This document shows, one piece after another, positions 1-64,000 of a stretch of DNA of 64,000 nucleotides (positions within the stretch are counted from its first letter, which is position 1; the number at the start of each line of letters is the position of its first letter). The notes beneath the pieces are model-generated. The model saw only the letters and a list, made by a program, of their open reading frames with translations. It was not told where the DNA came from and did no database searches. The position numbers and the translations under genes were made by a program. This DNA comes from a virus (taxonomy: Duplodnaviria; Heunggongvirae; Uroviricota; Caudoviricetes), in IMG/VR virus record IMGVR_UViG_3300020045_006153, positions 179,550 to 243,549 of that record, one strand, 5' to 3'.

Positions 1-1028
1 TCTCAAACAGTACGGCACCGGAAAAACCAATTACTGGTCAATTGTGGTATGACACGTCTGAACAAATTTTAAAATTGTATGATGGCTCTATTTTTAGAAG
101 TATTTCTGCTAGTGTAGTATCGGCAGATCTTCCTTCTTATAGTGCAGTTAACGTTGGTGATTTTTGGTGGGATACTCAAAACGGTGTGTTAAATGTGTTT
201 AGCGGTTCGGAGTTTATTTCGATCGGACCTAAAGTAACTGGCTTAGATAATTTTTTCCAATTTAATACAGTAATTGATAACACCGGGGATGTTGAAAATA
301 ACACGCATACAATAATCGAACACAAAGTTTATAATAGCCTTGTTGCAGTGGTTTCTACAAGTAGTTTCCACGTCGGAATAGGAAATCCAGTAGACGACAT
401 AGTGTATGATTCATCACAGTGGCAATGGCTAAGAAAAGGTATCACACTAGTCGGTGCTGATCCACTAACTGGTGTTTCTTCGAATGGAATTGATTCTGGT
501 GCATTGTTATGGGGAACCGCAGCAGATGCACTTTCTATCAATGGTATGGCGGCATCAACTGCTACAGTAAATAATTCTATTGTATCTAGAGGCAACGCTG
601 GCGAAGTGTATGCAACAACGTTTCATGGTACTGCAACATCGGCATTATATGCAGACCTTGCAGAACGATATCATGCTGATGCAATTTATGACGAAGGTAC
701 TGTTCTTGTAATAGGCGGACTAAATGAAGTCACAGTTACAAGCGAACATGCTAATGTAGCAGTGGCAGGAATAGTAAGTAAAAAACCAGCATTTATGATG
801 AATTCAGGTGCAGGAACCGACGAAACTCACCCTTTTATTGCGTTAAAAGGTCGAATTCCGTGCAAAGTATCTGGTACTGTATTAAAGGGTGATATACTAG
901 TAACTAGTACAATTCCAGGATATGCTTGCGTTGCTGATTTAAATCATGCTGTGCATCCTGCTGCTATAATTGGAAAAGCCCTGGAAAGTAATTCACAGGG
1001 CTTTGGGATAATCGAAGTTAAAGTCTAA
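1..1028 (+). CDS. Tail fibre/baseplate-associated protein, 5'-truncated, with C-terminal intramolecular-chaperone-like domain
   Basis: Frame is open from the window start (SNSTAPEKPITGQLWYDTS). The GQLWYDT/GDFWWDT motifs are shared with the fibres at 40296 and 42065. C-terminal ADLAERY...GRIPCKV...GDILV...IIGKALE domain is typical of phage fibre C-termini. Confidence 0.7.
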   Translation, partial: SNSTAPEKPITGQLWYDTSEQILKLYDGSIFRSISASVVSADLPSYSAVNVGDFWWDTQNGVLNVFSGSEFISIGPKVTGLDNFFQFNTVIDNTGDVENNTHTIIEHKVYNSLVAVVSTSSFHVGIGNPVDDIVYDSSQWQWLRKGITLVGADPLTGVSSNGIDSGALLWGTAADALSINGMAASTATVNNSIVSRGNAGEVYATTFHGTATSALYADLAERYHADAIYDEGTVLVIGGLNEVTVTSEHANVAVAGIVSKKPAFMMNSGAGTDETHPFIALKGRIPCKVSGTVLKGDILVTSTIPGYACVADLNHAVHPAAIIGKALESNSQGFGIIEVKV

Positions 1029-1897
1029 ACTGCCATCGGCGCTTTGATTGCATCATAGCATTGATAGTTTATTAAAGAAATGTCACTCATTTCAAATTCA
1101 GTAATAACATCGATTCCTTCATTTAATTGAAGAGTGGGTAACGGTAGCGGCGCTCTGGCAAGTTGTTCTTTTACCTGATCAATGTGATTGTCATATATAT
1201 GAGCGTCTCCGATTACAATCGTAAGTTCGCCTACTTCTAGTCTACACACTTGTGCAAGCATGTGAGTAAACAACGCATACGATGCAATGTTAAAAGGCAA
1301 CCCTAAAAACATATCAGCAGATCGTTGATACATTTGACAACTCAATCTTCCATTATTTACATAAAATTGACTCATTACATGGCAAGGAGGCAACGCCATA
1401 AGTTCAAGTTCACCAGGATTCCATGCTGAAATAATATGCCGGCGACTGTAAGGATCTTCTTTAATACCTTCAATTAACGAAAGCAGTTGATCATGATTTT
1501 GAAGAACAACCTTATTAATACGAACAAGAGGAGCACGCCATCTACGCCACTGTACTCCGTATACTCGGCCTAGGTCACCAGGATGGCGTTGGAGTCGCTT
1601 TTCAGTCCATGCCTTTGCCAAAGCATTAGCAGTCCAGATAGTTTTTTTATCAGAATATCGTTCACCGTGTAATATTTCACGCAACCGATACTCATCTCCG
1701 CTGCCTTCAATAAACCATAGTAGTTCAGACTTCATTGCATCAAATGCAAGTTTCTTTGTAGTAACTGCCGGAAACCCCTCAGTAAGATCAAATTTTAATT
1801 GAATTCCAAATTTAGAAGTAGTGCCTGTTCCGGTTCTATCTGGGCGATGATCGCCGGTTTCTAAGACATCGCGCAATGCGTCTTGTAGTTGTTTCAT
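1025..1897 (-). CDS. thyA: Thymidylate synthase
   Basis: DRTGTGT, ELLWFI, YGVQWR, catalytic LPPCH, YQRSADMFLGLPFNIASY, GDAHIY and C-terminal MAV. Confidence 0.98.
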   Translation of the reverse strand: MKQLQDALRDVLETGDHRPDRTGTGTTSKFGIQLKFDLTEGFPAVTTKKLAFDAMKSELLWFIEGSGDEYRLREILHGERYSDKKTIWTANALAKAWTEKRLQRHPGDLGRVYGVQWRRWRAPLVRINKVVLQNHDQLLSLIEGIKEDPYSRRHIISAWNPGELELMALPPCHVMSQFYVNNGRLSCQMYQRSADMFLGLPFNIASYALFTHMLAQVCRLEVGELTIVIGDAHIYDNHIDQVKEQLARAPLPLPTLQLNEGIDVITEFEMSDISLINYQCYDAIKAPMAV

Positions 1898-2382
1898 TTT
1901 TTATATTCTTTTATAATGTAAGCAGGAGTAGTGTCAGTGGCAGTAAATTGTAGCAGTTCACGGCTTAATACGCAATTATCTTGGACATATTTCAAATTAA
2001 AAAATTTGTCACAAGTGTACAGTTGATCGATCTCAGTAACATGAAATACATCAATCAATTCCTTAACACTATCATATAGTGCTTGACCTCCAATTACATA
2101 AATCTCTTTGCCGGCGAATCGCGTCGTTAACTCAGCAATTGCATCAATTGGATCTGAATACGTTAGGTCTGCTGCAACTTGTAAACTGGAACTAATAACA
2201 ACATTTAATCGATTAGGCAATCGATTGCCTAAACTTTTCCAAGTTGCAGCCCCCATTACTACAATATTATTTGTAGTTTGTTCCTTAAACCATTTCATGT
2301 CGCCCGGCAAACGAGGCCATGGCATTTGACCATTAAATCCAATGCCATGGCCTTTTTCTACTGCAACTATGCAATGGATCAT
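1894..2382 (-). CDS. folA: Dihydrofolate reductase
   Basis: GIG..GQMPW..LPGDMKWFK, VVMG..TW.S, LPNRLNVVIS, VIGG..LY, CDKFF; overlaps thyA by 4 nt. Confidence 0.95.
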   Translation of the reverse strand: MIHCIVAVEKGHGIGFNGQMPWPRLPGDMKWFKEQTTNNIVVMGAATWKSLGNRLPNRLNVVISSSLQVAADLTYSDPIDAIAELTTRFAGKEIYVIGGQALYDSVKELIDVFHVTEIDQLYTCDKFFNLKYVQDNCVLSRELLQFTATDTTPAYIIKEYKK

Positions 2383-3017
2383 GCAATATCTGATACAACC
2401 GCAGTCTTCTTAGACTTAGGAGGATCTTGTGCATCTGCATTCTTACGTAGAGCAGCGGCTTCTTTGTATAATGCATCAGCACGACTACGCATTTCTGCTG
2501 GAGACATTTCAAGAGTTTCATTTACTGACGTGCGCGAATTAGTAACAACAGAAACTGGTGTAGTAACTGTTGCGTTAGCAGTGCCATCACCTATTGCAAC
2601 TTCTGATACAGATACTTTTGAACGAGATCGAGCAGACCCGTCATTTACTGCAAGATCTTCAACACGAACATTCTTTTGTTTTGCAATAATAACATTTAGT
2701 TCGTCGAGTGGAATTTGTGTCTGGCTATCGGGCGTTACTAACACTGCATTAGTAGCAACTTTCTTCAAATGGCCATTTGCATGCAAAAACCCTAACATAA
2801 CGGAGCCGTCTGGAAACTTACGAACTGCAAGAATATCTGCAAGTTCGTTTGCCTGTTGGGCAGCGTCATGCTCGATCAACGACATCAATGTGTCGTGATA
2901 ACTATCACCCAATCCTTGTGTTCCAACAACTAAACAGTTATTGGGTTCGCCGGGCAGTGTGCGATATACGATCACTACTCGTGCTGAATTGTTTTTCATT
3001 TTACCTACGTGTTTCAT
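2379..3017 (-). CDS. Hypothetical phage protein
   Basis: 212-aa ORF coupled to folA; SD AAGGA upstream. Confidence 0.75.
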   Translation of the reverse strand: MKHVGKMKNNSARVVIVYRTLPGEPNNCLVVGTQGLGDSYHDTLMSLIEHDAAQQANELADILAVRKFPDGSVMLGFLHANGHLKKVATNAVLVTPDSQTQIPLDELNVIIAKQKNVRVEDLAVNDGSARSRSKVSVSEVAIGDGTANATVTTPVSVVTNSRTSVNETLEMSPAEMRSRADALYKEAAALRKNADAQDPPKSKKTAVVSDIA

Positions 3018-3027
3018 TTTTGTTTCC

Positions 3028-3252
3028 TTATGCTGCTGGTGTTGCAGATTCGTCTGGCTGTGTTACACTCGGTGCAACTGCCTGTAGAAATGCATTCAAT
3101 TTATTGAATACAGTACCTACTGCTTCCATCTCTGCGGCTTGAAATGCGCCACGGCGGGATGCAACATCGATTACAGCACGGATGTTCTGTAGATCAATAA
3201 TTGTAAGTTCAGTAGGGATCGGGCCGCCTGCTGGTTGTGTTTGTTCTGTCAT
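3028..3252 (-). CDS. Hypothetical phage protein
   Basis: 74-aa ORF, SD AGGAG, in operon. Confidence 0.75.
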   Translation of the reverse strand: MTEQTQPAGGPIPTELTIIDLQNIRAVIDVASRRGAFQAAEMEAVGTVFNKLNAFLQAVAPSVTQPDESATPAA

Positions 3253-3265
3253 TTTTTTTCTCCTG

Positions 3266-3547
3266 TTATTTCATATGTAAGAACGGACAAGATAGACCAA
3301 GTATAGTTAGTTCTCTTTTGTCTTCAATGCCGATCTCACATACATCGATTATTTTTCGTTGGCCATCAAGTCCTTGTTTAAGCACAACACAATAACGACT
3401 GTTTAAGTTATTATAGATCCATTGATCAATCTTGTCAGCATGTTGTGTACCCAAAAAATTTAGTGTACCAAAATGCTGCGGGATATAAGACAACCTACGT
3501 TGCCCTATAACATTCAATGGATTAATTGTACCTTTACCTAAAGACAT
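3266..3547 (-). CDS. Hypothetical phage protein
   Basis: 93-aa ORF tiling the operon. Confidence 0.7.
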   Translation of the reverse strand: MSLGKGTINPLNVIGQRRLSYIPQHFGTLNFLGTQHADKIDQWIYNNLNSRYCVVLKQGLDGQRKIIDVCEIGIEDKRELTILGLSCPFLHMK

Positions 3548-3559
3548 AATATACCTACT

Positions 3560-4747
3560 TTATTTATAATATGCAGTCTCACCGAAGGGAGATTTGATCT
3601 TATCAGTACCGTGAATAATAAACAATGTATCACAGTAATCTTCTTCACCCCACGATCCATACGGATATCCATCTGTAAACATAATAAATTTTTTAGGTTC
3701 AATATTATTCTTATGCATAAAGTCCCAGTTAGATTGAAAGTTAGTACCGCCGCAATTCCTTACATGATATTCTGCAATCTCAGAAGCGTTATCCTGTGTA
3801 AATTGTTTGTAATTATCTACATCGTCACCGAAACACCACAAGTCTAGTTTAAATTCAGGATATTCATCCATTATACCTTTAATCTCAGATATAAAATCAT
3901 TTGCTTGTTTTGGAGATATACTTCCACTCATATCAACTGCTGCACAAATATCAACTGCTTCGTCAGTTGTCATTCCTGGTAAAATTGCACCACAATGTTG
4001 ACTTTTACGATTAGGACGAGTAAAGGAATAATTGCTACGAACAATGCTTTGAATATTCATACGCAACAATTCACGCCAATCCATTTTTGGTTCTGTAAAT
4101 TCAGAGATCAACCGCTTAATAGAATCTGGCATTTTTCCAGGACCAGCGCTCTGCGCAGCAGAAATCATTGCTTCTTTGATTTCGTCTCGAATAGCCTTTT
4201 GCTCTTCGGGTGTCATATCACTAAAATCGATATGCTCATCAAACTCTTCACCTGGAGGCTGTTGTTCAGCATCTTTCATTAAATGGTCATAAATCTTTTC
4301 AAATGCCCAATCACGATATTTGTCATCCTGATAAATTTGCATAAATTCAGGAAACGTTCCGATCTTCTCATCTTTACAAATTTGATTTACTGCATAGTCT
4401 GCTGCAATATTTGCAATACGAGGATTTCGATTACCACGGCGACCGCCGTGGTCAAACACATTATGAAACACTTCGTGGGCAAACCCAAACTCAGCAACTT
4501 TAGGCTTACATTGTAATACAAAACCAATGTTATAGAAAAAGTTGCGTCCATCAGTTGCAATAGTTCCACACCATGTACTTGCATTTACAAGTTTCAATCG
4601 TGTTGCCATATTGCCGAAGAATGGATGACGTAGCAGTAATCCAATTCGGGCAGTAACTAGTTTTTCAATTGCTTTGTTGTTATCTGATTCAGAATACTCT
4701 TTAATAAGAGATTTAAATTTTGATTTATTTGTTTCAGTTGTTGCCAT
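3560..4747 (-). CDS. Metallopeptidase-like (HExxH) + VWA domain protein (DUF2201-type MoxR partner)
   Basis: TIATDG, HEVFH zincin motif, NIAADYAVN; MIDAS DMSGS...GGT...FTDGY; adjacent to a MoxR ATPase. Confidence 0.88.
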   Translation of the reverse strand: MATTETNKSKFKSLIKEYSESDNNKAIEKLVTARIGLLLRHPFFGNMATRLKLVNASTWCGTIATDGRNFFYNIGFVLQCKPKVAEFGFAHEVFHNVFDHGGRRGNRNPRIANIAADYAVNQICKDEKIGTFPEFMQIYQDDKYRDWAFEKIYDHLMKDAEQQPPGEEFDEHIDFSDMTPEEQKAIRDEIKEAMISAAQSAGPGKMPDSIKRLISEFTEPKMDWRELLRMNIQSIVRSNYSFTRPNRKSQHCGAILPGMTTDEAVDICAAVDMSGSISPKQANDFISEIKGIMDEYPEFKLDLWCFGDDVDNYKQFTQDNASEIAEYHVRNCGGTNFQSNWDFMHKNNIEPKKFIMFTDGYPYGSWGEEDYCDTLFIIHGTDKIKSPFGETAYYK

Positions 4748-4761
4748 AATACTATATTATT

Positions 4762-4783
4762 AAATAGCCCTCACGGGCTATTT
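4762..4783 (-). terminator. Hairpin / probable intrinsic terminator between the MoxR and VWA genes
   Basis: Perfect 9-bp stem AAATAGCCC-GTGA-GGGCTATTT (GNRA loop); U-tract is short. Confidence 0.55.
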
Positions 4784-5865
4784 TATTGTTCCATTGCAGT
4801 AATGATTAGTTTGCCATATTTTTCATGAAAGTCGTCAAAATATTTCATTTTAGATGGATCAAATGGCAAATCGTAATTTGTCAATGCAACCTTTGCCCCC
4901 ATAACTGTTAGTTCAGTTGGGAAGTTATCCATCATGAAACGAAGGAAGTTGTCTGACATTGCATCCCAATCTTTAGCCTTAAGGCGATCAGATTCTTTCA
5001 ATTCATAGCACATGCTGATAGCCAAAGAATACATTGCTGAAATTTCTTTGATAGTAGTCTTTGTAACTTTACCAGTCAGCACATCTACCGGATTAGGCAT
5101 TTGCTTTGCAATTTCGCGATGCTTCATAAACTTAACTGCAAGGCCTTCACCAATTGCTCCGGCAACTAGGTCAGTCAACGTACCGTCATCGACGTCGTTA
5201 TCCTTAAGCAACTCACTTACAAATACCCAAGAACGGGGAGTTGCAAAGGAGCGGGTTGCTGCGCGTGGATCAAAGTCATACAAATCAGATTTTGAAAAAG
5301 ACAAGTAACCAACTACTTGTTCGTGAATATTAACATTTGTTGCCCATTGCAACCAATCTGCAAAGTCAGTACGCATTTCTAAGTGAACGAACCGATTCGC
5401 TAAAGGAGCTGGCATACGATACGTAACGCCTTTATCAGTTTCTCGATTGCCTGCTGCAATAATCGAAACACCCTTTGGTAATACATAAGTACCAACCCGA
5501 CGATTAAGAATGAGTTGATACGCTGCTGCCTGTGTTGCAGGTGCTGCACTGTTCAATTCATCTAAAAACAAAATGTCTGTTGATTCTGGATCTGTTGGAA
5601 ATTCCATTGGAGGAGCCCAACACATTGTATTCATTGTCGGATTGTAATACGGCATCCCTTTAATGTCAGTAGGATCCCAAAGTGACAATCGAATGTCAAT
5701 AACATTTCTATTTGATTCTGCGCCCAACTGATGAGCAATATCAGATTTACCAATGCCAGGTGCTCCCCAAAGGAATGCCGGGCGATTGATACGAATACAC
5801 TTGCGAAGTGCTCGCTTCGCTTCGTTTGGACTTACTGTCCGATTGATGGAAATTGCTTCTGCCAT
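4783..5865 (-). CDS. MoxR-family AAA+ ATPase
   Basis: Walker A GAPGIGKS, Walker B LFLDE, AAGN sensor, PLANRF arginine finger, TPRSW. Confidence 0.92.
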   Translation of the reverse strand: MAEAISINRTVSPNEAKRALRKCIRINRPAFLWGAPGIGKSDIAHQLGAESNRNVIDIRLSLWDPTDIKGMPYYNPTMNTMCWAPPMEFPTDPESTDILFLDELNSAAPATQAAAYQLILNRRVGTYVLPKGVSIIAAGNRETDKGVTYRMPAPLANRFVHLEMRTDFADWLQWATNVNIHEQVVGYLSFSKSDLYDFDPRAATRSFATPRSWVFVSELLKDNDVDDGTLTDLVAGAIGEGLAVKFMKHREIAKQMPNPVDVLTGKVTKTTIKEISAMYSLAISMCYELKESDRLKAKDWDAMSDNFLRFMMDNFPTELTVMGAKVALTNYDLPFDPSKMKYFDDFHEKYGKLIITAMEQ

Positions 5866-5909
5866 TAATTACTTTCTAAAGATGTTAAACAACGTTATGC
5901 TGTTTAATA

Positions 5910-5938
5910 AGTATACACTAAAAAGTATGTTATGTCAA
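5910..5938 (-). promoter_or_regulatory. sigma70-type promoter for the MoxR-VWA-folA-thyA operon
   Basis: TTGACA-N17-TATACT. Confidence 0.8.
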
Positions 5939-6316
5939 TGATCGCTTGCTAGATCTGTCTTTTGCTTTGCCAAATCTGTTTAGATCGCCGGAAAATAGTA
6001 TTAATTGTACTGCTACTTTCTCTCTCGACACATAAATCGAGTGCTTATCAATGTAATACGGACAGTCAATAAATTTGTCTAGCCAAATTACCGTGTTATT
6101 AGTGTAACGCATTGTATCAAGAAAATCAATTCTATAAAACTTTAGATGCTTTGATAGAACAGTGTATCCGTTAGTTGTTAACGCATAACTGCGCTCGCCG
6201 TTATTTCGACGATTCATCCACCAGTGCCGACTAAGTGCATCGATCTCAAGTGAAGTACTCGCAGGTAGTCCTTCTGCATCGGCAAAATGTTTTGTTAAGC
6301 GAAGTTTTACGTCCAT
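5930..6316 (-). CDS. Hypothetical phage protein
   Basis: 128-aa ORF overlapping the upstream gene's stop. Confidence 0.7.
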   Translation of the reverse strand: MDVKLRLTKHFADAEGLPASTSLEIDALSRHWWMNRRNNGERSYALTTNGYTVLSKHLKFYRIDFLDTMRYTNNTVIWLDKFIDCPYYIDKHSIYVSREKVAVQLILFSGDLNRFGKAKDRSSKRSLT

Positions 6317-6591
6317 TTTTCTCCAGTTGTAAGTTTGTATACTGAAAAATCAGTACAATTAAATAATTTGTTTAATTTTTCTGAAAGGTTTAATGCGTGT
6401 CCTGCATTACTAAAACTAACTTTTTTATACTTTGGTCCTAATTGTTGTGCAACGATTGAACTAGTTTTTAAATTAACCGGTTTATCTTTGTAAAACACTG
6501 CCCAAATAGCATCTGCTTCTAAAACTTGTTCTGTTTTATAAGTTTTCTTGTTTGTAATCTCTAATAATATGTTGGGCTTAGGTCTGCTCAC
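6307..6591 (-). CDS. Hypothetical phage protein (start revised to GTG, MSRPKP...)
   Basis: GGAGA SD upstream of GTG at 6591; TAAATA at 6625-6620. Confidence 0.7.
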   Translation of the reverse strand: MSRPKPNILLEITNKKTYKTEQVLEADAIWAVFYKDKPVNLKTSSIVAQQLGPKYKKVSFSNAGHALNLSEKLNKLFNCTDFSVYKLTTGEKWT

Positions 6592-6619
6592 GATTGTATG
6601 TCTCCAAAAAGTACACACA

Positions 6620-6644
6620 TATTTATCAATTTTTAGCATAAATA
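6620..6644. promoter_or_regulatory. Back-to-back divergent TAAATA (late-type) promoters
   Basis: TAAATA on minus at 6625-6620 and on plus at 6639-6644, each preceding a gene start. Confidence 0.6.
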
Positions 6645-6649
6645 GTAGC

Positions 6650-6889
6650 ATGAAACTATTTGAACTATTTGAAGGCAGAGTAAGTGACAAACTTATCCTA
6701 GATAAAGAATGGGAAAAACAAAACGGGCCGCAGCCCGAACCATCGCCTCCGGTAAGACAAATGAATTATATTGTTACTATTAATAGCAAACCCTGGAAAG
6801 AGTTTGCTACAGAACCAGAAGCAATGAGAGTCGCTACCGCAATTTACAATAAAAACAGAAAGTTACGAGTTTCTGTAACCCCTAAGTAA
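6650..6889 (+). CDS. Small protein with MKLFELFE N-terminus (candidate capsid-internal protein)
   Basis: ATG 5 nt after TAAATA; fits exactly between two minus-strand genes. Confidence 0.65.
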   Translation: MKLFELFEGRVSDKLILDKEWEKQNGPQPEPSPPVRQMNYIVTINSKPWKEFATEPEAMRVATAIYNKNRKLRVSVTPK

Positions 6890-6890
6890 A

Positions 6891-7118
6891 TTACAACGAT
6901 CCACCGTCCATTTTAATAGAAATTGCAGGCTCGGATTCGCGTGGGGCTGTTAGGATCTTATCTAAATCACCTGCAATACGTGTCATTGCCACAGCAATGC
7001 TATCGTGCAACGATTGAACTTCAGCAATAGATAAAGTCAGATTCTTTTGCTTGCTTTTAATAGCAATCCTTGCTTTATCTAGAAATTGTTCAATCGGAAG
7101 AGTGTTCATTTGTTTCAT
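6891..7118 (-). CDS. Hypothetical phage protein
   Basis: 75-aa ORF (start 7118 or 7109). Confidence 0.65.
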   Translation of the reverse strand: MKQMNTLPIEQFLDKARIAIKSKQKNLTLSIAEVQSLHDSIAVAMTRIAGDLDKILTAPRESEPAISIKMDGGSL

Positions 7119-7596
7119 TTTTGTTTACTTGATTCAATGCAGTTTTCATGTCTGCTTCTGTTTTAAATGGACCTTGGAACGGATATCGTTCAAGTGTTAT
7201 TAATTTTGGGCAAAAACTTTTAACCCAACCTTTGCGGAATTGAATAACATAGTAACCTGCACAATATAAACTTTTGCTCTTTGCACTTTTTGCATAAATT
7301 GGCAATTTTTTACGCACATTATAAACTGGATTAAACGGCTTACTACCGCAAGGATAATCGTAAATCGATCGAATCTCAGTACTTGAAATATTTGTTTTAA
7401 TTGATTTGATGCTATCTTTAAACAATTCTGCGCCAAACTTAGCCTTAACTTCAGATAGGTCTTGCAGTTCTACCTTTACACCCTTTCTAAAAAAAGCGTA
7501 ACCTTTCTTTTCTTTATTCAGTGTACCTAGTTTAGTACCGTCGTCTTCTACAATCCATACTTTATTAGGAATGATTACTTTAACTTGTGCGTTCAT
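7090..7596 (-). CDS. Hypothetical phage protein
   Basis: 168-aa ORF coupled to the exonuclease gene. Confidence 0.75.
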   Translation of the reverse strand: MNAQVKVIIPNKVWIVEDDGTKLGTLNKEKKGYAFFRKGVKVELQDLSEVKAKFGAELFKDSIKSIKTNISSTEIRSIYDYPCGSKPFNPVYNVRKKLPIYAKSAKSKSLYCAGYYVIQFRKGWVKSFCPKLITLERYPFQGPFKTEADMKTALNQVNKNETNEHSSD

Positions 7597-8587
7597 TTAT
7601 ATACCTTGCATTTAATGGTTCTGCGTAAGATTGAACTTGTTCGGAAATCTTCACAAGATCAAAAGATGCACAAAACTTTAACAAACGTACACCAACTTGC
7701 GGAATATTTTTCTCAGCAGTTGTTGCAGCGTCTATTGTCTCTTTAATGATAAGTTTAATATCATCAGGCTGGGCTGTCAAGTCGCATAACAGGACGTTTC
7801 TAGTATAATCTTCAAGGACCCGGTGTTCAACTGCTTCGTGATCAACCCATCGTTGTAACATCAGATTGTTCCACGCCCAACCTTTTGATTTTCGATCAGC
7901 AAATGCTTCTTGCAATCCGACTTTATTCTTTGTGCCTTTAACTCGAACACCCGGGTAAGCCGAGAAAATATTATCAGACGTATCACCACGGATGCACTTT
8001 AGGAAAAGTTCCCATTCTGGATCAGGCGCTGGCAAAATTTCTTTTGTCTTCTTATCCTTAACTGGTTTTCCTTTATCGTCAAAGAATCCGTTAATAGTAG
8101 CAGTAATGCCACTTACGCCGTTATATTGCTTTACATTATCTGCAATCAATTGTACATAGTCACCATCAGTACTAATAATAACATGATCGTCTTCTGGATG
8201 CATTTTAATAAATCCAGCGATAGTATCATCGGCTTCTAGTCTAGGGTTTTGAAGAACAGTACAGTTTGTTTTTTCAGTTACAAACTTTTTAAATTCGTCA
8301 AATGTTTCCCAAAATACTGCTTCTTCTTCTTGTTCTGCTGCTGTATGTTTCGAACGTGCATCAGAACGTTGACGCTTGTAAGGAGCATAAACTTCTTTAC
8401 GCCAACTACGCCCTTCTAGGTGAAACAAGACATGCGATCCTTTAAAGTCTCTCCATGCTTTTCTCACACTCATTAATACAGTTGATATACTCATGCCAAT
8501 CTTATCTTCTAGACTGCCGCGAATTGCGTGGCGAGCCCTGAAAAATGTGTTTGCAGTATCTACGTGTATAAATGTACGTCTTGTCAT
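7580..8587 (-). CDS. rnh: T4 RNase H-like 5'-3' exonuclease / flap endonuclease
   Basis: N-terminal HVD..N, SWRK..Y..YK..R, LEADD, IISTDGDYVQL, GDTSDNI (FEN/PIN fold). Confidence 0.92.
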   Translation of the reverse strand: MTRRTFIHVDTANTFFRARHAIRGSLEDKIGMSISTVLMSVRKAWRDFKGSHVLFHLEGRSWRKEVYAPYKRQRSDARSKHTAAEQEEEAVFWETFDEFKKFVTEKTNCTVLQNPRLEADDTIAGFIKMHPEDDHVIISTDGDYVQLIADNVKQYNGVSGITATINGFFDDKGKPVKDKKTKEILPAPDPEWELFLKCIRGDTSDNIFSAYPGVRVKGTKNKVGLQEAFADRKSKGWAWNNLMLQRWVDHEAVEHRVLEDYTRNVLLCDLTAQPDDIKLIIKETIDAATTAEKNIPQVGVRLLKFCASFDLVKISEQVQSYAEPLNARYINERTS

Positions 8588-9048
8588 TAAGAAACCTCAG
8601 CCTTTCCATTGCCTAAATTATTAAAATTGATGTAACCTGCTCCACGACGATCCATGTTAACATCTGCTTCTGCACCGATGTTTTTGCAAAGATCTTGGAA
8701 CCAGCGATCAACTAATTCTTCATCAGTTTCACCGTAGTATCCTGCATCGCGTAATTGCATAATGAAGTATTCATTCCAATCAAGTTCAAAAAACCCATTG
8801 CGTGGATTGTCTTCATTAATCTTTGTATCTAGTACAGCAACGTATGGTTCTTTCTTTTCCGTTGCAATTTCCTTAGGAGATTGTTTTGCGATACGTTCTG
8901 CTTCAACTGCAGATTCTTCTTCTTGCTTTGCAGAAAGTGCAATTTGAATTGACTCTTCCGTTTGCTGTTTTGCTGCCCGCATTTCCTCTGCTAAGTCGGC
9001 TTTGATTTTATCAATACCGGTAATTTTTTCAATCCATTTTTTTAACAT
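8587..9048 (-). CDS. Hypothetical phage protein
   Basis: ATG 9048 with GGAGA SD; GFFELDWNEYF core. Confidence 0.75.
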   Translation of the reverse strand: MLKKWIEKITGIDKIKADLAEEMRAAKQQTEESIQIALSAKQEEESAVEAERIAKQSPKEIATEKKEPYVAVLDTKINEDNPRNGFFELDWNEYFIMQLRDAGYYGETDEELVDRWFQDLCKNIGAEADVNMDRRGAGYINFNNLGNGKAEVS

Positions 9049-9186
9049 TCTATCTCCAATATATTGTAGGCAAATTATCATTCCACGCATTTGCCACACT
9101 ACCTAACATTTCAACGATACGATATCCTCCGCCTATTTTCACAAGGATAGGATAAGTTTTATTATCCTCATATCGTGAAATAACTC

Positions 9187-9312
9187 TTATTGAGCCCGTG
9201 TGATCCGTAAACCAATGTACCATAAATCAATCCTTGCAAACCAATTATTGTTGTTTTTACCAAATCGTATCATCCTATTACCTTTATCTAAAGGTACTTT
9301 AGTAATTTGCAT
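9187..9312 (-). CDS. Small hypothetical protein (41 aa, MQITKVPLDKG...)
   Basis: Read manually; its start overlaps the queE stop (TAATG). Confidence 0.45.
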   Translation of the reverse strand: MQITKVPLDKGNRMIRFGKNNNNWFARIDLWYIGLRITRAQ

Positions 9313-10190
9313 TATGATAAGCCTGCGTATAAGTGCATTTGCAAGTTAAGTTTAAATCCGTTATCCATGCAATAACGAGCAGTGTACTTATGATTTGCTT
9401 CATTAGCAACTAAGTTTAACACGCCTGGTTCCCAAAAGTCAATAACTTCGTCAACCGTAGAACGTTCTGCCATCGTAATAGTGCCCTTCTCTGCGCGCAC
9501 AAGTTTAATCTTCTGAGGCAGATCATTGTAAATATTCATCGGACTACAATAGATATCTTTTCCAGTCTTTGCTTTCCAATCATGTGCCCACTGGGGAACT
9601 TCATTATATGGACTTGTGTCTTTTGAATCCATAACAAACTTGAGACAGTCTGCACGATCCAATATAGTTTTAGATGGTGAGAAATACTTTGTAGCAACTC
9701 CGTTTTTCTCCATGCACTTCGGCGAGCATACAAGAGTAACACCTTCTGGTACTACTGTGTCGGGGATGCCATTACTTTCAACTTGCACTGCTTTAAAGTT
9801 TGCAAGTTGTTCTTGCATAAATTTACTAATATTTTCTTGCAGCAATGGTTCGCCACCTGTCATAACAAGTACAATATTTGGATACTCTTTACCGCTATAC
9901 ATATTGTATGCCCAGTCTGGAACAGATTGTCCTCTGCTTGTCCAATATGCGGTAATAGTCTCGTGCATCTTTTCGCCAATCTGCTCAAACGTCATCCAAT
10001 CGCCGTCGTCGAAGAATGTGTCGCAGAATGAACAATCTAAATTGCACTTTGCTAGACGGATGAACAGTGCCGGCAAGCCCGCATAAGGGCCTTCACCTTG
10101 CAATGTAAAGAACATACTTGTGACAAATAAACTGTCCTTAGGTGCGTCCTTAAAATACTTCTTACCAATTATCTCGTTAGTTCCGAACAT
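9312..10190 (-). CDS. queE: 7-carboxy-7-deazaguanine synthase (radical SAM)
   Basis: F.TLQGEG..AG.PA.FIRL..CNLDCSFCDT, VMTGGEPLLQ, ESNG, VCSPK, LQMH. Confidence 0.92.
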   Translation of the reverse strand: MFGTNEIIGKKYFKDAPKDSLFVTSMFFTLQGEGPYAGLPALFIRLAKCNLDCSFCDTFFDDGDWMTFEQIGEKMHETITAYWTSRGQSVPDWAYNMYSGKEYPNIVLVMTGGEPLLQENISKFMQEQLANFKAVQVESNGIPDTVVPEGVTLVCSPKCMEKNGVATKYFSPSKTILDRADCLKFVMDSKDTSPYNEVPQWAHDWKAKTGKDIYCSPMNIYNDLPQKIKLVRAEKGTITMAERSTVDEVIDFWEPGVLNLVANEANHKYTARYCMDNGFKLNLQMHLYAGLS

Positions 10191-10278
10191 AATTATTCCT
10201 CTAATATTTTTTTAAGATGCTCATTGATAGAGCGAAGTTCTGCTAATGCCTCTGCTAACATAAAATTAATTTCCATCG

Positions 10279-10527
10279 TTATTCCTTAATTTCAAATCGT
10301 GACTTAATCAATTGACTAAAAGTAAGTTGAGCGTTGACCCAAATCCTGCCTTCGTTGTCGGTTTCTGCCTTAACTTTATTAGTGGCCAAGTCTACTTCTA
10401 TTATACTACAACATTCATTAACAATCAACTCGGCGAACTTTTGGCGAAATTTATAATCTGTATAAGTGCCTTGGACGTTCATTTCTTTTGCAGCCAATTT
10501 GGCAAGTTGTTCGATCCGTTCGTTCAT
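10279..10527 (-). CDS. Small hypothetical protein (MNERI...KFAELIV.EC family), copy 1
   Basis: Paralog of the adjacent ORF. Confidence 0.75.
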   Translation of the reverse strand: MNERIEQLAKLAAKEMNVQGTYTDYKFRQKFAELIVNECCSIIEVDLATNKVKAETDNEGRIWVNAQLTFSQLIKSRFEIKE

Positions 10528-10638
10528 AATTTGACTCCGAAATATTCTTTAATCCTGCTTCCGACCTCGGGTCCAATATCAAGCGGCAGCGAATAAGCAA
10601 TATTAGAACATTCCCTGACAATCAACTCGGCGAACTTT
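10421..10638. repeat. 21-bp exact direct repeat ACAATCAACTCGGCGAACTTT (10421-10441 and 10618-10638)
   Basis: Encodes KFAELIV in both tandem paralogs; the two starts also share 11 identical nt. Confidence 0.9.
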
Positions 10639-10715
10639 GTTGAATTAAACCAAGCAGGTCCATACTGTCGAGATTCCCAGCACTGATTCTCAAGTTCTTT
10701 AATTCGTTCGTTCAT
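10524..10715 (-). CDS. Small hypothetical protein (MNERI...KFAELIV.EC family), copy 2
   Basis: Paralog of the adjacent ORF; ATGA overlap. Confidence 0.75.
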   Translation of the reverse strand: MNERIKELENQCWESRQYGPAWFNSTKFAELIVRECSNIAYSLPLDIGPEVGSRIKEYFGVKL

Positions 10716-10796
10716 TTTGTTGTTCCAATTATGCGCCTAAGGCAGTGATTAATCAATTGCAATTCGGCTAACGCTTCACTTAACATAAACTCAATA

Positions 10797-11003
10797 TCAG
10801 TCGGATTCATTTTTTTTAAACCTTGGCATAACTTCTGCACCTGCATACTCAAATGCAGATAGCATTGGTAACAGTTCTTCCATCTTGTTTGCTGGATGCC
10901 GCTGTATTAAATTGTGATCACCGTCAATCAACATAAAGTACAGGCTATCTGTACCTTCGTTGAGTTGCTTCTTAAAAATATAATCTAAATCTTCTTTTAG
11001 CAT
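10797..11003 (-). CDS. Hypothetical protein
   Basis: 68-aa ORF, GAGG SD. Confidence 0.6.
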   Translation of the reverse strand: MLKEDLDYIFKKQLNEGTDSLYFMLIDGDHNLIQRHPANKMEELLPMLSAFEYAGAEVMPRFKKNESD

Positions 11004-11176
11004 TATATGTCCTCATACTTTGCGAGTTTGATAGCAGGCTCTAATCCGACTTGGTACAGTGCATTGATGACCATTTCTATAACATCATCGCAACCTGTCT
11101 TACTATCTTTGAGAATTTCTTCCCACCATTCGTCGTTACCTTCAGTGATAACTAATTCAAGTGTATATTTTTTCAT
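11003..11176 (-). CDS. Small hypothetical protein (57 aa, MKKYTLELVITEG...)
   Basis: Read manually; AAGGA SD; TAATG overlap with the downstream gene. Confidence 0.6.
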   Translation of the reverse strand: MKKYTLELVITEGNDEWWEEILKDSKTGCDDVIEMVINALYQVGLEPAIKLAKYEDI

Positions 11177-11357
11177 ATTCCTTCAATAAAGTGAAGCGTG
11201 TAAGAAACTTAGTTAGTTCACATTCATGCGTAGTATCTTCTGCATGTTGTCCATACTGAATTACAGTAGTATCTCCTTCAGTAATAACACTACGAATTTT
11301 AACTCTACGATCTTTGAATTGTGTATCAACCCATCGACTGTTTTTCTCAACTATCAT
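11157..11357 (-). CDS. Hypothetical protein
   Basis: ATGA overlap with the folE stop. Confidence 0.55.
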   Translation of the reverse strand: MIVEKNSRWVDTQFKDRRVKIRSVITEGDTTVIQYGQHAEDTTHECELTKFLTRFTLLKEYEKIYT

Positions 11358-12052
11358 CGAGGTGCCCAACCTTGTTGTAATGCAATGTTATCAAAGAATT
11401 CTTTTTTAACACTTGCATCACCTTTGAATGCTCCTCTAAGAACTGTAGTTTGAGTCAAGGAACTGTGTGCCATAATACCACGATTTTCGCAGCATCCATG
11501 AGTTGCTTGAATATAAACTGCAACATTATTGCTTCCAGTTGCGCTCATTATTTCTCGGGCAATATCATTGCATAATTCTTCTTGTAATGTTCCTCTACGT
11601 GCACACCATTGTGCAATACGAGTATATTTGCTAAGTCCAATTAACTTTTGTGCTGCAAGGATACCGATATATGCAACGCCGGTTACTGGTTGGTGATGAT
11701 GTGAACACATAGACTTTAGTTCTGAACGAACAACAAGCATTCCTTCATATCTATCATCACTATCATTCGGAAATGCAGTTGCTGCTGGACTAGGTTCATA
11801 CCTACCTGCCATTATCTCATTAAAATACATTTTAGCAAGGCGGCGCGGTGTACCTTTGCTATTTGGATCATTTTCACGATCAATTAGTAGTGCATCTAGT
11901 ACACCTTCAAACGCGATTGTTGCTTCGTCAATTAACTGATTTTTTAAATCATCTGTGAGACACTCTGCAATATTGTCTCCTGCCCAATAACGCTTTCCGT
12001 TACGGTTCATATTTTCACGTAGTACTTGCGAAAGGTTTTTACTATTTTCCAA
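11354..12052 (-). CDS. folE: GTP cyclohydrolase I
   Basis: TPRRLAKMY, SMCSHH, IGLSKY.R, LQEEL, H.CC..RG zinc ligands. Confidence 0.96.
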   Translation of the reverse strand: MENSKNLSQVLRENMNRNGKRYWAGDNIAECLTDDLKNQLIDEATIAFEGVLDALLIDRENDPNSKGTPRRLAKMYFNEIMAGRYEPSPAATAFPNDSDDRYEGMLVVRSELKSMCSHHHQPVTGVAYIGILAAQKLIGLSKYTRIAQWCARRGTLQEELCNDIAREIMSATGSNNVAVYIQATHGCCENRGIMAHSSLTQTTVLRGAFKGDASVKKEFFDNIALQQGWAPR

Positions 12053-12099
12053 TTTTTATTATTCTCCGATGATGACGCAGTGGATTGCGTTATATAACT

Positions 12100-12128
12100 A
12101 TTGTACAGTGTTATTTAGGCTCCTGCAA
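12100..12128 (-). promoter_or_regulatory. sigma70-type promoter for folE, with an embedded TAAATA
   Basis: TTGCAG-N17-TACAAT; TAAATA at 12117-12112. Confidence 0.55.
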
Positions 12129-12914
12129 CCTAAGGATTGTATTTTTCTTAACTGCTGCATCCAGCACGTTCATTTGTGCGTCAACATCGGATGCAATTTT
12201 TAACAATGCAGAGGTGTCTTTTGGAAAACATGCGCCACCAAATCCGAATGATCCATCTGGGCCGGGCACCTGCATATGACTATCTCCAATTCTAGGATCA
12301 TGCTTAACCATAGACGAAATCACTTCATAATTGCAATCTAATGCTTCGGCTAGTGCAGACATCTCATTCATAAAGATAACCTTAGTTGCCATAAACGAAT
12401 TAATTGTATACTTCGCTAACGATGCTTCAGCAATCGTACAATAACGAACTACTTTTAAATTAGACTGACTTATACGGATCACTCGTTCTGCTTCACGTTG
12501 GTATGCAAGTACATTACCGCCGATAAATGCAAATGTACCATTTGCATAATCTAATGATGCTCTTGCTGCTGTTAGAAACTCAGGAGCATGAACTAAGTTT
12601 GGAAATTGCTCTTGGAGTTTGGCATATGTCGTCGGCGGTGCAGTGCACTTACTAATGATAACTCCGCGGTATTTAATTTCAGCCAATTCTGCAAGAACTG
12701 ACTCAAGTGCACTTGTATCGCAGGTACCGTCTTCACTTTGAGGCGTAGGAACTGCAACGAAAATAGCAGAACATCCTTTCAAGTCAACGTATGTTGCATT
12801 GTGTCCTTTAAATGGGTCTCGCAATTCCAGCGGCATACTAATCATAGTAAATGCATCTGCAATCGCTCCGCCAACAAATCCCAAACCAATAATTCCTATC
12901 TTTTCATTAAACAT
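12111..12914 (-). CDS. UDP-glucose/GDP-mannose dehydrogenase-family protein (short form, no C-terminal UDP-binding domain)
   Basis: GLGFVG Rossmann motif, FVAVPTP, KCT.PP.T, PEFL, K...NSFMATKV.F.NE, DPRIG, catalytic GFGGACFPKD. Confidence 0.9.
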   Translation of the reverse strand: MFNEKIGIIGLGFVGGAIADAFTMISMPLELRDPFKGHNATYVDLKGCSAIFVAVPTPQSEDGTCDTSALESVLAELAEIKYRGVIISKCTAPPTTYAKLQEQFPNLVHAPEFLTAARASLDYANGTFAFIGGNVLAYQREAERVIRISQSNLKVVRYCTIAEASLAKYTINSFMATKVIFMNEMSALAEALDCNYEVISSMVKHDPRIGDSHMQVPGPDGSFGFGGACFPKDTSALLKIASDVDAQMNVLDAAVKKNTILRLQEPK

Positions 12915-13987
12915 TATTTTATATTCTCCAAAAGCGCACCAGCGTTAAAGAAGTATTTAGATAATTCTAACGTTTGCTTCTTTAATCTTGGAAGTTCTTG
13001 CTCGTAATTTTTCATTAAACGATCAATTTCTTGACAAAGATACGGCTTGTAAACTTCATACATTTTATAGTCTTCGGTCCACCTACTGTCATATTTAAAT
13101 GGCATCATGTACATTTCAGTATATGATAATCGATCAGGAACAAACGGCATAGCATTAACTAATGCACCTTCATAACACCCGATGCCAAGTGTTTCTTGCA
13201 GACTACAACTAAACACCATTTTTGCTTCACCTAACAAATTATGATATTCATTTTTTGTTAGTTCTTGATCCTGACATACAACAAATTCGTATTGTGGCAT
13301 TGCTTCCTTTAAATCTCGAAAGATTTCAACTTGCTTTTCGGGAGCAATACGATGCGGAAACACAATTAGATCACGCTTAGGCATATTCTTATATGGTGTG
13401 AGAATATCATCCATATATTCCATAGGCCAACCCGTACGAACAATTTTGCCTTCATCAATTTGATATAGCAACCATTCGTCGTCGGTAGTTTCGCTGAAAG
13501 TTTTAGCAAATAAATTAATGTGAAAATCAGTAGCAAAATAATTATGATCAATTGCATAAAAGAAACTTTGCTCTGCGTGTCTTACCCACGGTTGATCGCC
13601 GATAAGTCGCCCAAGGAAATCGTGAGGATCGTAAGACCCTGCATGCCATAGTGCATGAATAGTTACTGGAATATTCAGTAACTGACTCATATACTTCAAG
13701 TTAATAATTCCTGGATGCCATGCATCAGTAAACAGGAAATGATCACCTGATTTAATTTGACCTGCGCAAAACAATCTGCCAATTTGTTCAACTTGAGATG
13801 CTTTGTATACATTAGTGCCGCCAAAATTAAGGAATGCACCAGGTGTTGTTGCAGCAGGAATATCAGTAGGCCCGGCAATTACCTCAATGCGATGCCCTGC
13901 TTTAGAAAGTAGAAAAGGCACATGGGTCTGCCATTGACCCGTGTACCTTGATTCCACCGCCTCAATGTCGACGATGAAAACTGTCAT
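12914..13987 (-). CDS. GT-B (GT4-like) glycosyltransferase
   Basis: IVFPHRIAPEK and EX7E motif ETLGIGCYE followed by VPDRLSYTE. Confidence 0.85.
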   Translation of the reverse strand: MTVFIVDIEAVESRYTGQWQTHVPFLLSKAGHRIEVIAGPTDIPAATTPGAFLNFGGTNVYKASQVEQIGRLFCAGQIKSGDHFLFTDAWHPGIINLKYMSQLLNIPVTIHALWHAGSYDPHDFLGRLIGDQPWVRHAEQSFFYAIDHNYFATDFHINLFAKTFSETTDDEWLLYQIDEGKIVRTGWPMEYMDDILTPYKNMPKRDLIVFPHRIAPEKQVEIFRDLKEAMPQYEFVVCQDQELTKNEYHNLLGEAKMVFSCSLQETLGIGCYEGALVNAMPFVPDRLSYTEMYMMPFKYDSRWTEDYKMYEVYKPYLCQEIDRLMKNYEQELPRLKKQTLELSKYFFNAGALLENIK

Positions 13988-14212
13988 TTACTCGCCTCGT
14001 TGTGGACGGTAATCCTTACGATAGTGCTGTTTGCGCTCGCCACCAATACGGTAAGAATAATCTCTCCAATCCTTTGACTTATACAAGTCAGACGGAGTGA
14101 AGGGGAAAAGGTTGAAACGACATTGGTCGTGCCATGCTTCCAGGTCCTCGAAGATTTTAGTAACTTCAGGCTTCATACGAAGAGTTTTTTGAATGTAGGC
14201 TGGTTGTGCCAT
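13988..14212 (-). CDS. Hypothetical protein (MAQPAYIQKTL...)
   Basis: AGGA SD before ATG 14212; tiles the operon. Confidence 0.65.
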   Translation of the reverse strand: MAQPAYIQKTLRMKPEVTKIFEDLEAWHDQCRFNLFPFTPSDLYKSKDWRDYSYRIGGERKQHYRKDYRPQRGE

Positions 14213-14225
14213 TAGTAAATTCCTA

Positions 14226-14597
14226 TTAAAAAGGATTGTTAGAAAATTGAAGATATGCGCCATTCTCGCCATCTTCACTTACGTCAATCCAAACCTCACG
14301 GTTTGGATATCGTGCGGTGATTGTCGCGTTAAGTTCACGAGCAATCATTTCGCAAGATTTGAAATCTAACTCAAGTGTGCCATTACTATAGCAACTCTCA
14401 AGCCAGCGTTTAAATAGGATAAATTCAATATCTCGGTCATCGTGCGTTACTGCAATCCAGACCTTGAAGTGAAAAATATGTCGATGAGGGAAGCCTAGAA
14501 AACTCACATCAGCAAGCGCAATATCATCTGCTGCTGCAGGATAGCAATGGATTCCTTCCTTGCGAAAGGTAACCCAAATCATAGATTTATTCTGCAT
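14226..14597 (-). CDS. queD: QueD-like 6-carboxytetrahydropterin synthase (T-fold)
   Basis: H...HRH metal ligands, SCEMIA and terminal VSEDGENGA resemble the PTPS/QueD pattern; clustered with folE and queE. Confidence 0.7.
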   Translation of the reverse strand: MQNKSMIWVTFRKEGIHCYPAAADDIALADVSFLGFPHRHIFHFKVWIAVTHDDRDIEFILFKRWLESCYSNGTLELDFKSCEMIARELNATITARYPNREVWIDVSEDGENGAYLQFSNNPF

Positions 14598-14736
14598 CAG
14601 TCATCTCAGGCTTTGCAACCTTTAGGAATTCCCAAAGTTTCCAATCAATTGCTTCGAGCAACTGAATAACACGCCTTTCGTAATCAGTGTTAGTTGTTTC
14701 AACTGACTCTGTTTCTGTAATTTTTTTAGTAGCCAT
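14587..14736 (-). CDS. Small hypothetical protein (49 aa, MATKKITE...LEAIDWKLW)
   Basis: Read manually; AAGGA SD; fills the gap in the operon. Confidence 0.6.
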   Translation of the reverse strand: MATKKITETESVETTNTDYERRVIQLLEAIDWKLWEFLKVAKPEMTDAE

Positions 14737-14745
14737 CGTATTTCC

Positions 14746-15258
14746 TTATTTTATAATTTTGTCACTTGCATACTGTGACCAGTCTGTAAATTTACAGCGA
14801 TCTTGCAAATCGTGTAAACTATGAGTCCATACTCCTGGATTAGTTGCCTTAAAATCCTTGTCATCAATTTTAATCATTGTGTTATAATTCCACAATTTGA
14901 TATAAGGAATAGGTACTCGGATTTGTGGAATAAAGTTATTAAACTCGTTCAATCCGCCGTCGTTGAATTCTTCAACTGCGCTCATCGGAATATCTAAACT
15001 GCACAAATAATCTTTTTCCAAGAAAAAGAGGATCATAGTTTCCCAATTAGACCACTCTATCGGTGTTTGTGGATTAAAACTATGATTCGCTCCAAAAAAG
15101 ATATGGCGTGCACCATTTAGATTTGCTGCGATTACTTCAACATCCTGCAATCCAACTACAAACAATGTTTCTAGCCCAAAGGCAGGAGTGTGCTCTACTT
15201 CAATGCCAGTAAAAAATACTGCATCGTTTGTTTCACCTGTTGTATAATCACGTTTCAT
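14746..15258 (-). CDS. Hypothetical protein, first gene of the queD/GT/dehydrogenase operon
   Basis: 170 aa, enzyme-like motifs (GIEVEHT, HIFFGANHSF, TNPGVWTH); leaderless start under the 15293 promoter. Confidence 0.8.
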   Translation of the reverse strand: MKRDYTTGETNDAVFFTGIEVEHTPAFGLETLFVVGLQDVEVIAANLNGARHIFFGANHSFNPQTPIEWSNWETMILFFLEKDYLCSLDIPMSAVEEFNDGGLNEFNNFIPQIRVPIPYIKLWNYNTMIKIDDKDFKATNPGVWTHSLHDLQDRCKFTDWSQYASDKIIK

Positions 15259-15264
15259 ATATTA

Positions 15265-15293
15265 AGTATAGCACTAATCTAGTGCTATGTCAA
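15265..15293 (-). promoter_or_regulatory. sigma70 promoter with a 9-bp inverted repeat spanning the spacer
   Basis: TTGACA-N17-TATACT; ATAGCACTA-N3-TAGTGCTAT at 15268-15288. Confidence 0.8.
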
Positions 15294-15307
15294 GTTATTT
15301 TGATTAA

Positions 15308-15820
15308 TTATTCTACATACAATTGCGCAGACTGTACAAATCGATCTTTAGAAACCCTATGATCCCAAATACAAAAACACCCTTTTCGTCTTCTCTCAGT
15401 AGGTTCGTGTGTTTTTTTATCAAAGGTAGCACTAATTGTATTACCTTTAAGATGTAAATATGCATAATTAGGAATCACAGCAAAATAAACCTTAAATGTT
15501 TCTGGATTTATAATTATTACAAATATATCAAGGTCTCTGCTTTTAGGGATAAGTACATACCCTGTATATTTTTTATCAATAAACGGAGTATTACAAGTTT
15601 TTAATTGAACACCATTTGTAAAATCAGTTCTTCGTTGACCCCTTTTACATCGGGTCAGGCCGGTTACCGCCACTGTCCACTGTTCGCCGATTTCGCCTAT
15701 ATTTGTTCTATTGCCTACTAATTCACCTCTAAATGCTGCAAGAATCTCTGGAGGCAACTCACCTTGAAAGTCTATACAAAAGTCATCATACGAGATTGAC
15801 ATTTGCTCAGAAGTAATCAT
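15308..15820 (-). CDS. Hypothetical protein, possible PD-(D/E)xK endonuclease
   Basis: GEIGE...TDF..GVQLKT arrangement; ATGA-type overlap with the transglycosylase gene. Confidence 0.45.
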   Translation of the reverse strand: MITSEQMSISYDDFCIDFQGELPPEILAAFRGELVGNRTNIGEIGEQWTVAVTGLTRCKRGQRRTDFTNGVQLKTCNTPFIDKKYTGYVLIPKSRDLDIFVIIINPETFKVYFAVIPNYAYLHLKGNTISATFDKKTHEPTERRRKGCFCIWDHRVSKDRFVQSAQLYVE

Positions 15821-17445
15821 TTTGTAATATCTTCTTCCAAATTACGCAATGCATCGTCATCAGGATTCGAAAGATCAACTTCTTCTTCCTTAGTAACTTC
15901 TTCAACCTCAAACAATGCATTGTAACGATTTTGAGCAGGGCCGCCTTGTAAACGTGCGCCTTCCATACTACGCAAGAATGGGCCTGCTTCCTCAATCATT
16001 GCAAATGCTTCTTCCTTGCTTTTTGTATTGAACAAATCCTCAACAAGTGTTGCAAAGTACAAAATACTACGTGGAACCCAATCCGAATGTTGATCTGCAC
16101 TGCTTTCTTTGTCACGAAGTTTATGCCAATGTCTCCAAGTTAAATACCCTTTTGTTTTAGCAATTTCAATATCCATTAATTGTTGTGCACGTTGTACTGC
16201 TTTGATATGGCATTCAACATTATGTCCCATCATTAATGCATACGCAAAACTATCCCAAGATGTCTTATTAGGAATCTTATCTAACTTATTCAACCGAGGA
16301 ACAACATGATAATGCTCTTGATTTGTGTGATCAAATTTAACATCACCTAATTCTTCATTTGTTTTGCGAACGCCTAGGTCGTAATAGCAAATATCACCTA
16401 CTGTGAGCCTGCGGCCCATTTCGCTTTCAAACGGGAACGGTATGTCGGAACCGGAAAGTCCTTTGTTGTCGAATGCTTTGTCCATAATAACACTCCATCT
16501 TTTTGTGGTGTGCTGCGCGTTTGTGTAGACAAGTCCGTGTGCTGTTGCGATAAACGGTGAGGCGCAATCAAAAGATATGGTAAGGTTTTCATTAATGTGC
16601 TTTCTAATTTGTCTCTGAATCAAGGTTAAATAACAACTCCAATCTAACTGAGCAGTGCCTAGGAAGTGGATCCAATCTTTGCCTTCTAGCAAATTGTCAT
16701 CGCGTAACGTCATTAAACGTTTCAATGTAATATCCATTTTACACATGTTGGCTCCCCCGAATGCCCAACCTTCTGCGGCTTTATCGCCCCATACTTGTGT
16801 ATCACTAAAATCCTTAACACCGTTATACCACTTTTCAGCAGTGTCCCAATCTCCGCCTTGCAATACGTTCAAGAACTTTGTATGTCCTTGACGATTATCT
16901 AAGAAGAATTTATTATTGAAACGGGTCTTGTCTAAGCAATCTTCGAATGTCTTTAATCCTGTCTTAGGACTATGAATATGGTCACATGCCCATGTAGGAA
17001 CGTCAAGCATCATAGACCAATCAGCAGTTAATTCTAACCAATCAAGAATTTGTTGACGAGTTTTAGTTGCTGCAGGGCCTTCAAAGTCAAGCCAATCAAA
17101 CTTTAAAACACCTTTACCAATTTGGTATCCACCCGAGTCACCCAAGATCATTGTGTTATCACGATCTCGTTGTTGAATCATCGACTCTTGGATAACACTT
17201 TTTTGCAAATCTAATTGTGCGTGGCCTGCAGAATACAGGCCATACTTGTATGTAAAATACCCCTCATCAGCATTTAAAAAGTTCATTCCTTCGATGCCTC
17301 GATCAAATCCTTTCGGAATTCGGGTAGCAGGAACGAACTCTTCCAATCGTTGTTTTGCAACGTATGTACTATAAAATGAACTGATTGCTGGCAAATATAC
17401 AGCATAATCCATCTGTAGTGGTGTTAAATTAACTCTGTTTGTCAT
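15817..17445 (-). CDS. TGT-superfamily 7-deazaguanine transglycosylase (DpdA-like)
   Basis: DSGGYQ, MMLDVP, NVLQG, GWAFGG, IHFLG, SFDCASP and late HN motifs; no CxCxxC zinc site; start revised to 17445, just after the clamp stop. Confidence 0.85.
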   Translation of the reverse strand: MTNRVNLTPLQMDYAVYLPAISSFYSTYVAKQRLEEFVPATRIPKGFDRGIEGMNFLNADEGYFTYKYGLYSAGHAQLDLQKSVIQESMIQQRDRDNTMILGDSGGYQIGKGVLKFDWLDFEGPAATKTRQQILDWLELTADWSMMLDVPTWACDHIHSPKTGLKTFEDCLDKTRFNNKFFLDNRQGHTKFLNVLQGGDWDTAEKWYNGVKDFSDTQVWGDKAAEGWAFGGANMCKMDITLKRLMTLRDDNLLEGKDWIHFLGTAQLDWSCYLTLIQRQIRKHINENLTISFDCASPFIATAHGLVYTNAQHTTKRWSVIMDKAFDNKGLSGSDIPFPFESEMGRRLTVGDICYYDLGVRKTNEELGDVKFDHTNQEHYHVVPRLNKLDKIPNKTSWDSFAYALMMGHNVECHIKAVQRAQQLMDIEIAKTKGYLTWRHWHKLRDKESSADQHSDWVPRSILYFATLVEDLFNTKSKEEAFAMIEEAGPFLRSMEGARLQGGPAQNRYNALFEVEEVTKEEEVDLSNPDDDALRNLEEDITK

Positions 17446-17446
17446 A

Positions 17447-18181
17447 TTATGCTTGAGCAGGAACGATATATTTGTAAGTTGCCAATCCGCTATCCATTGT
17501 AATTTGTAATGCACCGGCATCGGAAATACTTAGTTTACAATTGTTCACATCTGCAATTTTAAGGATGCTAAGAATAGCAGTAACGGGCCAAGTATACGCT
17601 TTTGTTAGTTTTCCCGTTACTCCGGTTGCAAAAATAAATTCACCGCCATGAGAACTAGCATCACCGAAAATAAATTTTAAGTTAGTTCCATCAGTTTTAA
17701 CTAAGAATGTAGTATGTTCGCTGTTTGCACCTGCTTGGAATGCAAAACGTTGCACTGCCTGTAAAGTTGGTGTAACTTCAACATCCCAATTTGCTCCACG
17801 GAATTTAACAGTTTTCAACTTTTCATTAATAACTTCGGTATTCATGAAACGATAATCGTTCTTAAAATCTCCGTTTTCGTTTTCAAAGTGGATGCCAACT
17901 GGAATAGTTTCATCATTACGAACCGCATTTACAATCTCAAGTTTAGCCTTGTTTTTGTATTCTGATCCTTCTAGCAAATATTTCAACTTGTTTAGTTGAG
18001 GCATTCCAAATACACCTACCATTTCCTTATACGGAGTAGTAGTTTCTGCGTACATAATAACTGTACGATCATCTGCCATAGAGTCAATCTTTGTAGACTT
18101 ATTGTCACCTGTAATCTTTACAATATTTAAAAAGCCTAGATTATGTGTATGGCTTACGATGTCTTGGAGAATTTCTTTCAT
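17447..18181 (-). CDS. Probable DNA polymerase sliding clamp (PCNA/gp45-like)
   Basis: 244 aa with two-domain alpha/beta periodicity and a terminal YIVPA beta strand; directly downstream of polB; clamp loader present at 36030. Confidence 0.6.
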   Translation of the reverse strand: MKEILQDIVSHTHNLGFLNIVKITGDNKSTKIDSMADDRTVIMYAETTTPYKEMVGVFGMPQLNKLKYLLEGSEYKNKAKLEIVNAVRNDETIPVGIHFENENGDFKNDYRFMNTEVINEKLKTVKFRGANWDVEVTPTLQAVQRFAFQAGANSEHTTFLVKTDGTNLKFIFGDASSHGGEFIFATGVTGKLTKAYTWPVTAILSILKIADVNNCKLSISDAGALQITMDSGLATYKYIVPAQA

Positions 18182-18202
18182 TTTAATAGTTTCCTTTTAT
18201 AT

Positions 18203-18231
18203 AGTATATTTAGAATTTCAAATAAGGTCAA
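18203..18231 (-). promoter_or_regulatory. sigma70 promoter (with overlapping TAAATA) for the clamp-transglycosylase-nuclease unit
   Basis: TTGACC-N17-TATACT; TAAATA at 18212-18207. Confidence 0.7.
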
Positions 18232-18238
18232 TTGTTTT

Positions 18239-20908
18239 TTAATCAAAAGAAAACAACGATCCAAATGTATTTGTTTGTGTAGTGGATTCTAAATCCCAAT
18301 CCAATACACCAATTAAGTTATCAATTTTATTATTGATAATAGATGTTTCCATTTCTGCGTGATCAAACGGTAGTTCTTGAAACCATTTAGGTAAATGCAA
18401 TACATCAACTGGATATGCAATACTAGTGTATCCCAACGGATTAGGACGCATTTTACAAACAATTACTTTCATACCGTCAACAATTGCAGACGAATACTTA
18501 TCACCGTTCATTCGTTTTAATGTATTCCAATTAATTGCTGCACGAACATGCCCTGGCATATTTGCCCTACCTGCTTTCTCTTCTTTTATTTGATATGCAG
18601 CAATATTGTTTGCACGTTTTGGAGAACCTTTTTCCCAGCCTGGCCGTTCTTTAAATACTGTTCTGAATTCAGAAATCATTTGTAGAATTTCTTTTTCTTT
18701 TGCATCATTAAGTACTTTATCCAATATCTTACTAAGGAAGTTTTGCATAAATTCAGGGGTGTCAGACCGCTTTAAATCCAGCCCCATTGCCTTGATTTTG
18801 CCTGGTTTCCCGTCTAAATCTTGTCTTTTTCCGTCTTTATCGTAGTATAAAACTGCGTAACGTTTTTTAGTAATAAATAGACCTTTAGACGCAACAATTT
18901 CTCGACCTGCTTTAATAACTGCACCGCGGCTTTTTGGACAATGAAACTCGTCCAACATAAGTTGAGGGAAGGTGCTGTTAACTTCATCAGCCACTGTGTC
19001 ATATAATTGAATAACAGTATCACGATCCCATGGAATTAACCCTGCATCGATTTCTTTCTTCAAGATCGGATATGCTGAAAAATACGCAGAGTCAGTATCA
19101 CCGTAAATAATACTTTTACCAACGTGATTATATTCACCTGTAATAATTTCATTTACTTTTGCAGCCATATGTTTTGCAATTCTTCGACCAGTTAATGTAG
19201 TCGATTGTCCGATTCGATTATCAAAAAATCTGCAACCTGGATTTAAAATAGCACCGTACAAACTATTCAAATTAATTTTCTTAACTAATTGACGTTTATC
19301 CCAATATTCTTCTTCAACAGAATTACCAGCATCAATTGCTGCTTTAAGTTTCTTCTGCATATCTTTACGTTCGGAATACCAACGTGCGAGCAATCCGGGA
19401 ATAATCCCTTCCTGATCATATGTAAAAATCGTTCCATTTGCACTCAGCATCCATGGTTTGTTACTTTCGTAAATCAAATCATAAATTTGTGCACCGGATG
19501 CAATTTCACTTGATCCATTTTCCCAATCAACTGTAATTTCATTTGCAATATCTTTTGCCATTACAAATTCATATTCGTTAGCACCAAACTTACCTTCCCA
19601 TGCTGCGGCAAAACTTGCACCCTTCGCTATCTTGGCTTCAATTTCAGATTTAGTATAATCTTGACGAAGTTGACCAATAATTGTTTCAGGTCCCATGTTT
19701 AATGCACGAATAGCAGAAGGATATAGTGAGTTAATATCCATTGAGCCAATCCAATCATGCAACCCTTTCTTCGGGTATGCAACATATGCGCCTGCTGCTT
19801 GATTATCTATACTATCATCTCTAGCAGCCCGATCAGGAACAATTAATCCACGAGCATGTGCTTCGTTAATAATAGCCTGCTCGGTTACAGCAACTGCGCC
19901 CATTGTAGTTTGTAATAGAACAGTGTTTTCATGTGCAAGCGTATTTGCAAGATCCATGAACTTCAATTTTTTATCCAACTTGTCAAGAAGCATTGTATCC
20001 TGTCTGTTGTATAAAATAAATGTTCTGAAATCATTATTATACAATTGATCTAAGGTACCTTCGTATTGCGTCTTACGTTCATTAAGTTCGTATTCTCCAA
20101 TTGCGTCCAATGAATAACTATGCCGTTCTTCATACGTGTACTTACGATACAGATTCAAACTGTCAAGGTGCACACGCCCGATTAAGTCATATGTAGATGC
20201 TGCCTTACCATACTTTTCATATTCACGCTTCTTTGGAAACTTATTCCACAAACAGAACCTGCGCGTATCTTCTTTGCTTAGTGCTTTAGTAACACGATTA
20301 ACAGTGTAAGGAACGTCAAATCCTTCACTATTCCATCCAGAAATAACATCAGCATCTTCGATTAAGTTTAGAAAAGTATCTAACACTTCTGCTTCTGTTT
20401 CAAACAAAATAGTGTTTGGGATATCTTTAACTAATTCTTGTGCTTCGGACATTGTTAATGTTTTTGGAGGAACCGCAAGACATATCAATGTGTCTAACCA
20501 TTGTAGGTAGACAGCAATCGCAGTAATTGGCATAAATGCATCTTCAGGTGATGCATATCCGCGCTCTGGATCAAAGTCTACCTCAATATCCCAAAATGCT
20601 ACATTTAATTTAGGAGCATCTTTACCTAGGTAATTTTCTTCAAGCGTACGAAACACAGGTTTAACATCACTCTCATATAAAGTGTGATCTCCGTGTATTC
20701 TTAATTCTTTCTGAAATTCTTTTTGCGTTTTGCAAACAATTTTGCCTAACGATTCATTAAAAATGCTTTTAAACTTCCCTTTTTGATCAGGGTAATAAAA
20801 CATATAACGAGCAGGGTAATCTTGATAGATTCGTCCTAATTTTGGGTCACGTTCAACAACTTGTACAATGTCGTTGTCGCGATCCCAGTTTGCGTCTACA
20901 TAACTCAT
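18239..20908 (-). CDS. Family B DNA polymerase (gp43-like)
   Basis: Exo motifs DIE, GWNS.GFD, YN.QD; pol motifs DINSLYPS, KINLNSLYG, YGDTDS, KKRY; start revised to 20908 (AAGGAG SD). Confidence 0.97.
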   Translation of the reverse strand: MSYVDANWDRDNDIVQVVERDPKLGRIYQDYPARYMFYYPDQKGKFKSIFNESLGKIVCKTQKEFQKELRIHGDHTLYESDVKPVFRTLEENYLGKDAPKLNVAFWDIEVDFDPERGYASPEDAFMPITAIAVYLQWLDTLICLAVPPKTLTMSEAQELVKDIPNTILFETEAEVLDTFLNLIEDADVISGWNSEGFDVPYTVNRVTKALSKEDTRRFCLWNKFPKKREYEKYGKAASTYDLIGRVHLDSLNLYRKYTYEERHSYSLDAIGEYELNERKTQYEGTLDQLYNNDFRTFILYNRQDTMLLDKLDKKLKFMDLANTLAHENTVLLQTTMGAVAVTEQAIINEAHARGLIVPDRAARDDSIDNQAAGAYVAYPKKGLHDWIGSMDINSLYPSAIRALNMGPETIIGQLRQDYTKSEIEAKIAKGASFAAAWEGKFGANEYEFVMAKDIANEITVDWENGSSEIASGAQIYDLIYESNKPWMLSANGTIFTYDQEGIIPGLLARWYSERKDMQKKLKAAIDAGNSVEEEYWDKRQLVKKINLNSLYGAILNPGCRFFDNRIGQSTTLTGRRIAKHMAAKVNEIITGEYNHVGKSIIYGDTDSAYFSAYPILKKEIDAGLIPWDRDTVIQLYDTVADEVNSTFPQLMLDEFHCPKSRGAVIKAGREIVASKGLFITKKRYAVLYYDKDGKRQDLDGKPGKIKAMGLDLKRSDTPEFMQNFLSKILDKVLNDAKEKEILQMISEFRTVFKERPGWEKGSPKRANNIAAYQIKEEKAGRANMPGHVRAAINWNTLKRMNGDKYSSAIVDGMKVIVCKMRPNPLGYTSIAYPVDVLHLPKWFQELPFDHAEMETSIINNKIDNLIGVLDWDLESTTQTNTFGSLFSFD

Positions 20909-20917
20909 ATTTTCTCC

Positions 20918-20966
20918 TTGTCTTTTCCGGCAGACAAATACCAATTAATCATTTATGGCTGATTAA
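20918..20966 (-). promoter_or_regulatory. Twin RNA hairpins with 8-nt GCCNNAAA loops in the polymerase leader (putative translational operator)
   Basis: TTAATCA-GCCATAAA-TGATTAA and TTGTCT-GCCGGAAA-AGACAA; the second runs into the SD. Confidence 0.65.
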
Positions 20967-20975
20967 ACCTTTCTC

Positions 20976-21263
20976 TTAATTAGTTAGCATTCTCACTAAT
21001 GCAATGCTGTCAATAGTGACCAACAACATATAATTAGCAACCATCCCTGTACTACCCCTTGTTTTTGCAGCCCACCCAAATACTGCACATTGCGCAATAA
21101 ACAAAGGGTATAAAATAAGAAAGGGAGGATGAGGAACAGTTAGTGCCATTGTAATGCTACAACCGATACTAACTGCCCATGCTAATATTTCAAGAGTAAA
21201 TCGAAGAGGATATGTAGAATAATCCTTTTTAGCCCATGCTAGTATACCTTGAATAAATTGCAT
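20976..21263 (-). CDS. Small membrane protein
   Basis: Three hydrophobic segments in 95 aa. Confidence 0.75.
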   Translation of the reverse strand: MQFIQGILAWAKKDYSTYPLRFTLEILAWAVSIGCSITMALTVPHPPFLILYPLFIAQCAVFGWAAKTRGSTGMVANYMLLVTIDSIALVRMLTN

Positions 21264-21530
21264 TTATTCCTTACGATTTGCGTGGCCAGAAATGTCCACA
21301 ATAGTTTCAAGATCGTCGAATTCACGGAATACTTGATCCCATTGATCTTTGAGTGCGATGCGAATTGCTTTCTTAATAACTCCAGGCTTTACCTCAAGTT
21401 CTTCTGCAACTGCTTTAATAGTATCGTTCAGACCTTCATTAAGGTCCTGAATTTCCTGCATGACGGTAACGCCTTCGGAAATGATCTGTTTAATTTTTGC
21501 CTGTTCGGGCGCGCCAAATGCTTTGCTCAT
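21264..21530 (-). CDS. Probable dsDNA-binding protein (T4 DsbA/GapR-like)
   Basis: 88-aa helical pattern EIQDLNE.L.D.IK.VAEE....PGVIKKAIRI; strong SD. Confidence 0.55.
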   Translation of the reverse strand: MSKAFGAPEQAKIKQIISEGVTVMQEIQDLNEGLNDTIKAVAEELEVKPGVIKKAIRIALKDQWDQVFREFDDLETIVDISGHANRKE

Positions 21531-21550
21531 ATAAAACTCCTTATCTGTTT

Positions 21551-21579
21551 ATTATAGACAGGTAGTATTTAAAGAGCAA
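21551..21579 (-). promoter_or_regulatory. sigma70 promoter with embedded TAAATA
   Basis: TTGCTC-N17-TATAAT; TAAATA at 21571-21566. Confidence 0.65.
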
Positions 21580-21593
21580 GCAAGGGTGGACGT

Positions 21594-22871
21594 TTATTTC
21601 TTTTTATTAATTAACTCTTCAAGCACGTTATGCAGGAAATCTGTATATGATTCTTTAAGTTTCTGTTTGCGCAATGGTTCAAAAGTTTCTTGAACTCTTG
21701 CATCACCTTTAGCCTTTGCAGTGTCTCGCGCTTTCTTTTCTGCAGCCTTTTCCTCAGCATGACGTTTAACTATATATGCTTTTGTAGCAGATGATTTAGT
21801 AGGATTAGGATCCATTGATGCTTTATACCCAATGTTCTTTGCAATTTTATCATAGTCACGTAATTCACTAATTCGATCTTCTTCTACATTTCTAGAAGTA
21901 GCAATTGTTAAACCAGGTTGTTTCATCTGCATAACATCACCTTTTGCTTGAACTGTACTTTGATAAATTAACGGATACATATAAGTATTATCATCAATTT
22001 GATCTTGGTCACCTAACACATAACGGCCATTAGGAACTAACTTTGCAGCGTTTGCTTCTTTTGGGCTTAATGTAATACAAGGTAAGCGAACTGTTCCACT
22101 TGTAATTTTTTCTTTTTGTGTTCTGATAGCACTAGATTTAAATCCTTTTTGACGTTCTGTTGAAAATATCAAAACAGGTTGTCCATTATCTTGATCAACA
22201 GTTGCAAAGAATGTTTCACCTTCTGGTGCAAATTGTCTAGCAAATGCAACATTGAAGTCAATAGTAACGTTACTTGTCGATTGTTGTGTTTGGCCGCCGC
22301 CGGAAGTAATCCACGCTTTTGCTGCTGCAAGTGCGGCTTCAGCAGAAACTTCAGATCCTTTGTTTTTTATATCACCTCTACGATCAAGAACAGCCCATTG
22401 TACATTGTTAGATGCTGGACGATAACGAATAGTCCAACCGTTAAAGTCTACGTCTTTCGTTGATGCTTTCGGTGCTGCCACTGGGACATGTTGCTTATCA
22501 AGAATATCTTTAAATTGGTTCATATCTTCATTCTTGGCATCGTTTGCAAACTGCTTATTTGTTGCTTTTACAATACCAGAAAATCGTTTGTTCGCTTTAG
22601 CAGTGTCGCCTTTTTTGTCCGCAGCACTTGCATCTTTACTTGCTGCTGTCTTATACTTTGCTAACTTAGTTGTAGATAATTCTGCCACTAACGTTTCAGC
22701 CATGTCGAAAGACTTATTCTTATGCTTCTGTCCGCGAGTAGCATTATCGGAATCTCTCTTAGATTTATTAACCATACGTCCGGCTGCGCCACCGCCGATT
22801 GCAGCAGAAGCATTTTTTGCTACAGGATTGGTTGGTTGTTGTTTTGGTAGTTTTGTAGGAGTTTTTGCCAT
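21594..22871 (-). CDS. Hypothetical Lys/Ala-rich protein, possible head-internal protein
   Basis: Basic low-complexity segments separated by hydrophobic-x-E sites (LVAE, RISE, KLKE). Confidence 0.65.
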   Translation of the reverse strand: MAKTPTKLPKQQPTNPVAKNASAAIGGGAAGRMVNKSKRDSDNATRGQKHKNKSFDMAETLVAELSTTKLAKYKTAASKDASAADKKGDTAKANKRFSGIVKATNKQFANDAKNEDMNQFKDILDKQHVPVAAPKASTKDVDFNGWTIRYRPASNNVQWAVLDRRGDIKNKGSEVSAEAALAAAKAWITSGGGQTQQSTSNVTIDFNVAFARQFAPEGETFFATVDQDNGQPVLIFSTERQKGFKSSAIRTQKEKITSGTVRLPCITLSPKEANAAKLVPNGRYVLGDQDQIDDNTYMYPLIYQSTVQAKGDVMQMKQPGLTIATSRNVEEDRISELRDYDKIAKNIGYKASMDPNPTKSSATKAYIVKRHAEEKAAEKKARDTAKAKGDARVQETFEPLRKQKLKESYTDFLHNVLEELINKKK

Positions 22872-22873
22872 GG

Positions 22874-23119
22874 TTATCTCTTTATTGCTGGTCCACCGAA
22901 TATGGACGTACCTTTCATATTTAATGCATTGTCAGTAGGTGACTGACTCTTAGGTTTAGGTTGCGGCGGAGCCTTAGTTCCACTTTTGCCCGGTGTGCCA
23001 GTATAAGAAGACTTGCCTCTTGCTTTACCTGGACTTAAATGAGGATTTGTAACTGTAGCAATGCTACCGCTTGATGTCGCACCTGCTGTTGCTGCTTCTA
23101 ATAAATCTGCTATTTTCAT
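22874..23119 (-). CDS. Small basic protein with MKIADLLE N-terminus
   Basis: 81 aa, coupled in operon. Confidence 0.7.
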   Translation of the reverse strand: MKIADLLEAATAGATSSGSIATVTNPHLSPGKARGKSSYTGTPGKSGTKAPPQPKPKSQSPTDNALNMKGTSIFGGPAIKR

Positions 23120-23475
23120 TTTGAAAGTTTGCTCCTATTTGGTGTAGGACTAACAGTATTAGTAGATAATAATTCAATAGACCCGTCGCCAGTTAAATTA
23201 GTAGGAGTAACTCCCATTATTTTTGCTGCTGCTTTAGTAATTTCTTTTTCTGCAGACGAATAACCAAGAGTAGTAAATGAACTACCAACTGGTCCTTTTT
23301 TATCCATATCATCTGATGGTGCGCCGGCCATTGCAATACCAAACCGATATGCAAGATACGGATTATTGTTATTGTCTAATTCAGGCCAAGTTTCCATATT
23401 AGACATCGACTGACTAGTTGATTTTCTCAACTTCGATCGTGCTTTACCTTCATTAACAAATTCCGATGCTCTCAT
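23116..23475 (-). CDS. Hypothetical protein with MRASEFVNE N-terminus
   Basis: 119 aa, ATGA coupling. Confidence 0.7.
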   Translation of the reverse strand: MRASEFVNEGKARSKLRKSTSQSMSNMETWPELDNNNNPYLAYRFGIAMAGAPSDDMDKKGPVGSSFTTLGYSSAEKEITKAAAKIMGVTPTNLTGDGSIELLSTNTVSPTPNRSKLSK

Positions 23476-23750
23476 GTTCTTCCTTGTTTACCGTACCATA
23501 ATTCAAACCAAGCAACTGTGCCTGGTTTAATATTATTGTCTTTCATATATTTGGCTTTATCAACTTGCCCATTATTTACCTTATTTGCTGCTTCTGTTTT
23601 TGCTCTATATTCGTCTAGTTTTACCTGAGCACCTAACCCACCTAAATATGCAGAAATTTTTAATTCATGTATTGGATCGTTTGGTGCAAGATAGCAATCA
23701 TCAGGGCTATCCTGTGATATGTTTTCTTTTGTTATATAATATTGCTTCAT
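23472..23750 (-). CDS. Hypothetical protein
   Basis: 92 aa, ATGA coupling. Confidence 0.7.
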   Translation of the reverse strand: MKQYYITKENISQDSPDDCYLAPNDPIHELKISAYLGGLGAQVKLDEYRAKTEAANKVNNGQVDKAKYMKDNNIKPGTVAWFELWYGKQGRT

Positions 23751-25084
23751 TTCGATTCAAGCATTTTTATAAGATTATGCATTGTCTTTTCAACATCTTC
23801 GCTAACTGGAATTTGTTTAGATCTAGATTTATTACGAATTGCTTCTTGCATTACCATGTTAAGACGATTCATTTCTTGCTTTAATGCCTGCAATTTATTA
23901 GGCGAACGAGCAATTGCATTTCGAATATCACCAGAAATACTTTTAGGCAATGATGCTAAGATATCATTTACAATTTTGTCAACCTGTGCATTTTGTTGTC
24001 CAGGTAACGTATTTTTAGGAGTCTTAGCCGCTGGTTCGTCATATTCATCCTCGTCACCTTGTGCTTCTAAATCACTAAGATAATTACTGTATTCTTCGCG
24101 CGCCTGCATCCATACTTGTGATTTGCGAGCAAGTTCTTTGTCTCCTAATCTTGTACCAATTTGCAAAAGAATGTCAGGTAATTCTTTTGCAAGTGAATTA
24201 AAATTCGAAGGTAATGTTGACAAGAATGTGTTTAATGGTGCTGCATATTGTGGAGATTGTTGCGTTAAATGGCGCAACTCTTTACCTAATTTGTTAAAGT
24301 AAAATGTATCATACCAACGTTTTGCTGCTCCGGCCGCAACCATTTGAAACCCTTTTAAGTCACCTTTATTTGCATAAAATTGTTTGGCCATTTGTTTCAT
24401 AGTTGCATACAATTGTAATACTGGTTCACCGATATCGTTAGTAATTGCACGAACTGTAGATTTTAATTCAGGCCCTTCGTTAATTTTTATATCAGTGTTA
24501 TCCATAAATTTTTTCATTGGTGTTAATCCTTGTTTCACATGTTGCATTAAATCATTTGCATCATCTTCACTAATAGTAGAAGGCATTCCTTGCATAAATG
24601 ACGCTATATCATTATTTATTGCTGCTTCTCGCATTTTAGTTCCGGACATTCCTGAGGGACCATCTGAATCAGGATCTCGTTCACCTGCAGACATAACTTT
24701 GATATTTTCAAAGTTAAAATCTTTTCCGTTGTAATCATTTAATATTTTGTTAAATGATTGTATACGATCTGATCCAGCAATCATAATTAAATTTTTATAT
24801 GTTTTATTTAAATGTTTCGCTGCTTCAACAAAAGTACGAATATTAGAATCTGCTGCAATAAAATAAATCGTTGGGAATATCTTTTTGAGATATTGCATTT
24901 TAACATCAATAGATAATGGATTATTTTTACCGTCTTGTGTTTTAGAAACATAAACAACATACGCTGCATTATGCAAATTTGCAATATTTTTAACCTGATT
25001 AACTAATATTTCATGTCCAGTAGTAGGAGGTTGAAATCTACCAAATGCAAATACTACAGTGTCTTGTTTTGGATTGTTAAACAT
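23747..25084 (-). CDS. HIGH-superfamily (cytidylyltransferase-like) nucleotidyltransferase with ~240-aa C-terminal extension
   Basis: FGRFQPPTTGH, KNNPL, AGSDR, SAGERDPD, MSGTKMR. Confidence 0.88.
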   Translation of the reverse strand: MFNNPKQDTVVFAFGRFQPPTTGHEILVNQVKNIANLHNAAYVVYVSKTQDGKNNPLSIDVKMQYLKKIFPTIYFIAADSNIRTFVEAAKHLNKTYKNLIMIAGSDRIQSFNKILNDYNGKDFNFENIKVMSAGERDPDSDGPSGMSGTKMREAAINNDIASFMQGMPSTISEDDANDLMQHVKQGLTPMKKFMDNTDIKINEGPELKSTVRAITNDIGEPVLQLYATMKQMAKQFYANKGDLKGFQMVAAGAAKRWYDTFYFNKLGKELRHLTQQSPQYAAPLNTFLSTLPSNFNSLAKELPDILLQIGTRLGDKELARKSQVWMQAREEYSNYLSDLEAQGDEDEYDEPAAKTPKNTLPGQQNAQVDKIVNDILASLPKSISGDIRNAIARSPNKLQALKQEMNRLNMVMQEAIRNKSRSKQIPVSEDVEKTMHNLIKMLESK

Positions 25085-25955
25085 TTGATTCCTTAAATGC
25101 GTCTGTTACTTTATTTAATGATTCAATTTTTTCATCACCTTTTGGCGTATTAACTTCTCCAGATTTAACAGAAATCATTGATCCAAATATACCTTTGATT
25201 CGATTTCTGCTTCTTGGATGTTTGATAAGTCTTTTGCTTTGTTGCAGCAAGTTATCAAAACTAGAATTCAATTTATACTGATATAGCAATTTTTGCAGAA
25301 CGTCAAAGTCGCGAGAAGTGTAAACAATAGTGCGTGACTTTTGTTTAAAAGATTCTGGTTCGTAAGTAACTTTTCTTAATTGTAGTTCAACACTAGATAG
25401 GTTAAATTCATATTCCTGATTGGTTGGAAGTTGGGTAGGTTCAGTTATATTAACTTTTTTAAACAGCGTGTGCAACGGTGTTTCGATGGTAGAAACTTTA
25501 ACCAATCCTAACACTAATCCCTGTACCGATGCAGGCATATCTAAAAATTGTTGTTTAAATACTGCTTCTTCTTTATCGAGAGCAACAATATTATCAATCT
25601 GTGCACTATAACCCAATACATTGTCATAGTAGCGAATTGTCACTAATTCACCTGCATTGTATGTTTTACGACCAGCATGTTTGTCTGAAGTAAACGGTAC
25701 AACAACATTGTCTGGCAAAGTTGAAAAGAAATTAACTAGTTGTTCTTTAACGACTGATTTAGAATGTGCAGACTCGATTAAAGTTATTAAATCAATATCT
25801 CCAAAATCAGTTTTAACAAGATTCGAGTTAAAACTGCCTGATGGATGTACTGAAACAAATCCTGGAAACTTAGAAATGAGAGATGTGTAAGATTTTACAA
25901 ATTGTACAAAATCCTCACGACTTTTTATACGAGGAGCGCCGGTTGAACCTGACAT
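25077..25955 (-). CDS. Pol-beta superfamily nucleotidyltransferase
   Basis: SGS...FGDIDL and distal AQID catalytic Asp. Confidence 0.7.
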   Translation of the reverse strand: MSGSTGAPRIKSREDFVQFVKSYTSLISKFPGFVSVHPSGSFNSNLVKTDFGDIDLITLIESAHSKSVVKEQLVNFFSTLPDNVVVPFTSDKHAGRKTYNAGELVTIRYYDNVLGYSAQIDNIVALDKEEAVFKQQFLDMPASVQGLVLGLVKVSTIETPLHTLFKKVNITEPTQLPTNQEYEFNLSSVELQLRKVTYEPESFKQKSRTIVYTSRDFDVLQKLLYQYKLNSSFDNLLQQSKRLIKHPRSRNRIKGIFGSMISVKSGEVNTPKGDEKIESLNKVTDAFKESNV

Positions 25956-26893
25956 TATACAATCCTTAGTGCAGAATTTTCTGGAAGAAATTTCCCTGTT
26001 AGACCTAAAATATCTTTACGTTTAATCCATTCTGATTGCATATCATCCGGAATATCAGCACGGGTCGAATCCAATATTTTAAAATAAATGGTTAGCATCA
26101 TGCTATATTGAATTGTAGAAAGTTTATCTTTTAGTAAATCATGTAATTTATAATAATCTTCAACATCTAATTGAGTAATAGTAAATCCAAGTGCATTACT
26201 TAATACTGTTAATGCAGTAATCGGATCAGATGCAATTACTTTTCCAGTAGACTTATCCTTAACTCCGTTAATGTGATTAAATGACAAATTTGCAATCTGA
26301 AATAGGGCCAGCATTAATTGTGTACGATGTAAGCCTTTAACATTTGATCCATTAGGGTATGTTGAGGAATGGTAAGAAAATTGCAACCATTTTAAATCAC
26401 CTATCATCCAATCAATTTGTACACCTTTATTAGTAGGTTCACTATTTGTTTGAATTTGAGGATATAGGCCAAATATATTGCCGTCAGTTACTTTTTTTTC
26501 ATCACAAAATAAAGACGGAGCATGTGCATTAATATAAATTGTCAACTCTTTAAGAAATGCTTTCATTCTAAGTTGAGCAGGAGTAGACGTTCTTGCACGT
26601 TTTTGCAACAACTCAAATTCTTTAGATACTGCTACTGGATCAATTCCCCATTCTGCAATTGCAGTATTAGACATCGAGGCATCGAGTAAATTTAATGCAT
26701 CCACTCCTAAATCTATATCACCCGATGTAGAAGTTTTACCCACAGAACCAAGTGATACAAATGTATCACTGTTAAAAATAGTTGCTTTTTTTGGAAAAAG
26801 TTGTTGTAACTCTTTAAAATATGCCGAGAGGGTGAGAGGAATATCCTCTCGGTTTATGCGAGCAGTTTTACCTGCAAATACATTACCACCCAT
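25955..26893 (-). CDS. Pol-beta superfamily nucleotidyltransferase (MGGNVF type)
   Basis: LGSVGK...SGDIDL, VQIDWM, KG.HR; alternative start 26908. Confidence 0.75.
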   Translation of the reverse strand: MGGNVFAGKTARINREDIPLTLSAYFKELQQLFPKKATIFNSDTFVSLGSVGKTSTSGDIDLGVDALNLLDASMSNTAIAEWGIDPVAVSKEFELLQKRARTSTPAQLRMKAFLKELTIYINAHAPSLFCDEKKVTDGNIFGLYPQIQTNSEPTNKGVQIDWMIGDLKWLQFSYHSSTYPNGSNVKGLHRTQLMLALFQIANLSFNHINGVKDKSTGKVIASDPITALTVLSNALGFTITQLDVEDYYKLHDLLKDKLSTIQYSMMLTIYFKILDSTRADIPDDMQSEWIKRKDILGLTGKFLPENSALRIV

Positions 26894-26934
26894 TATGCGC
26901 ACCTGCATATTTAGATAGTGTAAAAAAAATCATG

Positions 26935-27330
26935 TTAACCTAACTTATATTCGCCTGATTCAATATCTTTATGGTGTTGATCGGCTAGACGTTGACAAAG
27001 ACCTTTACGCATTTCTGAAGAAAATATATCGTTAGGGTCGCCTGGTAGTTCATTTTCGTGATAATATTTTATACAGGCTTTATTTACTAAAGGCATCCAT
27101 TTTTTAGTAAATGCACCACTATCAAATTTCTTTGCCTTTTGCATAGCAGCAATTTCATATGCTAGTGGTAAGAAATATTCTTTATGAAAATCATCATCAT
27201 CTAAAATAAACCAAAATACTTCATCTGCAACTTTTTGGTCGTCTTGTTTTGACTGTCCAGACAGTTCGTCTTTTGTATCTGATTTGCTATCAGCACCTGT
27301 TATTGCACTAAAAAATTCATAAAGTTTCAT
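26935..27330 (-). CDS. Hypothetical late protein with MKLYEFF N-terminus
   Basis: TAAATA at 27354-27349 and GGAG SD upstream. Confidence 0.75.
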   Translation of the reverse strand: MKLYEFFSAITGADSKSDTKDELSGQSKQDDQKVADEVFWFILDDDDFHKEYFLPLAYEIAAMQKAKKFDSGAFTKKWMPLVNKACIKYYHENELPGDPNDIFSSEMRKGLCQRLADQHHKDIESGEYKLG

Positions 27331-27359
27331 TGAATACTCCGTATTCAGTATTTATGTTG

Positions 27360-27779
27360 TTAATGATTGTAGTTCGTGAACAAGACTGATCCATTTGTTA
27401 AATCCGCCGAACGTTGAATTGAAGCACGTACCCATACAAAGTTTCCAGTAAAATTAACAAAATCAGTTCTTACCGCAGTTGAAGTAGTATTATTATAATA
27501 CAATTTAGTAGTATTGTCAACTAAAAACCAATCTAATTCTGTCGGGTTCGTTACTAACGATGCTTGCATAGTAGCAGTACCCATAAAATTGTTAGTTACG
27601 GTATAGGTAACTGTGTGCATCCCGTCTGCAGATCCAAAATATCCGTTACCTTTTTCCGGAGTAGAATTAAATAACGTGTCACCATTTATAGAAATTGCAG
27701 CAGACGGAATGCTAACTGATGTTGCAGTAAATGTACCGGTGTTAATAACGAAATTAAATTGTTTGCTTAGTGCTGGCAT
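27360..27779 (-). CDS. Hypothetical, beta-rich, probably virion protein
   Basis: T/N/S-rich, FTGNFVWVRA; TAAATA at 27803-27798. Confidence 0.7.
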   Translation of the reverse strand: MPALSKQFNFVINTGTFTATSVSIPSAAISINGDTLFNSTPEKGNGYFGSADGMHTVTYTVTNNFMGTATMQASLVTNPTELDWFLVDNTTKLYYNNTTSTAVRTDFVNFTGNFVWVRASIQRSADLTNGSVLFTNYNH

Positions 27780-28461
27780 TTTGTAATCCTAATGGAGTAT
27801 TTATGCTGCTCTTAAGTATAAACTCTTCAGTTTTTTTAATATTTCCGCCGAGATACATATTAACAAGTAATAATGTAGATTGAGAATCTACATATATAAA
27901 CGGCGAAGTATACCATCGTTTTGCCTCTGTTGCTAACCATTTAGTAGTCGAATCTGCTATTTTAATTTTTTCTGCATATAGATATGTCCATTTTAGAAAA
28001 CGTTGTTTAGTATCCGACGATGCTTTTGAATTTAACCAAACTTTATATCTGTATTTTTCGTGCGGGAAATGATTTACAATAACCAATTTATTAGAATTAT
28101 TTTGGATAAAATCCAACACATTATCACTTTCAGGAGAATAAGTAGTATGAACCCATTTTTTAAGAATAGATATAACAGAATCAACTGATGATCGATCTAT
28201 GCAAAATATAGAAAATGATCTGCTATCTGCTCTTACTCGAATTGATAATGTAACTTTAAGTGTTTCTATTATTTCCCTAAAGTCTACTACTTCATTTTTA
28301 TCTAAAGATGCGCCGGCGCGGTATCCTTGCGTTGGGTTAGTAACCCATTCTTTAAAAAATTTAGGAGAAAATCGAATAGCATATGCCCCTACAAGGTTGC
28401 CGTCAACCTTGTAGGGCCATTTACCGTAAAACAACTTATTGTTGGTTTTCAGGTTCTTCAT
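27754..28461 (-). CDS. Hypothetical protein
   Basis: 235-aa ORF overlapping the clpA end. Confidence 0.7.
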   Translation of the reverse strand: MKNLKTNNKLFYGKWPYKVDGNLVGAYAIRFSPKFFKEWVTNPTQGYRAGASLDKNEVVDFREIIETLKVTLSIRVRADSRSFSIFCIDRSSVDSVISILKKWVHTTYSPESDNVLDFIQNNSNKLVIVNHFPHEKYRYKVWLNSKASSDTKQRFLKWTYLYAEKIKIADSTTKWLATEAKRWYTSPFIYVDSQSTLLLVNMYLGGNIKKTEEFILKSSINTPLGLQNASTKQTI

Positions 28462-30709
28462 CTTTAGTAAGTACCGTAACAGACAATACTTCTACATAGT
28501 TAAGTGTAAGTGCAGTTCCGTCAAATCCAACTTCAACAACGCCACCATTAACTAACTTACCGAATAACATCTCCTTACTAAGAGGCTTCTTAATAAATTC
28601 ATCAATAGTGCGCTGCAACGGCCGAGCACCTAGTTTACTATCAAATCCTTTTGCAATTAAAAATTCAACTGCTTCAACTGTAGGTTTAATATGTACATTA
28701 CGATCTTTAGTCAACACATTAAGTTCATCAACAAACTTCTTAACGACTTTAATCATAGTTTCTTGATCAAGTTTACCAAATCTAATCATGCCATCTAACC
28801 GATTTCGAAATTCAGGGGCAAAAAATTTATTAATTGCATCTTTAGGATCCCCGTCACGTTCTAACGTACCGAACCCAACACCATTTTTATCTGCATCACT
28901 TGCTCCGAGATTAGATGTCATAATAATAATTAAATTTCGACCGTCTGCTTTTTTACCATTTGCTCCACTGACAATTCCGTTATCCATGAGTTGTAACAAA
29001 ATAGTTAATACCTTAGGATGTGCTTTTTCTACTTCATCAAGCAACAAAATACCATTTGGATGCTCTTGTATTTTAGTAATTAGTTGTCCAGCATTGTCTT
29101 CATACCCAACAAATCCCGGGGGACTACCAATTAATGATGCAAGTGAGTGTTCGGCTGAAAATTCACTCATGTCAAATCGCATTAGTTCAACTCCCATGTT
29201 AGATGCAAGTTGCTTTGCTGCCTCTGTTTTACCTACACCAGTTGGACCAACAAACAAGAAACTACCGATAGGTTTATTAAGAGACTTTAGTCCGGCCTGT
29301 GCAATAAAAATTTTATCAAGGAGTGAACTAATTGCAGCATCTTGCCCATATACTGTTTTCTTCATGTTCTTTTCAAGATCACGCAAATTTTTGTTTTCTT
29401 TAGATGCTATTTGATCAAGTGCAAGGCCAGTAATACGACTTACTTCAAACAAGATTTCATCGTGATCAACAACGCCGCCTTCTTCGTCTCGCAATTTGAA
29501 TCGTGCGCCTGCACAATCAATTAAATCAAGCGCTTTATCTGGCAATTTCTTATCAGTCATATATTTAACTGAATACTTTACACTATCAACAATTGCTTGA
29601 TTAGTAATCTTTACATTGTGATGTTTTTCATAATATTTTTTAACACCTTTAACAATTTTAATTGCAGTTGCTTCATCAGGCTCGTTAACTGTAACACGTT
29701 GGAATCGACGCATTAATGCACGATCTTTTTCAAAATGCTTACGATATTCTTCCCAAGTAGTAGAAGCAATAACTTTAATAGTACCTTTACTTAACGCAGG
29801 TTTGAGCATGTTTGCCATATCATTACTGCTACCAGATGACGCGCCAGCACCACTCATCATATGCGCTTCATCAATAAACAAAATACAATTTTTTTTCTTT
29901 TCAAGAGCAGACATTACATTTTTAAGACGCTCTTCAAAGTCACCGCGATATTTTGAGCCAGCAAGCATAGCACTAATATCAAGGCTATACACATGGTGAT
30001 CTTTAATAAACGTAGGTACATTACCTTCAATAATTTTACGTGCAACTCCTTCAGCAATTGCAGTTTTTCCAACTCCCGGATCGCCTACTAACATAACATT
30101 GCTCTTATGTCGACGAGCAAGGATTAATGTAAGATCGTTAATTTCAGTATCTCGACCGATAACAGGATCAATTTCTTTCTTGCGTGCCTTGTCAGTAAGG
30201 CTAGTGCAATACTGATTTAAAACCTTATCTACAACTTTATCTACAACGTCGTCAACATCTTTGTCGTCAGTCACTGCAATATCTTTGGAAATAAATTCTA
30301 AGAATTTGTCTTTTTCGATTTTTGCTTTGCGCATAAAATAATTAGCATGACTATTTTTTTCAGCAAATAGGCTAATCAAACAATCAATCGGTTCAATTAA
30401 TTGACGGCCACTGAATAACACCTGAGTAAATGCACGATTTAACATACGTTCAACTGTGTTTGTTTTTACAGGAGTTTCTCCGTCTATTAGAGTAGCAATT
30501 TCACTCAAATCTTTAGTAATAAAAATATCTAGATTTGTTTTTAATGTGTCTACATCTGCACCGTACTCAGTTAACATTTTAGCAAATACATCATCTAGCA
30601 CCATTCCGTGCAAAAAATGTTCGAGAGTTAAATATTCATGTTTGTTTTGAATTGCAGTATGAATCGCAGTTTCAAACATTGCAGACAATGCTTTATTTGG
30701 TTGTAGCAT
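28436..30709 (-). CDS. clpA: ATP-dependent Clp protease ATP-binding subunit ClpA
   Basis: Clp N domain; two AAA modules (GDPGVGKT/FIDEAH, GPTGVGKT/LLDEVEKAH); VGF ClpP-docking loop; no ClpB middle domain. Confidence 0.92.
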   Translation of the reverse strand: MLQPNKALSAMFETAIHTAIQNKHEYLTLEHFLHGMVLDDVFAKMLTEYGADVDTLKTNLDIFITKDLSEIATLIDGETPVKTNTVERMLNRAFTQVLFSGRQLIEPIDCLISLFAEKNSHANYFMRKAKIEKDKFLEFISKDIAVTDDKDVDDVVDKVVDKVLNQYCTSLTDKARKKEIDPVIGRDTEINDLTLILARRHKSNVMLVGDPGVGKTAIAEGVARKIIEGNVPTFIKDHHVYSLDISAMLAGSKYRGDFEERLKNVMSALEKKKNCILFIDEAHMMSGAGASSGSSNDMANMLKPALSKGTIKVIASTTWEEYRKHFEKDRALMRRFQRVTVNEPDEATAIKIVKGVKKYYEKHHNVKITNQAIVDSVKYSVKYMTDKKLPDKALDLIDCAGARFKLRDEEGGVVDHDEILFEVSRITGLALDQIASKENKNLRDLEKNMKKTVYGQDAAISSLLDKIFIAQAGLKSLNKPIGSFLFVGPTGVGKTEAAKQLASNMGVELMRFDMSEFSAEHSLASLIGSPPGFVGYEDNAGQLITKIQEHPNGILLLDEVEKAHPKVLTILLQLMDNGIVSGANGKKADGRNLIIIMTSNLGASDADKNGVGFGTLERDGDPKDAINKFFAPEFRNRLDGMIRFGKLDQETMIKVVKKFVDELNVLTKDRNVHIKPTVEAVEFLIAKGFDSKLGARPLQRTIDEFIKKPLSKEMLFGKLVNGGVVEVGFDGTALTLNYVEVLSVTVLTKDEEPENQQ

Positions 30710-31211
30710 TAAAATTCCTTTTATTAGATTTTGATTTTTTTACAGATAACGCCCATTTAAGAGCACTTACACGATCTTGGAAAGTAATTCCTTCTAGGTG
30801 ATCTAACTCATGTAGGAAACATTTACAGTCATATCCACTAAATTCGCTCTCTTGCCATTCACCTGCACTATTTTGCCAACGTGCTTTAATTGCACTAGGA
30901 CGTTTAATTTTAACATATACACCCGGGAAACTCAAGCATCCTTCTTCTAAATCTAATATGTCGTCTGTATTTGCAACAACAATTGGATTAAAAAATGCTT
31001 GTCCGTTTTCTGGATCTTCTATATTACCAATAACAAACATTCTAACATGTTTACCGACTTGATTAGCAGCGAGGCCAATACCGCCCAATGCATACATTGC
31101 AGTTAGCATATCTTTTTCAAGTTGTTTAGGATCCTCTGTTGGATTTAAAAAATCAAATAGAGGTAATTGTGTCCTTAGTATAGGATTTGGAAATTTTACA
31201 ATGTTTAACAT
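30693..31211 (-). CDS. def: Peptide deformylase
   Basis: GIGLAANQ, EGCLS, HELDH. Confidence 0.96.
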   Translation of the reverse strand: MLNIVKFPNPILRTQLPLFDFLNPTEDPKQLEKDMLTAMYALGGIGLAANQVGKHVRMFVIGNIEDPENGQAFFNPIVVANTDDILDLEEGCLSFPGVYVKIKRPSAIKARWQNSAGEWQESEFSGYDCKCFLHELDHLEGITFQDRVSALKWALSVKKSKSNKRNFNATTK

Positions 31212-31219
31212 ACAGATAT

Positions 31220-32035
31220 TTAAGCCATAATTTGTTTGATTAATTCTTTCTGAGAATCAGAAAGGTCTGTAGGAATTGATATTTTAATCGGAATTAATAA
31301 TCGACCTTTAAATCGATTATCATTAATATTCGGCATGCCGTACCCTTGAGCACCTAATACTGCGCCAGGCTGTGTGCCAGGTTGTACAGTTACATTTAAT
31401 GTTTTGCCATCTAACGTAGTTACTTCAAGTGAGGTACCTAACATTGCATCAAATGCAGAGATAGTATATTCTTTAATAAGATCATCTCCTTGACGAAGAA
31501 ATACCGGATGAGTGTTTACAAACACCACAAGTTGAATATCCCCTCTTGGAATATTCGGAATAGTATCATCACCCAATTCTTTTAAGCGAATAGACATTCC
31601 GTCGGGAATTCCTGCTGGAATTTTAACATCAATTACTTGATCCTTGCCGCTCGGTAGCGTTATATTTGCAACTAATTCTTTACCGTTGAATGCATCTTCT
31701 AATGAAATTCGCGTTTGAACTGTTATGGTAGAATTACGTTGTTGAGGCGGTGGCCTGCTATTAAACATATTTCCAAAATGACGCATCATTTCTTCAATTT
31801 CTGCATTATTACCAGTATGAGAATAGTGACCATTAAATCGAGGGGTGGGGTTATCGTATTCGGCCCGCTTTGTATCGTTTCCAATTACATCGTATGCAGT
31901 TTGAATAGATTTAAAAATCTCAGTATCACCACCTTTATCTGGATGGTGCTGAGATGCAAGTTTTCGATATGCTTTTTTAATTTCGTCAGACGTTGCAGTT
32001 TTTTCAACGTTTAATGTTTTATAATGATCATCCAT
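31220..32035 (-). CDS. DnaJ-class chaperone (class II, CbpA-like, no zinc finger)
   Basis: J domain with HPD; C-terminal substrate-binding domains (KIPAG, GDDL, G.GMP). Confidence 0.92.
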   Translation of the reverse strand: MDDHYKTLNVEKTATSDEIKKAYRKLASQHHPDKGGDTEIFKSIQTAYDVIGNDTKRAEYDNPTPRFNGHYSHTGNNAEIEEMMRHFGNMFNSRPPPQQRNSTITVQTRISLEDAFNGKELVANITLPSGKDQVIDVKIPAGIPDGMSIRLKELGDDTIPNIPRGDIQLVVFVNTHPVFLRQGDDLIKEYTISAFDAMLGTSLEVTTLDGKTLNVTVQPGTQPGAVLGAQGYGMPNINDNRFKGRLLIPIKISIPTDLSDSQKELIKQIMA

Positions 32036-32041
32036 TAAACA

Positions 32042-32070
32042 ATTATATAGTAACTAACTGTATTTGTCAA
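32042..32070 (-). promoter_or_regulatory. Perfect-consensus sigma70 promoter for dnaJ-def-clpA (leaderless)
   Basis: TTGACA-N17-TATAAT; ATG 7 nt downstream. Confidence 0.88.
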
Positions 32071-32100
32071 TAATTACGGCAGTTAATTTAAACACAAATG

Positions 32101-32406
32101 TTATTTTGGCGGAGGATCCGCACTATACGGAAATGCATTCATTTTTTCTTGTGTTCGACCATATGCAGAAATGCCAAGTATTGCACCCATTGCAAGATGA
32201 AACAATCCTGCACCTTGCAATGTAAGAGGTTGCCATTGGTTAGTAACTGTTCCACCATTTGTTTGTAACAAACTCCATAGAACAGGAGCCAATATAAAGT
32301 CAAATACACATATTAACATATATGTCCATCCCATCATTGGGCGCCATTTATCATTTAACCAATTTTCAGCACGTCTCGGCAATAGTGGTAAGTGTTTAGT
32401 TGCCAT
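32101..32406 (-). CDS. Probable holin
   Basis: WRPMMGW...two or more TM segments...GISAYGRTQEK; directly after the endolysin. Confidence 0.7.
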   Translation of the reverse strand: MATKHLPLLPRRAENWLNDKWRPMMGWTYMLICVFDFILAPVLWSLLQTNGGTVTNQWQPLTLQGAGLFHLAMGAILGISAYGRTQEKMNAFPYSADPPPK

Positions 32407-32411
32407 AATTA

Positions 32412-33035
32412 TTATCCCGTTAATACTGATAGTGCAAGTTTGTACCTTGCTGTTCTGTCGTCGAGACCTAATGTGCCACCATTAATTCGTTTAGTAAGAG
32501 TAAGTATATCACCAGAGTCTGCAATAGCATTTAAATTGTTAGTATGCCAATACCAGCATGCACTTTTTACTGCTCCTTCAAATGTAGTGAGATATGCAGG
32601 AGCATCATCTATAGAAATACCAATACTATCAGAAAATAATTGATAGTTTTTTCGACCAGTTAACTGAATTAATCCACGTCCGCAAAATTTAAATCCATCT
32701 CCGGATTCTTCATTTCCATTTCCTATACGATTTGCATATGCACGATTTGCAATCATTTCAGGCTTGTGAGCATATTGTGATGCATTAGTTGAATTAAAAT
32801 ATCTAGGCCAAACTCTTACAAGACTTTCTGCTCTATAATTTAAGTTTTCTTTTATTGCAGTAAATCCACTACTTTCATGGCCACATTGAGCAATAAATGC
32901 TGCAATACGTTTTGGTGTAGTAATTCCGAATTCAGGCAGTACTGCAACTAATGCAGTATACCATTCGTGTATATTTTTATTACCTTGCAATAGTTTTGCA
33001 AGTTGGGGTTCTGTTAAGGTAAATTCATCAGACAT
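32412..33035 (-). CDS. Endolysin, glycoside hydrolase family 19
   Basis: AAFIAQCGHES, ENLNY, GRGLIQLTGR.NY, TKRINGG..GL.DR. Confidence 0.93.
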   Translation of the reverse strand: MSDEFTLTEPQLAKLLQGNKNIHEWYTALVAVLPEFGITTPKRIAAFIAQCGHESSGFTAIKENLNYRAESLVRVWPRYFNSTNASQYAHKPEMIANRAYANRIGNGNEESGDGFKFCGRGLIQLTGRKNYQLFSDSIGISIDDAPAYLTTFEGAVKSACWYWHTNNLNAIADSGDILTLTKRINGGTLGLDDRTARYKLALSVLTG

Positions 33036-33037
33036 CC

Positions 33038-33078
33038 GGCTCTCCTTGTTATATTAGTATTTAAATGCAAGGAGCGCC
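33038..33078 (-). promoter_or_regulatory. SD-sequestering hairpin with a late promoter TAAATA in its loop (endolysin leader)
   Basis: GGCGCTCCTTG-N19-CAAGGAGAGCC (10 of 11 pairs); TAAATA at 33063-33058. Confidence 0.8.
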
Positions 33079-33094
33079 AAATTATATATGCATA

Positions 33095-33361
33095 TTATTT
33101 TAGTTTATTAATAATAGTTTTTTGTTTAGTGTACCACTCTTGCAATCCATTAACTTTTGTTCTACAAGAATGATATAAAGCATAGTTATCAGCAACGGTT
33201 GTAACTACCTCACTTAATTTGTCAGTATTTTGATCTACTAATTTAAGGTCTGGACAAGAAGTTGATAATGAAGCAGGCAATTCTTCTAATTTAATCGAAG
33301 AAGGAAATAGAGTAGAACAGCCAGTTAGGAAAAAAATAGAAATAATAATTATTTTTTTCAT
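33095..33361 (-). CDS. o-spanin (Rz1-like lipoprotein)
   Basis: Lipobox FLTGC; LP..L...CP.L and Y..C pattern. Confidence 0.8.
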   Translation of the reverse strand: MKKIIIISIFFLTGCSTLFPSSIKLEELPASLSTSCPDLKLVDQNTDKLSEVVTTVADNYALYHSCRTKVNGLQEWYTKQKTIINKLK

Positions 33362-33807
33362 TTTGCATCCTTAGGATATATTGCTGCATCATTTAGTACC
33401 TGTGTTGCGCTAGCATCCACTTTACATATAGAATCAATACGTTCAGTAATCGTTAAAATTCGATCTTTAATAATTACTCGTTGATGGTCGATTGCTTGTT
33501 GTTTTTGTTTTTGTACAACTTCAATTTGAGCAGTTGCTGATTGCAATTCAACTTTTGCTTTATTAATTGCAATATTTGCTTCAGTAACTTTTGCTCGCCA
33601 ATATATTTCAGTATCATTGCATCCGTACAAGTATACACCACATATAATGCAAGTCACCGAAATAACATTCAACATAGGCTTATATGGCAAAAACATAATA
33701 AGTATGTTTGAAAAAAATCCAGCGAGATATGATAAAATGCCAACTAAAAAAATAATGTATATAATTATCTGAATAAATGCTTCAGGTAATATGCTCAATA
33801 ACCACAT
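33358..33807 (-). CDS. i-spanin (Rz-like)
   Basis: N-terminal TM segments, coiled coil, C-terminal Cys; coupled to the o-spanin. Confidence 0.72.
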   Translation of the reverse strand: MWLLSILPEAFIQIIIYIIFLVGILSYLAGFFSNILIMFLPYKPMLNVISVTCIICGVYLYGCNDTEIYWRAKVTEANIAINKAKVELQSATAQIEVVQKQKQQAIDHQRVIIKDRILTITERIDSICKVDASATQVLNDAAIYPKDAK

Positions 33808-33808
33808 G

Positions 33809-34579
33809 TTACCATCCAGTCTTACTAATAATTATGGCTTGATCGCCATTTTTTATCAGAAATTTATTATCAATTTTATGAATAACATAATTTCCTAGAT
33901 ATTTTTCTAGAAATAACGTTTGTCCGTTAGATGCAGTGTCTAATTGTAACCCGCCTTCTAACAATTGCTCCATTTCTTTATAATTTCCAAATGCTTCAAG
34001 TTTGACTGTAAAATCAGATGTAAATGGTTTTCTAAAAGTCATATTGTCAGACTCGTCAATGTCTGCAACTTCAGCAGGACCTTGATCTAATACAGAACTA
34101 ACATCAGATACTTTTTGTGTGCTAATTCTAGATTGATACGATTCTTTATCAAGAGGTACAACTTCATCAAATGAATCTTTTGTAAAATCATGAGATAAAG
34201 TATCTTTAAAATATCTAAATTTCCATGAGGTACAATCACATAGTTGTCCTATGCCGCGCAATAGAGTAGCAACTTCTGTTCCTACTTCTTTATTACGTTC
34301 TAATTCAATAAAAACTGAATAATCACCGTCTGTTTCTTCACCGGTACTCATATCTGCATCTAAAACAAATGGATAACCTTTTTCAATAAATTCCATTAGG
34401 TCAATTGCTGGGAATTTATCTTTAACTTTAAATGAAATAACTAAAATACTTTCATCATTACCCATTTTACTCTTATACTGATCAAGAGTAAACCGATGAG
34501 AAACCATCCCTTTAAGGTCGCCTGATCGCAGTCCTTCAAATAATTTAGGCTGCTGCTGGTGTTGCTGGTGTATCGGCAT
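33809..34579 (-). CDS. Hypothetical phage protein
   Basis: 256 aa; IDQYKSKMG-like and FIEKGY.FVLDAD motifs; true start may be internal. Confidence 0.75.
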   Translation of the reverse strand: MPIHQQHQQQPKLFEGLRSGDLKGMVSHRFTLDQYKSKMGNDESILVISFKVKDKFPAIDLMEFIEKGYPFVLDADMSTGEETDGDYSVFIELERNKEVGTEVATLLRGIGQLCDCTSWKFRYFKDTLSHDFTKDSFDEVVPLDKESYQSRISTQKVSDVSSVLDQGPAEVADIDESDNMTFRKPFTSDFTVKLEAFGNYKEMEQLLEGGLQLDTASNGQTLFLEKYLGNYVIHKIDNKFLIKNGDQAIIISKTGW

Positions 34580-35090
34580 TTACATCTGTCTCCGGTGCTG
34601 GTGCTACTTCTTGAGTAGTCATTTGTTCAGGTTGATCGTATTTCATTAAATCAGCCAATCTATTACTATCTTTTTCTTTATAACCTTGATATATGTCTTG
34701 CATTAATTTTTTAGGCATACTAATAGTTACAACCCAGATAGGATGTGTATCTATTTTACCTTTTTTAGTATTAGGTCGAAAATCCGAAGGTTTATATACT
34801 TTACGCGGAACCATCATATGCGTTTTTTGATACGATAAGTTACATCCGTAATCTAATAATCGTTCGCCGCCTTCTGGGTCTGGCATATCAGCATAAGGCC
34901 ACAAAAATTTACAGGTGACCATGTATCGATTTACATCTGGGCCTGCTAGCAATTCGCCTTCATCCCAGTTTTTATAAACATAAATATCCAACTCGTCTAG
35001 AACTCTTTCAAAATCTTTTAAAATTTTGAAAGCAGAATCGTTTACGGATAGTGTTTGAAGGTTTTTAATAACGTCTACAATGTCTTGCAT
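34545..35090 (-). CDS. Hypothetical late phage protein
   Basis: 181 aa; TAAATA at 35115-35110. Confidence 0.78.
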   Translation of the reverse strand: MQDIVDVIKNLQTLSVNDSAFKILKDFERVLDELDIYVYKNWDEGELLAGPDVNRYMVTCKFLWPYADMPDPEGGERLLDYGCNLSYQKTHMMVPRKVYKPSDFRPNTKKGKIDTHPIWVVTISMPKKLMQDIYQGYKEKDSNRLADLMKYDQPEQMTTQEVAPAPETDVNADTPATPAAA

Positions 35091-35205
35091 AATGGGTCTC
35101 TCTTACATATATTTATATGATACGAAACAAAGGCGTTTGAATGCTCGTTTGTTTAGCAGGGGTAAATATATGTGCAGGTACTTTTGTTCACTTGAGGAGA
35201 TTAAT

Positions 35206-35955
35206 TTGCCTAGAACAAGAAAAAAAGAGCGTGGTGTGAGTCAAGAAAGAGATACCCGTTTTCAACAAGAACCCAGAATGCTTGAATTCAAGCAAACTGT
35301 GCGTAAAAAGCCGCAAGTCCAAATTATTCCGCGTAATTTAGCGCAGGAAACTTATTTGGAAATGCTTAAAAACCCAAAAAAATTCATTGTGTTTGCTATT
35401 GGACCAGCAGGTACTGGTAAAACAATGTTGGGTGTACAGATGGCCATTAAACAACTAAGAGAGGGGACAATTAGTAAAATAATTATCACTAGGCCAGCAG
35501 TTAGTGTAGATGAAGAGCATGGATTTTTACCAGGAGATCTAAATGCTAAGATGGCGCCGTGGACTCGTCCTATTATGGATGTGTTTGCTGAGTACTATCA
35601 CCCGAAAGAAATTAACGAAATGTTAGAAGAAGGCACTATTGAAATTTCACCGTTAGCATATATGCGTGGCCGAACTTTTAAAAATGCATATATTATTGCA
35701 GACGAAGTACAGAATACTACACCAGGGCAGATGAAAATGCTGTTAACTAGACTTGGTGAAGGTAGTCGTATGGTAGTTACAGGAGATTTAAATCAAGCAG
35801 ATCGTCCAAATGAAAACGGACTACTTGATTTTGTTCGATTATATGAAGAACTTAAAAACCATAAACTTATTGATATGGCGTGGTTTGATGCTTCTCATAT
35901 CGAACGACATCCAGTTGTTAAGGAAATTTTATCAATCTACAAAGAATCAGATTAA
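35206..35955 (+). CDS. phoH: PhoH-family ATPase
   Basis: GPAGTGKT, TRPAV, GFLPG, YMRGRTF, DEVQN, TGDLNQAD, RHP; TTG start after GAGGAG; TAAATA at 35163-35168. Confidence 0.95.
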   Translation: MPRTRKKERGVSQERDTRFQQEPRMLEFKQTVRKKPQVQIIPRNLAQETYLEMLKNPKKFIVFAIGPAGTGKTMLGVQMAIKQLREGTISKIIITRPAVSVDEEHGFLPGDLNAKMAPWTRPIMDVFAEYYHPKEINEMLEEGTIEISPLAYMRGRTFKNAYIIADEVQNTTPGQMKMLLTRLGEGSRMVVTGDLNQADRPNENGLLDFVRLYEELKNHKLIDMAWFDASHIERHPVVKEILSIYKESD

Positions 35956-35973
35956 TTTAATTTAAATCGTGCG

Positions 35974-36027
35974 AAACCGTACACATTCAATCATCGCCTG
36001 CACCCCTCCGATTGAACTGTACGGTTT
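35974..36027. terminator. Long hairpin between the convergent phoH and clamp-loader genes
   Basis: AAACCGTACA..TTCAATC-N17-GATTGAA.TGTACGGTTT (17 bp of stem). Confidence 0.6.
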
Positions 36028-36029
36028 TG

Positions 36030-36953
36030 TTATTGTAGTCTGGCTAACTTAATCATTACCGCAGCAAGATTAATTTCTCCGTCTGCACAACTTACATGAT
36101 CAACTAATCCTTGTTTAATAATTAACACCGCAGAATCTTTTGCTTCTTCATCTTTACTAATTAAGTCTAGATTATCATAGCAAAATCTAAAAATATCTAC
36201 AATTTCCTCTGGACGGGCACTTGCACAAACTAATTTACGTGCTGCTTGAATATTGCCTTGCTTAAAAAGTTCAACCATTTCGATTTTCCAATCTGATTGG
36301 CCTGCATCGCCTTGTGTTGGACTTACTAATTTACCTTCATCAACATTTTGTTGAAGCATATTAATGCATTTACGCAAATCCGGATAAGTGACTTTAACAT
36401 AAGTATCTAGATTATCTAGATCAAATTCAACATTTTCTTCAACTAAAATAGTTGCTGCACGAGCAGTGAACTCGGTTTGATCAACTTTTTCAACGTGAAA
36501 TCCTTGACACCGACTATGGATTGCTGGAATAATCTTTGTCGGGTAGTTGCAGGTTAGAATAAATCGTGCAGTTTCGTGATATGTTTCCATAACTCCGCGC
36601 AATGCTGCTTGCGCATTAGGACTTAGATAGTCTGCTTCGTCTAACAATACAATTTTAAACGGACCAAATGGAATCATTTGCACAAAGTTTGTAATCTTAT
36701 CACGAACCTCGTCAACTCCGTTAGTACGACTTGCGTTAATTTCAAGCACATCATACTCTTCAATGCCTAATTCATGAATTAGGATTTTTGCAAGGGTTGT
36801 TTTACCAATACCTGCTGATCCGCTTAGAAGCAAATGCGGAATACTCTGATCTTTAATCCAAGTTGAAATTTGCCTCCGTTGATGATCATCTCTAAAAACA
36901 TACCCATCTACTGTATTTGGACGATATTTTTCTACCCACAATGCTTTACTCAT
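36030..36953 (-). CDS. Clamp loader ATPase subunit (RFC small subunit / gp44-like)
   Basis: LWVEKYRP, GSAGIGKTT, EINAS, LDEAD, SRC, DLRK.IN. Confidence 0.95.
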   Translation of the reverse strand: MSKALWVEKYRPNTVDGYVFRDDHQRRQISTWIKDQSIPHLLLSGSAGIGKTTLAKILIHELGIEEYDVLEINASRTNGVDEVRDKITNFVQMIPFGPFKIVLLDEADYLSPNAQAALRGVMETYHETARFILTCNYPTKIIPAIHSRCQGFHVEKVDQTEFTARAATILVEENVEFDLDNLDTYVKVTYPDLRKCINMLQQNVDEGKLVSPTQGDAGQSDWKIEMVELFKQGNIQAARKLVCASARPEEIVDIFRFCYDNLDLISKDEEAKDSAVLIIKQGLVDHVSCADGEINLAAVMIKLARLQ

Positions 36954-37117
36954 ACCATTTCTTCCACAATTCCTAAAATTTCTGCAACAACAAGTGCTGC
37001 ACCAGCAAATATAAAATGTCCACTAATCAGACCAATGCCTGCAAGTATACGAACTAAACTTTTTGCAAGACTTACATAAAAATGCCCCTTGCTTGTGTCT
37101 TTTGGTTGAATTTCCAT
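36950..37117 (-). CDS. Small membrane protein (55 aa, MEIQPKDTSKGHFYVS...)
   Basis: Read manually; AAGGA SD; ATGA overlap with the clamp loader. Confidence 0.65.
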   Translation of the reverse strand: MEIQPKDTSKGHFYVSLAKSLVRILAGIGLISGHFIFAGAALVVAEILGIVEEMV

Positions 37118-37138
37118 ATTATCCTTTTAAATATTCTA

Positions 37139-37360
37139 TTACTTTTTCTTTTCTTGCTCTAATAACCATTCTGCTTCGCCATTGAACGTAGGACATGCCT
37201 GAATCAATTTATCTAAAATAAATTTAACTTGATATAAATCTAGTTTATTACCATATGACACATAACTATCGTTTTTTGTATTACTACAACTATTTGAAGT
37301 TACACGGAGCCAGCGTACAACTTCTGCCTGAGTTACAGCATTAAGGGTAGATAATGACAT
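37139..37360 (-). CDS. Hypothetical protein
   Basis: ORF tiling the operon; start revised to MSLSTL. Confidence 0.55.
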   Translation of the reverse strand: MSLSTLNAVTQAEVVRWLRVTSNSCSNTKNDSYVSYGNKLDLYQVKFILDKLIQACPTFNGEAEWLLEQEKKK

Positions 37361-37814
37361 CAAAACCTTCTTTAATAGTCGGCTCTTGCCAACTTCCAAT
37401 CATGTTTTCAATAACATATTCCGGAATAGACTTACCCGGGCGAGATGCAAGACGCCGATTCAATTCATCTCGAGCCGGTGTTCTAAATACCACTGCAATC
37501 ATTTCATAATGCTTGCTAGGAATCATGTTAAACTTTTTACGACGGGTAGCAATTGATGTAGAAGTTTGATCCCAAACAATATCAAAGCGATTTTGTACTG
37601 CACGAACAACATCAGATGTCATCAGTTTAACCGCAATAGGCATATATTCGTGGAATACGGCATTGTAGGTTTTACCCATTTTTTCTGCGTACTCTTCTAC
37701 GTGATTATCAGTAGACACAAAAACTGTGTGATCCTTATTAAGGTTTTGATTTTTAACCCAAGTAGATTTGCCCGCACCTGGAACTCCAACAAGTATGTAT
37801 GCTTTAGATTTCAT
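37341..37814 (-). CDS. P-loop kinase (AAA_33 / polynucleotide-kinase-like)
   Basis: GVPGAGKST, STD, WDQT, R...R lid, PT..EGF. Confidence 0.85.
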   Translation of the reverse strand: MKSKAYILVGVPGAGKSTWVKNQNLNKDHTVFVSTDNHVEEYAEKMGKTYNAVFHEYMPIAVKLMTSDVVRAVQNRFDIVWDQTSTSIATRRKKFNMIPSKHYEMIAVVFRTPARDELNRRLASRPGKSIPEYVIENMIGSWQEPTIKEGFDVIIYP

Positions 37815-37820
37815 AGTGTA

Positions 37821-37859
37821 ATTATAACAAATAAAAAAGGGACCGTCAAGTCCCTTTTT
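37821..37859 (-). promoter_or_regulatory. sigma70 promoter fused with an intrinsic terminator hairpin
   Basis: TTGACG-N17-TATAAT; stem AAAAAGGGAC/GTCCCTTTTT (37834-37859) whose 6-nt loop is the -35 hexamer. Confidence 0.8.
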
Positions 37860-37862
37860 ATA

Positions 37863-38216
37863 TTATACTTTATCTAAACGTGCACTAGCATGGAAATCGT
37901 TATATCGGTCCGGGTAACGTTTTTGCAACTTTGCAATGTTTTCATCTAGGATTTCTCCTAGATCAAAGTCTAGGCTACGACACGCAAGTGCAATATACCA
38001 CATGATGTCCCCGATTTCTTCTCTCATGTTGTCTTTATCTAAGGCCTTGCCGTAAATAATGCATTTCTTAACTGCATCAACAATTTCACCAGATTCACCA
38101 GCAATGCCTAATGTAGCATGTAATAGATCATATTGTTTTGATCCAAAGGTTACTCCGGCATCATCAACGTGTTTACATGTACGATCGCTCAATTCTAAAT
38201 ATTGTTTGTTATCCAT
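37863..38216 (-). CDS. MazG-like all-alpha NTP pyrophosphohydrolase
   Basis: GIAGESGEIVD..KK, EEIGDIMWY, NIAKL..RYP; AGGAG SD; promoter TTGACA-N17-TACTAT at 38267-38239. Confidence 0.9.
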   Translation of the reverse strand: MDNKQYLELSDRTCKHVDDAGVTFGSKQYDLLHATLGIAGESGEIVDAVKKCIIYGKALDKDNMREEIGDIMWYIALACRSLDFDLGEILDENIAKLQKRYPDRYNDFHASARLDKV

Positions 38217-38270
38217 AAAATCTCCTATATTATATAATATAGTAACATAGATATCACACATTGTCAATAA

Positions 38271-38654
38271 TTAAGCGCCAGGTATATTAAAATTAAAGTT
38301 CGATCCTGCACCTACAGCGGCTAAGCGCATAGTGTCATCTGGTTTCTCGTCGCTTACCAGTAATATGGCTTTATTATCTGCCATTCGCATAGTGAGTTCT
38401 TCACCAGAGTCTGTCTCATATTGAAAACTACGAGTCCAGCGACCATGTTCAAGTAATATCCAATCGCCAGATTTAATATCTTGTTGTTTAGGTCCTACCA
38501 AATATACACGAGCCCATCTAGGATGAATACCTTGACTTTTGCCGTCATCGGAATGAAGTAATATACCACCTTTAGTCTTTTCCATCCCAAATTCCATGTC
38601 AGTGATTAACACTTTATCACCTAAAGGACGAAGTGTGCCAGTTACATTAGCCAT
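38271..38654 (-). CDS. GroES-like co-chaperonin
   Basis: LRPLGDKVLI, TKGGILL, V..VGP, GD.IL. Confidence 0.85.
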   Translation of the reverse strand: MANVTGTLRPLGDKVLITDMEFGMEKTKGGILLHSDDGKSQGIHPRWARVYLVGPKQQDIKSGDWILLEHGRWTRSFQYETDSGEELTMRMADNKAILLVSDEKPDDTMRLAAVGAGSNFNFNIPGA

Positions 38655-38943
38655 GTGTTTTACTTTCTTGTGTTTTTTGTTTAGTTGGTGTTATTTTTTC
38701 TTGTACCGGTTTTGCAACTGGTATAACAACTAGTGATTCTTGCGGAGTTGCTTTTGGATTGTCTTCATAATATGCTCCAACAATATCTTCTCTACTGCGG
38801 ATAATCTTGCCGCCGGCGCCTAGTTCATCACCTCGAGCGTTCATACGTACATTACCCACAGCAGGCATTGTTTCATTTTTTGCAAGCAATGCGTCCATAT
38901 CAATTACTTTGCCTGTCATTGTTTTGTGAATTGGTTTATTCAT
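38647..38943 (-). CDS. Hypothetical phage protein
   Basis: GK.IDM..L, AVGN..MNARGDELG.GG. Confidence 0.75.
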   Translation of the reverse strand: MNKPIHKTMTGKVIDMDALLAKNETMPAVGNVRMNARGDELGAGGKIIRSREDIVGAYYEDNPKATPQESLVVIPVAKPVQEKITPTKQKTQESKTHG

Positions 38944-38944
38944 T

Positions 38945-39472
38945 TTATTCTCCTTTAAGGAATTCTTTTATATCAAGTTGGTACTTAATGCTATCAATTT
39001 TGTGAATGCCGATTAGGTACAAACAATAACTAGAAACGCTACTGCCTCTTCCTAACCCCCATACTACATCGTTCTCTCGCATAAAGTCTACTAGATATTT
39101 AAGACATATTAGAACCTCATACATGTCTTGTTGGACAAATAATATTAGTTCAGCGTCTACTCGTTTTTTTTGTTGTTCATTAGTGCATTGATCGTACAAC
39201 CATTCAACTATATTAAATGTTTTATACGAATCAGGAATTAACCAATTTGCTTGATTTAACTCGTCAACTAATTCTACAGATTTCCCATCTTCTATATATA
39301 ATCGAAGTTTATGTATATGATCTGCATTCTGCCCAATGCCTTGATTAAACTGGTCAATTAATGACTGATTTTCAATGTTAACGTGTTCAAACGATGTTAA
39401 TTTTCCAGAATAAAGTCCAGAAAGTATGTCATTTTCATCAAGAATTACATCGCTGTATTGATTTATTTTCAT
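38945..39472 (-). CDS. DnaE (Pol III alpha)-like fragment
   Basis: RV..EL, LVDFMREN.VVWG.GRGSSV.S..LYLIGI..ID.IKY.L...EFL matches the family C palm-entry motif; only 175 aa. Confidence 0.78.
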   Translation of the reverse strand: MKINQYSDVILDENDILSGLYSGKLTSFEHVNIENQSLIDQFNQGIGQNADHIHKLRLYIEDGKSVELVDELNQANWLIPDSYKTFNIVEWLYDQCTNEQQKKRVDAELILFVQQDMYEVLICLKYLVDFMRENDVVWGLGRGSSVSSYCLYLIGIHKIDSIKYQLDIKEFLKGE

Positions 39473-40028
39473 CTTTTCCGCCCTTTAATAGAACCGGCGA
39501 GAACCGCTGTGACGCTGACATGTCAAGGTCGTCCCAGGTCGGGAATGATCCAAATGAATTAGTTTTCGTATTGTCTTGATTCCACCAATTAAGTTTATCA
39601 TTAAGTATATTGTCGTATGCATCACATAAGTCCGTTATTTGATATTGTACACGATCGCCTATACTACTGTCAATTGTTATGTGATTAATGGTAAAATATG
39701 ATTTTGATAATGCCGTTAATTTTTTATACAATAACGATGCAAAGAAATAATCATGTGGTTCTTGAGGTAGTTGGACTATATTTGTACTAAAAGTTGAAAA
39801 ATTATTAAACATAGGATGTGACATCTGAATCAATGTTGAATTTTGAATAAATTTATTCAAAAATAATTTTATTTTTTTTAATCCTAATAATGTATAATCT
39901 TGAGTATCTGCATAAGGAATCATACTAATAGTTAAATTATATTCATTCGGTAACATCATATCACCTAATACAATTACACACGAAAAAGTAGTCGGCCACG
40001 TAAATACGTCTTTAGGATCAATCAACAT
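39438..40028 (-). CDS. Hypothetical protein
   Basis: About 196 aa, tiles the operon. Confidence 0.65.
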   Translation of the reverse strand: MLIDPKDVFTWPTTFSCVIVLGDMMLPNEYNLTISMIPYADTQDYTLLGLKKIKLFLNKFIQNSTLIQMSHPMFNNFSTFSTNIVQLPQEPHDYFFASLLYKKLTALSKSYFTINHITIDSSIGDRVQYQITDLCDAYDNILNDKLNWWNQDNTKTNSFGSFPTWDDLDMSASQRFSPVLLKGGKDENKSIQRCNS

Positions 40029-40260
40029 TAATAAGACTACCAAGATCCTTATCTTGTTTATTAACAAGTACTTTTATTTTTTCAAATGCCCGACGTTGTT
40101 GTTCATCACGGTACCCTTGTATTGCTAATGCAACTTGATGGCTTAAACTGCCATCGCCCATTTTAGCAGCAATAGAATATTTTTTATTAAGGTCAACTAA
40201 TTTTGCATCAATGTCTACATCTTTAAGAGTAGTAAGATCAGGAAGGAGTGGATGAAACAT
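40018..40260 (-). CDS. Hypothetical protein (MFHPLL...)
   Basis: ATG 5 nt after TAAATA (40271-40266). Confidence 0.7.
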   Translation of the reverse strand: MFHPLLPDLTTLKDVDIDAKLVDLNKKYSIAAKMGDGSLSHQVALAIQGYRDEQQRRAFEKIKVLVNKQDKDLGSLINVD

Positions 40261-40295
40261 AAAAATATTTATTAGATACAACAGTTCTCTATAAA

Positions 40296-42059
40296 TTAGT
40301 TGTTATTTAATACATCTAATTGTAATTGCATAACGTCTAATCTAGCAGATAATTTATCATTTTCTATCGAAAGATCTTGTATTGCTTTAACTAAGACTGG
40401 TAATAAATTACCAGGAGTTGCTTCAAGTTTATTTGGATTATCTTCTAATACTAATTTTAACGAATCTTTAACATTATATTTCTTTTGTAAAATATCAAGA
40501 TCCTGTGCAAGAAATCCAAATTCGTCAATTCCAAATTTAGTTCCATCACGCGAGTCCCATGTAAATTTAACAGGACGAATTTCTTTAATAAAATCTAATC
40601 CAATCGGAATACCTGCAATATTAGTTTTATCTCGACAATCCGATAATGAAGTAATAGTAGTTACATTTGCACGTAATGAAGTAATACTAGCATTTCCAAA
40701 TGTTATTGAATTTGATGATGCCGGACTTGCTGCGTTAGAGCAGGCCCCTATAAATGTGTTGTTATTTCCATATGAATATGCATATCCGGCGCCAAACCCT
40801 AAAGCAGAATTTCTTTCTCCGTAATTATTATACAAAGCACATACTCCTACGCCTGCTTTGTTATCGCCGCCGGCGCTTGTACCAGCAAGATTACCAATAA
40901 ATATATTGTTGCATCCGTTCTCATCATTATCGCCAGCAAATCGACCTAGCGAAATATTATGGCATCCTGTTTTGTTCGCCGATAACGCCCCTTCTCCGAT
41001 TGCAATATTATGAGATCCGTATTTATTTTCGTTAAGGGTATTACACCCAAATGCTACATTAGAATTTCCACTAGAATTGTTAGTTAATGAAGTATACCCG
41101 ATTGCAATATTATCACTGCCATAAGTAACACTATCACGATCACCAATTCCGGCTGTACCATATAATGCACCATATCCAATTGCTGTATTATTACCTCCGG
41201 TAGTATTAAAAAATAAAGCAGTACAGCCAATTGCAACGTTATTACAACTAGTTGTATTATTATATAATGCATTTCTGCCTGCGGCAAAATTACTCATCCC
41301 GCAACCATTATTATACAATGCACTGTGTCCTAGTGCAACGTTATCATTACCCATTGAAGTCACTGGCCCCGATGGACTGCCACAACCGGCCGGTGGAGTA
41401 AATGGTGTACCGTATAATGCTGAATTTCCAATTGCAATATTATTATTCCCCAAATCAACAGTTCTTAGTGCGTCATAGCCAGCAGCATAATTGTTATTAC
41501 CAAATGTATTGCAATACGAACTACCATACCCAATTGCAATATTATTACAGCCAGTAGTATTATTACCTAATGCCCCGTATCCTTGTGCATTATTATTATT
41601 ACCAGTAGTATTAACTGATAGTGACATTTGCCCTAACGCAATATTATTTTCACCGGTCATTGTTATGTTACCAACACAATAACCTAACAAAGTAGAACCA
41701 TTAGTTGCAGTGGAAGTATATCCGTATACAGTACCAGTTCTTGTTGGAAGTGCAGTGGGTGTAGGAGTAGCAACACTGCCGCTGCCGCCAATAGGAACAA
41801 ATTGGTTGTATATGTTATAAACAAATAATTTATTATACGCCGGGTCAGTATTAAACCATAGTTGGCCGACCATCGGATTTCGAGGTTGATAAGTCGATGC
41901 AAAATTTTCTAATAAATTTACTAAACTATTATTATAAAATTCACCGTATGGTTCTACATTTTTTCCAACTAATGTTAGACTAGTAGTAATTTGATCTACT
42001 TTACCAACACCTAGTGTTAATAAAATAGTACCGTCAGTTTTTAAAATGGTATATGACAT
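40296..42059 (-). CDS. Tail fibre with ~14-aa NxAxGxxAL repeats and C-terminal S74-type intramolecular chaperone
   Basis: Shared N-terminal TSLTL.G.N..YG...LLENFA...GQLW domain; repeats; SD.RDK.NI...GF.AQD...L.KAIQ.L plus coiled coil. Confidence 0.85.
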   Translation of the reverse strand: MSYTILKTDGTILLTLGVGKVDQITTSLTLVGKNVEPYGEFYNNSLVNLLENFASTYQPRNPMVGQLWFNTDPAYNKLFVYNIYNQFVPIGGSGSVATPTPTALPTRTGTVYGYTSTATNGSTLLGYCVGNITMTGENNIALGQMSLSVNTTGNNNNAQGYGALGNNTTGCNNIAIGYGSSYCNTFGNNNYAAGYDALRTVDLGNNNIAIGNSALYGTPFTPPAGCGSPSGPVTSMGNDNVALGHSALYNNGCGMSNFAAGRNALYNNTTSCNNVAIGCTALFFNTTGGNNTAIGYGALYGTAGIGDRDSVTYGSDNIAIGYTSLTNNSSGNSNVAFGCNTLNENKYGSHNIAIGEGALSANKTGCHNISLGRFAGDNDENGCNNIFIGNLAGTSAGGDNKAGVGVCALYNNYGERNSALGFGAGYAYSYGNNNTFIGACSNAASPASSNSITFGNASITSLRANVTTITSLSDCRDKTNIAGIPIGLDFIKEIRPVKFTWDSRDGTKFGIDEFGFLAQDLDILQKKYNVKDSLKLVLEDNPNKLEATPGNLLPVLVKAIQDLSIENDKLSARLDVMQLQLDVLNNN

Positions 42060-42064
42060 AGGAA

Positions 42065-43768
42065 TTAGTACTTTATAATATAGAAAAGATTATGTTGATT
42101 TCGTCCAGCGAATGCAGGACTCGATACCGGAGTAGTTAGAGTAGGCAACGGAACAGTGCCAGTTACCAGTACTCCATACGTTGTTTGAATTGCGTCATAT
42201 AAATCAGGATATGTTGTTACAGATACCCGAGAGCCGTCGCACAGTAGCCAACCAGGCGGGGTACTATTTCCACCCCATAATAATACAGATCCTGCAGGCA
42301 TTACGTCTTGTAAAAAAGCACCCTTTGTTATACTATAGACTCCAGTTGTTGCAGTTGAACCTGAGTCAATCGAAACTAATATAGAAGTAGAACTGTTTAC
42401 AGCAATATCATCCCAATTTGGCTGACCCGATATAGTGCTCGTACTAAATTGTGCTTCAATAATTACATCTGCGCCGTCACCATAAAATAATGCAGAAGAT
42501 GCAGCATCATTACTTGCCAATTGACCGCTTAATTTTATTCTAGACGGAGTTGTTAAACGAGTTGCTGCGCCTGCAAACGAATTAGCATAAATTGTCCTAT
42601 ACGGATTAGTAACTGTTCCGATATCATACGTGCTCGAAGTAAGTGGTTTTATACTCACCGAAGTAACTGTATTAACAAATCCAATAGTTCCATTAAAATT
42701 TGTTTGACCAGTTACATTTAGTCCACCAACTGTTAACGTACCGCTAATATTCCCTGCACCTGATACACCTAGCGCACCGTGTACGTCTAATTCATATAAA
42801 GGTAAATCAGTATTAATTCCTATATAATGATTAATTTTATCAGATTTACCTTGTATAACAAATGCAGGAGTAAGCGATTCAGAACTATTAATTGCCGAGA
42901 ATATAATTTGTCCAGATGACTGAAGCGTTGATAACGTAACTGCACCTGAAGAAGTTTTTGCAATTGCTAATACAGGTGCGACTACATCTCCAAATCTAAG
43001 CATATTAGTATCAGAAAATGTTAAATTAGTTGCCATAATTTGTGCAGAGGCACCTACATCTTTTCTTACAAACTGATCCGCTTTTACTGCTACAGACGAA
43101 GATACTTGCAACGCGTCAGATGAAGTAGATATACCGTTAAATCGAGAAGCAACTCCTTTAAAAGATGATTTTGTTAAATTAACACCCGGTAATAATGAAG
43201 TAAAACCACTAATAACTAGCGCCGGAGTAAATGACGCTTTTGCAATAATCGAAATTACATCACCACTTACATATTCTTTTACTACAATATGAGATGCACC
43301 ATTAGTGTCTATAATAGTTTCTGCTTTTGTTCCAGACATCAATCCGTTAGCAAACTGCGGACCAATTAACAACCAGTTGACTCCGTTGTAAATATTTAAT
43401 TGCTGTGCACTAGTGTTAACCCAGACATCGCCGACTGATGCAGTAGCAGGAGCAGAGTTTTGTTGATAAATTCCGTTTGCAGGTATCCAGTCTTCTGCCG
43501 AGCCAGTTGTATTAATTTTTAATTTACCACTAGAAGAAGTATCATACCATAATTGGCCTTTTACAGGAGGATATGGTGCTACTGCATTTGCAAAATGCTC
43601 TAGAAGATGCAAATAATTTTCAGATATAACAGGACCGTAATTTCTATAATTAGGACCAGGTAATGTTAAACTAGTAGAAGTATTTGCATTACCGTTTGTA
43701 ATTATTAATGGCGCACGATGTACAGAATCTGTAAAATTAATAGTGTATGTAGATGCAGTAGTTGCCAT
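42065..43768 (-). CDS. Tail fibre / short tail fibre with tail-collar domain
   Basis: Same N-terminal domain; C-terminal PAGSVLLWGG..PPGWLLCDGS...YPDLY. Confidence 0.85.
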   Translation of the reverse strand: MATTASTYTINFTDSVHRAPLIITNGNANTSTSLTLPGPNYRNYGPVISENYLHLLEHFANAVAPYPPVKGQLWYDTSSSGKLKINTTGSAEDWIPANGIYQQNSAPATASVGDVWVNTSAQQLNIYNGVNWLLIGPQFANGLMSGTKAETIIDTNGASHIVVKEYVSGDVISIIAKASFTPALVISGFTSLLPGVNLTKSSFKGVASRFNGISTSSDALQVSSSVAVKADQFVRKDVGASAQIMATNLTFSDTNMLRFGDVVAPVLAIAKTSSGAVTLSTLQSSGQIIFSAINSSESLTPAFVIQGKSDKINHYIGINTDLPLYELDVHGALGVSGAGNISGTLTVGGLNVTGQTNFNGTIGFVNTVTSVSIKPLTSSTYDIGTVTNPYRTIYANSFAGAATRLTTPSRIKLSGQLASNDAASSALFYGDGADVIIEAQFSTSTISGQPNWDDIAVNSSTSILVSIDSGSTATTGVYSITKGAFLQDVMPAGSVLLWGGNSTPPGWLLCDGSRVSVTTYPDLYDAIQTTYGVLVTGTVPLPTLTTPVSSPAFAGRNQHNLFYIIKY

Positions 43769-43769
43769 A

Positions 43770-44402
43770 TTATGCTCCGCCAGTTAAACTTTGAATTCTA
43801 ACTGTGTAATCAATTTGAATTAATCGATTTAATGATTTTTGAACAGGGTGAAATATAACATGAGTAATTAGTGGTCCAGTATTTTCACCTGTTGGGCTAT
43901 AACTACGCAATCCTAATTCATCAAATACAAATGCACCATCTTGATTTAAACTATTATCAAATGCTGCTTGACCAGCGGGTTCACCGAAATCTAACAAACA
44001 AGTAACTAACACGTCTGAATAATATGCACCAGCAATATGCCGAATTTCCATAAAATTTCGAGTAGTATCTAGATTAAACGGATTTGTTGCATCAACTACT
44101 TTATAATATGTTTGGTTGTATAATGCTGCATTAGATCCAACAGTATTTGGTGTCAAGTAAGTAATAATACCAGTTGGATCTATTCTGCTGCCACCATTGC
44201 CAAACGACATTTCAGTAATAAACCCTTTACCAATGTTAGCAACACTACCAGCAAGGGCAAGACTAAAATTTTCATAGTGAATTGCATTACGTTTATCAAC
44301 GTATACTTGTTTAGATTCCGGATCGTGTATTTTAATATGACCTGTAATAGTTATATTACCTGTTTCATTAGGTTTTGAAGATTGTTGCATAGTGTTGTTC
44401 AT
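43770..44402 (-). CDS. Virion structural (baseplate/tail) protein
   Basis: GHIKI.D, NAIH.EN, FDELGL, THVIFHPVQKSLNR; located within the tail module; TAAATA at 44428-44423. Confidence 0.65.
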   Translation of the reverse strand: MNNTMQQSSKPNETGNITITGHIKIHDPESKQVYVDKRNAIHYENFSLALAGSVANIGKGFITEMSFGNGGSRIDPTGIITYLTPNTVGSNAALYNQTYYKVVDATNPFNLDTTRNFMEIRHIAGAYYSDVLVTCLLDFGEPAGQAAFDNSLNQDGAFVFDELGLRSYSPTGENTGPLITHVIFHPVQKSLNRLIQIDYTVRIQSLTGGA

Positions 44403-44403
44403 G

Positions 44404-47400
44404 TTAAGCCTGTCCATAGTGATATTTATCCGGCAGCGCAGCAAGTCCTAAACTCAAGAATAATGCTTCAGAACTGGTACTAGCAACTAGCGATACTCCT
44501 GGTAGTTGCCAACGGCCGTCAGTTGATGTGCGTTTATTCAACACTCTAAGATGCTGCCCACTTTGTATTCCATCCTTTAAATTTAAAACTACAGCATTTG
44601 TAAGGGTATTAACGGTGTATTCTTTTTCTCTAAAATTCAATCCGTTGTAAACATATCCGTTTATAGCACGAGTTTCTAATGAATTTTGATATACCCAAAT
44701 ATGATTTGTCGCAGTTACAATATATGCCCTTGTTAAAATATTAGTAACAGGCAAATCAGCAGGAGTAGCAACTGCACCAGCAATTATTACAGCAGACGAA
44801 TCATATGCAATTGCAGGATCATGATATGAAGTATCTGTTTTGTTTAATAATCGTCCGGCGTAAAATACATCAATCTGATCAGCAGGATCTGTAAGTAAAG
44901 TAACTGACCCATATTGTTTAGGATCAGTTACAATATTAATAACGCCAGTAAAAGAATAAGAAGTTTGTGTGTTAACTGTAAGAGTGTTTAATACTTCAAA
45001 TACTTGTTGACCTTGAAAAATTGTTTGATCTCTCCCTTGATCCATTACTTCTGTTCCGATCGGATATGAATCGCGAGCGCCGGTTCCTAATGTTGCTCTA
45101 CGTAAACTACTCAATATATTTCCTGTTTTAACCATGTATTCGATTCGCTCACCTGCTACTGAAATTACACCAGCATATACACTACCAGCGATAGGCGTCG
45201 GTAATACAGATGCGTCGGCAACTGAAATAGTAGTCGACGTACTGTATAAAGTTGCAGTCAATGCTGTAGCATTTGCCTTTGCTAAACGCTTGTAATGTTC
45301 TCTTCCGAAAATATCTTTAAACATTTTAAAACCAAATATTGTTCCAGTATTATTTGTATCTACTGTAAACACACTAATGGCAACACTTTCTAATACTTCT
45401 CCCGGAATAACTTCTTCGGGTGCAGATTTTACATCAGGTGAAATAAAGTCGCTACCCGATAAAATAACATCTTCAGGATTAACTCCTAATGCTCCTGCAT
45501 TTTTCCCACCTGTAAATGATCCTCCTGTAATCACAGTGTCAATACTTCGCTCTGCTACAATTGCATGCAATACAGGAGCAATTGCAGTTAATGTAGATAT
45601 CACATTAATTAGTGGTGCTTTTGTATAACCACTTCCTGGATTAATAATTTTTACAGAAACAATAGTTCCTGAACTAACATATGCAAGGGCTTCTGCTGGT
45701 TCAACATCATCAGATAGGTCTGCTACAATTTGAATTTGAGGAGGAGAAGTATAGCCAGCTCCTCCAAATTCTACAACAATTCCTTCAACACCAAAAGTGT
45801 CTGGTCCAAAAAATTCTTGGCCAAACGGTTGCGCACCCCAGTTATTTGTATAATCAAATGGTAATGTTTGAATAGAAGTACCAGGAAAAGATAATCCATT
45901 CATTAATTGATCAGGGTCAATACCTGGCATACCAATTGTAGGTGTATAATAATCTTCAATTCTATCAACCGCATGATATACGTCATACCCTTTATTATAA
46001 GTAATTGACAGAATTTGGCCAGTCACTGGTGTAGTTACAAACACCACTTTAGAGTATTTTTTATGGTACCCGTTATACATTGCAGTATAATCAACAATAT
46101 TATACGCATCTGCTAATACAGTAATACCGTCTAATCGAATATCAATAGATAATTTATCATGCTTTGCTGGCCACGATAATGGATAATCCTTTGTATGAAA
46201 AGTACAAACAAAACTGTCAGTTATTCGTTGTTCTCCTATTTCTCTAACGCCGGTTATTCTGTCAAATTTCATTCCAATAGTAGTAGAACGAATAGTATCA
46301 TTAATAATATTAACATATCCAGTAGCAGTTATAGGCACAAGTACTGCATCAGTCGAAGTTGATGTAGAAAAACCACCAGTAAAAGTAATCGTAGGAGGAA
46401 CTATATATCCTGTCCCTGGATTTAATATTTCAATACTAGAAACTTTTCCTCCGGCGATATACGCTACTGCAACTGTACCTGTTCCATTATCTCCAGGCGC
46501 AGGTACAATAGTAACAATAGGCGGAGTTTGATAACCATGGCCGCCATCTTTAATAGTTACTGCACTAACTGATAATTTATAATTATCAGTCCATGATTTG
46601 CGAGGATAAGAATTTAATGCAATATTATCTAACTCAATAGGTACAAATTGATTAGTTTCAGTGTCATACATTGCAGGAAGATCAAAATCAGTTGAATACG
46701 TTTGTGTATTATCAATTACATCATAATCAATTTCAAACGTACGGATCTTTGTATGATACGGTTTAACTTCTTCAATGTAACTTTCATAATACGCACTATT
46801 TTGAAACTTATAAGAAGTGCGTTGATCTAACGCTCCTGCTTTATTACGAACTTTAATAAACGACGTTTTAAATGCCCAGTCTAAGAATAGTTGTTCAGAC
46901 ATTGCGTATTTGACTGCCTTAAAGAAGAATTTATTCCAGTATATTTTTAAAGGCCCTACAAAAATATCATTTTTAATAGCCAATAAAATATTAGAAAGTT
47001 CAATCTCAGGAGATTGATCAAATAATGTCTGATCAAAAGTATTTAGGTAATCCCAATTATATTTAGAATCAACCGTATTCCATAACACATCGCTAAATTT
47101 AATAGTACCTTTTTCACTATAAATTAGATTATAATTAGTAGAGTATGTACCAGATGATGCAACTTTTTCTAGTATAATATATCTGCCGTTTCCTTGATTT
47201 TTTACCTTAACATAATCACCTATCGAAAGTGATACAGTATCGAGCAAATAAGGTTCGTCGATTGTAGTAACTAAAGGAGTTAATGGATTAAAGGTCATTG
47301 CCCTCCAATCAACATAATCCCAATATAATGGTGTATCAAATTCCTGTGTATGAATTTTAACCCATTCATTAGAATCTAATTGATAAGTTGCCCATTTATT

Positions 47401-50400
47401 ATTACTGTTAATATCAACATTAACAATTGCAGTATACGGCCGTACAGTAATAGTCGGTGCAGAAATAAATTTTGAACCGCCATTAATAACAGTTGCAGAA
47501 ATAACCTCTCCGATCTCATTAATTTCAGTAGTTATAGAAACACCGGTTTCGTCACCAAGTACCACCGGAATAGGTGCAACTAGATATCCTGTTCCAGAAT
47601 CAATAATATTAATTGAACTAATTTTTCCATTTACTACATTACACGTAAGTTCAGCAGGTGTTATATTTGCTGTAGATATTGCGGTTAATCCTTCGATATT
47701 TTCAACTAAACTATCGTACATTCCTGCAGGTATTGATTCACTTAAATTTAATGTAGTAAAGTCTACAAAATCAGAAATAACATATTCAGTCGTACTTAAT
47801 ATAGTATTAACATAGTCTATTGCATTTCTTAATGCTCCTACTCGATCTTTAAACATCGACTGGTTAGGCCTAATACTTATTCCATATCTAATTCTAGAAG
47901 TTAACAACGGATCAGGTAATATATTTCCGCGACTATCTTTACCCAATAAACTATCTAATAATTTTTGTTCTAACATTGCAGTAGGCATACTTACTGCACT
48001 ATCTTCTTCTAATAATAACCATTCAGAGTGCTTGTTAGTATTAACTCCTGCGTTATCTTTAGAAATATTAATATTAATTTCGTTAAATCGCAACGTATCT
48101 TTTACGTTAGTAACTGTAATTGCATCAAGTGCTATAAAAGAAACATACTTAATTCCATAATTTGCAGGGTTATAAATCATACTCGACGTATCACTTGCTG
48201 ATAATTTTCTATCAGGATGGTTTGGTAATACTGTTGTATTTTTAACCCAAAAGTAATACACGTTTGTTGCAGCACCAGTAATAGTATTATAATATTGAGT
48301 AACACTAACAATTGAATCATCTATATACTTAGGAATACCACTAATTCCTTGAGCGGCACCGTCAATTGTGTCAGTCAATGCAGCCCATTGGCTAGGTAAA
48401 TATTCACTTTGCACCCATTCGTATACATCAATAGATGCTCCTGGAAATAATTTACCCCATGAATTCTTTCTATAAGTTAAATCTCCTTGTTCAGCCCATA
48501 TATATTTTACTGTAGATAAATCCCACCATAGTTGACCAACTTGGTTAGTTGACCAACTTGCTTCTAAGTCAACTACAACCGATGAAGTACCAACACTATA
48601 TGTTGCTGGATCAAATGCTGTTTTGTATCGAATCTCTCTATCTGCTAAACTAGGTATACGACCTTTAATAGGATCAAAAATATCTAAGTAATCTATTATT
48701 TGTTCAGAAATTGTATCAATTGTAATTGCTCTGTTGATTTTAGAAAGATCAACAGAGTCTACCTGTGTCCTATATTGTGCCCAACTATATACTCCTTTTT
48801 TATACACTGCCCATTTATTATTTGTGTTTTCATCAACCCAAATTAATTCACCAACAGTTAATGCTAATTGTGCAGATAATGTAGCAATGTCTGCATAGTT
48901 GTGAACACGAACGCTACTAAATTTATGCAACGTTGCAGTAGTAGTAGGAGGTATAATAATAGTAAGTGCAGTAGACACTACAAAATGAGTACTATCAATA
49001 ATCGAAAGAACTTTATATATTCCGTCTGTGTTATTTGTAAATCCAGTTATAGAAATAATATCATTAATCGATAACAAATGATTACTAGAAGTTTCAAAAG
49101 TAAGAGTTAGAAGAGATTGATCTAGTACACAGTTAGTAACTGTAGTTTGAAGTAATGAATACCGCAATACATCCCAATCGTTATTTTCTTTAAATCCTAC
49201 CCAAATAGTATCTCCTACAGTTAATGCAGTGTTGTCAACAATATTAAGAATACTATCTATATTATAAGCAGTAGCAGTAACATCGTCCAATCGAACATAC
49301 CCCGCAGTAGGTAATACTGACTTATCATCTAAGTAAGTTGAATATATAGGAGAAAAAATCGATGACGATACATAGTCACCTGGGATAATCATTTCAGAAG
49401 GTTCTATGTATGAAATAGTATCCATTGCAGACGGAACATAACTATCTACAAATTTAACAATTTGAGAATTTTCTCTAAAATCTAATTCTTTTAATGGTGC
49501 TTCTATTTCTTCGTACGAATTAAAATTACCAAATGACCCTACTCTAAATGCCCATTCTTCAGTAAATGAGATTTGTCCCTGTAAATTGTGAATGCTTGCT
49601 TTTGCAAGTTTATCAATTGCGTTACGTGTTCCTTTTTCACGAATAAACCCTTGATAGAATTTATATTGTGCAATAGGATTTACAAAAATATTATCAAGAT
49701 AAGTACGGGGAGTATATCCAATTAAATGCTGTGCCATTTTTTGTTGAGCAGCATCAAAATTGTCAATATCTAAACTATAAAAATCTTCAAACTGGTTAAT
49801 TTTATAATCAAAGTTCGGAAGTAATTGTGCAACTGGTTTATTACCTAATAAATTCCACTTAGTTGCATCAAATAATGTGCTACCAACAATGCTATTAATT
49901 GCCGAATAGTATTTCCCTGCATATTTTACAACTTCAGCGGCCTTATAATTAGTATATGCAGCCCAATCATTAACTTGTGCACTATCATAGATAAATCCCG
50001 GACTTAAAAATTCTCCATTCCATGACGAAGTTCTAAATCCAATCAATCTAATTCTGCTTTGTCGATATCCAGTTTCAATGTCATAAACTACATCGTTAAA
50101 CATACTTTTGTTTACAAGTATTAATGCATGCTCTTTTTGTACAAGATTTAATTTAGCAAAAAATAAACCTTCAGTAGTATTCTTTGTTGCAATAGTACAA
50201 ATACCATCAACTCTACTTAAATTAAAATTGTTTGCAGGAAACGGAGTCCCTGACGCACTTAATAAACTATAATCATAAAAACTAGAAAGCACGTTATCAA
50301 CTACTGCATTTGTAAATTTATATTTGATAGTATTTGCAAAAGGACTTAAGGTAATAACTGTGCCATTTGCCCAATTTTGAGTAGTCCAATATAAAAATTC

Positions 50401-53400
50401 TTTTCCAGTAAACTTCCAATCAAGAACTTGTGCAAGTTCTTGATTGTATTCGTCAAATATAAATCCCTGTTCTTCTAGCCAATATCCATATCCAACAATA
50501 AGATCATATACTTCTTGAATAGAGTTATATCTAGTGCCATACGGAACCATGACAGCAGTGTCAGCGTGCGTAATCGACGATAGTACCGAAGTTCCTCCTA
50601 TGATAGGCAATGTACTTAACTGTACAAAATTACCAGGTGTAAATGTTACGCCTGAAGTATGCCCATTTAATACCCTATAAAAACTAGAACCAAAATTAAC
50701 AATTTGACCTGTTTGATAAAATGACGATGCTTTCCATGTTAGATACGATTCAGTTTTGCCACCTACTGTTACGGCTCCGCCAGTTAATCTATGCACAGGT
50801 GCATATACCATAAAATAAGGAGCACTAGGATCATATCCCTTTACAATAAATTGCCCATTTTGCTTTTCTACAACAATACCAGATATAGGAATAGATTTAA
50901 CTGGATTACTAACGTTAAAAAATAATGAATAATCTTCGCTAGGTAATACTACTCCAGGGTTAACGGTCGACGGACTAACAGAATCAATAATAATTTCTAA
51001 TTTATCCTTACTAGCAAAGCCGGCCATTTTGTGAAACAAATTAAAGTTTGCGGCCTGCATATCTTGTTTTAATGTAGGCAAATATGATGCTGAACGAAAT
51101 TTACCGTGTTCAATAACCCATACACTGTATCCAGAAGCCAACACAACATTACCACTTGTATCAGTATCAGAAAATAAAGAAACAGTAGAAGGTGATAAAA
51201 ACACCTCATCTGGACCATAGTTATATTGACTAGTAATATCTTTCGATAACCTGCTAGGATCAAATAACATAGATGCGTAAGATGCAGGTTGTGTTAATGC
51301 TAAAATTGTTTGAACTGCAAATGGCCACAGCGAACTTCTGCGCCATGCTGCTTCAACAGGCCCAATATCCCCAAATGCCCAGTCTTGTTCAGTATCATTT
51401 ATACTGTCATTTAATTTTAAACCAGCCCATTCACGCACGTCAACAACGTTGCCGCTTTCGTCTACAGGGATAATTTGTGATAAATTAGGACGGACAAAAT
51501 TTAAATCAATACCTGCTCTGATTCCTTGACGGATAGTGCCAGATTCTAAATCATTCCATAATTCTAAATTGCCAGAAGTATACGGCGCTGGACCATACTG
51601 ATCATCCCACCAAATTGGTTTAATACTAAATCCAAGCATTTCCCAGGGATGAGTATTCGGACGGTCAGTGTCAAAGTAAAATTTATAAATGCTTCTCCAA
51701 CTACCTGGTAACAATTCGTTAAACATGTAATCAGTGGCTGATTTAAAATTATAAGTTTTATGATTAGTAACAGAATACGTATCGTTAACAATTGGATCTA
51801 ATCCGTATACACTAGTCCATTTTAAGAAATCACCTCTGATAAGATTAGAAATCTCTGAATAACTATAATTATTTTTTCTAAATAATCCAGGTGTTGCAGT
51901 ATGAACATTAACTAATTCACTATTATACGTTGCTTTAATGTTATTAAATACTCGAGTCTCATATTCTAATAATGCAAGATCAATGTAATTATTATCTTCA
52001 TTTATATCAGTAAACGCAATAGTTATAGATCCGTCATGCCCTTGTATAACTTTTTTAGGACCATTTGCAAAATTAGGATCAACATAGATAGAGGGTTCAT
52101 ACTTAGGATATAATCCTAATTTTGTAGGTGTCGGAGGAATATACGACCCAACAGTAGATATGTAATCTTTAATTACAACTGTATCGCCTCTAATTAATGG
52201 AGTTGAAATAGTAATACCTGCATCAAACAGATCAAATGTGTAATCTTTATCAAGCGTTAACAATCGATCGTTAAGGTACACTAAAATTGCACGATTACTT
52301 AATAAATTAGGATCATATATAGACGACAATGCATACGACTTGTTCCTTGGCTCAGACACAGTATACAAATGACTTGAATTATTATTTCCATATCCTGCCA
52401 TATCACTTAATGCATACGGGAAGGCTGAATTTTTAGTTAATATAATTGTTGCAAGTGCTGCGTCAACTATTTCAGCAGTAGTTAATTGATTATTTCCTTG
52501 AATAATAGTATTAATTAAATTATTTTTAAATTGATAATAATCAACACTAGTTTTCTTAATTGCAGAAATTACACTGTTTTCGGGATCAGTAATAAAATAA
52601 TGTGCAAACGATAAAGGATTTTGATTACTGATTAATCGAGTACCATATTTTGAAATGTTAGATAAACTATTTAAATTACTTGTGCCAGGAAATTCTCCAA
52701 TAAATTCCGGAGATCGATCGACCATAGATTTAACATGATCAGAAATTTCACTCAATGTAAATGTTAAAATTTTTCCATTTAATGGATTGTTTGTTAAATT
52801 CAAAGGAGTTTCATACGTCCCGTTACTGTTAGGTGTTGCAGAAGAAATACATTTTAATAATACCTTTGCTGCGGTAACTGTGCCATTTAACGGAGTATTA
52901 AATACAACAAATTTCTGTTTTTCAACTGTTATGATTTCATAATCAGCAGTTTCTGTTTTTTTAACATTATTAACAAATACTGATATTTCTAAATCCTCAA
53001 TTACTCCCGGATTATCAAAAATAGTTATTTCAATAGAACTAACAATATCAGTGATTGACTGAAATTGTAACACTGGAATATCATATACTTGCTCTACTTC
53101 CCAAATATTAACATATGCTGGTGAAGGGCCGTTTATTTTTAAATAAGCAGTATATGTCGGAATTATATCATACACAGTTGACCCTGCGTTTACTTCTGTA
53201 AAAGATCCACTATTAAAATAATTCGTAAACAAATAAGTGCCTTCAACTCCAACATTGTTATAGTTTAGCGGAAATCCCAATATCGAATCAGCAGTTCCTT
53301 CTCCTATTGAATATCCAAATATTGCATTTCCAATAAAATCAGTATTGTGATAAACAGTATCACTATAACTATGACCAAATTCATCATATAAATCAAATAA

Positions 53401-54681
53401 TGGAAATTGACTCAATGTGTCTTTTTGTTGAGCATAAACCCACTTAGATCCATTAAACCACCATTCTGATCCAAAGTAAGTTGTACCAAATCTAACAACC
53501 GCAGTCGCACCTGTTTCAATAGTTTCAACTTCTTCTAAATTAATAATAGACACTCCATCTACTTGTGCAATACGAACTTCGAATATTTTATTATTAATAA
53601 TAGGATCAGTGTCAGCACTAAAGATAACTCTAAATCCGTCTTCTAATAATACACCGTCAACATAATAACCTTGTACAGATTCGATAGTCGAAAATACATC
53701 AACAGTTAATGTATCAATTAAATCAACAGGTGCAATTCTAGTAGAACCAAAATTCCATAATTGCAAATTAGCATTAAATTCAATAATAGGACGCTTTGCT
53801 CTAGTATCTAGTGGATACACAGGAGTTGTTACACCATTAGCAGTTGCAGATAATGTAATAACATCTTTATGAAACCAGCGATTATATCGAGACCATGTAT
53901 TTTTATCAACGCTTGAACGATTAATAGTTACATATTCAGGATTAACTGGTATCTTTTTATAACTATCAAATGGCAATTGATCAAACGGATTAGAAGAAAA
54001 TGCATCAATTTCATAAGTAGACAATTTGTCAAATGTTTCTAAATCTACTTTAGGAATCAATTGAATACTGCTTCCTACTCCTTCTACATAATATTCAATA
54101 TTTGATCGAGAAGCCGGATATATATTTCCAATAAATCGAATTTTTAATCCATTGATGAGCGTTACTCCAGTAGGAGAAGTATAGGTTACTTTGCCCAATA
54201 CACTTGTTTCAATATCTAGTTCATTGGCGGCCGAAATAGTAATAGTATCTGGTCCATTCTTTAACCAAAAATATTCTCTAAAATTTACAAATTTATCCCA
54301 CGAAATATGCGGATTATAAGAATTAATTTTAGGTTTAAATAGTCTATCGATATTAGTTGTGTTAATTCCGTTATAACTTAATTGGTTAATTAAGTCATCT
54401 ATTCCGAATGCTTTTTTAATACTATTATCTAATTCTCTAATTACAAGGGCAGGTTCTAATTGATATTTCCCACGAAGAGGCAGGTTATCATCTATATAAG
54501 AATCACTTGGATTAAATGTTAATCCAAGTTTATTTCCTACAAATCCATCAATCCTTTCTAAAGAAGGTGCTTTAATTAATTGATCAATTGTACTAGATAA
54601 AAATTTTGAATTTTTATCTGTTCTAAAAAAAGTAGGTAATAAATTTACTGATGCTCTACTATTGTGTTTGTTGTTAGCCAT
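44404..54681 (-). CDS. Giant (3425 aa) baseplate wedge-like structural protein
   Basis: Uninterrupted ORF downstream of the gp6-like gene; repeated G.GY...P.I.I beta modules; two W.A...Y.....V.(Y/F).G..Y CBM-like motifs; EVKPYHTKIR. Confidence 0.8.
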   Translation of the reverse strand: MANNKHNSRASVNLLPTFFRTDKNSKFLSSTIDQLIKAPSLERIDGFVGNKLGLTFNPSDSYIDDNLPLRGKYQLEPALVIRELDNSIKKAFGIDDLINQLSYNGINTTNIDRLFKPKINSYNPHISWDKFVNFREYFWLKNGPDTITISAANELDIETSVLGKVTYTSPTGVTLINGLKIRFIGNIYPASRSNIEYYVEGVGSSIQLIPKVDLETFDKLSTYEIDAFSSNPFDQLPFDSYKKIPVNPEYVTINRSSVDKNTWSRYNRWFHKDVITLSATANGVTTPVYPLDTRAKRPIIEFNANLQLWNFGSTRIAPVDLIDTLTVDVFSTIESVQGYYVDGVLLEDGFRVIFSADTDPIINNKIFEVRIAQVDGVSIINLEEVETIETGATAVVRFGTTYFGSEWWFNGSKWVYAQQKDTLSQFPLFDLYDEFGHSYSDTVYHNTDFIGNAIFGYSIGEGTADSILGFPLNYNNVGVEGTYLFTNYFNSGSFTEVNAGSTVYDIIPTYTAYLKINGPSPAYVNIWEVEQVYDIPVLQFQSITDIVSSIEITIFDNPGVIEDLEISVFVNNVKKTETADYEIITVEKQKFVVFNTPLNGTVTAAKVLLKCISSATPNSNGTYETPLNLTNNPLNGKILTFTLSEISDHVKSMVDRSPEFIGEFPGTSNLNSLSNISKYGTRLISNQNPLSFAHYFITDPENSVISAIKKTSVDYYQFKNNLINTIIQGNNQLTTAEIVDAALATIILTKNSAFPYALSDMAGYGNNNSSHLYTVSEPRNKSYALSSIYDPNLLSNRAILVYLNDRLLTLDKDYTFDLFDAGITISTPLIRGDTVVIKDYISTVGSYIPPTPTKLGLYPKYEPSIYVDPNFANGPKKVIQGHDGSITIAFTDINEDNNYIDLALLEYETRVFNNIKATYNSELVNVHTATPGLFRKNNYSYSEISNLIRGDFLKWTSVYGLDPIVNDTYSVTNHKTYNFKSATDYMFNELLPGSWRSIYKFYFDTDRPNTHPWEMLGFSIKPIWWDDQYGPAPYTSGNLELWNDLESGTIRQGIRAGIDLNFVRPNLSQIIPVDESGNVVDVREWAGLKLNDSINDTEQDWAFGDIGPVEAAWRRSSLWPFAVQTILALTQPASYASMLFDPSRLSKDITSQYNYGPDEVFLSPSTVSLFSDTDTSGNVVLASGYSVWVIEHGKFRSASYLPTLKQDMQAANFNLFHKMAGFASKDKLEIIIDSVSPSTVNPGVVLPSEDYSLFFNVSNPVKSIPISGIVVEKQNGQFIVKGYDPSAPYFMVYAPVHRLTGGAVTVGGKTESYLTWKASSFYQTGQIVNFGSSFYRVLNGHTSGVTFTPGNFVQLSTLPIIGGTSVLSSITHADTAVMVPYGTRYNSIQEVYDLIVGYGYWLEEQGFIFDEYNQELAQVLDWKFTGKEFLYWTTQNWANGTVITLSPFANTIKYKFTNAVVDNVLSSFYDYSLLSASGTPFPANNFNLSRVDGICTIATKNTTEGLFFAKLNLVQKEHALILVNKSMFNDVVYDIETGYRQSRIRLIGFRTSSWNGEFLSPGFIYDSAQVNDWAAYTNYKAAEVVKYAGKYYSAINSIVGSTLFDATKWNLLGNKPVAQLLPNFDYKINQFEDFYSLDIDNFDAAQQKMAQHLIGYTPRTYLDNIFVNPIAQYKFYQGFIREKGTRNAIDKLAKASIHNLQGQISFTEEWAFRVGSFGNFNSYEEIEAPLKELDFRENSQIVKFVDSYVPSAMDTISYIEPSEMIIPGDYVSSSIFSPIYSTYLDDKSVLPTAGYVRLDDVTATAYNIDSILNIVDNTALTVGDTIWVGFKENNDWDVLRYSLLQTTVTNCVLDQSLLTLTFETSSNHLLSINDIISITGFTNNTDGIYKVLSIIDSTHFVVSTALTIIIPPTTTATLHKFSSVRVHNYADIATLSAQLALTVGELIWVDENTNNKWAVYKKGVYSWAQYRTQVDSVDLSKINRAITIDTISEQIIDYLDIFDPIKGRIPSLADREIRYKTAFDPATYSVGTSSVVVDLEASWSTNQVGQLWWDLSTVKYIWAEQGDLTYRKNSWGKLFPGASIDVYEWVQSEYLPSQWAALTDTIDGAAQGISGIPKYIDDSIVSVTQYYNTITGAATNVYYFWVKNTTVLPNHPDRKLSASDTSSMIYNPANYGIKYVSFIALDAITVTNVKDTLRFNEININISKDNAGVNTNKHSEWLLLEEDSAVSMPTAMLEQKLLDSLLGKDSRGNILPDPLLTSRIRYGISIRPNQSMFKDRVGALRNAIDYVNTILSTTEYVISDFVDFTTLNLSESIPAGMYDSLVENIEGLTAISTANITPAELTCNVVNGKISSINIIDSGTGYLVAPIPVVLGDETGVSITTEINEIGEVISATVINGGSKFISAPTITVRPYTAIVNVDINSNNKWATYQLDSNEWVKIHTQEFDTPLYWDYVDWRAMTFNPLTPLVTTIDEPYLLDTVSLSIGDYVKVKNQGNGRYIILEKVASSGTYSTNYNLIYSEKGTIKFSDVLWNTVDSKYNWDYLNTFDQTLFDQSPEIELSNILLAIKNDIFVGPLKIYWNKFFFKAVKYAMSEQLFLDWAFKTSFIKVRNKAGALDQRTSYKFQNSAYYESYIEEVKPYHTKIRTFEIDYDVIDNTQTYSTDFDLPAMYDTETNQFVPIELDNIALNSYPRKSWTDNYKLSVSAVTIKDGGHGYQTPPIVTIVPAPGDNGTGTVAVAYIAGGKVSSIEILNPGTGYIVPPTITFTGGFSTSTSTDAVLVPITATGYVNIINDTIRSTTIGMKFDRITGVREIGEQRITDSFVCTFHTKDYPLSWPAKHDKLSIDIRLDGITVLADAYNIVDYTAMYNGYHKKYSKVVFVTTPVTGQILSITYNKGYDVYHAVDRIEDYYTPTIGMPGIDPDQLMNGLSFPGTSIQTLPFDYTNNWGAQPFGQEFFGPDTFGVEGIVVEFGGAGYTSPPQIQIVADLSDDVEPAEALAYVSSGTIVSVKIINPGSGYTKAPLINVISTLTAIAPVLHAIVAERSIDTVITGGSFTGGKNAGALGVNPEDVILSGSDFISPDVKSAPEEVIPGEVLESVAISVFTVDTNNTGTIFGFKMFKDIFGREHYKRLAKANATALTATLYSTSTTISVADASVLPTPIAGSVYAGVISVAGERIEYMVKTGNILSSLRRATLGTGARDSYPIGTEVMDQGRDQTIFQGQQVFEVLNTLTVNTQTSYSFTGVINIVTDPKQYGSVTLLTDPADQIDVFYAGRLLNKTDTSYHDPAIAYDSSAVIIAGAVATPADLPVTNILTRAYIVTATNHIWVYQNSLETRAINGYVYNGLNFREKEYTVNTLTNAVVLNLKDGIQSGQHLRVLNKRTSTDGRWQLPGVSLVASTSSEALFLSLGLAALPDKYHYGQA

Positions 54682-54692
54682 TATAAAGTTCC

Positions 54693-57600
54693 TTAGCCGC
54701 TAGTTATCATTGATGTTAGTTTTAATTCTGATGCTGTTAGGCTATCAATAACTTGAATATTATCCACTGTTGCTCCGTTTACAAATATTTCATTGCTTTG
54801 ACATGTAATCTGATATAAACTTCCAAACTTATCAGACGACATAGGAACAATAACAAAATTAATTATGTCCGGAGTCATTGTGTTCATTACATAAGTTGCA
54901 AGTTCACTAAAATTAAACGTTTGTCCAAATTCCCAATTCTCAATTGCAAAAAATTCATTCATTGCTGCTAATATCCTTGTTTGAATAGAAGTAGCGCTAA
55001 CTGATCGTGCTGGATTAGTAACCGCTTTAAATGTCGCTTGAAGTGGTGATGCTGCTTGAGGTCCAAATAAAACCTTATATTTTGCAGGATGAAATATAAT
55101 TTCATCACTAATACTTTTTATAGGTTCTAATATAGAAGAGTAATTTTCTTCTAAACTCTGAGAAGTTGGTTGCAAAGGAGCGGTTCCTATACCAGTTGTT
55201 AACCAATTTCTATAAGTCAAGTCGTATGTTTTACTTAACAAATAAATGTCGATTATGTTACTTTTACTAGGGTCAATTCTGCGTTCTTGCCCGCTATTAT
55301 GGTTATAATGAAATTTTATTCCAGAGCGGCCTTGTTTTGCAAAGTACAATGGTTCTAAAACATATCCGTTAATTGTATATGTTTTAAGAACATTAATGTT
55401 TGAATCGTAAAAATAATAAAGTTGGCCAATTACTGGATTTATTAAATTATTTTCTGAAGGATAAGCAATTACTGATCCATTATATAAAGTATAACGCAAA
55501 CCATCTGCGGATAATTTAAAGTAAACAAATTTATCTCTATAACTAGTCTGAAAGTTTGTACTTGTAGGCGATACAATGTTATCAAATGCATCCGGATCGT
55601 CTATTTGTCCATCATCATTATTGTCATAAAAACTTACTAATACTTTTTTAGGTTGTACATATCCGTCAGATTCAATCACTGCCCCATCAATTTGCCAACT
55701 GTAATCTGATCCTAAACTCACTAAAGAATCAATATCGTTAGTGTTAAAATACGAAGAGTGTGAAGTAACTGATACATTTCTTTCAACAAATGTCACTGGA
55801 GAAGAAGTTGAGATTACACTCGGTAATGCTCCTGATATATTAATATAATTTGATAATGTATTAACACTATTAACTATTGCCTGACCTGTTGGAATCAAAG
55901 GATGAATAATTGCAAATAAGGTATAATTAGTACCAGTTGCAACATTTAAATATAAATTAGAGGATAATCCAGTTGATATAGTAGATGCAGTTGACAGGTA
56001 TCGAACTTCGATTTTAGGAGTAATGTTAATAGCAGTAGTTGCAGTAAACAACATAGTACCTGTTGTGTTTAATGGATTTATTGATAATACTTCAATTTTA
56101 TCCTTAATAACAGTATTATTAACAAAATCATAATTTTTCTTTGATTTATCAACAAAAAATGCAGTTTCTTTATCACTTTCAAATACATAATCAGTAGTTC
56201 GATATCGAACTACATATTTCTTGCCGGTCCACTCGAACGAAACTAACCAACTAGAATCTTTATTAAGATTGCTAATATCTTTCTGATAGTTAAACCCAAT
56301 AACATTAACTAAATCTAAATTAGTATCACTTATAATATACCAATCTCTAGTTACTTCATCAAATGCAATACCGAAATTTCGTTTAGAACTAATAATATTA
56401 ACTATTTCAATTTCCAATGCAGTCGATATTCTATTTTTAAATTTAGGAATTAATGCAACTGGCACAGAACTGTTAGTCATTGTACCATTTCCAATTACAT
56501 TACCAGTTAAAGTGATTGGCCCTACTCCGTTGTCAAGTGCGCCTAGTCCGAAATTCGCACCGTCATTAACTACGTTTGCAACTTGAACCCATTTATATGC
56601 CTTAGTATTTTTAGTAGGATTAGGAGTAATGATACCAGATGGTAGATAATACTGAGGTACACCATTTAACGGAGTTGGTATAAATTTAATTAACGATCCT
56701 GGAGCAATAAACTGATATGGTCCCTTAGCATAGTCGGTGCCAACTGACACTGCTCCGATTGGAGTAATTTCAGGACGATAAAAATATCCAAGTGTTTGGT
56801 TTGTTGTGCTCGATGTTTTAACCCATGATAGATTTGCAGAAGTTAAATCTAGTTTTGGATATAATTCTAAATAAGCAGATTTAAATTCAGGTAAATCAAA
56901 GATAGGCAGAATTTTAGATTTAACTAATGACCTTGCTTCCGACACATTGTTAAACAAGAAATCAAAATTATTTTCGTTGTGTTGCTTATATAAAATACCA
57001 TCATTTGCAAAAATATTCGTACTGCTATAATTTCCGCTAATATCGCTTAATTCAAAATATCGACTAATTCCACTACTAACTCGATTAATACTTTTTACTT
57101 TCAAAATATCAGAATCAACAGTTAACGGTGCAATGTTATAATCTTCAGCAGTAATCATTCTATTTTGAGTATAATAGACTTGTGGTGCTTTTACTCGAAT
57201 ATCAGCATTGCTTTCAGCAGTTGCAGAATTATTAACTGTGTATTGTAAACTAAGAATAACTGTCAAAGTATGGGATTGACCAGATTTGCTAATGTACGGA
57301 ATTTGAACAGAGATGTTATTCATCTGTTCAGGTTTAATAGAATACACCTGTCCATTACTTTGTCTATAATAGATCTTAAATGTCCCGTTCGGTAAATTAC
57401 CAAAACTGCCGTCTGCAAAAGTTAAATCAATTTGATCATTTTCCCTAGTTGCAACTCCGTATATATTTCTAATGTTACTGCTTAAACTATTATAGATAAT
57501 GTTATTACCAGTCGTTGCAGATACCTTAGTCCATAAAGACTCATGCTGTGTACCATCTGCTGATAATTGCCATAACCATACATCAGAATTGTTAATGTCG

Positions 57601-58448
57601 GGTACATTAACACCTACAAGTTCATTAGGCACCGGGTTATTAATTGAAAAGTTAGAAGATCCTAAAGTGCCTTGTCGAAATTGTACAAAGAATCCAGTAT
57701 TTGCACTCGAACTTCCGCCGTTATCATTCTTAAAAATAATACCAAATTGATTTGCAGGAAGTGGAGCTTCTTCATACACATACGTTCGATCAAGAAAGGT
57801 AGATGACACTAATTCAAATGTCATTTGTGTTCCTCCAATATTCTTGTTAAACGAATAAACAGGAATACCGGTCGAACTAGAATTGAGTCTATACTGCTCA
57901 GTCGAAATTCCACCGATTGTACCTTTTGCATCGGGTTTACCAAAAGTAGTTAAACTAGACATTGCAGAATTCATAACTGCAATAAATTGTTGATACCAAT
58001 TAGTATTGGTATGATCATTCCATCCTATAATAGAATTAGAAAGATTAACTCCGTTTGAGTCAATTACTCCTTCCGAAGTAACAACTGAAGTTATTTTTAA
58101 AAATCCATTTGCTGGAACATTTCGATTAACATTATAATTAATCAATTTAGCAAGACGAAGAATACTTTCGCGGCGTTCTGCAGTTTCTAGAAAATTTTCA
58201 CGAGCATTTAAATCAATGCGGAAACTTAAATTTTGTCCAAGAAATGCTATTAAATCAACTAACGCAACAAATTCACTGCTGTCAATATAATCGTTAAATT
58301 CCTCAGGGTAATTTTCCCTGAGGTAATTGATCATTGTGCGTCGTAAGGTTTCAAAATCATAACTCTTAAAGTCGGCGTTACGAAAGGTTTGATAGATTTT
58401 AGTCCAATCCTCAGCAACAAGGAGTTTATTAGTTGTAGATGGTATCAT
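54693..58448 (-). CDS. Baseplate wedge protein (gp6-like)
   Basis: DFETLR, E.FL.TAERRESILRLA, FADG.FG..P, ES...IR..AP..Y.TQNRMIT.EDY. Confidence 0.88.
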   Translation of the reverse strand: MIPSTTNKLLVAEDWTKIYQTFRNADFKSYDFETLRRTMINYLRENYPEEFNDYIDSSEFVALVDLIAFLGQNLSFRIDLNARENFLETAERRESILRLAKLINYNVNRNVPANGFLKITSVVTSEGVIDSNGVNLSNSIIGWNDHTNTNWYQQFIAVMNSAMSSLTTFGKPDAKGTIGGISTEQYRLNSSSTGIPVYSFNKNIGGTQMTFELVSSTFLDRTYVYEEAPLPANQFGIIFKNDNGGSSSANTGFFVQFRQGTLGSSNFSINNPVPNELVGVNVPDINNSDVWLWQLSADGTQHESLWTKVSATTGNNIIYNSLSSNIRNIYGVATRENDQIDLTFADGSFGNLPNGTFKIYYRQSNGQVYSIKPEQMNNISVQIPYISKSGQSHTLTVILSLQYTVNNSATAESNADIRVKAPQVYYTQNRMITAEDYNIAPLTVDSDILKVKSINRVSSGISRYFELSDISGNYSSTNIFANDGILYKQHNENNFDFLFNNVSEARSLVKSKILPIFDLPEFKSAYLELYPKLDLTSANLSWVKTSSTTNQTLGYFYRPEITPIGAVSVGTDYAKGPYQFIAPGSLIKFIPTPLNGVPQYYLPSGIITPNPTKNTKAYKWVQVANVVNDGANFGLGALDNGVGPITLTGNVIGNGTMTNSSVPVALIPKFKNRISTALEIEIVNIISSKRNFGIAFDEVTRDWYIISDTNLDLVNVIGFNYQKDISNLNKDSSWLVSFEWTGKKYVVRYRTTDYVFESDKETAFFVDKSKKNYDFVNNTVIKDKIEVLSINPLNTTGTMLFTATTAINITPKIEVRYLSTASTISTGLSSNLYLNVATGTNYTLFAIIHPLIPTGQAIVNSVNTLSNYINISGALPSVISTSSPVTFVERNVSVTSHSSYFNTNDIDSLVSLGSDYSWQIDGAVIESDGYVQPKKVLVSFYDNNDDGQIDDPDAFDNIVSPTSTNFQTSYRDKFVYFKLSADGLRYTLYNGSVIAYPSENNLINPVIGQLYYFYDSNINVLKTYTINGYVLEPLYFAKQGRSGIKFHYNHNSGQERRIDPSKSNIIDIYLLSKTYDLTYRNWLTTGIGTAPLQPTSQSLEENYSSILEPIKSISDEIIFHPAKYKVLFGPQAASPLQATFKAVTNPARSVSATSIQTRILAAMNEFFAIENWEFGQTFNFSELATYVMNTMTPDIINFVIVPMSSDKFGSLYQITCQSNEIFVNGATVDNIQVIDSLTASELKLTSMITSG

Positions 58449-58451
58449 AAT

Positions 58452-58475
58452 GGGATCTCGGTGATCCCGTATTTA
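58452..58475 (-). promoter_or_regulatory. TAAATA promoter plus hairpin over the gp6-like translation start region
   Basis: TAAATA (58475-58470), then GGGATC-ACCGA-GATCCC ending 3 nt before ATG. Confidence 0.6.
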
Positions 58476-58497
58476 TTGTCGTAATTAAGTTAGTACT

Positions 58498-58935
58498 TTA
58501 TTGTACAGCCAACCCTTGATTTTTATCAAAAGTTAACTTCATACTCGAAGTTTGATCAGTTCCTACATACTGCAATGTAACTTCTAGCAGCATCCCGTAC
58601 TCTTGCTCATTAATACTAATTTGAATAGGAACTGCACGTGGGTCAGAATTACATACCCTACTTACGTCATCCTTAATCGATTGCTTAATGCGCTCAGTAA
58701 ACGGCTCAAATATTATATCCCATATAATAGTTCCAAAAGTAGGAAGCATAACACGCTCACCTAATCGAGTATTAAACTGATTTAAAATGTCTTGCTTAAT
58801 TAAATCAAAATCGTATAATTTTGTTGTTATAGCAGAAGGGTTAACAGTACTGTACCCTACATAAAATTGACTTTGTTTTGCTGTATGAGTTGCAGTATAT
58901 TGTGGTGGATTAATTTCTATGTTCTTGTATGCCAT
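58498..58935 (-). CDS. Baseplate wedge subunit (gp25-like)
   Basis: LIKQDILN.F.TR.GERVM.P.FGT.IWD..FEP...DPR. Confidence 0.9.
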   Translation of the reverse strand: MAYKNIEINPPQYTATHTAKQSQFYVGYSTVNPSAITTKLYDFDLIKQDILNQFNTRLGERVMLPTFGTIIWDIIFEPFTERIKQSIKDDVSRVCNSDPRAVPIQISINEQEYGMLLEVTLQYVGTDQTSSMKLTFDKNQGLAVQ

Positions 58936-58943
58936 ATAATTCC

Positions 58944-60326
58944 TTATTTCGTATTATCAGTTTTTGAAGGAATAAACTGAGTTGAACTGATGTTTTCGTG
59001 GTGCGGCCAAGGCTCATGTACAGGAACACGTTTCATAATGCTAGTCAGGTTATCAGATTTGTAAAATACTTTATTCTTCCAACCTTTTCCAGTATTTGTA
59101 TTAGGTAATGAAAAAGTAGGTAACGCAGTTGGAGAGGCTGCTGTAGCAGCCGCTGGGCCGTTCATATGGATATTAGCAGCAGTTTCTATATGATCCCCAC
59201 TGCTTCGAATGTTTGTTGTTGATCCAGCAGTAAAATTATTACTAGAAGCCGAAGTAAGATTAAACGACGAACCTACTTTTATCAATCCGCTAGCACCAAC
59301 TATTAAATTATAGTTAGCACCAACGTTAGTATTCATTACACCGCCTGCTTTTAAATTTATATTTCGAACGGCTTCGATATTAACATCTCGATCTGCTCTA
59401 AAATTAAAATCGATTTCAGTATGCACACTTACGCTGTCAGTTGCAAATATATCAATTTTCCCGTCGCTAGTTAATTCAATCCAGGCGGTGCCTTTACTGT
59501 TTGCAATGTAAATTAAATCATCAGTATTATGCATCAAAATTTGATGACCAGTACGAGTACGCAATCTTACAAGTTCGTTCTTCCCTTCTTGATCACCATC
59601 ATCCATTACAAATTGTGAACCACCTAGTCTACTAACAGGCACTGTTGCTTTGGTTTCATAGCCAACTAATCCTTTTTTGCCTGCCGGATCTAGCGGCCCC
59701 GGAGTAGAAATACCAAATACCGCACTCGGTACTTCACGTCTCGCAGAACTCGAAGTAACACCACGAACTGTGTCAATTAATAATCCTTGCGCCATTAGTT
59801 TATCAGCGAACGGATGAATAGGTTTACGTTGAGCATCCGGGCTTATTTGAGATTTATCACTTCGTTTATGAAACTCTGCAACAGGTAAATTTTTAGTGCC
59901 GTATAGTGTTTCTTGCTCTGGACTAATATAAGATGCAGTAGAGGCTGCAATTCCAGGTACCATAAAGTTCTGAAACTTATCAGGTACACATCCGATCCAG
60001 TATCCTTGATTTACATCCCCGTCAATAAAAATAACCATTACCTGTGTGCCTACATCTGGAGGAATCATCCACATTCCGTAACTCTTTTGCACATCATTAA
60101 AATCCTTAGGATTTGTACCTTCGTATTTTATATGAGTAACTCCGTAAAACGGCGATAGATATTGTACCACATGCGTTTGACTTTGAATGTCAGGAGAGTT
60201 CGAAGTACCTTTTTCAAGAGTAACTTCTAATGACCCCATATGTGTAGGATCAAGATGGTTAGTAATTCTAGCCAGAAATGGTCCCGAGCTCGGTAACTTA
60301 GAGTTTGATCGTGTTTCAATTGGCAT
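58944..60326 (-). CDS. Baseplate hub / tail spike (gp5/VgrG-like, no lysozyme domain)
   Basis: OB-fold DP...G.L.V, PPDVGT.V.V.F..GD...GYWIGC; beta-helix repeats; C-terminal P.HEPW..H. Confidence 0.85.
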   Translation of the reverse strand: MPIETRSNSKLPSSGPFLARITNHLDPTHMGSLEVTLEKGTSNSPDIQSQTHVVQYLSPFYGVTHIKYEGTNPKDFNDVQKSYGMWMIPPDVGTQVMVIFIDGDVNQGYWIGCVPDKFQNFMVPGIAASTASYISPEQETLYGTKNLPVAEFHKRSDKSQISPDAQRKPIHPFADKLMAQGLLIDTVRGVTSSSARREVPSAVFGISTPGPLDPAGKKGLVGYETKATVPVSRLGGSQFVMDDGDQEGKNELVRLRTRTGHQILMHNTDDLIYIANSKGTAWIELTSDGKIDIFATDSVSVHTEIDFNFRADRDVNIEAVRNINLKAGGVMNTNVGANYNLIVGASGLIKVGSSFNLTSASSNNFTAGSTTNIRSSGDHIETAANIHMNGPAAATAASPTALPTFSLPNTNTGKGWKNKVFYKSDNLTSIMKRVPVHEPWPHHENISSTQFIPSKTDNTK

Positions 60327-60327
60327 A

Positions 60328-62742
60328 TTATGTGTTCATTATTGAAGATAGCGGGCTTATTTTAGTCGGTAAAGTAAGCGTAGGAGTTATAGTAGGTATA
60401 GTTAATATCGGAGTTGCATTTAACAATACAGATGCGTTAACTTGGTTTGTTATATTCTCAACTATATTAGACGGATTATAACCCATTGGAGTTGCGGCTT
60501 TTGCCGCAACTGGTTCTTCTGATGCCGAAGTAGTTGATGGTAGCGGAGTAGGTTTAGTATACGGTTTTTTAGTATCTTCAATTTGCGATGCAACTCTAAG
60601 TAAATTTAACTTTTGTGAAAATTGTCCGTCGTTAAATGTACTCGCTACTTTAATCACTCTAAATAATCCACTATACGGCGTAATTGTATCTGAAAATATT
60701 GCCTCACCAGTAACCGAATTAACATCAATCGGATTCCTAAAAGTAAGTACAATCATTACATCACCTGTAGTAAATGCTGCTTCTCCATCCATGGTTTCAC
60801 CAAATGATTTAGTTGCGGGTTTATAATTGCCCACTCCGCTAGTTACTAGATAAAAAGGATCACCTATAATTTCTATTTCAGCCGATACTTGATCAACGTT
60901 ATCTAAAATTGCTTGATGTAAATTCTTAGCAAGTTGTGCATATGGATTCGAATCAGGTACTCCTGAATTTAATGTATCACCAACATGCACTTTATTTTTA
61001 GACGAATCAATTGCTACTGTATTTTTTCCTATTGAAGATTCAGTAGCGTCTGTTGGATTATTTGCCTGCGTAGACATGTTAACATTATTTGCAGATTGTA
61101 CTCCTCCACTAGCACTTGTTATACCTTCTTTATTTCCCATTGCTTTAGGAATTGCCTGGAAAAATAATGTATTAAAATTCAAATTAAATCGTTTAATATC
61201 TAAATTTGCACCAGTATACAAATAATCATATTCTCTATTTGCAACTAATAATTTAGTAGCAGGATCAACAGTAGATGATTGAGATAAAGGCATTCGAGTA
61301 TAATGCATTTTATAAGGAATAATCAAAAATTTGTAATTATAATATGGTTTAAGAGTACTAGGATTTATAACTTTAAGATCAGTTACTTCAAGTAATACTG
61401 TAAAATAATTCACCATGCCGTATGCATCGATCGATTTATCAAAAGTAGCAACTAGATTTTTTGTATAATCACTATCACGAATAATAGAAGTAATGCAATC
61501 GCTAATACTATGTCCATCACTAAATGATACCGTCATTTCATGCAATGGTGTTTGTGTTTTTTCAGCATTTGCTCTATCACCATTATCTGGAAATTTATAA
61601 TTTGCAGGAGTTACTAATAAGTTTAATACCTTTTGTGCTGAAATTTTCTCGTTATCAGTTCCTACTATCATGCCCGATTCGTCATCAACTAACGGCATTT
61701 CTATGGTATACGTATCGTGTTTAGTAGAGCCTTTGTCGTATGTAGAATCTGCTTCGTCTTGCATTGCTTTGTTTAACGAATGTTCTAGATCAGTTAATAA
61801 TTTACCAACGGTATTACCGGTTACTTTAATTGGAGATTTTAATTTAGTTGCTTCCCCAAATCCGCGTTCGTTAAACGGAACTCCTTTACATTGATAGCGT
61901 GTTCCATTTTCATTTACATCAATCTTAAGTCCAGTAAATGTAAACACAAAATATCGAGTCGAGTCTTGTATTATTTCAGGAGTATCGGATACTGATTGGC
62001 TGTCAGGATACCCTATAAATTCCATTTTTAATAAAAACGGAGTATTAACATATTGATCATTTCCCATTGCAACAGCCGATGTTTGTAGTGCTTCAATAAA
62101 TCCTGTCATGCTATACGGTTCAAATAAATCAAATTCTATTTTAATAGCAGTACTAACACCAGTTTTTTTATCAAATCCCATTAATGTATCTATGCGAACA
62201 TTATTGATGTAAAAATCAAACTGCCCTGCACTTTTTATTTTAAAAGTAGACACTAACGGATCTGTATCTTTACCACCATAAGAAGAATTAGTTCCTTTGC
62301 CTGCTGATTTTGCAATTACAAAATATTCATCTTCGTTATCTCTATAAGAAGACGGATCATCTAACGCTTCTTTTTTTAATGCAGCAAGGGTAAACAAATA
62401 ATTATAATTTCTATATGAATTTAACGGATTTTTGCTTTTACTAACTTCAACTTTTGATTTATTACCAGACATATCTGGTAAAGCCGGAACATTTTTATCT
62501 TCTATTTGATTAGTAGTTGGGCCATTTTGGCCAGCAGCAGGTTTTACAGCCGCTGTAGCGCCTTGTCTTTGTAAAATAGTATTAGATCTAGAAATACTAC
62601 CATTAAATGGAGTTTTTATATCTATGTTAGGTGATGTTGAAATTCCTGTACCACTGCGAGCACCAGTGCCGTATCCACCATCACCTGCGCCTTGCGCACC
62701 CGGAATATATCTACCAGGACTAGATGTTTTAGTAGTTGCCAT
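60328..62742 (-). CDS. Baseplate hub-like protein
   Basis: NPLN.Y...NY.FTL, EPYS, PFLLK.EF.G, IIGDP.YL, SG.F.V..V.S.F..G.F.Q.L; lies between the gp53-like and gp5-like genes. Confidence 0.65.
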   Translation of the reverse strand: MATTKTSSPGRYIPGAQGAGDGGYGTGARSGTGISTSPNIDIKTPFNGSISRSNTILQRQGATAAVKPAAGQNGPTTNQIEDKNVPALPDMSGNKSKVEVSKSKNPLNSYRNYNYLFTLAALKKEALDDPSSYRDNEDEYFVIAKSAGKGTNSSYGGKDTDPLVSTFKIKSAGQFDFYINNVRIDTLMGFDKKTGVSTAIKIEFDLFEPYSMTGFIEALQTSAVAMGNDQYVNTPFLLKMEFIGYPDSQSVSDTPEIIQDSTRYFVFTFTGLKIDVNENGTRYQCKGVPFNERGFGEATKLKSPIKVTGNTVGKLLTDLEHSLNKAMQDEADSTYDKGSTKHDTYTIEMPLVDDESGMIVGTDNEKISAQKVLNLLVTPANYKFPDNGDRANAEKTQTPLHEMTVSFSDGHSISDCITSIIRDSDYTKNLVATFDKSIDAYGMVNYFTVLLEVTDLKVINPSTLKPYYNYKFLIIPYKMHYTRMPLSQSSTVDPATKLLVANREYDYLYTGANLDIKRFNLNFNTLFFQAIPKAMGNKEGITSASGGVQSANNVNMSTQANNPTDATESSIGKNTVAIDSSKNKVHVGDTLNSGVPDSNPYAQLAKNLHQAILDNVDQVSAEIEIIGDPFYLVTSGVGNYKPATKSFGETMDGEAAFTTGDVMIVLTFRNPIDVNSVTGEAIFSDTITPYSGLFRVIKVASTFNDGQFSQKLNLLRVASQIEDTKKPYTKPTPLPSTTSASEEPVAAKAATPMGYNPSNIVENITNQVNASVLLNATPILTIPTITPTLTLPTKISPLSSIMNT

Positions 62743-62743
62743 G

Positions 62744-63043
62744 TTAACTTCCCATTATTTTATCTAATGTCGTTTTTTTAGGTAGAAATATTTTCTGCCC
62801 TGCATATAAATCAAATATAGGATCTTTAATTTTGTCTTTATTTCTTACAGCAAATACCCACCATAATAAAACATTGCCATATAGATCATATGCAAGCAAA
62901 TCCGGTCGATACTCATATTGAGGAAGAACTTCAAATATTACATCATCTGATTGACTAGGAATATTTCTAAATGCGATTACATCTAAAAACGATCCTGAAA
63001 ATTGAGTGTAATAATACGGGCTAAATTTAGAATAAACAGCCAT
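62744..63043 (-). CDS. Baseplate wedge protein (gp53/LysM-like)
   Basis: YRPDLLAYDLYG...LWWVFA.RN...DPIFD...G..I.LP. Confidence 0.85.
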   Translation of the reverse strand: MAVYSKFSPYYYTQFSGSFLDVIAFRNIPSQSDDVIFEVLPQYEYRPDLLAYDLYGNVLLWWVFAVRNKDKIKDPIFDLYAGQKIFLPKKTTLDKIMGS

Positions 63044-63849
63044 TATACATATCCTTTATTATTTCTACCCTCTTTAGCAATATCAACACTATATTGCATT
63101 TGTTCGTCTCTACTAAAGATCGGTATTAAATTTATTGTCATTGTTGCAATAATAGGCACAGAATTAACTCCATAAATATTATAAAATAATGCTCCTGTAT
63201 CAATATAATCGACATTTTTAGGTAAATCAATTCTAAATGTTTGTACAGCAACCGGAACATTGTTAAACATTTGGTCGCCATATGCCATTAATCTACAAAC
63301 CGGAGGAGGTGCTCCGGCGTTTTCATCATCACCCCATTTCATTTTAGTTAACAAACGAAGCATATTAATTGTTGACAGATACATACCTGCATCAAATTCA
63401 TTCTGTGAAGTAAATTCAGCAGTAATTGAAATAGGCCCTGCAAAACTATTTTTATAAAAATATTGTTTAAAATTAGAATGAGTAGGAGAAACTTCATTAT
63501 AACTTGCAGCATACTCTTGACTAATTGTAGGAGTATAAGGAAATATAATTCCACCATTAGTGTTAAGTGTATCTTCTGGTCCTCTAAGTTGAGGAGTAGT
63601 TAGGTAATAATCAGGTACTATTAATTTTACTCTAGTATCTTGTTTATCGCCAACAAATGTTGCAGTTGCAGGCGTTAGTGATAGTGGTGTTGACGAGATA
63701 CTAGGTCTACCACTTAACGGATTTGTTAAAAATTTCGAAACACTACTAGTTGCAGACTTAACCGCAGAATCTACTGCTGAGACAGTATTACTGACAGCAT
63801 ATTTTGCCTGCGTAGCAAGTCCTGCAATTGATTCATTAATAGAAGCCAT
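63043..63849 (-). CDS. Tail tube initiator / baseplate protein (gp48/gp54-like)
   Basis: G.IFPYTP.I, H.N, GAPPPVC.L..YG...F.NVPV.V..F..DLP..VDY; start revised to MASINES; TAAATA at 63875-63870. Confidence 0.65.
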   Translation of the reverse strand: MASINESIAGLATQAKYAVSNTVSAVDSAVKSATSSVSKFLTNPLSGRPSISSTPLSLTPATATFVGDKQDTRVKLIVPDYYLTTPQLRGPEDTLNTNGGIIFPYTPTISQEYAASYNEVSPTHSNFKQYFYKNSFAGPISITAEFTSQNEFDAGMYLSTINMLRLLTKMKWGDDENAGAPPPVCRLMAYGDQMFNNVPVAVQTFRIDLPKNVDYIDTGALFYNIYGVNSVPIIATMTINLIPIFSRDEQMQYSVDIAKEGRNNKGYV

Positions 63850-63903
63850 GTGATTTATCCTTGTGCCTTTATTTACCGATAAATAATATACGCACTTAAA
63901 TGG

Positions 63904-63933
63904 TTGACCTATTTGTGGCTTTTTTGCTACAAT
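63904..63933 (+). promoter_or_regulatory. sigma70 promoter for a divergent gene starting at 63958
   Basis: TTGACC-N18-TACAAT with extended TGn; also TAAATA at 63880-63885. Confidence 0.6.
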
Positions 63934-63957
63934 ATTACAAAGGACCGTTTCATACAC

Positions 63958-64000
63958 ATGACAACAACAATAACAAGCACCGGACGCAAGGTAAAATACC
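63958..64000 (+). CDS. 5' end of a divergent gene (MTTTITSTGRKVKY...), truncated by the window
   Basis: ATG after the promoter and AAGGA; only 14 codons visible. Confidence 0.5.
   Translation, partial: MTTTITSTGRKVKY

Follow-up and report, generated by a model that had tools for sequence, protein, structure and literature searches.

A DpdA-like phage transglycosylase carries a tail peptide that mirrors the end of its own DNA polymerase and may dock on the sliding clamp

In the 64,000-nucleotide stretch of giant-phage DNA analysed here (the window), the genes for a family-B DNA polymerase (PolB), a 244-residue protein and a 542-residue transglycosylase follow one another on the minus strand (Table 1), which raises the question of whether a base-exchange enzyme is physically tied to the replication machinery. 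The first-pass annotation had proposed that this enzyme rides the sliding clamp, and that reading is supported by the clamp fold, the conserved tail motif and the match to the cognate PolB end, from which we infer the binding itself. The gene order and the 1-nt gap it described are borne out by the coordinates: 57 nt lie between PolB and the 244-residue ORF, and the enzyme's ATG is 1 nt past the clamp stop (GCA TAA T ATG). The tabulated PolB coordinates are those of the ORF as listed, and the likely real start is the ATG of MSYVDANW. We favour the 542-residue start of the enzyme over the 531-residue public call because homologues of 540–551 residues span 99–100% of the longer form. A promoter-like site is indeed present upstream of the clamp gene, where a promoter had been proposed. 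Such sites are not in excess in the region (37 found, 41 expected from shuffles), and the position of this one is kept in relatives (TTGA[CT]N...TAnnnT in 16/22, core CTAAATA in 20/22). In relatives down to ~35% identity, PolB, clamp and enzyme keep their order on one strand, and the enzyme gene need not adjoin that of the clamp, with 0 to 5 other genes in between.

Table 1. Coordinates in the window of the genes and elements discussed in the text
Feature	Coordinates	Strand	Evidence
FolE (GTP cyclohydrolase I), initial step of 7-deazaguanine synthesis	11354..12052	-	PF01227 E 7.9e-40
DpdL-like protein, predicted CDG decarboxylase (to 7-deazaguanine), 123 aa	14226..14597	-	phrog_17812, LGFPHRHIF
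DpdA-like TGT-superfamily transglycosylase, 542 aa	15817..17445	-	AF2 pLDDT 91; TGT fold
Acidic amphipathic helix DDDALRNLEEDI, enzyme residues 530–541, second conserved tail element	15823..15858	-	pLDDT about 72–74
Disordered linker of enzyme tail, residues 499–529	15859..15951	-	AF2 pLDDT < 50
QNRYNALF, enzyme residues 505–512, candidate clamp-docking peptide	15910..15933	-	Conserved motif; acidic tail after
Sliding clamp, PCNA/gp45 type, 244 aa	17447..18181	-	Predicted fold and context; AF2 pLDDT 89.2, pTM 0.86
Promoter-like site TTGACC-17-TATACT upstream of clamp gene	18203..18231	-	10/12 consensus matches
PolB, family-B (T4-type) DNA polymerase	18239..20944	-	PF00136 E 2.4e-37, PF03104 E 6.2e-19, phrog_262 E 3.6e-194
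PolB C-terminal peptide NTFGSLFSFD, presumed clamp-binding epitope	18242..18271	-	Direct read; resembles T4 gp43 end KASLDFLFG
Clamp-loader ATPase, RFC/gp44 type, 307 aa	36030..36953	-	PF00004 E 3e-16, PF13177 E 6.6e-12

In its AF2 model (pLDDT 89), the 244-residue protein has a two-domain DNA-clamp fold that spans the whole chain, upholding its earlier assignment as a putative clamp. The model matches PCNA with a Foldseek E value of 3.5e-11 and aligns with A. fulgidus PCNA (VIA Z 17.5, rmsd 3.5 Å, 219 residues aligned) and T4 gp45 (6drt; Z 17.1, rmsd 3.1 Å, 211 aligned). Clamps or processivity factors fill all of the first 38 places in the structural comparison, and the Z of non-clamp chains stays below 6. 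The protein has no Pfam family match and no sequence match in the PDB, and curated sequence models give only phrog_12062, of unknown function, so the clamp assignment rests on fold and context. Folded as three copies together with the enzyme tail, the clamp chains reach pLDDT 90–91, with no ring geometry returned. The clamp-loader ATPase also has a sub-threshold Gp44_lid match and an N-terminal W.EKYRP motif. The clamp homologue in PA5oct carries the annotation of a structural protein, detected by mass spectrometry.

We found a TGT TIM-barrel fold in the AF2 model of the 542-residue enzyme. Every top Foldseek match is a TGT (E about 3e-6), and model residues 12–463 align with T. maritima TGT (VIA Z 18.7, rmsd 4.5 Å, 303 aligned). 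The catalytic aspartates and the DSGG(F/Y)Q motif are present; among 61 aligned family members (mean column identity 25%), D103, S104 and G106 of the DSGG, D148 and D293 are invariant, and G105 is nearly so. We take D103, D148 and D293 to be the counterparts of D102, D156 and D280 of Z. mobilis TGT, by order and motif and not by residue-level superposition. The CxCxxC zinc site of tRNA TGTs, which the first-pass annotation had already noted as missing, is absent from the enzyme and from all 61 members; we therefore file it as a DpdA-like member of the TGT superfamily and not as a canonical tRNA TGT, and the missing site alone does not separate DNA from tRNA enzymes. The enzyme has no Pfam or PHROG match; the Pfam TGT family PF01702 gives none at E <= 0.01, nor at E <= 1 in the six-frame genome. 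By hhalign, alignment A2 is barely related to phiST DpdA3 (probability 66%, E 5.6e-5, 83 columns) and distantly related to the DpdA of ACP17 (96%, E 2.6e-9, 175 columns), itself a relative of nt-1 DpdA2. The protein is best explained as a divergent DpdA-like DNA transglycosylase.

The enzyme tail displays a hydrophobic-acidic peptide on a disordered linker whose sequence and length differ among homologues. Most of ~80 close relatives retain the pattern Q-N-x-[FY]-x-x-[LF]-F, with variation in the flanks and at the in-between positions, and N506, F508, L511 and F512 are nearly invariant in alignment A3. PolB itself closes with TQTNTFGSLFSFD (end TFGSLFSFD), and where related loci extend to the end of the polymerase, nearly all close with ..NTF..LF.F[ED], the variants including NNF, TTF and NVF. 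Direct reading confirms that the PolB end and the enzyme tail fit one motif, as originally noticed, and several close homologues of the enzyme read QNTFGSLF, which matches the PolB end. The motif is terminal in many relatives and internal here, 30 residues from the enzyme end. In the acidic helix that follows, D530, L533, L536 and E537 are nearly invariant; this helix is found in PA5oct and several distant relatives and is missing from tails that stop at the LF motif.

Of the 507 ORFs in the 353-kb genome, only 2, the enzyme and PolB, have the strict pattern N.[FY]..[LF]F within 45 residues of the C-terminus, where shuffles predict 0.5 per genome, or about 0.001 per protein. Clustering of the distant full-length relatives at 50% identity leaves 112 representatives, of which 51 carry [FYLMIVW]xx[LMF]F within the final 70 residues of tails that are otherwise unalignable. 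Shuffled tails give 17.6 ± 3.7 (none reaches 51), an interior window of the same proteins 2, and the other ORFs of the phage genome 22/242. Conservation, which the annotation had named as a check, thus holds, in the manner of a short linear motif, among homologues both close and distant. About half of the 112 have no recognisable tail motif, that of pf16 is degenerate, and the DpdA2 enzymes of KVP40 and nt-1 are without the peptide; tethering is therefore not universal among DpdA enzymes. The gp55 homologue of the phage ends SVDSDFESEDDGEESA, with no clean LF, so there is no internal positive control beyond PolB. A few unrelated proteins of the same genome, the baseplate hub and tail lysozyme among them, also end xLF[AE], so very short versions of the pattern are not specific. 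A DNA methyltransferase has a DLFE end that an 80%-identical relative does not keep.

The enzyme peptide mirrors the C-terminus of its own polymerase in ten lineages. Given as PolB end/enzyme tail, with every PolB peptide running to the stop codon, the pairs are TFGSLFSFD/RYNALFEVE in the window, HFDSLFGW/SFNSLFDVD in PA5oct, and IFNSLFSF/HFSSLFSFD, LDDLFDF/VNNLFDFS, AMKLFNY/AKSLFEF and LFDSLFG/VFDAMFETN in loci L088, L089, L090 and L109, the enzyme peptides of L089 and L090 being terminal as well. Four further pairs come from a separate, DpdA2-like clade in cultured T4-like phages, in which both peptides are terminal: SLDDLFE/TLDELFE in ACP17, TLDDFFS/SLDSFFD in BUCT-ZZ01, SLESLFG/SLEELFG in X1 and SLEDLFGW/SLDDLFG in Moby. 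Cognate pairs match better than non-cognate pairs by permutation (global p 1e-4 to 6e-4; within-clade p 0.007 to 0.02), the LF core being left out of a test on peptides that were picked and aligned by eye on that core.

An AlphaFold-type prediction of the clamp trimer with the tail had been suggested as a check. Three clamp copies with enzyme residues 488–542 gave a complex score of 0.56 versus 0.01 for the best of 3 controls, with no interface reported; swapping out the clamp or the tail gave 0.00–0.01. At least 47% of contacts are shared between runs, and the pLDDT of the partner is 45 or higher. The mark used is reached by 58/80 solved complexes and 2/110 mismatched pairs; passing scores at or below 0.60 account for only 7/80 solved complexes, yet for both passing mismatched pairs. 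With solved clamp-peptide structures already available, the pass may stem from resemblance to them. The prediction lends weak support to clamp-tail binding.

The neighbouring genes bear on what the enzyme modifies. The DpdL-like protein fits the LxxxHRHxF signature (PMC10516641), and tblastn with it retrieves the DpdL genes of phiST and ACP17. QueD and a QueE-like radical SAM protein are encoded elsewhere in the genome, QueC is absent from it, and a conserved glycosyltransferase-like partner lies near the enzyme gene. The DNA of PA5oct, whose homologue of the enzyme is 42% identical, is reported to resist restriction enzymes cutting G-containing sites (PMC12191111), and dDG has been reported in the DNA of DpdL-containing phages (PMC10516641). 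Together with FolE, this genomic context argues for a DNA substrate, and the enzyme most likely replaces guanine in the DNA of the phage with a 7-deazaguanine base. As DpdL is present and QueC missing, the base would be 7-deazaguanine itself or a derivative. A tRNA-guanine transglycosylase acting on host or phage tRNA, with an incidental replication-gene neighbourhood, would share the fold and the DSGG motif, but we consider it highly improbable given the lack of a PF01702 match and of the zinc site, the gene's place among FolE, DpdL and the glycosyltransferase-like partner, and the reported DNA chemistry of DpdL-containing phages and PA5oct. It is also hard to see what a tRNA enzyme would do with a clamp peptide like that of the polymerase.

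The shared peptide could bind a partner other than the clamp, such as a single-strand-binding protein, the helicase or the clamp loader, or act as a signal for localisation, packaging or turnover; in that case the enzyme would still be tied to replication, but not via the clamp pocket. The missing interface in the complex prediction, the second conserved tail helix, which hints at further contacts, and the structural-protein annotation in PA5oct, which indicates biology not fully charted, leave room for this. We nevertheless judge it unlikely, because the end peptide of T4-type PolB is documented to bind the clamp (PMC3012046, PMC2988020), the PolB ends of the window and its relatives resemble T4 SLDFLFG, and the controls with clamp or tail replaced fell to 0.00–0.01. 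Quite unlikely, too, is an LF acidic tail with no targeting role, for example an autoinhibitory or DNA-mimicking one, whose likeness to PolB is coincidental. The motif is short, it is missing from about half of the distant relatives, unrelated structural proteins share the xLF[AE] ending, and the DLFE end of the methyltransferase is not kept in its 80%-identical relative; against this, the core is kept while its position shifts, the motif is enriched about threefold over shuffled tails, none of which equals the observed count, the strict motif is expected by chance so rarely per protein, and the cognate match recurs in two DpdA clades as distant as the hhalign comparison with ACP17 (175 columns) implies.

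Docking on the clamp remains the reading we prefer, and from the sequences we consider it likely that the enzyme is a clamp-docked, replication-coupled DNA base exchanger. Because its tail peptide copies the clamp-type end of the polymerase, we propose it as a client of the clamp encoded next to it. The disordered tail would present the hydrophobic-acidic peptide, with its (F/Y)xx(L/F)F core, in imitation of the cognate PolB end. The phage's RFC-like loader would place the clamp onto primer-template junctions, and a clamp located at the fork or behind it would keep the enzyme on phage duplex that has just been synthesised. Base exchange would thereby become replication-coupled, efficient and confined to DNA bearing the phage clamp, which could provide self/non-self selectivity. 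As the tail bears the kind of peptide by which T4-type polymerases hold the clamp, modification of the DNA probably takes place directly at the replication fork. We infer clamp binding, timing relative to the fork and base identity alike.

The arrangement resembles that of T4 and RB69, in which the polymerase C-terminal peptide docks in a hydrophobic pocket of the trimeric clamp (PMC3012046, PMC2988020). The C-termini of gp43, gp55 and gp33 are similar, bind gp45 and are interchangeable, and the gp55 epitope sits on a divergent linker (PMC2988020, PMC3012046). The present system likewise has a gp45/PCNA-fold clamp with its own RFC-like loader, and its acidic, LF-bearing peptide sits on a flexible linker of divergent sequence (PMC2988020); the polymerase and the enzyme, as presumed clients within one phage, carry this peptide in near-identical form. 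Unlike those gp45 clients, the client here is a base-exchange enzyme and not a replication or transcription factor, its binding is predicted, and the peptide is not terminal but followed by 30 residues that include the conserved acidic helix. With the known DpdAs (bDpdA, DpdA1–DpdA4; PMC6884629, PMC10516641) the enzyme shares the TGT fold, the DSGG motif, the association with FolE, QueD, QueE and DpdL, and the predicted job of putting a 7-deazaguanine base into DNA after strand synthesis. It differs from them in being larger and in having the tail and a helical C-terminal part, and is set apart by the lack of a Pfam TGT match and of CxCxxC.

A literature search of a limited collection found no paper linking a DpdA to a clamp. 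A cellular counterpart is the eukaryotic maintenance DNA methyltransferase DNMT1, which is brought to PCNA by a PIP box. There, too, a short clamp-binding peptide leads a DNA-modifying enzyme to new DNA and the mark is set behind the fork, whereas the chemistry is methyl transfer instead of base exchange, the fold is unrelated, the setting is cellular instead of viral and the PIP consensus Qxx[LIM]xx[FY][FY] differs from the phage motif. In the DNA of nt-1, only a few hundred bases in every million nucleotides are modified (PMC6884629), and ACP17 DpdA, which has the peptide, gave no product in E. coli without phage proteins (PMC10516641). Low modification in nt-1, the peptide-less enzymes of nt-1 and KVP40, and the missing product of ACP17 DpdA on its own are consistent with docking on the clamp.

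The enzyme belongs to a 353 kb phage genome that is 99% complete (CheckV), with a G+C content of about 35–39%. The locus region has no megablast match in the phage collection, and the closest cultured relatives for its genes are Pseudomonas jumbo phage PA5oct, Vibrio phage 2.275.O and Sinorhizobium phage Phosso. The first-pass annotation had described the order polB, clamp, transglycosylase with a 1-nt gap, and this arrangement is borne out on the minus strand. Homologues of 540–551 aa cover 99–100% of the 542-aa form of the enzyme, which supports the ATG at 17445 as its start. Furthermore, wherever the contig of a relative extends to the polymerase, and down to about 35% identity, the order PolB, clamp, 0 to 5 other genes, enzyme is kept on a single strand; the contigs of P0263, P0306 and P0296 end short of any polymerase gene. 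The polymerase gene is split by a homing endonuclease in PA5oct (L001:1605-6831) and by an intein together with an inserted gene in a further locus (L090:1955-6154), and the clamp of another (L109:8231-8987) reads as two ORFs, 82 and 168 aa long, possibly through a frameshift or an assembly error.

Features of the polymerase–clamp–enzyme region and related genes (window positions)
Feature	Position	Strand	Remarks
Family-B DNA polymerase (PolB)	18239-20944	minus	PF00136, PF03104, phrog_262; ends TQTNTFGSLFSFD
Spacer polB–clamp, 57 nt	18182-18238	minus	TTGACC-17-TATACT (18231-18203) and AAGGAA ribosome-binding site
244-aa ORF (clamp)	17447-18181	minus	
542-aa ORF (enzyme)	15817-17445	minus	begins 1 nt past the stop of the clamp ORF
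Acidic amphipathic helix of enzyme	15823-15858	minus	NPDDDxLRxLEE
170-aa basic ORF	15308-15820	minus	start overlaps the enzyme-gene stop by 4 nt
DpdL-like protein, 123 aa	14226-14597	minus	LGFPHRHIF fits LxxxHRHxF; matches phiST and ACP17 DpdL genes
Glycosyltransferase-like protein, 357 aa	12914-13987	minus	PA5oct and ACP17 relatives
Short UDP-glucose dehydrogenase-like gene	12111-12914		after the glycosyltransferase-like gene
RFC/gp44-type clamp-loader ATPase	36030-36953		

The promoter that had been placed in the polB–clamp spacer is a candidate. Its sequence matches the consensus and its place is kept, the full pattern recurring upstream of the clamp gene in 16 of 22 related contigs and the core CTAAATA in 20, but promoter-like sites are no commoner in the region than in its shuffles. 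In those 20 contigs (among loci L003–L075) CTAAATA lies at a fixed distance from the clamp start codon, and TTGAC is usually found 17 nt upstream. By its sequence the spacer looks like a phage-specific promoter in which a -35 box is combined with a T4-late-like TAAATA element. At the other end of the enzyme gene, the 170-aa basic ORF has no Pfam or PHROG match; its translation looks coupled to that of the transglycosylase.

Pfam, PHROGs and phmmer against the PDB gave nothing that identified either the clamp or the enzyme, so that their folds were needed. The 244-aa protein has no Pfam family and no PDB match, and its PHROG is of unknown function. Its AlphaFold2 model (30 homologues; pLDDT 89, pTM 0.86) matches PCNAs in Foldseek at E 3.5e-11. 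Exhaustive VIA-align superimposed it on archaeal PCNA (Z 17.5, rmsd 3.5 Å, 219 aligned) and on T4 gp45 (Z 17.1, rmsd 3.1 Å, 211 aligned); the 38 best-scoring chains are without exception clamps or processivity factors, and no non-clamp chain reaches Z 6. The predicted fold thus agrees with the earlier suggestion and identifies the protein as a sliding clamp. In PA5oct the clamp homologue (L001:6912-7658) is annotated as a ‘structural protein’ from virion mass spectrometry, which is odd for a replication clamp and may reflect carry-over or a genuinely packaged protein.

The 542-aa enzyme has no Pfam, PHROG or PDB phmmer match, and PF01702 found nothing across the whole genome. Its AF2 model (pLDDT 91) has solely tRNA-guanine transglycosylases as top Foldseek matches (E about 3e-6) and aligns with T. 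maritima TGT at Z 18.7 (rmsd 4.5 Å, 303 aligned). With a cut-off of E 0.001 the family holds 859 cluster representatives, and D103, S104 and G106 of the DSGG motif, D148, H260 and D293 are invariant in 61 aligned members, with G105 nearly so. On the modelled fold, the protein is a divergent, DpdA-like enzyme of the TGT fold. In profile comparisons its family is distantly related to ACP17 DpdA (probability 96%, E 2.6e-9, 175 columns) and far from phiST DpdA3 (probability 66%, 83 columns). The lack of the CxCxxC zinc site had been read as a sign of a DNA substrate; the site is indeed absent from the enzyme and from all 61 aligned members, but its absence is not discriminating, and we set the argument aside.

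Gene content suggests a 7-deazaguanine pathway: FolE is encoded in the window, QueD and a radical-SAM QueE-like protein are encoded elsewhere in the genome, and the DpdL-like protein carries the signature given for the predicted CDG decarboxylase DpdL (PMC10516641). Because this protein is present and QueC is absent from the genome, the inserted base is probably 7-deazaguanine or a derivative. The PA5oct homologue of the enzyme is 42% identical and lies in the same gene order; PA5oct is reportedly resistant to restriction at G-containing sites and a target of nucleases that recognise modified G (PMC12191111), and Iyer and colleagues list a deazaguanine system for this phage (PMC7824862). Together with the pathway genes, these reports make DNA the likely substrate. 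The glycosyltransferase-like protein has no Pfam match, but is 45% identical to its PA5oct counterpart (L001:9617-10678) and 39% identical to that of ACP17 (L093:6963-7991). In both phages its gene lies directly downstream of dpdA, which marks it as a partner kept alongside the enzyme; it may further decorate the base.

The candidate docking peptide QNRYNALF comprises residues 505–512 and lies within the only disordered stretch of the enzyme model (499–529, pLDDT below 50). The majority of tails, in homologues of about 80% identity and in 80 viral contigs, conform to Q-N-x-[FY]-x-x-[LF]-F with varying x, and several have QNTFGSLF, identical to the polymerase end. Where the linker has been rebuilt, the [LF]F pair is still found (NISNDLFYEE, NIVDSLFDE, NKGLFDW), and a single contig (L027) has LY. 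For representatives at 50% identity the tails are unalignable and differ in length, and half of these distant relatives have no recognisable motif. Nevertheless [FYLMIVW]xx[LMF]F occurs in the last 70 residues of 51 of 112 full-length members, compared with 17.6 ± 3.7 (maximum 30) in shuffled tails, 2 in an interior window of the same proteins and 22 of 242 among other ORFs of the genome. The motif's predicted conservation in homologues is thus upheld, as is the claim that PolB and the enzyme share it: they are the only two of 507 ORFs with the strict pattern near the C-terminus (0.5 expected). Many distant tails stop exactly at the motif (..NNLFDFS, ..KSLFEF, ..LDELF). In the window phage the motif is internal and is followed at the tail end by the conserved acidic helix, which is present in PA5oct and several distant relatives and absent where the tail stops at the motif. 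This helix may provide a further contact or act in autoinhibition.

The tail also mirrors the end of the cognate polymerase, and the same mirroring is found in a second, distantly related DpdA clade (DpdA2-like) of cultured T4-like phages, where the peptide occurs in phages of Acidovorax, Xanthomonas, Stenotrophomonas and Synechococcus.

Polymerase ends and enzyme tails of ten phages or loci (all polymerase sequences run to the stop codon; enzyme tails that do so are marked)
Phage or locus	PolB end	Enzyme tail
Window	TFGSLFSFD	RYNALFEVE
PA5oct	HFDSLFGW	SFNSLFDVD
L088 (related locus)	IFNSLFSF	HFSSLFSFD
L089 (related locus)	LDDLFDF	VNNLFDFS (stop)
L090 (related locus)	AMKLFNY	AKSLFEF (stop)
L109 (related locus)	LFDSLFG	VFDAMFETN
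ACP17 (DpdA2-like clade)	SLDDLFE	TLDELFE (stop)
BUCT-ZZ01 (DpdA2-like clade)	TLDDFFS	SLDSFFD (stop)
X1 (DpdA2-like clade)	SLESLFG	SLEELFG (stop)
Moby (DpdA2-like clade)	SLEDLFGW	SLDDLFG (stop)

In a permutation test on the ten pairs, with the LF core used for alignment left out of the scoring, cognate pairs were more alike than shuffled ones (global p 1e-4 to 6e-4; p 0.007 to 0.02 when shuffled within each clade only), values that are indicative since the peptides were aligned by eye. This mirroring is the strongest evidence for reading the enzyme as a clamp client. The peptide is absent from DpdA2 of KVP40 and nt-1, and the pf16 tail is degenerate. It is likewise absent from phiST DpdA3, whose phage uses Pol III alpha as its polymerase, and we therefore dropped the idea that the tail explains complete guanine replacement by DpdA3.

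The clamp is the likely partner of the peptide, as analogy with T4-type systems suggests and the conserved gene order agrees. T4 gp43 ends KASLDFLFG, and a crystal structure shows the C-terminal peptide of the RB69 polymerase within the hydrophobic pocket of gp45; gp43, gp55 and gp33 have similar hydrophobic-acidic ends, each of which binds gp45 and is interchangeable with the others, and the gp55 epitope sits on a divergent 17-residue linker (PMC3012046, PMC2988020). This peptide-on-linker architecture of the gp45 clients is the same as that of the enzyme tail. A complex prediction with three clamp copies and tail residues 488–542, both given as alignments, lends weak support to the proposed contact: it scored 0.56 (runs 0.66, 0.40 and 0.56) against 0.01 for the best of three controls, but no interface was reported. 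Of 80 solved complexes 58 reach the score mark, as do 2 of 110 mismatched pairs; only 7 of the 80 do so at 0.60 or under, and so do both passing mismatched pairs. At least 47% of contacts are common to the runs, and the partner pLDDT is at least 45; structures of clamp–peptide complexes exist, and resemblance to these may account for the pass.

Other LF-type ends in the genome were considered as clients, and none serves as a positive control. An N6/N4 DNA methyltransferase (L082, genome 75015-75881) ends SSDLFE, but its one 80%-identical relative ends differently. QueD (L083, genome 162895-163392) ends EDLFA. The ends of the baseplate hub (TFFA) and tail lysozyme (NLFA) were taken as chance; very short xLF ends occur on structural proteins too. 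A homologue of the T4 late sigma factor gp55 straddles the window end (L106:1042-1959, genome 243507-244424; E 1.2e-7) and is much longer than that of T4; its acidic tail SVDSDFESEDDGEESA has no clear LF epitope.

We propose that the phage loader would place the phage clamp onto primer-template junctions, and that clamps at and behind the fork would dock the enzyme via its tail and keep it on fresh phage duplex. The docked enzyme would then replace G with the 7-deazaguanine base that FolE, QueD, QueE and DpdL make; host DNA would be spared because it carries no phage clamp. Two published observations fit this mechanism without proving it: in nt-1, whose DpdA2 lacks the peptide, modified bases number only a few hundred per million nucleotides of DNA (PMC6884629), and ACP17 DpdA, which has it, yielded no product when expressed in E. 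coli with no phage proteins present (PMC10516641). If docking set the extent of modification, the enzyme would be one of three clients on the trimeric clamp, acting seconds after synthesis; modification by a peptide-less DpdA (nt-1, KVP40) would be limited to about one base in ten thousand; an ACP17-type DpdA that failed in E. coli would become active once its own clamp and loader were supplied; and the acidic helix would be a second, regulatory contact, e.g. an autoinhibitory DNA mimic freed on docking. We consider it rather improbable that all of this holds jointly, i.e. that docking sets both completeness and which DNA receives 7-deazaguanine, that only DNA bearing the phage clamp is modified and host DNA spared, and that the acidic helix is regulatory.

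Phage 7-deazaguanine modifications defeat many restriction systems. Guanine replacement ranges from 0.01% to 100%, how the enzyme finds phage DNA is unexplained (PMC10516641), and that paper goes no further than post-replicative insertion; our literature search for DpdA or transglycosylase together with the clamp found no paper making the link. A clamp-docking peptide would give a concrete mechanism for targeting, efficiency and the sparing of host DNA, and would bring DNA hypermodification into the sliding-clamp toolbelt. It also suggests a remedy for failed heterologous reconstitutions, namely co-expression of the phage clamp and loader. The feature is widespread: relatives of the enzyme in metagenomes number in the thousands, and the peptide extends to the second DpdA clade.
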